A stretch of DNA of 64,000 nt from Eledone cirrhosa (lineage: Eukaryota): NCBI GenBank assembly GCA_964016885.1, contig OZ024743.1, forward strand, positions 220,658,001 to 220,722,000. The letters are read 5' to 3'. This document shows, one piece after another, positions 1 to 64,000 of this stretch. The position numbers and the translations under genes are program-made. The notes under the pieces were generated by a model that saw nothing but the letters and a program-made list of their open reading frames with translations, had not been told where the DNA came from and made no database searches. Position 1 is the first letter of the stretch; each line of letters begins with the position of its first letter.

Positions 1-751
1 TGCTGGGCCCATGGTACCATGTGACGACAAGTGCAGAGAGATCTCCAGATATAAAGCAATGCCTGTGCCGTGAAGCTTTTATAGTGAGCAAAGGTACTGC
101 ACAAAGCCAGTCCCACTCTCTTAACCAAGATGATATTTACCAAAAAGAAGAACAAGTCAACATCATTGGATACCATCAGGGTTGCAGGTGTTATATCAGT
201 TTTCCTTCTCCTAGAATTCTGCCTTGACAAAGGCTAAGGGGTCATCTCTCCCGGTGATTTTGGATGGCCATTGACTCTTAAGAGCTCCTTTGCCCTTTGA
301 CAGGTTTTGTTTTTAGTCCTGCAGGATGTCCAAAGTCACCCTCCTCACCAAGGTGACTTTACATACATACATACATATATGGTGGCTGCCAACTCGTTTT
401 CGAGTACGGCCACTACTTTATATCCATGTAGGAGAACCCCTACCAATGCGCTGAACGAGTGTGACTTTTTAGTCCAGCCAGCGACTTGAAAACTCTGGTA
501 CAAACACTACACTTGTGACAATTATTGACACATAGTGCTGGGCCCATGGTACCATGTGACAAGTGCAGAGAGATATCCAGATATAAATCAATGCCTGTGC
601 TGTGAAGCTTTTATAGTGAGCAAAGGCACTGCACAAAGCCAGTCCCACTCTCTTAACCAAGATGATATTTACCAAAAAGAAGAACAATTCAACATCATTG
701 GATACCATCAGGGTTGCAGGTGTTATATCAGAGTTTTCCTTCTCCTAGAAT
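1..751. repeat. Tandem direct duplication (1-217 vs 536-751) of an interspersed repeat, units followed by (ACAT)n; possibly RTE-LINE 5'-region related on the minus strand
   Basis: tgctgggcccatggtaccatgtgac...ttctcctagaat occurs at 1 and 536 with few differences; the minus-strand ctaggagaaggaaaact motif resembles RTE 5' UTRs (from memory). Confidence 0.6.
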
Positions 752-945
752 ACATACATACATACATACATACATACATACATACATACATAGATACATA
801 CACACATATATACATATATACATACATACATACATACATATATACATATAAACACAATAACGTGTAAGCAGATATCCGTTGATGTGTGGGCGAAATAAAG
901 CGTACAGGAGAATATTGTACTCTAAGGAATACTCATATACAAACA

Positions 946-993
<48 letters not shown>

Positions 994-1068
994 CACATAC
1001 GCACACACATATATATAGATATATATATTTATATGCAATCACATACACACACCGCTCACATATACATG

Positions 1069-1146
<78 letters not shown>

Positions 1147-1694
1147 CATGTATATATACATATGCATATATATCCATATATATATATATATATATAAATA
1201 CATATATATATACACACGCACGCACACACGCACCCCATATATATATATATATACATATATATATGTACATATACACATATATGTGTGAAAGTATGTGTTT
1301 ATGCCTGTGTGTATGTGCGCATATATATTCGTTTGTGCGTGGGTAAACATCGAAGAGTGTGTATTAGTAACGAACGTAGGTGTAGGTATTCGTGTTTGTG
1401 ATTTTATGCGTTTAGATCACATTCAAAATGTAATATTTATAGTCTAGGAAAGCCTTTGATAAGTTTGTGACTGCAGAGGCGTTGTACTATAAACATTAAC
1501 TGTAAATCTGTATCTATAAAGTGGAACAGCAGTAATAATATGCAATCTGTATTGATAGCTTCAGCAGAAGGTCATTTCTCCAGCTCTATGCTATAATTTC
1601 CCCCGGTGATTATCTGTCCAGGCGTATGTTTAGACTATTTAGTTTTTGAAAACAAGGTCAAAGCCTTAATGTCACTTATTTTCACTATTCACTA

Positions 1695-1733
<39 letters not shown>

Positions 1734-1785
1734 CATGCACGTGTATATATATATATATATGTATATGCATATGTATGTATATATT

Positions 1786-1850
<65 letters not shown>

Positions 1851-1969
1851 CAAATTTATACGGGAACAAAACAGAGAGACAGACAAATATATATATATAA
1901 TTGGTGTTGGATGCTTAAAGCGTCCATATGCGTTAGGCCGTATGAGCACTCGATGCTATATGTACATAT

Positions 1970-2087
<118 letters not shown>

Positions 2088-2476
2088 ATAGTCTGGGAGG
2101 GTCATGTTGCCAATAAGAAACACACGCACAAACATGCTTTCCCTCCAATTTATTATAAATTAAATTTATAAATTTAAGAATTTATAAGTTTCCGGTTGGT
2201 TGGTTAGTTCCATAACCGGGCGGATGTTTATACATTGTCAAAGTTCTTTCGTCACACATTCTGTGACCTCTTCTGTGACTGGGGATTCTTTTCTTTGTTT
2301 TGTGCCTCTCCTTTGTTCTGTCCTACGCCATCTTGTTTTGTGTGTGTTGTGTGCTTAGTTTTCTCATGTGTTACATCCGGGAGTCTGTGTGTGTTTTTAT
2401 TTGTTTATTTATTTGTTTATTTACATGTTACTGGTTGGTTGTTTGTTCTATGTGTGTGTGTGTTTACATTTTGTCC

Positions 2477-2915
2477 TTAATTGTAAGTTGTGATTTTGCT
2501 ATTCCATTCATGTTTTCTATTTAATTTTGGTTGGAGTTCATTTATGTTTATTGCCTCTGTGATTGGTCTAAACATTGCGTCTTTTCTGCGTGTAGATTGT
2601 ATTTTTATTTCTATGTTCTCTAATTTGCCCTTATGTTCTACTTTAACATGTTGGTGGAGTATTGATGATTCTTTTTTATCTTGAAGTTCTGGCCAGTGTT
2701 CATTTAACCGTTCTCCTATACTACGAGCTGTCTCACCTATGTACACTATATTCTTATCTTTACATTGTCCTTCAGTACATCTTATGCTATATACTACATT
2801 TCTAATTTTACAGTTAATATTGGGACTTAGTTTACAGATTATGCATGCCTTATCTATACAAGGTGGTCTTTGAAAAGGGTATGTATTGTTAATAAGTGTT
2901 TTTATGGAGGTACCT
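2477..2915 (-). pseudogene. PLE-A Cys-rich linker and GIY-YIG endonuclease (left arm; frameshifted from the RT)
   Basis: PPCIDKACIICK..NCKIRNVVYSIRC...YIGETARSIGERLNEH..LHQHV..EAININELQPKLNRKHEW. Confidence 0.9.
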
Positions 2916-3128
2916 TATCTTTCTACTATCTCAATATTAAGTTTAAGTTTATATAGAGCCCTTCTAAATTTGTAAGCTAATTCACCTTTAGGGGTTGTAT
3001 TGATGAACATTACACTCTGGTATTTATTGCTATCATACCATGAGTTTATTCTATTAACCTTATTCCTAGTTCTTTCTATTCTATTCCAAAATTTGCTCCT
3101 ATACAAGTGGCAGGTCCCATTTGTATCA

Positions 3129-4177
3129 TTATTTACCATTTTTTTCCCATTTGGTTCTGGCTCCTCTATATACTCTGATTTTATCTCTCTGATTGTAACC
3201 AGAGAACTGCATACGGTGGATGAAGTGTTGTATGTGTCTCTCTAGTTGTTTGGGGTTGCACATGCGGGACACGTTTCTCATCACCCGTACCAAATCAGCA
3301 ATCAGTATGTTGATTTTTGTGTCATCCGAAACAGCTGAGTTTCGGTGGATCAGATATTTGGAAGTCATGGGTTTGGGATAATGGGAATGGAGGATTTGTT
3401 TTTTGTTATTAATGGTTTGTAACCAGAGTTCTGTGTATAGTACATGTAATCGATGGTTGGGGTGTTTGCTTGGGTAGTCTATAGTAACTCTAATACTCTG
3501 GTGGATGGACTTAGCTATTTGCTGGATGCTTTCCATGGTGTTTTTCTCTAATTCCTGACTGTTCTCTAGTGGGGGTGTTTTTACTACGATGTTTATATCA
3601 TCAACGTAGCGGGAGTACATTATCAGGGTTAAGAGGTTGCTGTCTTCTTTAAGTTTAAGTTTAAGTTTATTGTCACACCATACCATGAATAGGTTAGCTA
3701 TGTCACCTGCAATGCTAACACCAATGGCTGCTCCCTCCTCTTGGGCATATGTTTTTCCATTAAATTTGAACATATATTCCTTAGCGGTTAGTTTTATACT
3801 GGCCCCCACCGCATATGCAATCATTTTCTTTAGTTCATCGTGGTTTTCGGGGGTCCGTATGGCTCTGGTCCACCCGTTACATCTTTCTGCGTGGGTTTTC
3901 TTGGCCATTGAGGTAATGGTAGGTGGTCTGCCTCTTGCTGGTCTTGTAGGGCACAGGTTGTTAAGGTCATATGTATCTAGATAATCATTACTATAGGTAA
4001 GTTTAAGTAGGAGTCCCAGCTCACTGGTATCAATCCCACGGAATTCAACATTGCTCTCACTGATCATTTCTACGCTTTTCTCCTCAGCAAAATCCACGTC
4101 AATGGATGGATACAGGGACACAACATCCATACTACCTATTATACAGTCTGTTAGGTCCCTAGATCGGTTATTTTCGC
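3129..4177 (-). pseudogene. PLE reverse transcriptase fragment (motif A to thumb)
   Basis: SMDVVSLYPSI (motif A), YAQEEGAAIGVSIAGDIANLFM (B'), YSRYVDDI (C), YPKPMTSKYLIHRNSA thumb; the start of the ORF-track ORF (4178-4238) comes from the inverted arm. Confidence 0.92.
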
Positions 4178-4211
4178 TGATTCTGCTGATTTGGTACGGG
4201 TGATGTGAAAC

Positions 4212-5000
4212 GTGTCCCGCATGTGCAACCCCAAACAACTAGAGAGACACATACAACACTTCATCCACCGTATGCAGTTCTCTGGTTACAATCAGAGAGA
4301 TAAAATCAGAGTATATAGAGGAGCCAGAAGCAAATGGGAAAAAATGGTAAATAATGATACAAATGGGACCTGCCCCTTGTATAGGAGTAAATTTTGGAAT
4401 AGAATAGAAAGAACTAGGAATAAGGCTAATAGAATAAACTCATGGTATGATAGCAATAAATACCAGAGTGTAATGTTCATCAATACAACCCCTAAAGGTG
4501 AATTAGCTTACAAATTTAGAAGGGCTCTAGATAAACTTAAACTTAATATTAAGATAGTAGAAAGATCAGGTACCTCCATAAAAACACTTATTAGCAATAC
4601 ATACCCTTTTCAAAGACCTCCCTGTATAAGATAAGAAATGCATAATCTGTAAACTAAGCCCCCATATTAACTGTAAAATGTAGTATATAGCATAAGATGT
4701 ACTGAAGGACAATGTAAAGATAAGAATATAGTGTACATAGGTGAGACAGCTCGTAGTATAGGAGAACGGTTAAATGAACACTGGCCAGAACTTCAAGATA
4801 AAAAAGTATCATCAATACTCCACCAACATGTTAAAATAGAACATAAGGGCAAATTAGAGAACATAGAAATAAAAATACAATCTACACACAGAAAAGACGC
4901 AATGTTTAGACCAATCACAGGGGCAATAAACATAAATGAACTCCAACCAAAATTAAATAGAAAACATGAATGGAATAGCAACATCACAACTTACAATTAA
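4212..5000 (+). pseudogene. PLE-A inverted copy of the RT C-terminus, linker and GIY-YIG endonuclease (right arm)
   Basis: ORFs 4212-4634 and 4731-5000 are near-identical to the minus-strand translations at 2477-3290. Confidence 0.9.
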
Positions 5001-5196
5001 GGACAAAATAAAAAAACACACACACAGAAAAAAGAACCAACCAGTAACATGTAAATAAACAAATAAATAAACAAATAAAAACACACACAGATACCCGGAT
5101 GTAACACATGCGCAAACTAAGCACACAACACACACAAAAACAAGATGGCGTAGGACAGAACAAAAGAGAGGCACAAAACAAAGAAAAGAATCCCCA

Positions 5197-5239
5197 GTCA
5201 CTGAAGAGGTCACAGAAGGTGTGACGAAAGAACTTTGAC
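5197..5239 (+). ncRNA. Minimal type I hammerhead ribozyme, PLE-A right pLTR
   Basis: gtca-CTGAAGA-g-gtcaca(gaagg)tgtgac-GAAA-gaac-tt-tgac: stem I gtca/tgac, stem II gtcaca/tgtgac, CUU triplet; the left-arm copy (2237-2279, minus) has CAGAAGA. Confidence 0.8.
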
Positions 5240-5436
5240 AATATATGAACAACCGTCCGCTTATGGAACCAACCAACTGGAAACTTATAAATTCTTAAAT
5301 TTATAAATTTACTTTACAATAAATTGGAGTGAAAGCAACTGGTGCGTGTGTTTCTTTTTGGCAACATGACCCTCCCAAAGTATAACAATATACATATATA
5401 CATATATATATGTACATATGTGATATGTATATATAT

Positions 5437-5772
5437 GGAGGCACATGGCTTAGTGGTTAGAGCATTGGCCTTGCAATCGAAAGGTTGTGAGTTTAATTCT
5501 CAGACCGGGTGATGCGTCGTTTCCTTGAGCAAGACACTTTATTTCACATTGCTCCAGTTTACTCAGCTGTAGAAATGAGATGATAGGGACTGGGGTCCAT
5601 ATCATTCCACTGCAAAGTGGTCGTGGAGGTGCCACGGCAAAAAAGCAGCCAGCCATCACTGTAAATGAGGTTGGTGTTAGGAAGGGCATCCAGCTGTAGA
5701 AATTTAGCCAGAATCAGTTCCCGTCCCTCCCTTGCAAGCAGGGAAAAAGCGGACGTAAAATGAAATGATGAT
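5437..5772 (+). mobile_element. tRNA-derived SINE, family 2 (tRNA head, central domain, RTE-like tail)
   Basis: A-box tggcttagtggt, degenerate B-box gagtttaattctc, ccttgagcaagacactttatttcac core, ggaagggcatccagctgtagaaa tail ending in (tga)n. Confidence 0.75.
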
Positions 5773-5867
5773 AACCAAAGATTAGTATGGTTCGTTGATT
5801 ACTCAACGAATACAATTTTACAATAGATTTGAAGCACTCAACAGTAGGTTTTCCTGGAGTTTTTAAC

Positions 5868-6193
5868 ATTATTCAAAATGTTAATAAATGAAAAATATTC
5901 TCATAATCAAAATATATACTTTATTATACATATTTCAAAAGTACTATGGTGTTTAAGTACGTTTTCATCAGGCAAAATATATGATTTGTTAGGCGATATA
6001 TATATGATTTGATTATTCAATTCCAGTATTGGCAGTACTGGAATTGAATAATCAAAACTGTAGCGGTATGTCGCATATCAAATCATATATTTTGTCTGAT
6101 GAAAACGTACTTAAACACCATAGTACCTTTGAAATATGTATAATAAAGTATATATTTTGATTATGAGAATATTTTTCATTTGTTTACATTTTG

Positions 6194-6199
<6 letters not shown>
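5868..6199. mobile_element. Fold-back palindrome (~330 bp) with an HHR in each arm
   Basis: attattcaaaatg...axis ttccagtatt-ggc-agtactggaa...cattttgaataat; HHRs at 5920-5976 (-) and 6091-6147 (+). Confidence 0.85.
6091..6147 (+). ncRNA. Type I hammerhead ribozyme
   Basis: tttgt-CTGATGA-aaacgtac..gtaccttt-GAAA-tatgta-ta-ataaa; AUA triplet; stem I tttgt/ataaa. Confidence 0.7.
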
Positions 6200-6250
<51 letters not shown>

Positions 6251-6466
6251 TATATATATATATATGTAATTTTTCTTGCGAGTCAGTTCTTTCGTTGCTA
6301 CGGACCCCGCGGCTGAATTACCGGTCGATGTCTTCAATTTGCAAAGCCCTTTAAACTGTACGTTATTACTCTGATCTTTTATGCCTTGTCGAGTGCTTGG
6401 CTGCACTTCTGAGTGCATTCGTCGAGTTAGCTACGGCTCGAGCTTCGAATATGCTGTACTTCCATT

Positions 6467-6601
<135 letters not shown>

Positions 6602-6621
6602 TATATATATATAATATATAT

Positions 6622-6728
<107 letters not shown>

Positions 6729-6748
6729 TATATATATATAATATATAT

Positions 6749-6833
<85 letters not shown>

Positions 6834-6887
6834 CGGCGATGAATTAGTTTTACGAGGTTTTTTATATGAAATCGTGTGTCGAAACAA

Positions 6888-7334
6888 ATATTGTTATACT
6901 TGGGGAGGGTCATATTTGTGTAATAATATTGCCAGAATTAATAACAGAACATACTCACTGTTTGGTTGGTTTTCGCTTCTGTGTCTTTTATATCGGTCAA
7001 TCTAATTTATTCGGTCCTCAATGTTACCATTGACTGACCAACGGTCAAAAATACAGATACAATATAGACACAAACACATATATATAGTCTAACAAAGTTC
7101 TTTCGTTGCACATCTGCAACATCGTCAGTTGTGCTATTACATTTCCTCCCGTTGTATTGTATGCCCACGTCATCTTTATTTACTCTGTTTATATGGTAAA
7201 ATTAAGGACGGAATAAATTAAATTAACCGATATAAAAGACACAGAAGCGAAAACCAACCAAACAGTGAGTGTGTTCTGTTATTAATTCTGGCAATATTAT
7301 TACACAAATATGACCCTCCCCAAGCATAACAATA
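6888..7334. mobile_element. Non-autonomous PLE-A-related mini-element with ~140-bp inverted ends and an internal HHR
   Basis: Ends tattgttatacttgggagggtcat / atgaccctcccaagcataacaata match PLE-A termini; minus-strand CTGACGA-tgttgca..tgcaac-GAAA-gaac-tt at 7091-7133. Confidence 0.8.
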
Positions 7335-7551
7335 TATATATATAAATTGATGGGAGTAGCATGGGTTTCAGTGCTAGTACCGGTTGCATCTCAGTGTACT
7401 CAATATGTAATGTAAAATTCCGGAGTAGACACATAGACACATAATATCATATTTATACAGTTTCTATGAAATAACTTGTAAATAGACAGTAGTTCTTTTA
7501 TGGGTATATACAAGGTCCACTACTTCCGATTGTTTATTTCACACGGGTACA

Positions 7552-7630
<79 letters not shown>

Positions 7631-8291
7631 CGTGGCCTTGTGCCTTTGAACATTTGAGCATTTTATTTCATATTATCACAGTTTACTCAACGATCAAAAA
7701 ACTGTTGTACCTTTTAACTGCACACCTGTCTGTAGAAAACTACGCAACCTACACGTTAATTTCACGAGCATACAATTTGTTTCATTGAACAGTCGGCCTC
7801 GGAGACGACTGAGGTCTAAAAATACTACATATATATAAAGGGTAAGAAAAATGCGTCATGGCAATAATTAGCCAGAATTTGATTATCTGAAATGTATATC
7901 TATGTAGCTTAAAGAAAGAATACAAGCACCAAATGTACTACACACAATGTGAACGGCGTGGGACTTCCTGATTACTTAACTACTGAGTTAACATACCTGC
8001 ATCCTATAATACAATATATATATAATATATAAATTCAAGAGCAAACGGCATGTATAAGAATATGTCAAAGGATACATTGCAAAAAAAGAACGTATGAAAT
8101 ATAAATGAGCGCTATAGATAGTTTAACAAAAAATGAAATAGTGTTTGTAATTTTTCAGACACGACATTTTCAATTATTTTAGTAATACATCCATCTATCT
8201 AATAGTATTTTACACGTTTTTATTGTATGTAAACTTCCCACTTTGTATTTGTCCCCTTCTTTTCTGCCCCTGTGGCTAATAAAGAAACACA

Positions 8292-8348
<57 letters not shown>

Positions 8349-8613
8349 ATCTATCCATATATATATATATATATATATGTATAGAAACATATATATATAT
8401 CCATATATATATATATATATATGTTATAGAAACACGTGTCAATAAATTCCTTTCAACTAAACTGTATCCATTCAAATCTTTATATTTTTCTCCGGATTAC
8501 TTTTGGAACTACAACTGGAACCGTCGAGCAAACTCTACGTGAGCTGATAATCTACTGTGCGTAATATTTATATTACAACACAACGGAAAATACTGTATAT
8601 ATATATATGTATG

Positions 8614-8644
<31 letters not shown>

Positions 8645-8645
8645 T

Positions 8646-8820
8646 TATGGCTTCTACAGGACTAGAACTATTTCATTCGAAGGAAATCATCAGGAAAGCC
8701 TGATGATTTTCTTCGAGTAAAATAGTTCTAGTCCTGTAGAAGTCATTTTTATATCAAACATTATATACTCTGCTATGTATCGAGTACCTTACTGTGGTTA
8801 CTCCCGATCGAACCCGGGAT
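8646..8820 (+). mobile_element. Small fold-back (8646-8746) of a degenerate HHR-bearing PLE end plus a one-sided tail
   Basis: cttctacaggactagaactatttc..tcatcagg-aaag-cctgatga..aaatagttctagtcctgtagaag; the tail actctgctatgtat.gagtacctt..ctgtggttac recurs inverted at 57461-57525. Confidence 0.65.
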
Positions 8821-8874
<54 letters not shown>

Positions 8875-10560
8875 GTATTTGCCTTTCATCCTTACGGGGT
8901 CGATAAAATAAACTACCAGTAATACACTGAGATAATTGCTGACCTTGTGCCAAAAGTAGAAACAATTATATACTCATTAGAAAGTTTAATATAATATGGG
9001 CGCAGTCTAAACTTCCCACCCAGACATAGAACATATCACCCTCTCCCCTTCTCCCTTCTTCCGTGGCCATATAGTCCTTGCTTTCTCCTCCTTTTCCTCT
9101 CATTTATGGCATTTATAGCCCCTTTCTCCTACTTTCATATACAGTCATTTCTTCCCTTCTTTACCCCTTCCCCCTCTGTCTTTTGTTTTAATCTTTTTTC
9201 TTTCTTTTTCTCTCATATTTCCATCAATATTTGTAATGTTATTTATACAACTGTAAAATGATTTGAAAAAATATAAACGTGTGTATATAAAAAAGATTCA
9301 CATATTATATAATATTATGAAAGATCAGTGATTTGATAAAATCGTTAGATGGTCATGTATACTACTTCATGTTTCGTTTAGTCAATTTAAGTTCAGTAAT
9401 CTGAGCTTTGACAACATTGCCATATGTGCTTTTAGGGTTCAATAGAATAAGATAACACACAGTCGGATTGATGTAAATTATCTCCTTTTTTCCTTCTCTT
9501 CCCCACTTTTCATATTCTGTTTCACCTTTTCCCTCTCTCTTGACATCTCGACGCTTTATCCTCCTGGATGAATGACTTTGTACCTAGTTTAGAAACCACT
9601 ATGACAATATAGGCTTCGAGCTGATTGAGTCGTCAGAGCGCCGAATGAAATGCCTTATGTCAGTCGCTACGGTTATATTCAACTCTCTGCCGAGGTCAGT
9701 TATCTCTTGAATCAATAAAATAAGTACTAGATTAGTATTAGGACCGGTGAAATTAATCTACATTCCCTTTCCTGTTCTCGTATCTTCTACAAAATGAATG
9801 ACATTGTGGCTTTTTAAAAATGAACTATGATAATATGGTGATCGTAGAATTGGCAGAATCGTTAGAATGTCAGATAGAATGCTTTGCAATACTTCTCCTG
9901 CCGATGTGAACTTTTACCTTTTATTTCGATGCCGATAAAAAAATTACCACTGGCGTGGACTCATCCTCTATATATTTTTCTCACGTCGTCTATCTCACCA
10001 CCCTATATTACATTTCTTTGGAAGAAATCTATTGTAGAGCGAGGTGGGGCTCCACCAAGTTTAAATTGATCAAGACACGCTGTATATCACTATGGTACCA
10101 CCACGGTGCCATTACTGTGTCACTACGATTCTCCCCGGAGTTAAACATCCATACATACAAACATGACATCATAGGTTAATGGGTGCTACTATGTGAATTA
10201 AATCGAAAAGATATTGCAGGGAACTGAAGCAAACAAATGGATACCTTATTTTAATATGATTCTTTAAAATATTCATTTATTTATTTATCTATTTATTTAT
10301 TTTATTATTTATTTATTTTATTTTTTATTTATGTACTAAGAGTGAGAAATGAAATTTCGTTTCATTTTTTCCATTTATTATTTGTTTATATATAAATAAA
10401 TGGTTATAGTGAGTATGATAAAGTAGATGAAAGCTGTATGTAGAAACTGGATATATAATTGTGATCAGATCATGGAACCGAATATAGGCAGATGAGTTAC
10501 ATCCACCACTGTACGCAGACATACGTATATAGAGACATGAATTAACACACACACACATAC

Positions 10561-10639
<79 letters not shown>

Positions 10640-10718
10640 ATATATATATATGCATACGAATATGTATGTATATATATAAATGTATACGTATATGTATGTA
10701 TATATATGCATATATATA

Positions 10719-10764
<46 letters not shown>

Positions 10765-10786
10765 TTTATATATGCATATATATATG

Positions 10787-10876
<90 letters not shown>

Positions 10877-11430
10877 CATAAATGCATACATACAAAGATA
10901 TATTCACGGATACACATACACATATACACATATACACATATATATATACGCTACACACTACACATACATATAAAAATCGCATGTTTTAGTCTTTAAGATG
11001 GCGTATATCAAATGAAATACTAAAGCAGACTAAAGAAGACACGGGTCGCCAGTGGAAGCTAATGAATCACGTTTGCTATGCTTCTTCCTAAATCTTTATA
11101 TCTCAATAATTTCTCAATCTCTCCCTCCTTCATATTTCTCTGCACGTCTCTTCGTTGCCTTACTTCCTTCCATTTCCTTCTCTATAGGCATATAGACCTA
11201 TAGATATGTGTACATATATATGTGCGTATACGGGTCTGTCTGTGTGTGTGTGTATGTGTCTATGTGTCCATACGTGCTTGTGTGTGTAGTGTGTGTCCGT
11301 GTTTCTGCATATTTGTGTGTGTGTGTGTGTGTGATATGTGGTTGTGTTTGTGTGCGTCTCTGTGTATGTGTGTATGTCTGTGTGTGCGTGTTCCTGCGTG
11401 TTCGTGTGTGTCTGTGTGTGTCTGTGTACG

Positions 11431-11469
<39 letters not shown>

Positions 11470-12360
11470 TAACTGTGTTTGTGCGTGTTTGTGTGTGTGT
11501 GTGTCTGTGTGTGTGTGTCTCTGTGTGTGTGTGTGTATGCATGTGTGTGCGCGTGTCTGCATGTTCGTGTGTCTGCGTGTGTCTGCGTTTGTCTGTGTGT
11601 GCGTGTGTGTGGTATATGTGTTTGTGTGTGTGTCTGTGTATGTGTGGGTGTGTATTCTTGAATGACATTAATCACTGTAATTACAATAGGAACGCAAACA
11701 GACATAGCGACTTGAGCTGACTGACATATTCTAAATAAATAAATAAATAAAGGGAGGTAATTACTAAAAGCAATATAATTTTCCGCTATTCTAATTGTGA
11801 TATATCATCTTCAATCTCAGTTATGTCATTTATGTATCTATGTATGTATGTATGTATGTATGTATGTATGTATGTATGTATGTATGTATGTATGTATTAT
11901 GTATGCATATGTGTGTGTCTGTGTGTGCGTATGTGTTTATGTTTGTCTATGTGTGCGCGTATGTTTTTATGTATGTGTGTATGCACATTTATATGTATTA
12001 GTATGTGTATGTATGGATGTATATGCATGGATGTGTGTGTTTTTGTCTGTGTGGCGTGCGTGTGCGTGTGTACATTGCACGAGAAAGTAACAAAGTCGTT
12101 AGTACATGGAAGGTAATGTTTTGTTTTGGCTCTCATCTCTATGAATTTAAATCGTGCCGAGTTCAACTTTGACTTTCATTGCTTTGAGATCGAAATAGAA
12201 AGTACCAATCCAGTACAATGGCGGGTCTTTATTCTATAACTCTTTCTTATTTCCCTTCTACCATTCACTCTTCTTCTCTGGAAGAAACCGTGTTTACACA
12301 TTGAGAGGGTATAGTCTCTGCTAGGTTTTAAATGCTCAAGCTCCCTTATGACTCTATACG

Positions 12361-12397
<37 letters not shown>

Positions 12398-12443
12398 ATC
12401 CAGTTTACCACTGTGTAGAACTCGCCTTATCCTTTTAATTAAA

Positions 12444-12623
12444 ATAATAATAATAATAATAATTGTTTCTACTTTTTTGGCACAAGGCCAGCAATTACCC
12501 AGTACATTACTGGTACTTTATTTTATCGACCCGGTAGGATGAAAGGCAAAGTGAACCTCGGCGGTATTTGAACTCAGACCGTAAAGGGACGTAACTATGC
12601 TGGAAAGCATGCCGTCCGACTCT
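12444..12623 (-). mobile_element. tRNA-derived SINE, family 1 (5'-truncated)
   Basis: Reverse complement of the gagttcaaat..ccgccgagg..ctttgcctttcatcct..gggtcgataaaataaagtaccag consensus with a (TAA)n tail. Confidence 0.8.
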
Positions 12624-12658
12624 GGCCTCAGCCGGATGGCTGAAACAGGTAAAAGAGT

Positions 12659-12737
<79 letters not shown>

Positions 12738-12780
12738 ATATATATATATATATGTATGTATATATAAATATATATATATA

Positions 12781-12974
12781 GGAAAAAGTATGATCCCGAC
12801 GGCAGAGCTCAAGCCGTTTCGACGGCTATTTCTGGACTCCAGAAATAGCCGCCGAAACGGCTTGAGCTCTGCCGTCGGGGTCATACTTTTTCCTATTACC
12901 CACTCTACTACCCTAAGTATTGAGTACTTATGTGCGTTATGGTTCATCTGGTTCCTTACCACAATTCCTTCCTT
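12781..12974 (+). mobile_element. Family-C fold-back mini-element, copy 1
   Basis: Palindrome 12781-12893 centred at tttctggac/tccagaaa, then a one-sided ~80-bp tail; (TA)n on both sides. Confidence 0.85.
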
Positions 12975-13059
12975 ATATATATATATATATATATATATAA
13001 TTATAAAATGTGGAGAAGGAGCATAGTAGTTAGAATATATATATATATATATATATGAA

Positions 13060-14120
13060 AATAGGGAGAAAAAGACGATTATTAGGAAGACAAATATTTT
13101 TTTTTCCTTTTTTTTTTTTCTTTTTTCTGGGTTAGAAAATGTTTAAAACAAAATATTTTACTCTGTGTGAAGTGTTAAGATATTAGTTAATTAATTCATT
13201 AATTAACAATGGCATTTATTTATTTATTTTTATATTTAATAAATTGTCTATTACCGGTTTCAGCATTTTATTCATTATCAAGGGGGTAATTTGTATTGGT
13301 ATAAAATGTTAGAGAGAAAATAATGTGATGTTGAACATGTTAAGGAAATGGGAAAGAAAGAATAATATTATTTACAAACAAGGTTTTTGAAGTAAAAAGC
13401 AAAAAGAAAAAAAGGGGTGATGTAGAACATGATAAAGTAATGGGAAAGAAAGAATAATATTATTTACAGGCATAGTTCTTGAGGATAAGCAGTTCAAAAT
13501 CTGTTATTATGGCAAGAGCGCTTGATTGGTCCATAATGGAGACAAATGGTAGTCTGGGGTTTGATATGATTTCCCTTTTTAGAGAGTTAATATGCAGAGG
13601 GAGGTAATTCTGGGTGGTCAGGTAGGGGAGAGAGAAATGAGAGGGGGTAATTCATTTATATAAGAAAAAGGATTAGGTAGGGTGTGAGGGAAGTAACTCT
13701 TTAGAGAGCATAGGGTTTGGGATTTGGTTCATAGTTCGTTCCAGTTTTAGTTTAGTCCGAAGTTTAGTCCATTAAGTAGAGGTTAGAATTTGTTAATGAA
13801 GTACGTTTCCTTATTGGTACGATGGATGAAAGAAGCGTTGTCTATGAATTTATAAATGGGGAACATTTTAAAGTTTTGATGTTGGTTAGGTGTACAATTA
13901 GCGATATCTTCACTAAAAACAATCTTTCTGTATTCCTGTATTTTGATTTGTGATCTATGGACGGTCATACGTTGTCGGAGGCTGTTTTTTGTCTGTCCTA
14001 TGTAGTGCTCTCGATAACCTGAGCAGGTCAACACATAGATTAGGTTTTCAGATGCACATGTAAAGTTGTATTTAACTATGAAATGTTGTCCTTGTTTAAA
14101 ATGAAATGTTGAACCTATTT
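13060..14120 (-). mobile_element. 5'-truncated PLE-B (GIY-YIG domain plus 3' region); endonuclease style resembles the Neptune clade
   Basis: NFTCASENLIYVLTCSGYREHYIGQTKNSLRQRMTVHRSQI..ETYFINKF*PLLN at ~13772-14110; degenerate HHR-like motif at 13249-13287. Confidence 0.8.
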
Positions 14121-14876
14121 TTTTTACTGTAGAATACTATTTTGATTAAAATGATAAGGCGAGTTCTATCCAGTGATAAACCAACAAATTTAAATATACA
14201 TATAAGCCTATCCATAAAGGACTTTAACATCTGCAACTACTTCACATTTTCTTATTCTAAATATACTCCATCATTCCTACTAAAAAGTAGGTAGAGTACT
14301 TGAATTGAATTGCATCAATGTTTACCGCAAGTATATAGATAGATGTAGATATTTATATGTTTATATTTTGGAGGATGTAGTATCGAGGAGGAAAATGGGA
14401 AGGATGTATGTATGTATGTATGTATCTATTGTATGTATGCATGTATTTATCTATTGTATGTATGTATGTATTTATCTATTCAAACAAATAAACTTTGATC
14501 CGAGTATGTATGTGGGCAGGCACATCAAAACTCTATGTGGCTTCCATCTTTGATTCTATACATAAAACTAGAGGTCGTATATACGTAATCATATATAAAC
14601 ACATAGATACACACACCAGCATAAAACATAGTTTCACCACATAATATATGTATATGCGTTACGTGGTTTGCATCTCATATTTACATGCAAAAATATATGG
14701 CTGTTATGTCATAGTTTCCTCTTATCATTACAGAAGAAAATTCAATAGATATAGATATATACACACAAATCATACCCTCAGATATCTACACACATATATG
14801 TGTGTGCGACTGTGCGTGTACGTATGTATATATTTATGTGTAGATGCACACACACACACAGACACACACACACACA

Positions 14877-14924
<48 letters not shown>

Positions 14925-15093
14925 CACACACATATATATATATATGTGTGTGTGTATATACATATATATATTACTTTTTTTTTCTTCTTTTTTTTTTCAC
15001 ATTTCAAATAACTAAATAACAATTTTCTATTAATAAATGTATACATATTTACTATTCTCTGCGAATACATGGACAACGAATAAATAACTTAAC

Positions 15094-15204
15094 AAAATAT
15101 GCAATTTCTGAAGTTTAAACAGCCCAATACATTTATCGATATCTATGCTGATCCAGTGGCATACTACATTGGGCTTTATCTTCCACCTTGTGTCAGGTGT
15201 TTCT
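15094..15204 (-). CDS. Candidate internal host exon (111 nt, phase 2-2): ETPDTRWKIKPNVVCHWISIDIDKCIGLFKLQKLHIL
   Basis: Strong acceptor tttttgttttgtttcattttatcttgtcag; open frame; donor GTTAAGT only partly consensus. Confidence 0.35.
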
Positions 15205-15999
15205 CTGACAAGATAAAATGAAACAAAACAAAAATATGAAGTCATCCTGTATAATGTACGGCACAATAATATGGTATTATACTTGCGTCGGTTCTCACGA
15301 TGATTGTTCCATGTAGTACGAACATCATCTCAAACTCGCCTCCGAAATTAACCTGCAAGTGGCTCAGCATTCCACAGACATCTGTACTGCTAACGAAGTT
15401 CACAGAAAGATTCAGTGTAACGCAGTGTGAATTTGAAGAACAGCTCTTATTTCGCGGGGCTGAGCGAGCTGAATAAATGTGTCTTATTGAAAGGCACAAC
15501 GCATCGCAGGGAATCGAACTCACGCCCTTACGATCCCGAACCGAACAATCCATCCACAAAACCCTACGCCTTTATTATAAACTAGAAATGCACCTATTAA
15601 CACAAACGTACCTACTCTGTATACCATATTGATTTTGAAGTTGCGTCAATGCTTGCGTAAGGCCAGTATGCAATGCTCTCATTGCGTTGAGCATCAATTG
15701 CTGATCAAGACAGAGTGTATACATAATTCTATTCAGACATTCTGCCAGAAGCATAGATCCGTATCAAAAGAAAAGATATAAAGATGTAGGTGTATTTTAA
15801 GTTATCTATTTAATTTCCAAGAGACGTTCTATATAGCTATTTGTTATATATTATCATGCCATTATTATGTTCTCTATTTCTTTAAATGTTCTGTATTTCT
15901 TGAAATTCTTTTACATGAAACAATTTTATTTTAGCCTTCATTTGAATTTAAACATTAATGTTCGATTCTGGAAGATGAACACTTTCATGTCTGTAGATA

Positions 16000-16156
16000 T
16001 TACACATTCTACGTGGATCGACGCCCTCAATTCCGAGCTACGCACCCTATCGAGTAATTTTCTCAAAAGACCCCTTCGGAGGAACACCATTTCGGCCGCT
16101 TGTTTTTGTGATCGTATTCTTCCTGTTATTACCCAAGATTCATGAGTATCAGCCAT
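16000..16156 (-). pseudogene. RTE-clade LINE C-terminal relic
   Basis: HESWVITGRIRSQKQAAEMVFLRR..LLDRVRSSELRASIHVE matches the typical RTE post-RT region. Confidence 0.75.
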
Positions 16157-16680
16157 GCAGGATTTACTTCTATATATTTACCTTGGTTTTCTTCACATGT
16201 GTCTTTCCGCTCTTTTTATTATATCAGCTTCAATAATAAGTTGTGTTCTTTATATTTATATATATATATCTATGTCTGTAACTGTTTAACATTTACACAC
16301 ACACACACACACGCACACACGCACACACGCACGCACGCACGCGCACGCACGCACGCACACACACACACACACACAATGCGTTTCCTATATCAGACATGTT
16401 GCTACGATGAGACATTTACTTTCCAACCACAATGTCCTACATTTTTCTTGTAAATAGTTATTTCTCCAAAATTACTCATACATTTGATCCTGTATCGCAT
16501 TTGGACATATATACTGAACATCTATGTAATTATAACCTAGAAATAAATTATTAAAACATGCTTATTTTTAATCACTTCCATGTGTCAGAAAGGAACATTG
16601 ACTATATGGTTTCTCTTATGCAAACGATTAATTTATCAAATCACAAGTTTTCCCAGTTATTATAAATGTTCATATAGCCA

Positions 16681-16860
16681 ATAATTGTTTCTACTTTAGG
16701 CACAAGGTCAGCAATTAACCAGTACATTACTGGTACTTTATTTTATCGACCCCGTAAGGATGAAAGGCAAAGTGAACCTCGGCGGGATTTGAACTCAGAC
16801 TGTAACAGGACGTAACTATGCTAGAAAGCATGGCGTCCGACCCTCTACCAATACTGCCAA
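16681..16860 (-). mobile_element. tRNA-derived SINE, family 1
   Basis: Near full-length reverse complement of the copy at 27989. Confidence 0.85.
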
Positions 16861-17273
16861 TAGCCAATAATATTGATATATATGGCATATTAATTCTATA
16901 CTCACGAGATGAAATGCATTTAACGCTAGTGTTGCAATATTATCGAGAAATGGTGGTAAAATATGGCAGATTGAATGAATAAAAAGACATAGGATATGTT
17001 TGTACTAAAAACAGTTTATCTAGATTTACTACACTTGAGTGCAAAGTGACGGCGAACAATTCACTTCTTGAAGATAGAGAAAAGAACTGTTCTAATATTT
17101 GGAATCAATTATATATCAAATTAATATCAACATTGCATTTCTGCGGCTGGGTAGGTATATATGATCTGAGATTGTGTGTTGAGATTGAAACGTGTTAATA
17201 ACTAAGTTTAGTAAAGAACTAAAACGTGACACAACGCATATTACACATTGACTAAATCTTTGCACTTAGTTTA

Positions 17274-17361
<88 letters not shown>

Positions 17362-17592
17362 TACTCTGATCAGAGCAAACAACACGGACGCTCTATCTCA
17401 AAATTATTTTTGAAAAGCATTTAGAAATGCGCAACCGGTAAAAACTTAAAACCACAACTGAATACTAATCAATACAATTACTAATACTCTTTTATTCCTA
17501 ATTAAACTATTTTTCAACTGTGAAGAATTTGTCAGCATTTTCTATTCCGTTTACCAATATATAATAACTTGTGTGTTACACCTCTATTCGTT

Positions 17593-17669
<77 letters not shown>

Positions 17670-17848
17670 TTTACAGTGAGAAAGAAAGGTAGTTTAAGGT
17701 TAGGGCAGAATCATTCAATTGAAGGTGATAACATACAATGCCAAATAGTGTTGAAGGATATGTAATATAAATGAATAAAATGAGAAGAAAAAATCATTAT
17801 GATGGTTAAGAATAAACAAGATATAATACATGATAGTGAAGGAGCAAT

Positions 17849-20030
<2,182 letters not shown>

Positions 20031-20200
20031 ATTGTATATATATGTATATTATATATATATATATATATTTTGTATATATATATATATATATGTATTTTAT
20101 ATGTATATGTATGTATATATATATGTATTTTATATGTATGTATATATATTTTAGATGTATATGTATTTTATATATGTATCTATTTTATATATATATGTGC

Positions 20201-20251
<51 letters not shown>

Positions 20252-20888
20252 TTGTGCGTACATATATATATACACACCTGTATGGATTTGTGAGTGTAGA
20301 TGTGTGAGTGTCTGAGAGGGTAGGTGTGAGTGTATGTACAAGTCAACCAACATAAGCCTTTTATTTCTAAATTTTCTAAACTATCTAAGTATTTAACTCT
20401 AACCATTATTTTAAGTATTACCACCCCACATTAATTCCTCAACTTGTATGTGTGGATGTGTGTGTCTGTGGAGGTGGGTGTGAGTGTATGTGCAAGCCAA
20501 CCTACATAAGTCTTTTTATTTGTAAATTTTCTACTCTAACCATAATTTTCAGTAGCACCACTCCACATAAATTCCTCAATTTAAGAATGACCTGTAGTAT
20601 CTATTTCATACTATTAACCTTAATAGAATATATATCTGACCAGGAATGCCTTTTGTGAAAATCAGTCATATGGAACTATTGTCATCTTGCCTGACGGTTT
20701 GAACTTTACAACACCACCTGCCTCTTTGAGGTCAAATACTAACCCTACTAGCATCTACAAACTGACCAATGAGAATTAAGACTATTCCTGCTGATAACAT
20801 TAAATTATTCCTAACAAGCTCATATGTCCCAAGGCTCTGATACCATCAACACTATAAACACAGAGCTGGCATATCTAAGAACTGATTA

Positions 20889-20944
20889 ACTGCCTGATGA
20901 GGTCATAGCCATTCAATGGCTATCATCGAAATATATATAGCAGT
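20889..20944 (+). ncRNA. Well-formed type I hammerhead ribozyme (orphan pLTR)
   Basis: actgc-CTGATGA-ggtcatagcca(ttcaa)tggctatcatc-GAAA-tatata-TA-gcagt; 5-bp stem I; AUA triplet. Confidence 0.85.
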
Positions 20945-20996
20945 AAATAAAGGATTATGAGTTCATCCAATTGACTTATGTTTCGTCACTATACAA

Positions 20997-21149
<153 letters not shown>

Positions 21150-21473
21150 TAAGTTAAAAATGTACATCTACATATGCATACTGAAATACTAGTGTGTATA
21201 TGAATACACACACGTATACATATGTAGGTATACCAAGTCTTTCACTGGTCGCTTTACAGTGAGCGGCCCAGCTATTCTGTATGTAAACACACAGACAAAC
21301 CGGTTTTTAGAGTCATACTGGTTTTTCGGGGGAACACCTTCCCCCTATTCTCCAGAAAGCCAGACAAGGAATATTGAACTAGTTTCGTTGTTGTTACAAC
21401 TCATCAGCAATATTTACCTATCTACCGGCCTTTCTGGAGAATTGTAAAAGCACATATCGTTATATGCTTTTTC

Positions 21474-21580
<107 letters not shown>

Positions 21581-21606
21581 ACATATACTTACGGTATATA
21601 TATAGG

Positions 21607-21780
21607 AATGAGTTTTACACGACGAGAACGTTTCATTCGTATGAAACCATCAGGATTTCATACGAATGAAACAGTACTAATCCAGTAGAATTCATTTCTC
21701 ATTATAATATAGATGCCTATACTATACCATTGTATTGAGTAGCTTTTTAAGTGTGGCTACCCCCAACACAAATGGGGAAT
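21607..21780. mobile_element. Degenerate fold-back of the 8646 family
   Basis: gtttcattcgtatgaaa-ccatcagga-tttcatacgaatgaaac hairpin; tail with gtattgagta..gtggctac. Confidence 0.5.
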
Positions 21781-22130
21781 ATCTCTCTCTATATATATAG
21801 AAAGAGGTGTGTTTGTGGAAGACCAGGAGTCACCCATGCTTGCCAGTCTCCCCTCTCCTCGCCACTGATTTTATCCAAGGGAACAGCAGTTAACTGGAGC
21901 AACGTGAAATACAGTATGGCACGGTCCAGGATTCGAACTCACAACCTTACGATTGTGAGCTCAACGCACTAACCACTAAGCCACACACACACAAACACAC
22001 ACACACAGACACACACACACAGACACATACACACATACATACACAGACACACACACATATACACACACACACACACGCATACATATATATATCTATATAT
22101 ATTTATATATATATAGATACATAGATAGAT

Positions 22131-22163
<33 letters not shown>

Positions 22164-22168
22164 CTTAT

Positions 22169-22339
22169 AACAAAGAAAGTGGTAAGGAACCAGGTGGACC
22201 ACAACGCACCAGAGTACTCGATACTTAGCGTAGTAGAGTGGGTAATAGGAAAAGAGTCAGGATCCCGACGGCTGAGCTCGGGCCGTTTCGACAGTTAGAT
22301 CCGAACTCGGATCTAGCTGTCGAAACGGCCGGAGCTCAG
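22169..22339 (-). mobile_element. Family-C fold-back mini-element, copy 2 (divergent)
   Basis: Tail gtggtaaggaaccaggtggacc..gagtactc..gtagagtgggtaataggaaa; palindrome centred at gatccga-ac-tcggatc. Confidence 0.8.
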
Positions 22340-23809
22340 TAAATGTTGTATATATATACATATGCACAACATTTACTGGAACACATAGACTATTAACGTC
22401 AACTATTATATTGTATTTATGTAGCTGTAAGTATCAATCTAAATAGCTTACAGTGTTCCTTCGTAACAATTTCTTTCAATTTTGTACATTGTCTAGTTAA
22501 TTGATTCCTAAGTTTATCTAAGTCTGTGCTTATGACAATTATCTGATCACGATTGTTATCCTAGAGTTTATCTGGTATTAGTTATGTGAATTTGATGTTG
22601 TGTTATCATGATTTTCTCCTCTTCAAGATTGCGTTGGTACATTTCTTTAAACTACGTTATATATTTCTCTAGTTTACAGTCTGATGTATTGTATATAAAG
22701 TCTCGTTGTTTATCTAATCATTTGTATTTGTATATGATTTCAGTCCAGTTTAACGCTCTGTTTAAATACAAATGCACCAGACAGAAAAAAGAAAGAGGTT
22801 GTTCTATTGGTATATTCTTCTAACGTATTTGAGGTTAGATATTATAATTGGGTCCACTGTCCACATGTTCAGAATTATTTTCCATTTGCTTTGTGAAATC
22901 TTATAGCCTATCCTTATTCATATATTATATATATACTGCGATATGTATTAAAGAAACTTGACCCTCGGATGCTGTTTGAGAAGTCAACATTGTTTCTGAT
23001 GTAAAACCTCATGCTATATCTCCAGTCTGGGAGTAACTTCCTTCATTATTTGCTTCTTTCCACCAATTTATGAGGATCCGAGGAAGGTCATGAGTGCTGA
23101 TATGTTTTATTTTACTAAGCCATTAAAATTACTATATCCCAAACCACCCTTCACCACACTATATTCTGCGATGATTTGAACTAAATCCTGCAAGCCAATG
23201 AGACACCAATTGATTCCTATATATATATACAGTGAATGGATTTAGCAAGCAGGTGAATATTAAATCTATTGGCTTATAACATTGGAATGTGTTAGCTACA
23301 ACATACCACTCTCAGTTAATTCGTGAAGCAAGTTATCGACTCATCTATAAACATCGTTCGAGGGGTGTTGGTTCTGTGGTTACAACTTTTAATGTTAATT
23401 AACTGTGGGATTTGTTTTCAGCAATAATTTGAAATAGATATGTATGAGACTTAGTGCTTAAAGTAAATGTCTCCGTGGAATCGACAGTCCTGTAAACAAA
23501 ATACGATTTCTTTTGTTAGGTTAACATTAACGCTTGTTTTGATGTGATAATCAATCATATAATTGAAATCGATTAGAAATCCGTTAGAGAATTGGTAGGG
23601 TCAAAGTAAGATACTGGTTAAATATTATTATTTATTTTGAAACGCGTCACAGGCGGCTGTAACCGCATTAGAAATTCTCGGTCAGTCGAATCATTTACTG
23701 ATTTTTCATTATAAATTTAAAGTAAATCACTTCGCTTTAGTTTTGATGGCTATGTGTTGTGTTGGTCTTCTGTCGGTTCCGACGAAGAATGTTCCAAGCT
23801 ACTTGTGAA

Positions 23810-24055
23810 GTTAACTTGTGACTGAGCATTTCATAGATACATGCACCCTTAACATAATTCTCAGGGAGATTAATTGTGGCACAGTATGCGACAAGACTGG
23901 CCTTTTGAACCATATATACAACACATGTTTCCAGTTGAGTGAACTTGAGCAATGTGAAATAAAATATTTTGCTCAAGGTTACAACATGATGCCGGAAATT
24001 GAACCCAAACCCTTACGATCATGAGACGAGCACCCTAATCAGTAAGCCACGTGCA
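23810..24055 (-). mobile_element. tRNA-derived SINE, family 2-related
   Basis: cttgagcaatgtgaaataaaatattttgctcaagg..gaaccc..ttacgatc..cacccta..taagccacgtgc is the reverse complement of the family-2 head. Confidence 0.6.
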
Positions 24056-25147
24056 CTGAACCACGAATAATATCTTGAAGAAAAAAAGATCATAGAGTTT
24101 CATCTATTTCAATCATTCTCGCGAATTCTCCCGAGTCCTGTCTAATGCTGAGATAAGAAGGTCGCTCTAGTGAAAGATATTTCGCACTGTTAACTGATTT
24201 CACGATGGTATTCTTCTTATCCTTTTATCATCAACTGCCTTGCGTCCAAGACATTATTGACTAAATGTAACTTAGTTTATATAATCTTGTGTTGATACAA
24301 CTACAGCTCAACGCAGTAAAAAGTGTCAGTATGTGTTTCATTAGTTTGCAGAACTGAATTCAACATCCCTCGAGCGCATACGTAAGTTTGACGTACAGTA
24401 AAATGCATTATGTGGTTCACTAAATAACACAATGATTTATGGGATTCACATAAATTCATTGTTTACATTTATAGACATAAGGTGAGGTAGTGCAGGTGAT
24501 ATTTCTCTGAAAAAATAAATTTAAGCCTCGTATTTCGATTCCCAAAGGAAATTATAATTCCCTTGCCTCTCTAAAGCAATTAACAAGTAATCCTCTGGTT
24601 CATAAACATGAAGTCTTCTTCCTTTGCATCTTCTATCACTTCTACAGTAACATTTACTGTTCAAAACTTCCTAGTCACAGGCTATTTCCACTCTGATACT
24701 CCGGCTCATTTGTCTTTCCTTTTAAATTGTTAATTTGCAAAGTAAATATTTAAGAGGAACATTAATCAAGCCGATCTCATTGGTGTAAAAGACTATGAGC
24801 ACAGCCCATTCAGACCAAACCAATAAAAAAAAGAGTCGGGATGTAAACACTTCCCATTTACTGATCTATACTCTTAGATATAAGATATTTGTAGATAACA
24901 ATTTAAAACTGTTTATAGAGTTATATCCAATATTTTGAAAATAGAAAATACACATACCAACCTCGTAGACTAAGGTATTGGTTTATAAATAGGAATAAAG
25001 GTTTCTCTAAGGAATACTTTCTGTTAGTATCATGATCTAACATTTAAAGAGCAAGATCTTTTGATACTAGGCTTTAGAAATATTCACCGTTTGTTTATAT
25101 AATTCATTTATTCAAATGTTTATTCATTTATTTGCCAGTTGTCTTAC

Positions 25148-25331
25148 CTTCTGAATTATTTCTCGTCCTTGATGCCATATATGTCGGTATCAGGGGGCCT
25201 TCGAACCCCCCGACGGCCCCCGAGTTCTCGTGAAGGTGTATCCCAGCCAGAGTAGCGAACTGCAAGAAGGGAAGTAAGCCACTGGTTACTGGGAGCAGCA
25301 GAATCGGGAGGCAACCCGACGAGGCAAACAT
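25148..25331 (-). CDS. Candidate first coding exon of a host secreted or membrane protein (61 codons + 1 nt)
   Basis: GC-rich unique island; aagATG context; [33 protein letters not shown].. hydrophobic N-terminus; NNS sequon; ends at consensus donor AAG|GTAAGA in phase 1. Confidence 0.6.
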
Positions 25332-25405
25332 CTTCTGCTTGCAGATGTCATACACGCATTTTCAATTCATACAGTGCCGACCACAGATGATACGTATATA
25401 TATAT

Positions 25406-26810
<1,405 letters not shown>

Positions 26811-27087
26811 GAAATGTGGTTGTCCTAATGTAAATCATTATCCCAATAGTCGATCCCTATAAATAATAGCAAGGAAAAGTGGTAAAGTACCTCATGAGAC
26901 GGAAAATATGGGTAGAGGTGCTTGCGAGGAAACGAACACCACATATCACGGATACCAGGTGAGTGGTATAACCGGGCGCTTCTGTACACAATTTTCCATT
27001 ACCTGAGGTATTTGTTAGATTTTATTAACTATTATTTATAGTAATAGACTATTCTTGTAACAATTTACGTTGGGACGATCGCATTTC
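26811..27087. repeat. Old degenerate inverted repeat with HHR-3'-half-like ends
   Basis: gaaatgtggttgtcctaatgtaaat..taaataatag..gtacctca vs tgaggtat..ctattattta..atttacgttgggacgatcgcatttc; mismatches largely CpG-type transitions. Confidence 0.55.
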
Positions 27088-27724
27088 AAATTTCAAATGT
27101 TCCCAATGTTTCTTACTTCAACCGGGTGTTCATAAATATATATCTATTCTTTTGAGCGTATGTGCACATTAGAGAACGTAAGAAATTGTTAAGTGACATA
27201 CACATACACAGCTATAATCATGCATGTTTTGTGTGTATTGTAATTGTTTGTTTGTGGTTGTTAAGCTTTCTATTAATAATTCATGCTTGTAAGCATATAA
27301 AGCGGAGTTACTAAAGTTAATAAAAAGCAATGGCTTATACAAAACACACATCGAAGACATGATGAAGGCAAGTTAAACAGAAGCTACTTACATGAGTTAG
27401 AGTTTACAGTAATATTAGCGTACAAAGAGTAAACAAGACAATATAGCATATAAACAAATCTGTTGCTTCTGATAGACGTAGCTGAGACCTCCCCACGATA
27501 TTCTCAGGCATAAGTGGGCGAAGAAGATGAAGAAGAAGACGATGAAGAAGAAGAACAGCAACAACATCAACAAAAACAAAAACAATGACAACAACAATAA
27601 CAACAACAATGACGACGACAATAATCTTGTTTAAATTCCATATCAGAAGATATTTAATATGTTAAAATCCATAATGAGGCATTTTCTTCATGAACACACG
27701 CGCACACACACACACACAGACGCG

Positions 27725-27779
<55 letters not shown>

Positions 27780-27988
27780 GAAAATATTGTAGCAAAAAGC
27801 CAATATATATATTCGTACAGTGAGCTACGTAACAGAATTTGAGAGATCTCACTCTGTCAGAAGATCTATACGTAATAACGATTTTACATAACCTTGTATA
27901 TTGTTATTTAATATCATTATTATATAAGTACTATATAAGTATTATATAATATAATTATTATATGAGTATTATATAATAATTATATAAT

Positions 27989-28180
27989 GGCGGTGGATTG
28001 GCAATATCGGTAGAGGGTCGGACGCCATGCTTTCCAGCATAGTTACGTCCCTTTACGATCCGAGTTCAAATCCCGCCGAGGTTGACTTTGCCTTTCATCC
28101 TTACGGGGTCGATAAAATAAGGTACCAGTAATGCACAGGGGATTAGCTGGCCTTGTGCTTAAAGTAGAAACAATTATTAT
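27989..28180 (+). mobile_element. tRNA-derived SINE, family 1 (full length)
   Basis: A-box tggcaatatcgg, B-box gagttcaaatccc, core gcctttcatccttacggggtcgataaaa, tail aaacaattatta. Confidence 0.88.
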
Positions 28181-28209
28181 ATAAGTATTATATAATAATA
28201 CTTATATAC

Positions 28210-28401
28210 GGCGGTGGATTGGCAGTATCGGTAGAGAGTCGGACGCCATGCTTTGACGCAAAGAGTTACGGCCTTTTCCATTATGAGTTCAAATCCCGCC
28301 GAGGTTAACTTTGCCTTTCATCCTTACGGGGTCGATAAAATAAAGTACCAGTAATACACTGGGTAATTGCTGGCCTTGTGCCTAAAGTAGAAACAATTAT
28401 T
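28210..28401 (+). mobile_element. tRNA-derived SINE, family 1 (tandem neighbour)
   Basis: Same consensus, 30 bp downstream of the previous copy. Confidence 0.88.
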
Positions 28402-28599
28402 ATATACGTATTATGTAACGAGCAGGCAGGTAATAAAGCAACACTTCATATAAATTAATCATAAATAGATATACAATATAGACAGAATATGATAAAGCGC
28501 TAATCGTTAGAACGGACCAAGGAAACAACGTTTCTATTGGTCTTGCCATAGCTGATACTATCTGTCAGTAGCAACTTCTGGCAGAAGGTGTAACGTATT

Positions 28600-28810
28600 T
28601 GCAGTATCGGTAGATCGTCGCACCATGCCTTGCAGTATAGAGTTACGGCCCTTTGTGGTCTAATTTCAAATCCCGCCAAGGTTAGCTTTGCCTTTCACTC
28701 TTATGGGGTCGATAAAATAAAGCACCAGTAATGCACTGGGTCGATTTAATTGACTTTCCTCTCCTCTCCTCCAAAATTGGTGGCCTTGTGCCTAAAATCA
28801 GAAACCATTA
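28600..28810 (+). mobile_element. tRNA-derived SINE, family 1, longer subfamily
   Basis: Same head and core plus gggtcgatttaattgact..ctccaaaattg insert. Confidence 0.75.
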
Positions 28811-29369
28811 TGTTACTCAAGAACACTATGCACCTTCCGGTCTAGGAACGGAACCCATGACCTTACAATCGTGAGTGCAGCACCCTAAATACTTGTCCAC
28901 GCACCGTCACATAAATCAATCACTAATAGAAATACAATAAAAAAGGTATTGTTAAAAACGATAAAAATATTCTGTATCTCTATAACAGTATTCTGGTATT
29001 GGCAATTATTGTAATTTCCACGTGATAATTACATGAAGAATAATAGCCAGGTATTAGTTCTGCAAAGACTACAGTAATAATCATAACATATATCAGTGTT
29101 ATATACTCAAATTGAGAGAAATTGAATAATTAGTTCTTATTGTTAAAACACAGAAAGAAATTGTTCCTATCTCAGTATATAATTCACTTCGATACATATT
29201 ACTAGTGACAAAATAGAGAAAGAGAGTATGCAAGAGCGAGCGAGAGCCAGATAGATAGATAGAGAGAGAGAGAGTAGAAAAAAAGAACTTCTAATGTGCC
29301 AGAGTCAGCTCCTATTTCCTTTTTTCTCCTACACATACGTATTTTTCTAATTCGTAAGAATAAAACGAG

Positions 29370-29419
<50 letters not shown>

Positions 29420-29679
29420 GGAGGTGAGTTTTATTGTAGTACAATAAAGCAATGCAGATATCGGATAAGAAGCACTCTACAGTTTGTAGGACTGGAGTAT
29501 ACATAATATATAAGAACAAAAGATGGTTAAAAGAGTTCCATGTATTTTATTATGCGCATTACAAAAACAAATATAATCATGCAATAATATTTGTGTTTTC
29601 ATCAGATAAAACAGGAAGACATGATATGAAGGTTAAAAAAACACTTGTGGATAGTGCAGTTTTAAATCAACATATCGTT

Positions 29680-29764
<85 letters not shown>

Positions 29765-29814
29765 GTATATATATATATATTATATATATGCATATATATA
29801 TAAATATATTATAC

Positions 29815-29854
<40 letters not shown>

Positions 29855-30101
29855 GTATATATATACACACACACAAATATATATATATATGTATATATGT
29901 ATGTGTGTGTGTGCGTGTGAGGCAGAGAGTGTATATGTGTCTGTGTCTATGTGTATGGTTATGTGCGTGTGTACATGCGTTCATGAAATATCGCGTGATT
30001 TCGATATTTATGTACAACGAATCAGTCATGTTCAGCAAACCTTATTGAATTATTCAACGAACGAAGTAAGTTACTGGCTTAAAAAACAATCTACCAATAT
30101 A

Positions 30102-30151
<50 letters not shown>

Positions 30152-30379
30152 GAGAGAGAAAGAGAGAGAGAAAGAGAGACGTGGAGGGGAGTTGGCAGAA
30201 AAGGAGAGGATGGGAAGGCAGGGGCAAAATCAAGTGTAATTGTATGTTACTGGCAATTCTAGATCTTCAAGATATTTCTTCTGATAGGTATGGAATATAT
30301 TTTATGTATTAGATATCTTCTATAATTTGATAAATGATAAATGACCCTCTTTTTCCACATTGTGCTTTATGTTTGTTTT

Positions 30380-31675
30380 TATTGGCGACGAATTGGTAGA
30401 GTTGTTAGTGTGTCAGATGATTAAAAGCCTTCTCAGTATTTGTTCCAGCTCACTTTCTTGAAATTCTATCGAGGTCCATTCTGCCTTGCATAATTTTCGG
30501 AATTGATAAATGATTATCGAAGATGGTGGATACCCAGATCATTAGAGCGTATGACAAAATGATTTACAAGCAATTAGTTATGACCATTTACCTTCTGAGT
30601 TCAAATTCAGCTGAAGTAAACATTGATTTTCATTTTTCTGTGGTCGATAAAATAAAGTACCCGTTAAGTACTGCGTGCCGATTTAATCGATTTCTCCCTC
30701 CCAAAATTTCTGGCCTTGTGCCTAAATTATAAATCATTATTGTTGTGTTTTGTGATGAAGGGACATCTTGATACCACTTCCAACTCGACTGTGATTATCA
30801 ATATTGTCCATGAAGGTTATGAACAAGAGAGGTGATAGTACGCACGTTTGGCGGTGTCCGTAACCCCACTGAATGGTTTCATGTTAGCATCATTTATACG
30901 AATGCAAATACTAGGTCATTCGTATATTTTGCTAACAAAAAAAAGTGTTTTAAGATAATCAGAAAAAAGTGCTGGTAATTGAGTGAAGAGGCGAAGTTGT
31001 GAAGACATTTACACTTAAAGAAAAACAAATGACAAAAGAAACGATGGCTTTAATATTTTTAATAACAAAAATAAAAACAACAGTTACCAAATACAGTGAA
31101 ACATTTATTTTTATCATAATTACTATCGAGGGAGTAAGGCGATGGATGGAAACGTTAAAGCGTTGAACAAGGGCTAAGCAGTATTTGTTCCGGCTCTTTA
31201 CGTTCTGAGTTAAAATCCCACCGAAGTCAACTTTGCCTTTCATCCTTCCGAGGTCGATAAAGTAAAGTATCTGTTATGTACTAGGGTAATCGACCTCCCC
31301 CTACATACAAATAACTGATCATTATTACTATCGAGGGTTTCTGAGTTCGAATCCCGCCGAGGTTAGCTTTACATTCAATCTTCAGGGGGTAGATGAAGTG
31401 ATTTACCAGTAAGTCACTGGTGTCCATTTAATCGACTTTCCCCTTCTCTTCAAATTCCTGGCCCTGCCCCAAATGTAGAAACAATTAGTAATGCAGGGAG
31501 AGTGATGGATTGGAAGAGTCATTAGAATGTCAGACAAATGTCTGCTCTTTATATTCAGAGTTAAAATCTCACCGAGGCCTTTCGATAAAATCAAGTAATA
31601 TCATCAATATAATCGACTTTCTGTTTCTCTCTAAATTGCTGGCCATGTATCCGGATTAGAAACACTGATTATTAA
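30380..31675 (+). mobile_element. Cluster of about five old family-1 SINE copies
   Basis: Repeated gagttcaaat/gtcgataaaa..aagtac/ggccttgtgcctaaa motifs near 30390, 30540, 31140, 31340 and 31500. Confidence 0.6.
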
Positions 31676-31717
31676 TGTGGGTCTCTACTTGTGTGTGAAT
31701 GTGTAACTCTACTGTTT

Positions 31718-31940
31718 AACGAAGGAAGTGTGGTAAGGAACAAGATGGACCATAATGCACCAGAGTACTCAATACTTAGGATAGTAGAGTGGGTAATAGG
31801 AAAATGTTTGACCCCGACGGCAGAGCTCAAGCCGTTTCGACAGCTATTTCTGGACACCAGAAATAGCCGTCTAAACGGTTTGGTCCACTAAACTATTATG
31901 GTCCACCTGGTTCCTTGCCACACTTTCTGTTTTCTTTGTT
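31718..31940 (-). mobile_element. Family-C fold-back mini-element, copy 3 (second arm internally deleted)
   Basis: aacgaaggaagtgtggtaaggaac...axis tttctgg-aca-ccagaaa...tggtccacctggttccttgccac. Confidence 0.8.
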
Positions 31941-31983
31941 ATATATATATATATATATATGTTTATGTACATGTATATATATG

Positions 31984-32048
<65 letters not shown>

Positions 32049-32107
32049 AAGGGCGGTGCCCCAGCATGGCCTCAGCCGGATGGCTGGAACAGGTAAAAGA
32101 GTAAAAG

Positions 32108-32201
<94 letters not shown>

Positions 32202-33074
32202 GTGTGTTTGCGTGAATCCCTACTGTTATGTTTTTATATTATGTTTTCTAATACTTGTATACGCATTTCATGCTTTATTAAATTAAATTCATTTTATCTA
32301 TTGTATACCGTCCTTGATCTTACCTTCGTTTTATTATAACTTTCTTTGTCCCTCCCCACCTGCATTACTGTAACCTCTATATTTATAAATGTTTCTGTAT
32401 TCTATGTGGTAGTCCTTTTGTCTAATAAAGAAAATGTTAAGTTTGCCACAAGTAGGAAGCAGCGAATGTGACTGTGGGAGTATAGCCTGTAGTGTATCAC
32501 ATTGACATTATTCATTTATTTTATTGTTACGTCAGTTATAAAAGGCAAAGTCAACACTGAGAGAGCGGGGGATATCACAAACAACACACGATCCCATAAA
32601 AGCAACTTTATGTGGCATTTAGATATGAACCTTTTCGTTCTGTGTTCTACCTTTCATCTTTCCTAGTTCGATAAAACAAGAGCCAACAAGTATTGATATC
32701 GATTTAATTGATCAACTATATCCCGCCCTTTTTCTTTCAAATTGCTATCTCTCTATATGAGTGTAATTGTGATGCAGCACTTTGGGTGCAGATTTCATTT
32801 CACTGAATTGATTTCACTTTGCAACTATTTGGCTGTTCTAGAGTCACTAATAACTTTGCTTTACAATCCCTAACAACAAATTATGACATTCCGTGTTTTT
32901 CATTAAACCTGCGGCCTTGTGATTATATTACAAATTATACTTTTGCGTCGATTCCGAATTTCGAGTGGATTATAAATATTTGAAGAAACTAAATAAAGTC
33001 AAAACCCAGTAATATGCTGGGGTTAAGTTAATCAAATTTCATTTATATCCCAACATATATGAAGGCAAAGTGAA

Positions 33075-33325
33075 TGTGCGTGGCTTAATTGTGAGGGTAT
33101 TGAGCTCAAGATTATATGGTTGTGCGTTCGATTCCCGGACCCAGGGTGTTTCATTTCACAGGGCCTCAGTTTAGTCAGCTGAAAATGAGTATCAGGGCTA
33201 GAACTCGAATGGATTGGCGTCCTGTCCAGGGAAAGAATCTTGTACTCTCAATCAGTTAATGCTTGTGAAACAATGACAACCTCCTGGCTTCTTCGAAACC
33301 GTGCAAACAGACGTAAAATAATAAC
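33075..33325 (+). mobile_element. tRNA-derived SINE, family 2
   Basis: gcgtggcttaattgtgagggtatt..gttcgattcccggacc..tcagctgaaaatgagta..gacgtaaaataata. Confidence 0.65.
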
Positions 33326-34485
33326 TCTGATTTTCACAACTTGAATGTAAACCTCTGCCAAGATAGACCTGGTTCTTCAGTCAGGAAAGGTGTCGGTGTG
33401 ATACATTTTCTACGCTTTGTAGTTTCTGGTTTTACTCATGGATATGAAACGAACTTCACAACCATTCGGCCATGTCTGCATCCCTTCTGGAATAGCATAA
33501 GATTCGGAATTTGGGTAGAAGATCAGCAAATTTTGGGGAAGCACAAAATTGATTAATAGAATTTTAGCGATCATGAAATATGAAAGGCACAGCTGGCATC
33601 GGAAGGAGTTGAACTAAAAATTTAAAGTGCCTAATACTTATATACACTTTTATCCGGCGCTCTACCAATTTTCTCAATCCATGAACCTTAATGATTTCAA
33701 ATTTTGGTATAAGACCAAAACGTTTAGGGGAAGTTCGACTTCATCGACAGAAGTACATTACTGGTACTTTATTTTATCGATGTTGGAAGGATATAAGGCA
33801 AAGTTGACCTTGACGGGATTTGAACTACGAACGTAAAAAGCCGGAAACACACTGCTAGGCATGCATCTGGCCCTCTAACGGCTTTATCATTCCACTGCCC
33901 TACCCTGGAACAGTATTTAATATTTAATATCTGCAAGGATATTGATTGCAATGTTATTTGTATGTATATTTGTTGTTGTTGTTGTTGTTTTTATATTGTT
34001 GTTGATGTATTTGGTGTCGATGATTAAGTTGTTGCTACTGATGCTTATACTGTTACGCTTGTTCCCTACATCATACTCATCGATCATTGACCAGATCCAA
34101 GGTATAGAGATAGATACGAACAACATTGCCAATTCATGTAAACAGTCAGATAATGACAAGCGTAGCTTTTCATTCAGACCGAGCGGGGTGTATGTTTGTG
34201 TATACATCTTGTGTATATGTTTGTGTATACATCTTGTGTGTATGTTTGTGTGTACATAGAATTTACGCACACATCTATATGCATATATACAAGCATCACC
34301 ACCATATATTATATTATATTATACACACACACACGCACGCACATATATATATATATATATACATATACATGTACATGTATATATATAAATATATATATAG
34401 AGATAAAATATATATATATATATATATACATATACATATTTATGTATATATATATAGATAATATATACATAAACATATTTATATT

Positions 34486-34556
<71 letters not shown>

Positions 34557-34586
34557 CATGTTTATAGATATGTATATATATATACA

Positions 34587-34638
<52 letters not shown>

Positions 34639-34742
34639 AGAGAGAGAGAAGAAAAAAATAACTTCTTATGTGCCAGGTCAGGTTTCTGTTACTTCTTGTT
34701 CCTACACATACGTATATTTCTAATTCTTAAAAATAAAATAAT

Positions 34743-34781
<39 letters not shown>

Positions 34782-34798
34782 GTATATATATATTTATG

Positions 34799-34831
<33 letters not shown>

Positions 34832-35160
34832 ATATATATTTATGTATATATATATATATATATATGTAAGAATATTTTCGAAACAGCGAGTTGGTTTGAA
34901 ATTATTAGAAATATAAGCTATCGCCGTATTTTGACTAAAGAAATGAAAGAAATTATTTAGCCTGAGTGGGGTTAAGAACCCTTGGAGAAATGGAAAAAGA
35001 TGAGTATTGACGTACATGGGAGTCGAACCCATATCTTTGGTTATCCGGACCACTGTGCTACCATTTACCCCAACACACATATATATATATAATGATAAGA
35101 GGGTGTTATATATATATATATATATAATGATAAGAGGGTGTTATATATATATATATATAT

Positions 35161-35367
35161 AACAAAGGAATTGTGGTGAGGAACCAGATGGAGCATAAGG
35201 CACCAGAGTACTCAATACTTAGGCTAGTAGAGTGGGGAATAGGAAAAGGTATGACCCCGACGGCAGAGCTCAAGCCGTTTCGACGGCTATTTCTGGACTG
35301 AAATAGTAGTTAGTCCAGAAATAGCCGTCGAAACGGCTTGAGCTCTGCCGTCGGGGTCATACATTTT

Positions 35368-35369
<2 letters not shown>
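35161..35369 (-). mobile_element. Family-C fold-back mini-element, copy 4
   Basis: Palindrome 35241-35369 centred at ctggact-gaaatagtagtt-agtccag plus a one-sided tail; in (TA)n. Confidence 0.88.
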
Positions 35370-35431
<62 letters not shown>

Positions 35432-35487
35432 ATTACGGGAGGGTCATGTTGCCAATAAAATAACACCGCCACATAGGGTTCACTTCG

Positions 35488-35561
<74 letters not shown>

Positions 35562-35697
35562 ATTATATATATATATATATATATAATATATATATATTAT
35601 ATATATAATATATATATATATATATAATATATATATATAATATATATAATATATATATATAATATATATAATATATATATAATTATATATATATATA

Positions 35698-35753
<56 letters not shown>

Positions 35754-35814
35754 TATATATATATATTATATATATTATATATATATATATTATATATATT
35801 ATATATATATATAT

Positions 35815-35935
<121 letters not shown>

Positions 35936-36135
35936 TATATATATATAATTATATGAATGTGTGTGTACAATGTATGTTTAGTGTTGACGGTTGAGAAAAT
36001 TATTACCGTTGTAGAAATTCAAAATATTAATAAAGATTACAATTTCATCAGACAAGACACAAACTGATATATATATATTTCGTTTTTGTATTTGTTTTGA
36101 AACTTTTTTTTATCTGAAACGTGTATTGAAAAAGA

Positions 36136-36412
36136 TATAGTTATACTTTGGGAGGGTCATGTTGCCAATAAAACACACACGTCTGTTTTGGATTCACTTC
36201 AATTTATTATTATAATTTTCCAGTCAGTTAGTTTAATAACCGGATGTTTCTGTAGTTTAGCTCACAAAAACAAACTGCGTAAGACGGAAGAAAGGAAATA
36301 TGCAAAATAACTACAAAGCTGGTCACTGAGGAGGTCACAATATATGTGACGAAAGAGTATTGACAATAAATAACTAAACAAACATCCAGTTATTACAGTA
36401 ACCGACTAGAAA
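36136..36412. mobile_element. PLE-A-family end fragment with internal inversion and HHR (36322-36364, +)
   Basis: gttatactttgggagggtcatgttgccaataa terminus; gtca-CTGAGGA-g-gtcaca(atata)tgtgac-GAAA-gagtat-tgac; a further terminus fragment at 35437-35490. Confidence 0.7.
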
Positions 36413-36469
36413 CCATTTAACATAGCCTTAAGTTGCTTTGAGCCTTCTGAGTAAAATTAAGTAGACAGC

Positions 36470-36670
36470 AATAAATTAAAAACTCGTCGGATGGACTATA
36501 TCTCCAATACATAGGCACACCCTTGTCACCCACAGTGATATGCTAAATCTGTTCAATGATTTTGTGAGGGTTACACATGTCTGTGATATACACTACTTCA
36601 AGAAGAAAGTTGTTGCGTTGGTGGATCAACTAAAAGCCAACGTCGAAACCGACGGAAGATATATTTACGA
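36470..36670 (+). pseudogene. Possible highly decayed mariner transposase C-terminal relic
   Basis: GWTISPIH.. and FKKKVVALVDQLKANVETDGRYI loosely resemble the mariner GWEVLPHP.. and ..GIxKLxxRWxxVIExxGxYI segments. Confidence 0.3.
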
Positions 36671-38809
36671 TTATATCTATATACAAAAATATATCTAGAA
36701 ACAAAAATAAACATATGCATAAAAAATATCACACATAAAATTATTATGTCTGTATTTGTGTATGTGCTTGATCACACACAAAACATATATATATGTATAT
36801 ATATATATATATCTAAATACTTTCATAGATAAAACAAACATATGCATAGAAAGTATCACATACGAAATTATCTTGTTTGTATTTGTGTATGTGCGCCACC
36901 ACCACGCACATATATATATATATATATATATGTATATACATATGCATACATACACACACACACACACATATATATATATAAGCTTGCATGCACATATGTA
37001 CGTGCATATAAATATAAATGATAGTTAGGTCGTTTAATGCAAAACGCTAGACGGGCAATCAATCATTTAGTCATATAAACACTTAGTAAAGGCATTCACA
37101 GATATAGATTTTTCTCGACTAATTCACCTAGATATAGAGACAGTGATGTACTATGACATATTAATAGGTTTAGTGCGATGAGGTCCTCCGAAGTACTCCG
37201 GATGTTGAAGAAAATCAGCCTACAAGTTTGATGTTTAGCTCAAAGACTCGGAACTATGGACAAATTTCCTGAAATACGCAACCTGGCAGGTTTACCGAGG
37301 AAGGCGGGGAATTGATGCTCCTGTTCCGGATATATTCTTGTAGCAAGCACGGTTGCACTCAGTACTCACGTCTAACCATAGTGCACTCATAGAGCAATGA
37401 AAACGTTTTGCACTCATTGGATAAATGTTCGAGCATTGCTAACTTATGAAATTATGTCACAATATGGCCAAAAGGTTAAACAGTTTGACTCGCAATCGTA
37501 ATGTCACGGCTTTTATCTCACTGCTTGCTATCTTGAGCAGGCATCATTTATCATAGCATTAGGTTGACTCGATGCTTGAGAATGACGTTAGGTAGATGAA
37601 AACTGTTGTGAATCTCGTTGGATGGACTGAAAATGATATTTAGTGATCAATCCTTGTCAAAACTGGCAAACTGAATCTTATTAAGATTTACGTTGTTGTT
37701 CACGTGTCTCTGGAATGCTCTTCACTTGTACATCAATTGCATGAGCTGTTATGTTGTTCAAACAATTGGAACACTCATTACCGGACCTGAGGGATGTCCA
37801 TTCAATGTGGAAAAGTTAATGCCACGCAATAAGCCTAGTAGATTGTGAGGATCGTCAAGCCGTCTTTTTTGGTCCTGGAGAAGAACGAAGAAAGGGCAAT
37901 TTTACTAAGTCTGAACACCTATTTGTAACTTCCGTTTACTGCAATGTATGAACACATTTCAATTGATATTTAAGAATGATCATGATCGTATTTTAGACTA
38001 ATTCCTTCCAACAAGAGGCCAGCCTATTTGGGAAGTCGATATGCTATCTGCTAGTTGTAACTCCTGACACAATGTCACTATATTTCCGGTGAGAAACTTA
38101 AAAATACAGAGCCAGAACAAATACCACTGGTAACTTTAAAGATTCCGCAAATCTCTATCTCTTAGATTAGTACCTTACCAACCAGGTAAGGATGAAAGGC
38201 AAAGTTGACGTGTACGGCATAGGAAATCAGAACACAGAGAATCGGAACAAATACGGAAGCGGTTAATCCGATGTCTTAAAGGTTCTGAAACTTCGTCGTT
38301 TCTATCTATTGGCTAAAGCAAAAGAGCGAACAAGATCAGAAGGATTGCAGACCGACCATGTCTTCTCCCGACTAAACCTTCATTAACTGCCCCAAGTTTA
38401 ACTTGGGAAGGTAGGTGAGGTTAGAGAGAAAGATGCTGTTCTCCTTTTAATTTGCGGATGAGTTGATGAGGATGACAGAGGTGAGAACGGCTTTCATAGT
38501 TGTGTCTATCAGCTTACAAGCGTAGGCCAGGGAAGCGAGTTGGAAAAAGGCACATGCTATTAGTAGTAACTGAAATCCTTTGTTGGCGTGGATTCCTTGA
38601 TTGGTTCTATCTAGAAGACTGACCACTTCTTCAAACGTGTCATTTCATGCATTTTGTATATATTCCTGTTTTCCATACTTGTTAAGTTGTTTCATGCAAT
38701 TCATACTTCGAAACCCCACCACCATTTCACGATCAAGTGTCCCCTTCATTTAAGACCCATGGGGCAAATAAAAGAAACTATTGTTATTATAAGAAGCATT
38801 ATTCATTTT

Positions 38810-38949
38810 AGTAGCAGTAGTAGTAGTGGTGGTGGTAGGAGTAGTAGTAATAGTAGTAGTACTAGTAATAGTAGTGGCGGTGGTGGTGGTGGTGGTAGTA
38901 TTAGTAGAGGTAGTAGTAGTAGTGGTGGTAGTAGTAGTAGTGGTAGTGA

Positions 38950-39018
<69 letters not shown>

Positions 39019-39066
39019 CTGTATTAGTAATAGTACTAGTAGTAGTATTGCTGGTGGCACTAGTAT

Positions 39067-39136
<70 letters not shown>
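38810..39136. repeat. (TAG/TGG)n trinucleotide microsatellite
   Basis: Direct reading; explains the poly-S/V/L ORFs. Confidence 0.95.
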
Positions 39137-39137
<1 letters not shown>

Positions 39138-41194
39138 ATATCATCATCATATTTTAAATAGTTTTGGTGGAGTTTCTACTGCACTATCCCATAGACTTCA
39201 GTGTCCCAGAAGATAGGGTTTGGTAGTTTGTTGCATCACTGTTATTTTAATGTATTGTCTTGTGTGTTGTGTAGAATATGTGCAATGTGTAAAGTGCATG
39301 TGTTATATAAGTATGTGTGTTGTGTTGAGTATGTGTGGTGTGTAGAGCATATGTGTTGTGTAGAGTATGTATGTTGTGTAGGGTATGTGTCGCGTGTAGA
39401 GTATGTGTGTTGTGTACAGTATGTGTGGTGTGTACCGTACGTGTGTTGTGTACAGTATGTTCAACGGGAATTGCATTCTTTAGTTAATGACAGCTCTGTC
39501 TCTTACGCTCTGTGTGATTGGTATGATGGGTTCTTTTGATTCCACTGCATGGTATTTTAGGCAACTGTCTGGTGTAAGTCCAAGCCTGGACAGTGAAATT
39601 AGGGAGATAGAAACTGTTTGGAAGTCCGCCAGATGAACTGTATCTGTTTGAAATGATTGAGATGTCTATCGAAGTAACAGGCATTTTCGTACCTGTCCTT
39701 TATAGGTTTATCTGGAAGGTTGTTTTTATATCTCCTTGGTAGCCTAGATAAGCATATTACAGATTATGGTAGCCAGGTTGATGCCATGACCCTGTTTATA
39801 ACTCTTTCTATTCGCTTCTACGTTGCAGTGTTGGCACACTGTTCAATGGACATGTCTGCTCACTTGATCACGTCTGTGAATATATTCAGACTTAGCTTCG
39901 ACTGAATAAGCCAGATATGATGAAATCAATTATATATTTATAATGGTTGCCTAATTTTTACTTGATGTTAGCAACCTTCTCCAAAACAGTATAGTTTATA
40001 TGAAGTGTTTTGATATATGTGATTATGGTTGTTGTAAGAAAGCCGGTAGCATGCAAATTAGAATTAGAAGAGTGAAAAACTAGAGTAGAGTAAAGTTAGA
40101 AAAACAAAACAAAACAACAGTTTTCACTTTTACCTTATATTTCATATTTCGTGGTTATGGCTCCTTTAAAAAAAAAAAAAAGCAATAGGGTGTGGTGTTT
40201 CTTCATTATTACATGTATCTCAGTAATTATTTCGGGATAGAATTTGGTCATGTGCAGCTAGAAGCACACTTTCTCTTTCTGCTTTTAATCCATTGTTTTG
40301 AGCCATTCTTATCTTTCACTGTTGCTTATTTCCTTTCTGTCGAATTTTAGTAGGTATTGGTCATGGCGTGGTTTTATTCTCCACTTTCCTTCTTTAGAAA
40401 TCCATGTTGATCTCCTTTTTTTTTATTTTTAAACGTTTACTTTGTTTTATCCTGACCTAAATAATTTCTTCAGGCTAGTTAGCGTCCAGTTTTTACTTTA
40501 TTATTTCCTCATACATTGACAAGTTTTTCGTTTATCGCATGCTTCCTTATTACATTAAATAGTTTAATTTTACTTGCTTCTAATTATTTCTTTTCCTACT
40601 GTGTTGTTGCTTTGTATATATCTGATTTCGTACACACACTCTTCACAGGGCAGGTATACTATAATTTCTGGATTTCTTTTCTGAGCTCTTTAACTTAAAA
40701 TATTTGATGTTCCTTATTCCTGGGATGTCTTGTGTATATACACCTTTTATATTTAACATTATATTGACCCTCATGTAGTATACTTTATTAATTTTCACCT
40801 TCATTAAGCTGTAGGGATAAGAGTAGTTTCGAACTTTGTATCAAATGGAATGTTCTCAATTTTAGTTACCTTGTCTCTTCTTATAATGTCTTTGGCATAT
40901 TCGTATACTCCTATACTAATTTTTATCTTCGCTGAATTTACTAAAATTTCGATGAAATACATATAAACAAGATTTTTATAGTTTGTTCGTAGGATATAAA
41001 TCATTTGAAGTCATATTTAAAACATTTGTTAATGAAGTTAAAACTGAGAAAAAGTGTGGGGTGGATATTGAATCTCCCAGAAAGATTCCTCATTTGTTGG
41101 GTATGTCACTGAATTTCATCTTCTTCTCTGCTTTGTACTTATACGAGTTGGTTTTCACTTGTTTTTGCCTAGCAAAGGTTTTATTGTTTTGCTG

Positions 41195-41388
41195 TCATCA
41201 TCATTCTATTCACTATCTTCCTCCTCCGCCTCTTCCTCCTCCTCCTCCTCATCATCATCATCATCATTGCCATCATCATCATCATCGTCATCGTCATCGT
41301 CATCATCATCATCCTCATCATCATCATCATCCTCCTCCTCCTCATCATCATCATCATCCATCATTATCATCATTATTATTATTACTAT
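41195..41388. repeat. (CAT/CCT)n microsatellite
   Basis: Direct reading. Confidence 0.95.
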
Positions 41389-42131
41389 AAGATATTTCTA
41401 GTGTCACGTTTTCATTGCCCGAAACATTTGGCACAAATTGTTGTTCGTTTTCCCTTTTCGGTATTTGTTCTAAATTGTTTGTTGTAGTGTCGTGTGTCAC
41501 ACGGGGACAGTCGATTCATTGATTGTGGGGCTTTCGATGATTTTATAATTTTAGTTCTGAAAAATTTCAAAAAATAAAATATTTATATAAACATAACGCT
41601 GATTTTGGCAGTCGGCCATCAAGAAAGAATAATGAGAGGAGATGAGAGTAGAGAGAAGGATGTTGCTACTGACTCCACTTCGACACTTTTACTAAGAAAT
41701 ATCCCACCCCCACATACACCACTATTGGCAACTAAAACACCCCCACGGGAAAGGGCAAGAGAACGAACCTTCGCTATTCTGCTAACGCTGAAATCAAGCG
41801 CTGTAAATTCGTGACAGAAGGGACCGGCCACACCAGCACTATAAACCAAAGATGATATAAACTAAATTACACTGACACGTAAGCATATATTCTTATGCCC
41901 CTAGCAAACGCATCAGCCACCTCACTTTCCGAATGGTCTCAAAGGACGAAGATGATATGAAGGGAGTATGGCAACAGGTAAGGAAAGGAGAAGTGAAGAA
42001 AAGAAAGAAACAAAATCCATAGGAATCTGAAAGTGGTAACTCTGACGTCACATAACAATACACACAAACCACCAATTTACACGAACAACAACGAAACCCG
42101 CCACATCTACTAATACTACCACTGCGGCGAT

Positions 42132-42218
<87 letters not shown>

Positions 42219-42914
42219 TATATATTATGTTATAAAGTGTTAGGTGGAACCCGACGGCTGTTTCAACAGCTAGTTCCATACTAGCTGTTTTTACATTTAT
42301 AAATACATATGTATATGTATGTGTGTACCTTTCCATTTCTCTCTCTTTCTCTCTCTCTATATATATATATAGACAGAGAGAGAGAGAGAGAAAGAGAGAG
42401 TGGGAGAAAGAAAGAGAGAGAGAGAGAGAAATGCTTATACATGAATTATTCTATTCATACATATAATAAACAATGCACATTCTCATTTAAACACATACAT
42501 AGATACATACCTCACTTACACATACACACATACATACCTACATACATACGTATTTACATATATACCTACTTACATACACACACTCACTCAACAATATATC
42601 CGTATACATACACATTCAACCAGTCTGTGAGGTAACAATAACTGGAAAACAAACAGAAACAAAGAAATGGCAACAACGAAGGCAAGCTTTCCTCGAATCT
42701 ATCCACTCTGTATAATATGATTAACTTTTGAATCCAGTAGCAATCCCCCATATTAAATGAAAGCAATAAGCACACCACTATACATTATTATAACTAACAC
42801 TGATGATGATAAAAATAGGACGTTATCAAACATTGTATCGTAATTTTCAAAGAGTGGAGCTGGCTGCTAACGAAACTTACGTTTCTGATTGATAGTTTTT
42901 CGTGTGGCCATTGA

Positions 42915-43965
42915 TGTTTCCCTCTCTTACAGCAAACACTTTCCTAATAACCATTTCTTCCTCTTCCTTTATGGCTCTCCCACTTTTATTCTTTATTCTT
43001 CTCTCTTTCCTACTCCCTTCTCCAACTATTTCTCTGTCTCTCACATTCTCCATTCACAATTTCTCCATCTTTCTTTTGCCCTGTATCTCTCCTTACCCCT
43101 CTCTTAATCACTTTCTATACTACCCTTTCTCTCTCCTACTCTTTCTCCCTCCTACCATCTCTCTCTCATACTCTTTCTCTATCGCCTACTATTTGTCTGT
43201 CTCTAACTCTCTCTCTTTCTCTCTCACACTACTCCTGTTTCTTTATGGTTCTCTCTCTCCCACACTTTTTCTCTCCTACTCTCTCTCATTACCCTTCTAC
43301 CTCTCTTTACATCTCTCTTGCTTTACCTCACTTCCTCTTTACCCCTTTGTCTATCTTTCTCTAGCATCTCATCACATTCTCTCTATCTTTCTCCACATCT
43401 CATGTTACATCCCTCTCTCACTCACAATCCCTCTCTTTCACACAATCTCTAACACATTTTCTCTCCACCCCCTTTTTTCACCCCCTCTATCTAGTTATCT
43501 ATCGCCATCCTTTCACTTGATAACTCTCTATATCTCTTCAGTCCACCGCCCTCAGTTATTTCTCTCTCTACACCCTATCACTCTCTATGTTTTCCCCCAC
43601 CCCTCATTCTCCCCGTCACGTCGCTGTTCTATTCTTTCTTTCCCATTCTCTCTATACAACTTCTCGCTCTTACTATATTTCCTCCTCTTTCTCCTAATTT
43701 TCCTCGCACTCGCACTCCTCTCTGTCCCCCCCCCCTCTTCCCCTATATTTTCACCCTCTCTCTCTTCCAATATTTCTCACTCTCCCAGTCCTCTCTGTCT
43801 TTCCTTGTCCTTCTCTATCTTTCCACCCTCTCTCATTCCTACTCTCTCCCTCCCAATTTTTCTCGCAATCCCTTTCCATTCTATTTTCCTTCTCCTTCTC
43901 TCTCCCTTTCTCCCCCTCTCTCTCAGTCCCACATCTATCTATCATCTATCTCTCTCGGTTCCTCT
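42915..43965. repeat. ~1-kb CT-rich low-complexity (polypyrimidine) tract
   Basis: Almost no G on the + strand; explains the 360-aa S/L/F/P ORF. Confidence 0.9.
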
Positions 43966-44244
43966 TGCCGCACTTAACATCTAATTACTCTTAAAGGTTT
44001 CTCGTTCAGAGAGAATTTGATATGATGTCACTTTCTTATTGCTTTATACTTTAGATGTGTACTTTATACACTTTTTATACGTTATATGTAGACCATATAT
44101 TTTAGATATAATTTCATCTAAAGCGTTTAGCCACGAAGCAGGAAATGAGAGTTTTTTCGTAATAAATATGAATTTTTCGTAATCATGAAAATACAAAAAT
44201 AAGATACACACACGCGCACACGCATACACCCCACCACACCCTCG

Positions 44245-44289
<45 letters not shown>

Positions 44290-44425
44290 GCACGCACACA
44301 AACACAGAAACACATACACACGCACACACACACACATACACACATATACACGCACATACACACACATACACACATATATATATATAAAGCGAGGTTTCAG
44401 ATTAAGGTCTTTATTGATTATATAT

Positions 44426-44509
44426 AGTTACGACCGTTTCATAGTTGGGTGGCTCAAGCTTTATATCAATGATATAGACCCGAAACCATCCCAATCTGCT
44501 CTTCTGACT
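44426..44509 (-). ncRNA. Degenerate type I HHR (core CAGAAGA)
   Basis: agt-CAGAAGA-..ttggg..cccaa..-GAAA-cggtcg-TA-act on the minus strand. Confidence 0.5.
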
Positions 44510-44557
44510 TGTTAATCAAGCAAAGCCAAAATCTCATATATATATATATATATATAT

Positions 44558-44928
<371 letters not shown>

Positions 44929-44992
44929 CTATATATATAGTGAAATAAGATAACAAGGACGATTGGTTACTCCATCATTACGTTTATTGATT

Positions 44993-45077
44993 GGTGACGC
45001 GCGTTTCGCCACTGATCTGCTCAAGGTTCGATCTGTATCGATCTGACCTGACTCTGTAATCCGCGGCTCGTCAGACC
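44993..45077 (-). ncRNA. Well-formed type I HHR with extended stem II (orphan pLTR)
   Basis: ggt-CTGACGA-gccgc..gtggc-GAAA-cgcgcg-TC-acc; palindromic stem III acgcgcgt; GUC triplet. Confidence 0.85.
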
Positions 45078-45230
45078 CCTTGTAATGTTAATGGAAGAAT
45101 GAATACATGTTGTATGATAAAGTCAGAAACAACAACAAGGAGTACAGTTACGAAAGGTGCTAGGTATGAAGTTCACGCTTGAGAATATATATATATATAT
45201 ATATACACACACACGCACACACACACACAC

Positions 45231-45290
<60 letters not shown>

Positions 45291-45448
45291 ACAGATACAC
45301 ACACACACACATATATATATGGAATTATGGAATAGTCTATCGAGCTGGGATTGGGAAGACCACAAATCAAAGTAGTACTCGAAACATGGTAAGATACAGC
45401 AGAGTAGGTATATCAGTGAAAATAGAGCATCCTATACTTTCATTAATA

Positions 45449-45503
<55 letters not shown>

Positions 45504-45802
45504 GGGGGTGAGAGAGAGAGAGAGAAGTGGTGCTAAACATATGACCCTCAGCTAACAAGGGTAAAAACTATAAATTTAGTTCCAACGCACATAATGTTTC
45601 GTAATGGGCTTTTAGATAATAAAAAATGAAGGAAGATTGATTTACAACAAAAGAAATACAATAATACAATATATTAAACACAACAATCTTAATGTGAAGA
45701 TATGTTATGTAAGATAATAAGAGCAGATGGAAGAAGTGAAATGTCGAACATATATATACATATATATGCAAACATACCCAAATATATACATACATATTTA
45801 CA

Positions 45803-45862
<60 letters not shown>

Positions 45863-45872
45863 ACACACACAT

Positions 45873-45939
<67 letters not shown>

Positions 45940-46613
45940 TTATGATTATATACGGAATTAAAGTCTTGAGCACTTCCAATATATCAATGCGTTGAATATG
46001 ATTCCATACTCACTTTAAGCCAATTGTAAGTATTTATTGAGCATTAAGCAGGTATTATCTGAAGATTTAGCAGATTTTATATGCAGATTGGAGCGTTGTA
46101 GCGTGATGCGCGCCATGAAACTATGAAGAGTTTCTTAATGTCCTTTGGGAAATTTTACTGAAGGATTCTCTCCTCTCATTTTATATGAAGGAGTAAGGAA
46201 ATATTTACGTTGCAAATTTAATATCAATATCAATATAACACAGAGATTAACTTTGAACCTTATAGCTACCACAAGGCAAATGTTTAAAAGGTTTATCTAG
46301 GGACACAAACAGTCAACTCTAAATTGGGATTTCGGAAAATCAAGCAAAGATATTGATCAAACTAATAGAAAATGAACCAAGAAGATACATTGTTTTTCTT
46401 TTACTTTGCTTTGAGGTGTCGTTGATCAATACAATCGATATCATTGACTGTTAACTGTACTTATTTGAAATGATTGAAAGCAATATCTTCGTTCTAAGAA
46501 ATATTGATTTCTCGTAACTCGGTACAAATACCCTATATAATTCTAGGGATGAAGAAAAAGGGAATGGACAGATATGAAGATAATTAGACAGATGGAAAGA
46601 TATATATATACAT

Positions 46614-46712
<99 letters not shown>

Positions 46713-46907
46713 GTAGGTAAGTATGTATATATGTAAGTCGGTAGGTAGCTATCTAGGTAGATATATGTTGTTTTTATTGTCCCAAGATTGCTATATAGGT
46801 AGTAATACCACTGACTATTGAGAAGACTGTATGTTTAGTTGTAAACAAGACCCGAAAATACAGTCACATCTACACATTCACGCATCCACACACGATATAC
46901 ATATATT

Positions 46908-47181
<274 letters not shown>

Positions 47182-47220
47182 CACATATATGTATATATAT
47201 ACACATATGTATATATATAT

Positions 47221-47254
<34 letters not shown>

Positions 47255-47383
47255 GTAGATAAATCTACCAAAATATACGGTAGTGTTCAATCCGTATGAA
47301 GAACTCAATATAATCCAAATATCATGAAAAGAAAAGATGTATTCAAAATCTTTTGATGAAAAATACAAGAAAACAGAGTCAAG

Positions 47384-47767
47384 ATAACTTAATAAAAATA
47401 ATGAATAAAAACAAAGAAACAGTTCCTTATATTAAAAAATTCATCATTTTACGATCGTTTCTAGGATATATATGTGTGTGTTGGTATGTATATCATATAG
47501 ATCTATGTAAAAAATTTACAAACTATCAGAAGGAATATACATACCTACACATATATATGCTGTCTTCAGAAATAATCATTTCTGAAGACAGCATATATAT
47601 GTGTAGGTATGTATATTCCTTCTGATAGTTTGTAATTTTTTTACATAGATCTATATGATATACATACCAACACACACATATATATCCTAGAAACGATCAT
47701 AAAATGATGAATTTTTTAATATAAGGAACTGTTTCTTTGTTTTTATTCATTATTTTTATTAAGTTAT
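47384..47767. mobile_element. Near-perfect 384-bp fold-back of two head-to-head long-stem-II HHRs
   Basis: Axis cagaaat-aatc-atttctg; minus HHR 47445-47574 (CTGAAGA..GAAA-cgatcg-TA-aaatg), plus HHR 47577-47706 (cattt-CTGAAGA..GAAA-cgatca-TA-aaatg). Confidence 0.88.
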
Positions 47768-48178
47768 ATATATATATATATGTATAAAAAACATGGGAAG
47801 AAAGAGGAAGACTGTGTGGTTGCACATGGGTTACATATTATAAAATTAGTCCCTCATCAGTGATTTGCCAACCATCATTGGTATTTCATCGCATTAAAAA
47901 TCATATACCTCAGGTTGGTGCGAGCAATAACCAAAATAAGCTATTGGGACAAGTGAATCGCGTAAAGCGAGTGAGACAAGTAAACAACATAGAAGGAAAA
48001 CAAACCGAAGGTGTATATATTTATATATATAGCGTAAGCGTAATGCGAAGAAATGCCTATGGTGGCTAGTAGATCACTGATGATGGATAGTCCTGGCTTC
48101 TATTTCTAATCCATATATATATATATCAAGAAAGAAGAGTGACACGGTTTGCTATATAATAAGGGCTTTAATCACTTT

Positions 48179-48284
48179 GCTGACAATTGTTTCTCTGAAC
48201 TGGTAGGTCTAGAGATCGCTACCCGCCTGTTTCTGCGCCAATCGATCACCAAAACATAGTTATAACCAGTCAATTCATCAGAGC
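48179..48284 (-). ncRNA. Type I HHR with extended stem II (PLE-D inverted pLTR)
   Basis: gct-CTGATGA-attgactgg..ccagttcag-a-GAAA-caattg-TC-agc. Confidence 0.78.
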
Positions 48285-49903
48285 TAGCGAGAATTGAATT
48301 TGAAATTGAAATAATAATAGCGGCTAGAAGGACAATCATAAAATTTGAAAATAGCTACTGGGTAAGAAAAGATAGGATAAACAGCTTCAATATCACAATG
48401 GGATCAAATGACTCAGCGCAAATCACTCACGTCATGGGGCTATTTATAGCACACAACCTACATAAAGAATTCAGTAACCTCCAAGGAGGGATTTATAGAG
48501 ATAACACGCTCCTTATAGCTAGGAACTTAAACAACCAGAGCATGGAAAGATTGAGAAAAAATATTAGAACATTCTTAAAAAAACTAGGCCTACGAACTTA
48601 ATCATAAAGAGGTAAACTTTCGAGATGTGACTCTAAATCTAAATACGGGATTAATGGAACCCTTCCACAAAAATAATGAGAATCTGGCCTACATTAGTCA
48701 TAATTCAAACCACCCCAAATCCATAATCAGATCCATAGCTCGTAGTATATCCCTTAGAATATCCCGCTTATCCTCAAACCTAGAAATTGTTAATGAACAT
48801 GCTAACTATTATAACGCGGCATTACATATGGCCGGACACAAAGAAAAGCTGCAGTTTATAACGGATAAAGACAACTCAAACAAACCTACTAACATTGACA
48901 CCAACCGCTCACACAAAAATAGAGGTAACATGACTAGACATAGAGTTAGGCACGTAGCACCTAGAGTAAGTGGTCCAAACACCAACAATGTAAACCCTGG
49001 AAACAATAGAAAAATTAGAGAAAGAAAATACCTGTGGTTCAATCCAATCTTCAACTCCTCTGTAAAAGCTAGACTGCCTTCTACGTTCTTTAAACTAATA
49101 GATAAACACTTCCCTATATCACACAGATATCATAAAATCCTCAATAGAAAAACTATAAAACTCTCATACTCTACGGCTGCAAATATAGAATCCCAAACAC
49201 GAAAGATTAACCACAGAAATACCTCTAGAGAATCCGCCCCACCTATGCACAACATAGCACCAAATTTTAAACATAAACACATCACAGTATCACAACCGCA
49301 AACGCATACAAGCACACAACAGCAAAACCTCAACGGGCACGAATCACAACCCACTCATAGCAGTGTGCAAAACAGCAGTGTGGAAGCTGCACGGAATAAC
49401 ACCAAACTGCAACTGTCACCTACCGGATAGGTGCCCATTGGCGAACAGATGCCTTGATTCGAGCCTAGTGTACATGTGTACGGTGAACTCGAGCAACTGC
49501 ACTTGGCATTACATTGGATCCACCGCGGGTACTTAAAAAAAAAGATGATATGTATACAGACACTCGATGAAGAACCGTGCACTTATAGGTTCTACAACCC
49601 TCGCCAAAAAAATCTGGGAGCTTAAGGACAATAACATCAACTACAATATCAACTGGTCGAGGTTGTCGGCCGCAAGGGCATATAGTACCGCTATGTCCTA
49701 TTGTAGGCTCTGCACCTTGAATTACTGTATATCCTTAGGAATGAAAAAAGTCTACTCAACAACAAGATAGAAAGATCAATTTTCTGCAGGCACAGGATCG
49801 CCACTAAATTCACAAGATTTAATCCACCGTGAATCGAACCAACATAACTTAGGATTCAACATATGAAATCCACACTATTACACAGACCACCACAGAACTA
49901 TAA

Positions 49904-50722
49904 TCTATATATATAAAACTGTGGTTGTCTGTCTGTCTATCGATTTTTGGCACACATCTCCTCTTAGAATCTCTCACGGAATTGCACCGAAATTGCTATA
50001 CTTGTACATTGAGCCCTAGCGAAGACATCGGAAAAAAAATATTTCAAATTGACCCACCCTATGTGACGAAATCGAATATAATGTATCGATTTTTGAGCGT
50101 AAGTGATCAGTTATTTCCCTTTGTTCTGTTTACATTGAGCGTCTTACGTAAAAAATTACGCTGGCTTTCTCAGCGTTTAAAATGACATTAACACAATACA
50201 CGAACAGACAGTTGTCGAGCCAGCAAAATATTGACCTGCAAAATTCATCAGTTCGAACACTAAGCTTCCGTTTTGCTTCATTTCCATTTAAAAGCATTTT
50301 AAAACAATATTTTTACTTGAAAACAAGTCTATTTAAAGACTACGTAAAACAAGCAAATATTTCAGGCGTGCAGACAGACAGTCATGCAGAGAGGTGATAT
50401 AGGCGTGCAGACAGACATAACTGATAATTTGGTTACGCTAATGTTTTTCTCTGCGTTGCAGTGTTTACATTTTCGATCTTTGTTAATAAATAACCAGTGC
50501 AGTTTCTATCCCCAGCATCCTCTTTTGTTATAACATTCGGGTTATCGTTATGTTTTCTTAACTTCATAAGGCATATTGTTGGTTGAGGGAATATTAATCA
50601 AAAACACCACATGCAAGTCTGCACAGTAGACACTACAGTTTTTAAGCCAAAAAAGAAACTTAACATTGTAACTTTAACACAGCTACTGAGCGACCCCGAG
50701 CAACGCCGGGCTTTACTGGTAG
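49904..50722 (+). mobile_element. Non-autonomous Helitron (~820 bp)
   Basis: 5' a|TCtatatatataaaa, (gtct)n near the 5' end, 3' hairpin cccgagcaacgccggg followed by ctgGTAG|t (CTAG variant); A/T target, no TSD. Confidence 0.75.
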
Positions 50723-50925
50723 TATTTATTAAGCAAATTCTATACCACAGTAATGTCTGCAAATATTTTATCAACCCATAAATATATCTCTTCTCAGCTG
50801 CTGTCAACACAACTTCCTCACCCTTGATTCTCAACAGATGAACCTAAATCAAAGTACATTATCAGAACAGTACCACAGGAAAACATGACCTTCCTCCTTT
50901 TATAATTGTAGTCAGCATGTTTTCT

Positions 50926-50963
<38 letters not shown>

Positions 50964-51447
50964 CCTCCTTAACCTCTGAATTAACTTACCTATTATATTG
51001 CTACTGTGTTAATGTTATCTTATACATGTATGTTATTGATGATAAGGAAGCTAAACAACCCCATGATTCGAACTAACAATCCCTTTATCTAATATAGACC
51101 ACTTAAATATTGAATCCACTTCACACCACAAAAATTACTATCCTCACTACAATGAAAATATTTTATCTGTCAGATAATAAATAATTCTTACGGTCACCAA
51201 ACCTACGGTAAAAGAAAATGGTACATTGTTTAAAGCCCCGGCTTATCTCTATACTATATATAATACACCATATGACAGCTTTTACATGTCAATTTCATAC
51301 ATCTGCCTCGTTTTACATGATTAAGTCATAAGTATACTCTATGTCTTACTTAGATTGATGTTGTGATTATTTCAACTAATTTATTGCTAGCAGTGTTAGT
51401 ATTGTTGTTATTGTTCTGATTGAATGCCATTACTATATATAGAAGCC

Positions 51448-51635
51448 TGATGGTGGTGGATTGGCAGTATCGGTAGAGGGTCGGACGTCATGCTTTCCAG
51501 CATAGTTACGTCCCTTTACGATCTGAGTTCAAATCCCGCCGAGGTTGACTTTGCCTTTCATCCTTACGGGGTCGATAAAATAAAGTACCAGTAATGCACT
51601 GGGTAATTGCTGGCATTGTGCCTAAAGTAGAAACA
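51448..51635 (+). mobile_element. tRNA-derived SINE, family 1, with 19-bp TSD
   Basis: attactatatatagaagcc at 51429-51447 and 51636-51654. Confidence 0.92.
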
Positions 51636-51684
51636 ATTACTATATATAGAAGCCATGCCTGTGTATTCCCTTCATTCTCGCTAT

Positions 51685-51789
51685 CTCTGATGAATTGAGT
51701 GGTTATAACTATGTATTGGTGATCGATTGACGCAGAAACAGGCGGGTGGCGATCTCTAGACCTACCAGTTCAGAGAAACAATTGTCAGC
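51685..51789 (+). ncRNA. Type I HHR with extended stem II (PLE-D 3' pLTR)
   Basis: ct-CTGATGA-attgagtgg..ccagttcag-a-GAAA-caattg-TC-ag; GUC at 51784-51786. Confidence 0.75.
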
Positions 51790-52021
51790 AAAGTGATTAA
51801 AGCCCTTATTATATAGCAAGCCGTGTCACTCTTCTTTCTTGATTTATCATTACTCCAAGTGTAAGCTACATAGTAATCACCGCGTATTCGCAACCTCACT
51901 ATGGAAACGCCTTGTTGATTGTTGAGTCAAACTTAGCCAAGCGTTAATACCATCCACTACTGGGAATACCCTAACTGGACTACACCTAAGTGGACTACCT
52001 ATAACAATAATCTGTTACCCC

Positions 52022-52059
<38 letters not shown>

Positions 52060-52088
52060 ATGTAATAAACAACATAAGGCAATTACTC

Positions 52089-52142
52089 CATTTACCAGTG
52101 GTTTCTTAAAAGCAAAAGGTTTTGCTTTCAATCCTCAGAATG
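52089..52142 (-). ncRNA. Well-formed type I HHR (PLE-E inverted pLTR)
   Basis: catt-CTGAGGA-ttgaaagcaaaa(cc)ttttgcttttaa-GAAA-ccactgg-TA-aatg; GUA triplet. Confidence 0.85.
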
Positions 52143-52289
52143 AAAAAATCCTGGTCTGTTTATTGAATTTGGATTTTAAAAACAAAAATGCAATCTATAT
52201 GAAAGTGAGGCTGGAGAAGGAAGAAGGAAAGGAAAAATAAAATAAAACTACACATGCAAACACACACACAAAAACACAAAAGCATACAT

Positions 52290-52368
<79 letters not shown>

Positions 52369-52473
52369 TACATATACACATATATATACATACACATATA
52401 TACACATACACATACATACACATATACACATACATACACTCATACATACACACACACACACACATATACACAC

Positions 52474-52504
<31 letters not shown>

Positions 52505-52729
52505 TACATATATATATATATATGTGTGTACAAGCATACACATACACAAACATAGCCATACACACACACATATACATACATTCACACAATCATACATATA
52601 TACACACGTACATACATACACATACATAAATGCACTCCTCTACATATTCACACACGCAAATAAATATAAGAAAAAAAAAATATATATATTAAAAATTTTT
52701 TAAAATTATAATAAATTTTTAAAAATTAT

Positions 52730-53467
52730 AATAAAGCCCTTAAGAACAGCGGTTTTACAGAAAAAAATTCTTATTTACCTACTCCCCCCCCCCCTAAAAC
52801 TAACCACAATAACAGGAAAAGGAAGATTATTTGGTTCACACCCCCCTTCTCTCTAACTGTCAAAACTAATGTAGGAAGGAAATTCCTTGAACTATTAGAC
52901 AAACATTTTCCTCCTAATCATAGATATTATAAGATATTTAATAGGAACGTACTTAAGATCAGCTACTCTTGTTGCCCATCTATGAAGTCCAAAATCACCA
53001 GTTCAAACCGTACGAAAATAAATCCAGGATGCAGTTGCAGGAAGCCGGATGAATGCCCATTGCAGGGTAAATGTAACACCAAATCTGTCGTTTATGTGGC
53101 TAAGATAGCACCGGTAATCAACAACCAGCCAGCCAGGAGTAAGCGATATGTCGGTATGACCCAGGACAGGTTTAAAACCAGATTTGACTCACATGTCGCT
53201 TCTTTTAAGCACTCCGATAAACGAACATCAACGGCCCTCGCAAGTAAGGTGTGGGAACTCAAGGATAGTAACATCCCGTACTCTATTGATTGGTCTATAT
53301 TAGACCATTCGAGGGAGTACCAAAGGGGCACAAAGAATTGTTCTTTGTGTACCACAGAAAAGTATAGGATTTTGCTAAACTTGAGAGCCACTTCCGCTTG
53401 CCTTAACTCAAAGACTGAGATCTTCAGATGCTGTCCTCATCTGAAATCGCATCTGATCTGTAACTGA
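52730..53467 (+). pseudogene. PLE-E linker plus intact-looking GIY-YIG endonuclease (5'-truncated, no RT)
   Basis: RKRKIIWFTPPFS..KIFNRNVLKISYSC..CSCRKPDECPLQGKC..VVYVAKI..YVGMTQDRFKTRFDSHVASF..CSLCTTEK..LNSKTEIFRCCPH. Confidence 0.9.
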
Positions 53468-53840
53468 ATTGACACTCCTATGATAAATCAACCGCCTTGA
53501 ACTCCTTCTCTGCTCTTTACTTCTGCTACGGTTTTTATTTTGCTGATTCTACGTTCTGTACTCTTGTATATTTACTTATTTTTTTCTCCCTTACCTCCCC
53601 TTATATTTCACCTTTTCCTATGTCCCCCCCGCATATATTCTTTTTGCCTAGCCCTTCACATACCTATGTGTATGTGTATGTATATTTGTGTGTATATATA
53701 TATATGTATATATGTATGTATATATATATATGTATGTGTGTGTATGTGTGTGTGTATATATATATGTATGTGTGTGTGTATATATATGTATATATTTGTG
53801 TGTGTATATGTATGTATATGTGGATAGACCAGGTTTTTTT

Positions 53841-53893
53841 CATTCTGAAGATTGAAGGAAAATTTTTTGCTTTTAAGAAACCACTGGTGAATG
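53841..53893 (+). ncRNA. PLE-E HHR copy with GUG at the cleavage site (probably inactive)
   Basis: catt-CTGAAGA-ttgaagg..ttttaa-GAAA-ccactgg-TG-aatg. Confidence 0.65.
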
Positions 53894-54618
53894 GAATAAT
53901 TGCCTTATGTTGCTTTATTACTTTACTACTATATATATGTAAGGTTCATATGAATTATCTAACACTGAGTTTTACACATACACACATGTATATGTGTGTG
54001 TGTATGTGTATGCATAGGTATATATATATATATATATATGCGTGTGTATATATATATGTATGTGTGTGTGTGTGTGTTTGTATTTGGTTGTGCGTGTTTA
54101 TGATATGTACGTATTTGTATGTGTATAATTGTATAGCTATGTATATATATGTGTGTGTATGTATACATATATGTGTGTGTGCATGTTTATATTTATGTAT
54201 ATATATATATATGTGTGTGTGTATATAATTACATATACATGTGTGTGTGTATATATTGTATACGTGTGCGTGTTTGTGCATGTATGTGTATGTATGTGTT
54301 TATGTATTTGTATATGTATATTTATGTGTGAGAGTGTGTGTATGTATTTACTATTTCGTACGTATGTATACGTGCATTTGTGTGTATTACTTACCACGCG
54401 TGTCTGTCCAGTTAGCTGCCTTCTGTATCGGTGTCAAAAATGTTTAATATATATATATTTTTTTGTTCTCATATTTATTTGCGTGTGTGAATATCTAGAG
54501 GAGTGCATTTATGTATGTGTATGTATGTACGTGTGTATATATATATGATTGTGTGAATGTATGTATGTATATGTGTGTGTGTATGGCTATGTTTGTGTAT
54601 GTGTTTGCTTGTACACAC

Positions 54619-56974
<2,356 letters not shown>

Positions 56975-57039
56975 ATGTGTATGTATGTATGAGTGTATGT
57001 ATGTGTATATGTGTATGTATGTGTATGTGTATATATGTG

Positions 57040-57124
<85 letters not shown>

Positions 57125-57271
57125 ATGTATGCTTTTGTGTTTTTGTGTGTGTGTTTGCATGTGTAGTTTTATTTTATTTTTCCTTTCCTTCTTCCTTCTC
57201 CAGCCTCACTTTCATATAGATTGCATTTTTGTTTTTAAAATCCAAATTCAATAAACAGACCAGGATTTTTT

Positions 57272-57334
57272 CATTCTGAGGATTGTGAGGATTGAAAGCA
57301 AAACCTTTTGTTTTTAAGAAACCACTGGTAAATG
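57272..57334 (+). ncRNA. PLE-E terminal HHR with a 9-nt internal duplication (tgaggattg)
   Basis: catt-CTGAGGA-ttg-tgaggattg-aaagcaaaa..ttttgtttttaa-GAAA-ccactgg-TA-aatg. Confidence 0.7.
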
Positions 57335-57825
57335 GAATAATTGCATTATGTTGTTTATTACATAATAATAATTAAGCTCTGTTACCTACATAGAGCACTC
57401 TTTTTTCCTGGACTTTTCCGACGGAATTACTTCATTTATATATATATATATATATAAGTTATTCCGGGTTGAATCTGAGGTAACCACAGTAAGTAAGGTA
57501 CTGAATACATAGCAGAGTATAAAAGTTTTATTACATATTAAAACTATATATATATATATATATATATAGCATATATATAGCATATATATATAACATATAT
57601 ATATATATGTATATATATACATACATATATACTTCCATATATATATAGATATATAATGCAGTAAAAGAGATGTCTTTTACTTTCCCTTTAAGTATTCAAA
57701 ATTGAGACCTAAATCGAAGACAAATTGCATCCAGATATACATTTTAATGTAATTTATGATTCATAGAATTGGAAACCTCTGGAGAGAAATTATCACAAAT
57801 TATAGTTTCTTATTTTGTCAACGTA

Positions 57826-58210
57826 GGCGGTGGATTGGCAGTATCGGTAGAGGGTCGGACGCCATGCTTTGAAGCACAGAGTTACGGCCCTTTATTGTCC
57901 GAGTTCAAATCCCGCCGAGGTTAACTTTGCCTTTCATCCTTACGGGGTCGATAAAATAAAGTACCGGTAATACACTGGGCAATTGCTGGCCTTGTGCCAA
58001 AAGTAGAAACAATTATTAATAATAACGATAATAATAATATTGGTTTCTGATTTAGGCACAAGACCAATAATTTGGTCGGTAGGGAAAGTCGATTAAATCG
58101 ACCCCAGTGCATTACTGGTACTTAATTTTATCAACCCTGTAAGGATGAAATGCAAAGTTAACCTCAGTAGGATTTGAACTCAGAAAGTAAAGGACCGTAG
58201 CTCTATACCG
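57826..58210. mobile_element. Tail-to-tail pair of family-1 SINEs (57826-58017 +, 58038-58210 -)
   Basis: Consensus on the plus strand, shared (TAA)n spacer, then the reverse-complement copy. Confidence 0.85.
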
Positions 58211-58319
58211 CAACGCATATAAATTCGCAACAGAATACATTGTATTTATTAACAAAAATATATCATAACAATAAATATATAATATAAACATAATTTTGAA
58301 CGATGCAAACGATAACAGC

Positions 58320-58365
<46 letters not shown>

Positions 58366-59149
58366 TCGACAATAAGAAACACATACATTTTCCACTAAAC
58401 AAAGAAATGCATGGAAGTATATGAATTGAAGAAATGGTTTCTATATTTCGTTCTGAAGCTGGAGTTACTTCAAACATAGAAGATCAAGACCTGATTTAAT
58501 CGGTCTAATAGACAGCGACAAGAAATGCTGCATCCATACACAACTTCCGTATCAAATAATGAGAAGAAAGAGAATAACTTAACTCTATATTTTAAAAGAC
58601 AGCTAGTTTGTCCATACATCCAGAAGAACCTTGGTGGATATGTCGAATAACACAGTATGTCGAGTAATGAGGAAACAACAATCTCCGAGATGCGGAATGT
58701 CGCATTCTGCGTATCGAGGAGTAGTTCAAAGAATTCATTTTACACTATGTTCCGGCATACATATTTATTGTTTAACTGCATTCCTAAACGTATGCATGAC
58801 ATGCAAACTAGACAGGTTATTTCAGTTATTTCTATATCATCATGGTCTCTTCTCTTTCTCTTTCCCCCTCTCCCCTTCCCTTCTCTCTTTCTCTCTCCCT
58901 TCGCTCTTTCTCTCTCTCCCTCATTATATATATATATATATGGTAAGTGTGTCTAACTACACAGTTACAGGCGGTTTCCTCGTTCGAAGCACACGATGCT
59001 GTTACAAAGTTCGTCTCGTCTTGGGTTGTATTCCAGAGTTAAGGCGGCTGTAGTGTCCTTGCACATATAAACTCGCATATCTGGTGAGATATCGGGGAAG
59101 CTTACACACCAATAAACTATATATATATATATATTATAATGTAAAATAA

Positions 59150-59200
<51 letters not shown>

Positions 59201-59204
<4 letters not shown>

Positions 59205-59274
59205 GCCTTGTCTGACGAATGCGGACGTTTCTTGTATCCGTCTTATTCGGGAAACCTCTGGTAATGAGGTAATT
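59201..59274 (+). ncRNA. Candidate HHR related to the PLE-E family (orphan)
   Basis: aattgccttgt-CTGACGA..-GAAA-cctctgg-TA-atgaggtaatt; 11-bp stem I with wobbles; base of stem II ambiguous. Confidence 0.5.
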
Positions 59275-59296
59275 ATATTGTATTGTTTATTATACA

Positions 59297-59385
<89 letters not shown>

Positions 59386-60520
59386 AATTTCTTTACAACG
59401 CTGTTTAAATCACATCATTTCGACATCACTAATATAAATCTGCTGATGCCTTAAAAAACACTACGGCTTACAATGAATTCTTATACTTTTAATCAAGTGT
59501 GTCATACTTTTAACAGATACCAGGTGTCATGCCTCAAACCACCAATATATGTTTTATGGAAAAATACTCATACGGCGTTAATTACAACTTCAACATCTAA
59601 TTATCAATTATCAACACCTTTTTGAGAATGAAGAACTAATTCGTGAAAAAAAGTATAAAGATATAGTAATTGTGAGTAACTAAGTATAATTTTAATTTAC
59701 TTTCGGCAAAACTCACTCAAATATTTATTCTGTTCAATATTTAACTTATCGGAGGCGGAGAGTTTGCAGAGTCTCAACAATATTAGAAAGGATGCGTCGT
59801 AATATTCGCTTAAGCTGTCTGTACTATAAGTTCAAATGCCACATAGTTCAACTTTGCTTTTCATCCTTCCAATGTCGATTCTTTCCCTCTTTCCCTCAGG
59901 CTTTGAGAAGGATGACATCCTCCTGGTTTAAATGCCCAAAGAGCCTATAAAGATACCAACAAGAGCCAACAAATTAAAAATTTCTATTGCATTATTCATA
60001 TGAATAAATTGTCAATTTCGTAACATAAGTTATATTAAACAATGAACATTTGTGTTTTTTGAAGTGTGGCATTAGTAATTTCCTAGGATTAAAGATATAA
60101 GTATATCTGTAGTTAATATTTGTCACCTAAGTTAGAAATATACTTAGTTCAGTTCTAGGACAGATACATAACAGGGCAATACTTGACCAGTTGCATATCT
60201 GGCGAACTTGTCTATGTTATCTTTTATCATCCCCACTTATCTCTTATCTATATTACCACTATAACCAACACCACGACAACTACCACAACCACCAACGCAA
60301 ACACAATGACGACCATCAATACCACCACTGTCACTGCCACCGCCGCCGCCGCCACCACTATCACCATTAATAGCACCACCAATACCCCCCTCCCCCACCA
60401 GCAACAGCAGCAGCGGAATAGAAGTCACTTCTCGTTCTAGATTACATTTATTTTGTGCAAACGAATATTAATGGATTGATTGAAATCATATACGAGACAA
60501 AAGAAAACCAAATTAATCTG

Positions 60521-60578
<58 letters not shown>

Positions 60579-61033
60579 GTATATTTGTATGAATAAAATA
60601 TTTTCCAATTGAGTTAGTGCATTCCTATAATATATATACATATATGTATACATATATATATATTATATATATGTATACATATAGTATACATATATATATA
60701 TATATTATATATATATCTATATATATATATATATATATACATATATACATGTATATATATTTACATATGTTGCTTTTCATTTGTTTGTGTATCTTTCAAA
60801 CATAATACTATAATAATGAACTTCAACACAATTATCACTTCAAATAAGAAAAGACAATACAAAAATATATTAGTTTTTCAAAGAGCAACAAAGTCGATAA
60901 TTATTCGTCATGTTTTTTGTTTCATCTAGGAATCCATCACAAGCTCTAACTATGTATGTCAATCTAAATGTCGAGATTACAATTGCTGATTATATAGGTG
61001 TATATCTATCTATATTTCAACACAAACAAACAA

Positions 61034-61075
<42 letters not shown>

Positions 61076-61112
61076 CTATGTTTCAACACAATCAACTACA
61101 CACACACACATA

Positions 61113-61220
<108 letters not shown>

Positions 61221-61221
61221 C

Positions 61222-61283
<62 letters not shown>

Positions 61284-61290
61284 GTATATA

Positions 61291-61468
<178 letters not shown>

Positions 61469-61563
61469 TACATATAATTACAGATATATGTATGAATATT
61501 TATGTTTATTTTTGTTTTGACGTTGTTGCCAGTTACCATTTATTCCCATTATAATCTCTCTAC

Positions 61564-61640
<77 letters not shown>

Positions 61641-61968
61641 CGGCCATCCAGCCGTCCATCTATCCATTCATTCATACATACATACGTACATACATACATA
61701 CGTACATATATACATACATGCATATATACATACATAAGCGCATTGAGTGTGAATAAGCTAAGTAGAAACTATGTGTATATATTATGTGAAATATTGAATT
61801 TGATGACTGAATATTATGTGGAATTTCCACTTTTTTTTTGAGACTGCAGCATGTGATTTGAAGGAATTAGAACTGCTATTTTTCTTACGACATTGAATAT
61901 GCACCAATGTTGACCCGTGCGCCGCATGGTTGGTAGAGTGAGGATATCAGAGCTTCCGTTACAGTATT

Positions 61969-62013
<45 letters not shown>

Positions 62014-62101
62014 TGAAATAATAGATTAAAGTTTAAGCAAAGAATCGCTGCTCTCACCCTTAACGGTATCTTCTGATATATATATATATATATATATCAG
62101 A

Positions 62102-62173
<72 letters not shown>

Positions 62174-63021
62174 AGATATATATATACATATATATATATA
62201 TATTATATATATATTTTTTTTTTCTTAAGTATGTATACTGTCCATGTGTATTATTATTATTAGCTCACGTTTTTTATCACCAATACGAGACTAAGAAAGA
62301 AATTAAAACATGATCATACTAACATATTTAGAGTGAATAGAAAAGCACAAGTATATTGAGAGAAATTATTGGAGGGGCTTATGCCCCACAAGCTCCTTAC
62401 TACCGGAAGGCTTGCATATATATATACAAATATTCCTTTTCTTTATCACAGGGGAAATACAACAAAAGATTATGTCTTGCTGACCCGCCGCTCACATTTT
62501 TACTACTTTTTAATACTACACAGCCCTCACTGTTCACTTGTGGACTGCGTCAGTCCCTTATTATATTGCTTATTCTGTTTTTGAAAGCGACGATTTGGCA
62601 GTATTATCAGGGCGTCGGACAGAATGCTTTGCAGTATTTATTCCATTCAACTTTGTCTTTGATGCCTTCGAGGTCGATACATAAATTACCTCTCTAATAG
62701 TGAGGCAGATTCGTCTCTTCTTCCTAACTCCTTACTCTCTCTCTCTTCCTCTCTCCTTTAATGATAGCTGGATGTTTTCATATCTGAAGAGAGATGGACT
62801 CTGCTAGGTTTAAAGGTGCCCCTACGACTCAATCCTGAATTAAGGGCCTAATCATCATCATACTGACATGAAAGGGCTGGGGGGAGCGCTCTTCATGATG
62901 CATGTGCATACAAATAGAATCCCGCAGTCTGAATATGGAGAGAAGAAAAAATATCAATTAACTCAAGTTTTCCTCGCAATTTCAAGAGTGGAACACCCTT
63001 TACGATTATTAAGGTTTAGAG

Positions 63022-63185
63022 AAGTCATTGTAAAACTGCGGTCCGCGAGACGCATGCGACCCGTTTGGCTTCCAGAATGGCACTCCTAATTTCAAAATTG
63101 CCTTGAACTTTTTAGTAGTACGGCACGCCTTTTAATGAGCCACATCCTATGCAGCCTACTGCTCGAATAAAGTCGCCCATCCCTG
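63022..63185. mobile_element. hAT (Charlie-like) MITE with 8-bp TSD
   Basis: gtttagag at 63014-63021 and 63186-63193; gcggtccgcgagacgcatgcgaccc subterminal motif; 3' end aaagtcgcccatccctg. Confidence 0.7.
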
Positions 63186-64000
63186 GTTTAGAGTTAGATT
63201 TAAGTTTAGAAAACTCCTACAGCAATGACTGTTCAAATTCTGTAACTTATTTCTAGTTTATTTCACGGAAATCATCTGCTTCCCTCACAATGTAGCCCGC
63301 ATATCGATCACTAAATACTTTCCTCTTCAAAATGTAGAGTATTTGATTTAAAGTTTACACATATTCCCAATTTATCACAATTTGAAGTGGAAATTGCACA
63401 CCAAATTTAAGGGTTTCTTAATTAAGTAGAGGCAACGCATTTCGTTTCAACGATAGCATTCTATCAAAATTCCTTGTAAAATAAGTATATAAACAAGAGC
63501 ATCATGCATATTTTACGTCTATGCAATAGGGGAAGACATACATTGCTTGTATCATTTGCAAAGGCGTTAATTCTGCGAACAGATCTGCAGAGAAGGCCAC
63601 TAAATGACTTTGTTTTGTAAGAGCTGATCCGTGGGTGGTTGCTGATGGAATACGAATTAGGATTAGCTCAACCACAATTGGTCATCTAGGCAAGGTTGTA
63701 TGATGGCATTCAATGACTCGAGGTCACATCACTGATAATGTGTCCTAGCACATCTACAAGGGTGTATCTTGTACATTAGTAGAAAGTCAAACTGACTGCT
63801 GGGAATAGAAGCAAACCAGCACACAATACCACACCAATCAATTCACCATAAACTAAAGATTGAATGTTCATATTCTTTTCAAATCAAGCGCCAGTATGAC
63901 TGTAAATGACACAGTAGTTACAACAAGAAATAGAAACTGATTCACGTCATCCAGTGCTAACGATTCCAAGCTTTAACTGAATGACAATAATATTTATGCA

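Follow-up and report, generated by a model that had tools for sequence, protein, structure and literature searches.

Structure of the locus

The window analyzed here is a 64,000-nucleotide stretch of the Eledone cirrhosa genome (contig OZ024743.1 of assembly GCA_964016885.1, forward-strand positions 220,658,001 to 220,722,000), and all coordinates are counted from its first base. Two arms of 190 nt each (47384–47573 and 47578–47767) are 99% complementary, are spaced by the 4-nt loop AATC and form a hairpin with exactly two mismatches in 190 bp (47452/47699 and 47515/47636). An earlier note on this DNA had described a near-perfect hairpin of 384 bp; near-perfect it is, while 384 bp is the total span and the stem measures 190 bp. 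Its further observation that each arm begins at stem I of a hammerhead, with the axis about 5 nt from CUGAAGA, was confirmed: this motif starts at 47582 (+) and 47569 (−), each time 6 nt off the axis.

The features of the locus are collected in Table 1. (TA)n adjoins both outer ends of the pair, and the copy itself contains no ORF. Beyond the interval 47384–47767 covered by the earlier note, the minus-strand arm (LONG) carries a 129-nt tail, with which it spans 47576 to 47255; the plus-strand arm (SHORT) is tail-less. The tail, the (TA)n at both ends, the identity of the arms as pseudo-LTRs (pLTRs) of a Penelope-like element (PLE) and their recurrence at 236 loci are additions to that description.

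Table 1. Features of the inverted pair and its flanks (window coordinates)
Feature	Position	Strand	Basis
(TA)n/(CA)n microsatellite, left side of insertion target	47069–47254	.	sequence
One-sided tail of the LONG arm, 129 nt, to the fixed distal end	47255–47383	−	same end at many loci
LONG arm, tail excluded: pLTR between +1 (47576, the A that opens ATTATTT) and 47384, where SHORT copies end	47384–47576	−	
Type I hammerhead, intact core	47443–47576	−	sequence
Minus hammerhead, stem I	47576–47570 with 47449–47443	−	
Minus hammerhead, CUGAAGA	47569–47563	−	
Minus hammerhead, stem II (101 nt)	47562–47462	−	
Minus hammerhead, GAAA	47461–47458	−	
Minus hammerhead, stem III (2 bp, palindromic loop) and predicted cleavage site	47450/47449	−	
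Extra G directly 5' of the LONG arm +1 (element's own base here: C)	47577	−	sequence against natural upstream
SHORT arm: pLTR from +4 to the fixed proximal end, without tail	47578–47767	+	
Type I hammerhead with G16.2>A at 47699, breaking stem III and dimer palindrome	47575–47708	+	
Plus hammerhead, CUGAAGA	47582–47588	+	
Plus hammerhead, stem II	47589–47689	+	
Plus hammerhead, GAAA	47690–47693	+	
Plus hammerhead, predicted cleavage site	47701/47702	+	
(AT)7, right side of insertion target	47768–47781	.	sequence

Hammerhead cores and predicted folding

In each arm CUGAAGA is followed by a 101-nt insert, GAAA, a stem III of 2 bp capped by the loop GAUC, and UA. This supports the earlier assignment of two putative head-to-head type I hammerheads, judged by sequence and by pairing kept across families. 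The minus-arm core is complete (CUGANGA, GAAA, UH and stems I–III), and its GAAA-CGAUCG-UA segment is intact, as had been described. The plus arm fails at stem III through the one substitution that had been reported, G>A at 47699. The expected stem II of about 100 nt is 101 nt long, and the helices named for it form in both arms (z = −3.4 and −4.4). The proposed hammerhead fold thus held for stem II; the hammerhead junction is not part of the minimum-energy structure, and in the minus arm UUUCUG pairs with UAGAAA, burying the core. When the hammerhead is imposed on the fold, the energy rises by 6.0 kcal/mol for the minus arm, 2.6 for the plus arm and 3.4 for one natural copy. Self-pairing of the stem III palindrome between two RNAs was calculated at −12.0 kcal/mol for the minus arm vs −4.8 for the plus arm. 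Dimer cleavage was reportedly described by Lunse et al. in 2017.

At the base of stem II a C–A pair takes the place of G10.1–C11.1 in 158/159 family copies and in 23/23 copies of a sister family; counts for stem III are circular, the copies having been chosen by that motif. The Rfam search returned no hammerhead match at the gathering score or at E ≤ 10, where only sub-threshold miRNA-hairpin and other chance matches appeared. Other families in the genome combine the same stem III with an ordinary stem II of 19–21 nt (82 matches; control 5). These short-stem families also form opposite-strand pairs, mostly 120–230 nt apart (L179/L180, L196/L197 and three more). A separate hammerhead-like motif with a short stem II lies at 20894 (+) in the window.

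The parent element

The arm repeat is present in high copy number in the 3.0-Gb genome: 1,537 candidates were found, exact matches to a 22-mer gave at least 3,502 family copies, and 1,435 carry the element's own upstream sequence. Judged by protein motifs, the arm is the pLTR of an EN+ PLE of the Hydra clade. In non-inverted copies a GIY-YIG ORF lies about 0.8 kb upstream, and tandem pLTR-ORF-pLTR copies (L131–L133) have a repeat unit of 3.8–4.2 kb. In tandem copies (L131–L134) the 129-nt tail continues into the 5' leader and ORF. RT and IVY-YIG motifs are present in P0001 and P0002 of this family, whose protein shows HSDKTG (DKT), CNCRNKANC (CxCX5C), CKLC (CxxC), CNH (CxH) and a single Cys between IVY and YIG in the GIY-YIG core. 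All were read by eye and set against published definitions. Five ORF pieces from the window and four from the family gave no significant Pfam match.

Comparisons with published systems, here and below, refer to the available portions of the cited sources. The Hydra clade is defined by DKT for DKG, a CxCX5C linker, CxxC and CxH around conserved E and N, and no CCHH (PMC8557442). The present family shares the DKT, CxCX5C, CxxC and CxH motifs with these C-terminal EN+ PLEs (section 11 of that source), as well as the single Cys of the GIY-YIG core, the (TA)n target and a hammerhead near the 3' end. It differs in reading RWR for RWK and in its unit length, against generally <3 kb in the clade. The clade includes Hydra-1_Obim, from which the family is distinct by hammerhead sequence, and Penelope-13_HM, which has an inverted 5' copy (PMC8557442). 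Insertion into (TA)n and a hammerhead in the pLTR are seen across the family. There are two fixed points at which copies stop and (AT)n follows, one proximal (SHORT) and the other, 129 nt beyond it, distal (LONG).

The ORF at 48266–49770 was considered as the parent of the hairpin and rejected, as it belongs to a different PLE family with 32–51% identity to the hairpin family's protein. This ORF is on the plus strand and is broken. Penelope-like ORF fragments also occur at 52715–53467 (+) and 18026–19461 (+), at 31–48% identity. An inverted pair at 48121–48294 and 51674–51847, 96% alike over 174 nt and carrying a CTGATGA...GAAAC motif, may represent the inverted pLTRs of the element at 48266–49770. 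The right flank of the hairpin is occupied by another repeat adjoining (TA)n (47784–48010). The same repeat flanks the hairpin at L045, which suggests nested insertions into (TA)n. The window also contains an abundant SINE-like repeat with an AATTAT-like 3' end (51450–51645, 27987–28183, 28210–28406, 16682–16861, 57826–58018 and 12456–12623), which we take to carry a tRNA-like box.

A conserved stem II

Stem II is 101 nt long in 75/159 family copies and 105 nt in 35/159. The sister family (292 matches) has the same start, a stem II of about 100–103 nt and, at L198 and L200, the same head-to-head junction. An alignment of 25 copies, 12 and 13 from the two families and chosen for full-length stem II, had 96% of cells paired, against 34–59% in slid controls. 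Four pairs were changed on both sides, a covariation that amounts in effect to one comparison of two families, not to many independent changes. Counted from the core, pairs 1 (C–A) and 4 (C–C) are mismatched in both families, and pairs 2, 5, 6, 7 and 10 are A–U/U–A in this family vs G–C in the sister (159 and 23 copies). The stem II rod is thus under structural selection. Because the corresponding helix of the sister family is GC-rich, what selection preserves is the pairing and not the repeat.

The basal helix of the 101-nt stem II is AU/GU-rich in this family, and its TA/TG look is a fixed family feature, this family's version of the helix. The earlier note had proposed that TA/TG repeats were recruited as a ribozyme helix. 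As a description TA/TG-like is apt; recruitment would be conjecture, the sequence being fixed, its length nearly so, and the sister helix GC-rich. Capture of stem II from a genomic microsatellite is possible. Within 47607–47690 (+) and its mirror, stem II also contains a splice-donor-like AG/GTATGT at +33 together with an AG that ends on the G of GAAA, and a splice between the two would regenerate GAAA. No spliced join was found in 209 loci or in 65 variant copies drawn from the whole genome, and the donor context at +33 is not kept in the sister family.

Recurrence of the head-to-head junction

The head-to-head junction pattern was matched 236 times genome-wide and its reversed control 0 times, so the junction is not a chance arrangement. 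Since the spacers vary, the 236 junctions are separate events. Fifty-one were examined in detail, the first 50 listed and the one in the window. Thirty-four paired LONG with SHORT and four a partial LONG with SHORT, none joined like with like, and in the remaining 13 one arm was cut short or unclassifiable. Longer inverted pairs (L140–L143) likewise combine a tailed and a tail-less arm. The match of the 102 arms to the natural upstream sequence extended exactly 7 nt in 50, ≤7 nt in 89 and >7 nt in 13; in these 50 the arm starts exactly 7 nt ahead of CUGAAGA, in many cases preceded by an additional G. The spacers were perfect loop-less palindromes in 9/51 junctions (by eye), and many overlapped by 1–2 nt. 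At the 45 loci with two full ribozyme arms, arm identity was 98.9% within a locus vs 91.1% between loci, and a locus's own partner arm beat every other locus in only 21/45. One locus, L024, has a triple fold-back with repeated partial ribozyme arms. At L009 both flanks, read outward, are alike, as if the hairpin sat between inverted ends of another repeat.

The fixed start and the extra G

Solo copies join (TA)n at this same start (144 reverse-strand matches, the forward matches being redundant). Sixteen distinct solo loci were retrieved, of which 11 were SHORT, 3 LONG and 2 truncated. Among 57 distinct solo loci read by eye, 29 were seamless, 3 started later, and the base before the start was otherwise G (8), C (10), A (4) or T (3). 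Microhomology by itself was rejected as an explanation for the fixed start: a longer stretch of it within stem II gave only 6 matches vs 144 (3 target-joined, 2 inverted joins and 1 repeat expansion), the count of 6 being a lower bound from a search with 0 forward matches. The sequence around the start, TC/ATT, is Inr-like. Raw RAD reads of three other individuals contained 282, 251 and 349 loose ends at the start base, a read depth that is not a copy number. Opposite-strand joints fell at 1607–1612 of the L131 reference, where +1 is 1608 (within 4 nt); these reads test the family and not the hairpin locus. The majority sequence of the loose ends at L131:1608 ends in repeated starts, each time after G, and is probably dominated by one RAD locus.

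In 41 filler-bearing arms with an intact start, the preceding base was G in 17, the natural C in 13, T in 6 and A in 5. Other filler was G+C at 15/87 positions, and the excess of G was significant against 0.14 (p = 1.6e-5) and against 0.25 (p = 0.015). Five junctions can be read either way, and with 10 arms dropped by hand G stood in 12/31. An extra G is seen with LONG and SHORT arms alike, and the two arms of L039 and of L092 each have one. The G at 47577, which recurs in other junctions, is likely a reverse-transcribed cap. Counting against a cap, G stands at −1 in only 214/3,502 copies genome-wide and in 8/57 solo copies, and some Gs could be templated from the CTGA of the partner arm. The 13/102 arms that extend past +1 likewise count against the origin preferred below. 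Together, the fixed start and the extra G suggest a transcription start site.

The SINE has landed repeatedly at exactly +1 in both families, with the start duplicated to varying extents; at times it is tandemly arranged or present in each arm of a single insertion (L004, L005, L010, L015, L019, L052, L054, L056, L061, L140, L203, L231 and L233; 6/30 unselected copies). A single ancestral subfamily of SINE-joined copies was rejected, as the 5' junctions differ. The SINE ends in AATTAT-like sequence everywhere, and 41/56 of its ends lie elsewhere than +1. Its clustering at +1 is as compatible with a DNA nick or RT pause site as with an RNA end, and it is possible that +1 is such a nick or pause site.

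Origin of the inverted pair

The hairpin is real, and the locus itself is an ordinary transposon footprint. It consists of two pLTR ends of a Hydra-clade PLE, one tailed and one tail-less, set head to head in (TA)n, and we consider it probable (roughly 70%) that they arose in a single insertion in which both target strands primed reverse transcription. The element's endonuclease would cut both strands of (TA)n. One cut end would prime at the distal start and yield the LONG arm; the SHORT arm would come from priming by the other end at the proximal internal start. The template would be RNA from one source copy, beginning at ATTATTT, and both cDNAs would traverse the uncleaved ribozyme and reach the RNA's capped 5' end. 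Microhomology or filler would then unite the two cDNA ends, and the G at 47577 would be a remnant of the cap. For an anole PLE, work in vitro has shown that two RT start sites enclose a tail, that both strands are cut and extended, and that the RNA is used unprocessed (PMC11167929). By analogy, we infer that this scheme may extend to the present family. The two hammerheads are best explained as passengers of the insertion: they sit on opposite strands, a read-through transcript would hide both inside a 190-bp duplex, and the plus copy lacks stem III.

EN+ PLEs typically show head-to-head pLTRs, the inverted one 5'-truncated and only one of the two tailed, as in Adineta Pen2/Pen2a (PMC3846280) and Drosophila virilis Penelope (PMC2377424), with a general scheme in PMC8557442. 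An internal promoter and a 5'-UTR intron within the pLTR also belong to the features of EN+ PLEs. The palindromic junction and Inr-like sequence in the pLTR are likewise shared with such insertions. Here, in contrast, there is no ORF between the arms, the junction falls at one base in hundreds of loci, and target duplication is unreadable in (TA)n. The tail, at 129 nt vs 30–40 bp in the literature, also counts against our preferred explanation.

Palindromes of this kind have been read as self-priming in the published account of PLE head-to-head junctions (PMC3846280). Applied here, one cDNA (or antisense RNA) would have folded back at +1 and been copied, the endonuclease would have resolved the intermediate at the proximal end to leave the one-sided tail, and +1 would be a pause or nick site instead of a capped RNA end. 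A tail left by endonuclease resolution also has precedent (PMC8557442). The near identity of the arms of one locus is in line with a single event, but fold-back copying or gene conversion would predict it equally well. A small AAATA/TATTT palindrome in the natural sequence at +1, the clustering of SINE insertions there and the preference of the anole PLE endonuclease for 5'-ATT-3' (PMC11167929) would all suit it too. Against it, solo copies without a partner start at the same base, and loop-less spacers and 1–2-nt overlaps arise more easily by annealing of two 3' ends. These loop-less palindromic spacers, and a G found with LONG and SHORT arms alike and at two loci with both together, favor an origin from two cDNAs. 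We regard self-priming as rather unlikely, if deserving of serious consideration.

Beyond the dual-priming origin proposed above, we tentatively entertain, at somewhat under even odds, a wider sequence-based model of the family. The pLTR would be a self-propagating mini-element of 193/322 nt whose capped RNA begins at the first base of stem I. The pairing of tailed and tail-less arms with cap Gs would then represent PLE inverted repeats made by twin priming from two internal RT starts on uncleaved RNA, with the 101-nt rod holding the ribozyme off.

A functional host or element unit (paired ribozymes, an siRNA source or an editing substrate, with a microsatellite captured in stem II) is very improbable. 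Read-through RNA is predicted to form a 190-bp duplex of −287 kcal/mol, stem II pairing is under selection, and capture is conceivable for an element that targets (TA)n. However, the ribozymes lie on opposite strands, so that no transcript holds both in sense and they cannot cooperate or dimerize in cis. Moreover, the plus copy has a stem III mutation, the 236 loci have varied spacers and often a truncated arm, the structure under selection is a property of the element family and not of this locus, and the sister helix is GC-rich. An assembly artefact from a fold-back read is scarcely credible: the hairpin locus itself is known from the assembly and the reads bear on the family, but the arms are unequal by the one-sided tail, the flanks differ, the arms disagree at two sites, arm types are strictly paired, and opposite-strand joints occur at the same place in raw short reads of three other individuals.

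Relation to known hammerheads and retroelements

Among the listed Hydra hammerheads (PMC8557442 File S2) a mismatch at the base of stem II is frequent and several have the CUGAAGA core, as here; C–A at this position is listed for PLE-X1_cBra, and mismatches there are common in PLE hammerheads. In contrast, stem II is 101 nt here vs about 10–25 nt in the listed examples (PMC8557442). The minimal type I hammerheads of metazoan PLEs (PMC4209133) share the type I topology, the 2-bp stem III and the palindromic loop (dimer type). Dual hammerheads on opposite strands, 100–700 bp apart, were already noted there. The present family differs from them in having C–A in place of the G10.1–C11.1 pair stressed in that work, and in its very long stem II, missed by standard descriptors and Rfam.

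The Poseidon element of Anolis, PAc (PMC11167929), resembles the family as modeled here in that two RT starts enclose the tail, the target is AT-rich, both strands are cut and extended, and the template is uncleaved RNA. It differs in belonging to another clade and in having start sites that are close together and inside the ORF; inverted pairs are not examined in the available part of that study. Non-LTR retrozymes (bioRxiv 10.64898/2026.07.22.740005) are likewise short, non-coding, pLTR-derived units with a type I hammerhead. Retrozymes are head-to-tail tandems that start at the cleavage site, whereas copies of this family are solo, inverted or ORF-spaced and start upstream of it; the window copy is head-to-head and not a head-to-tail monomer tandem. 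In the literature searched, mostly outside subscription papers, we found no report of PLE twin priming, of solo pLTR mini-elements with a cap G, or of this family.

Neither Rfam nor the usual short-stem descriptors detect the 101-nt stem II variant, and hammerhead counts in such genomes are therefore probably too low. The 236 junctions, with their fixed start, two fixed ends and strict arm asymmetry, provide a dataset on the origin of PLE inverted repeats. The same set bears on whether the PLE ribozyme cuts its template.
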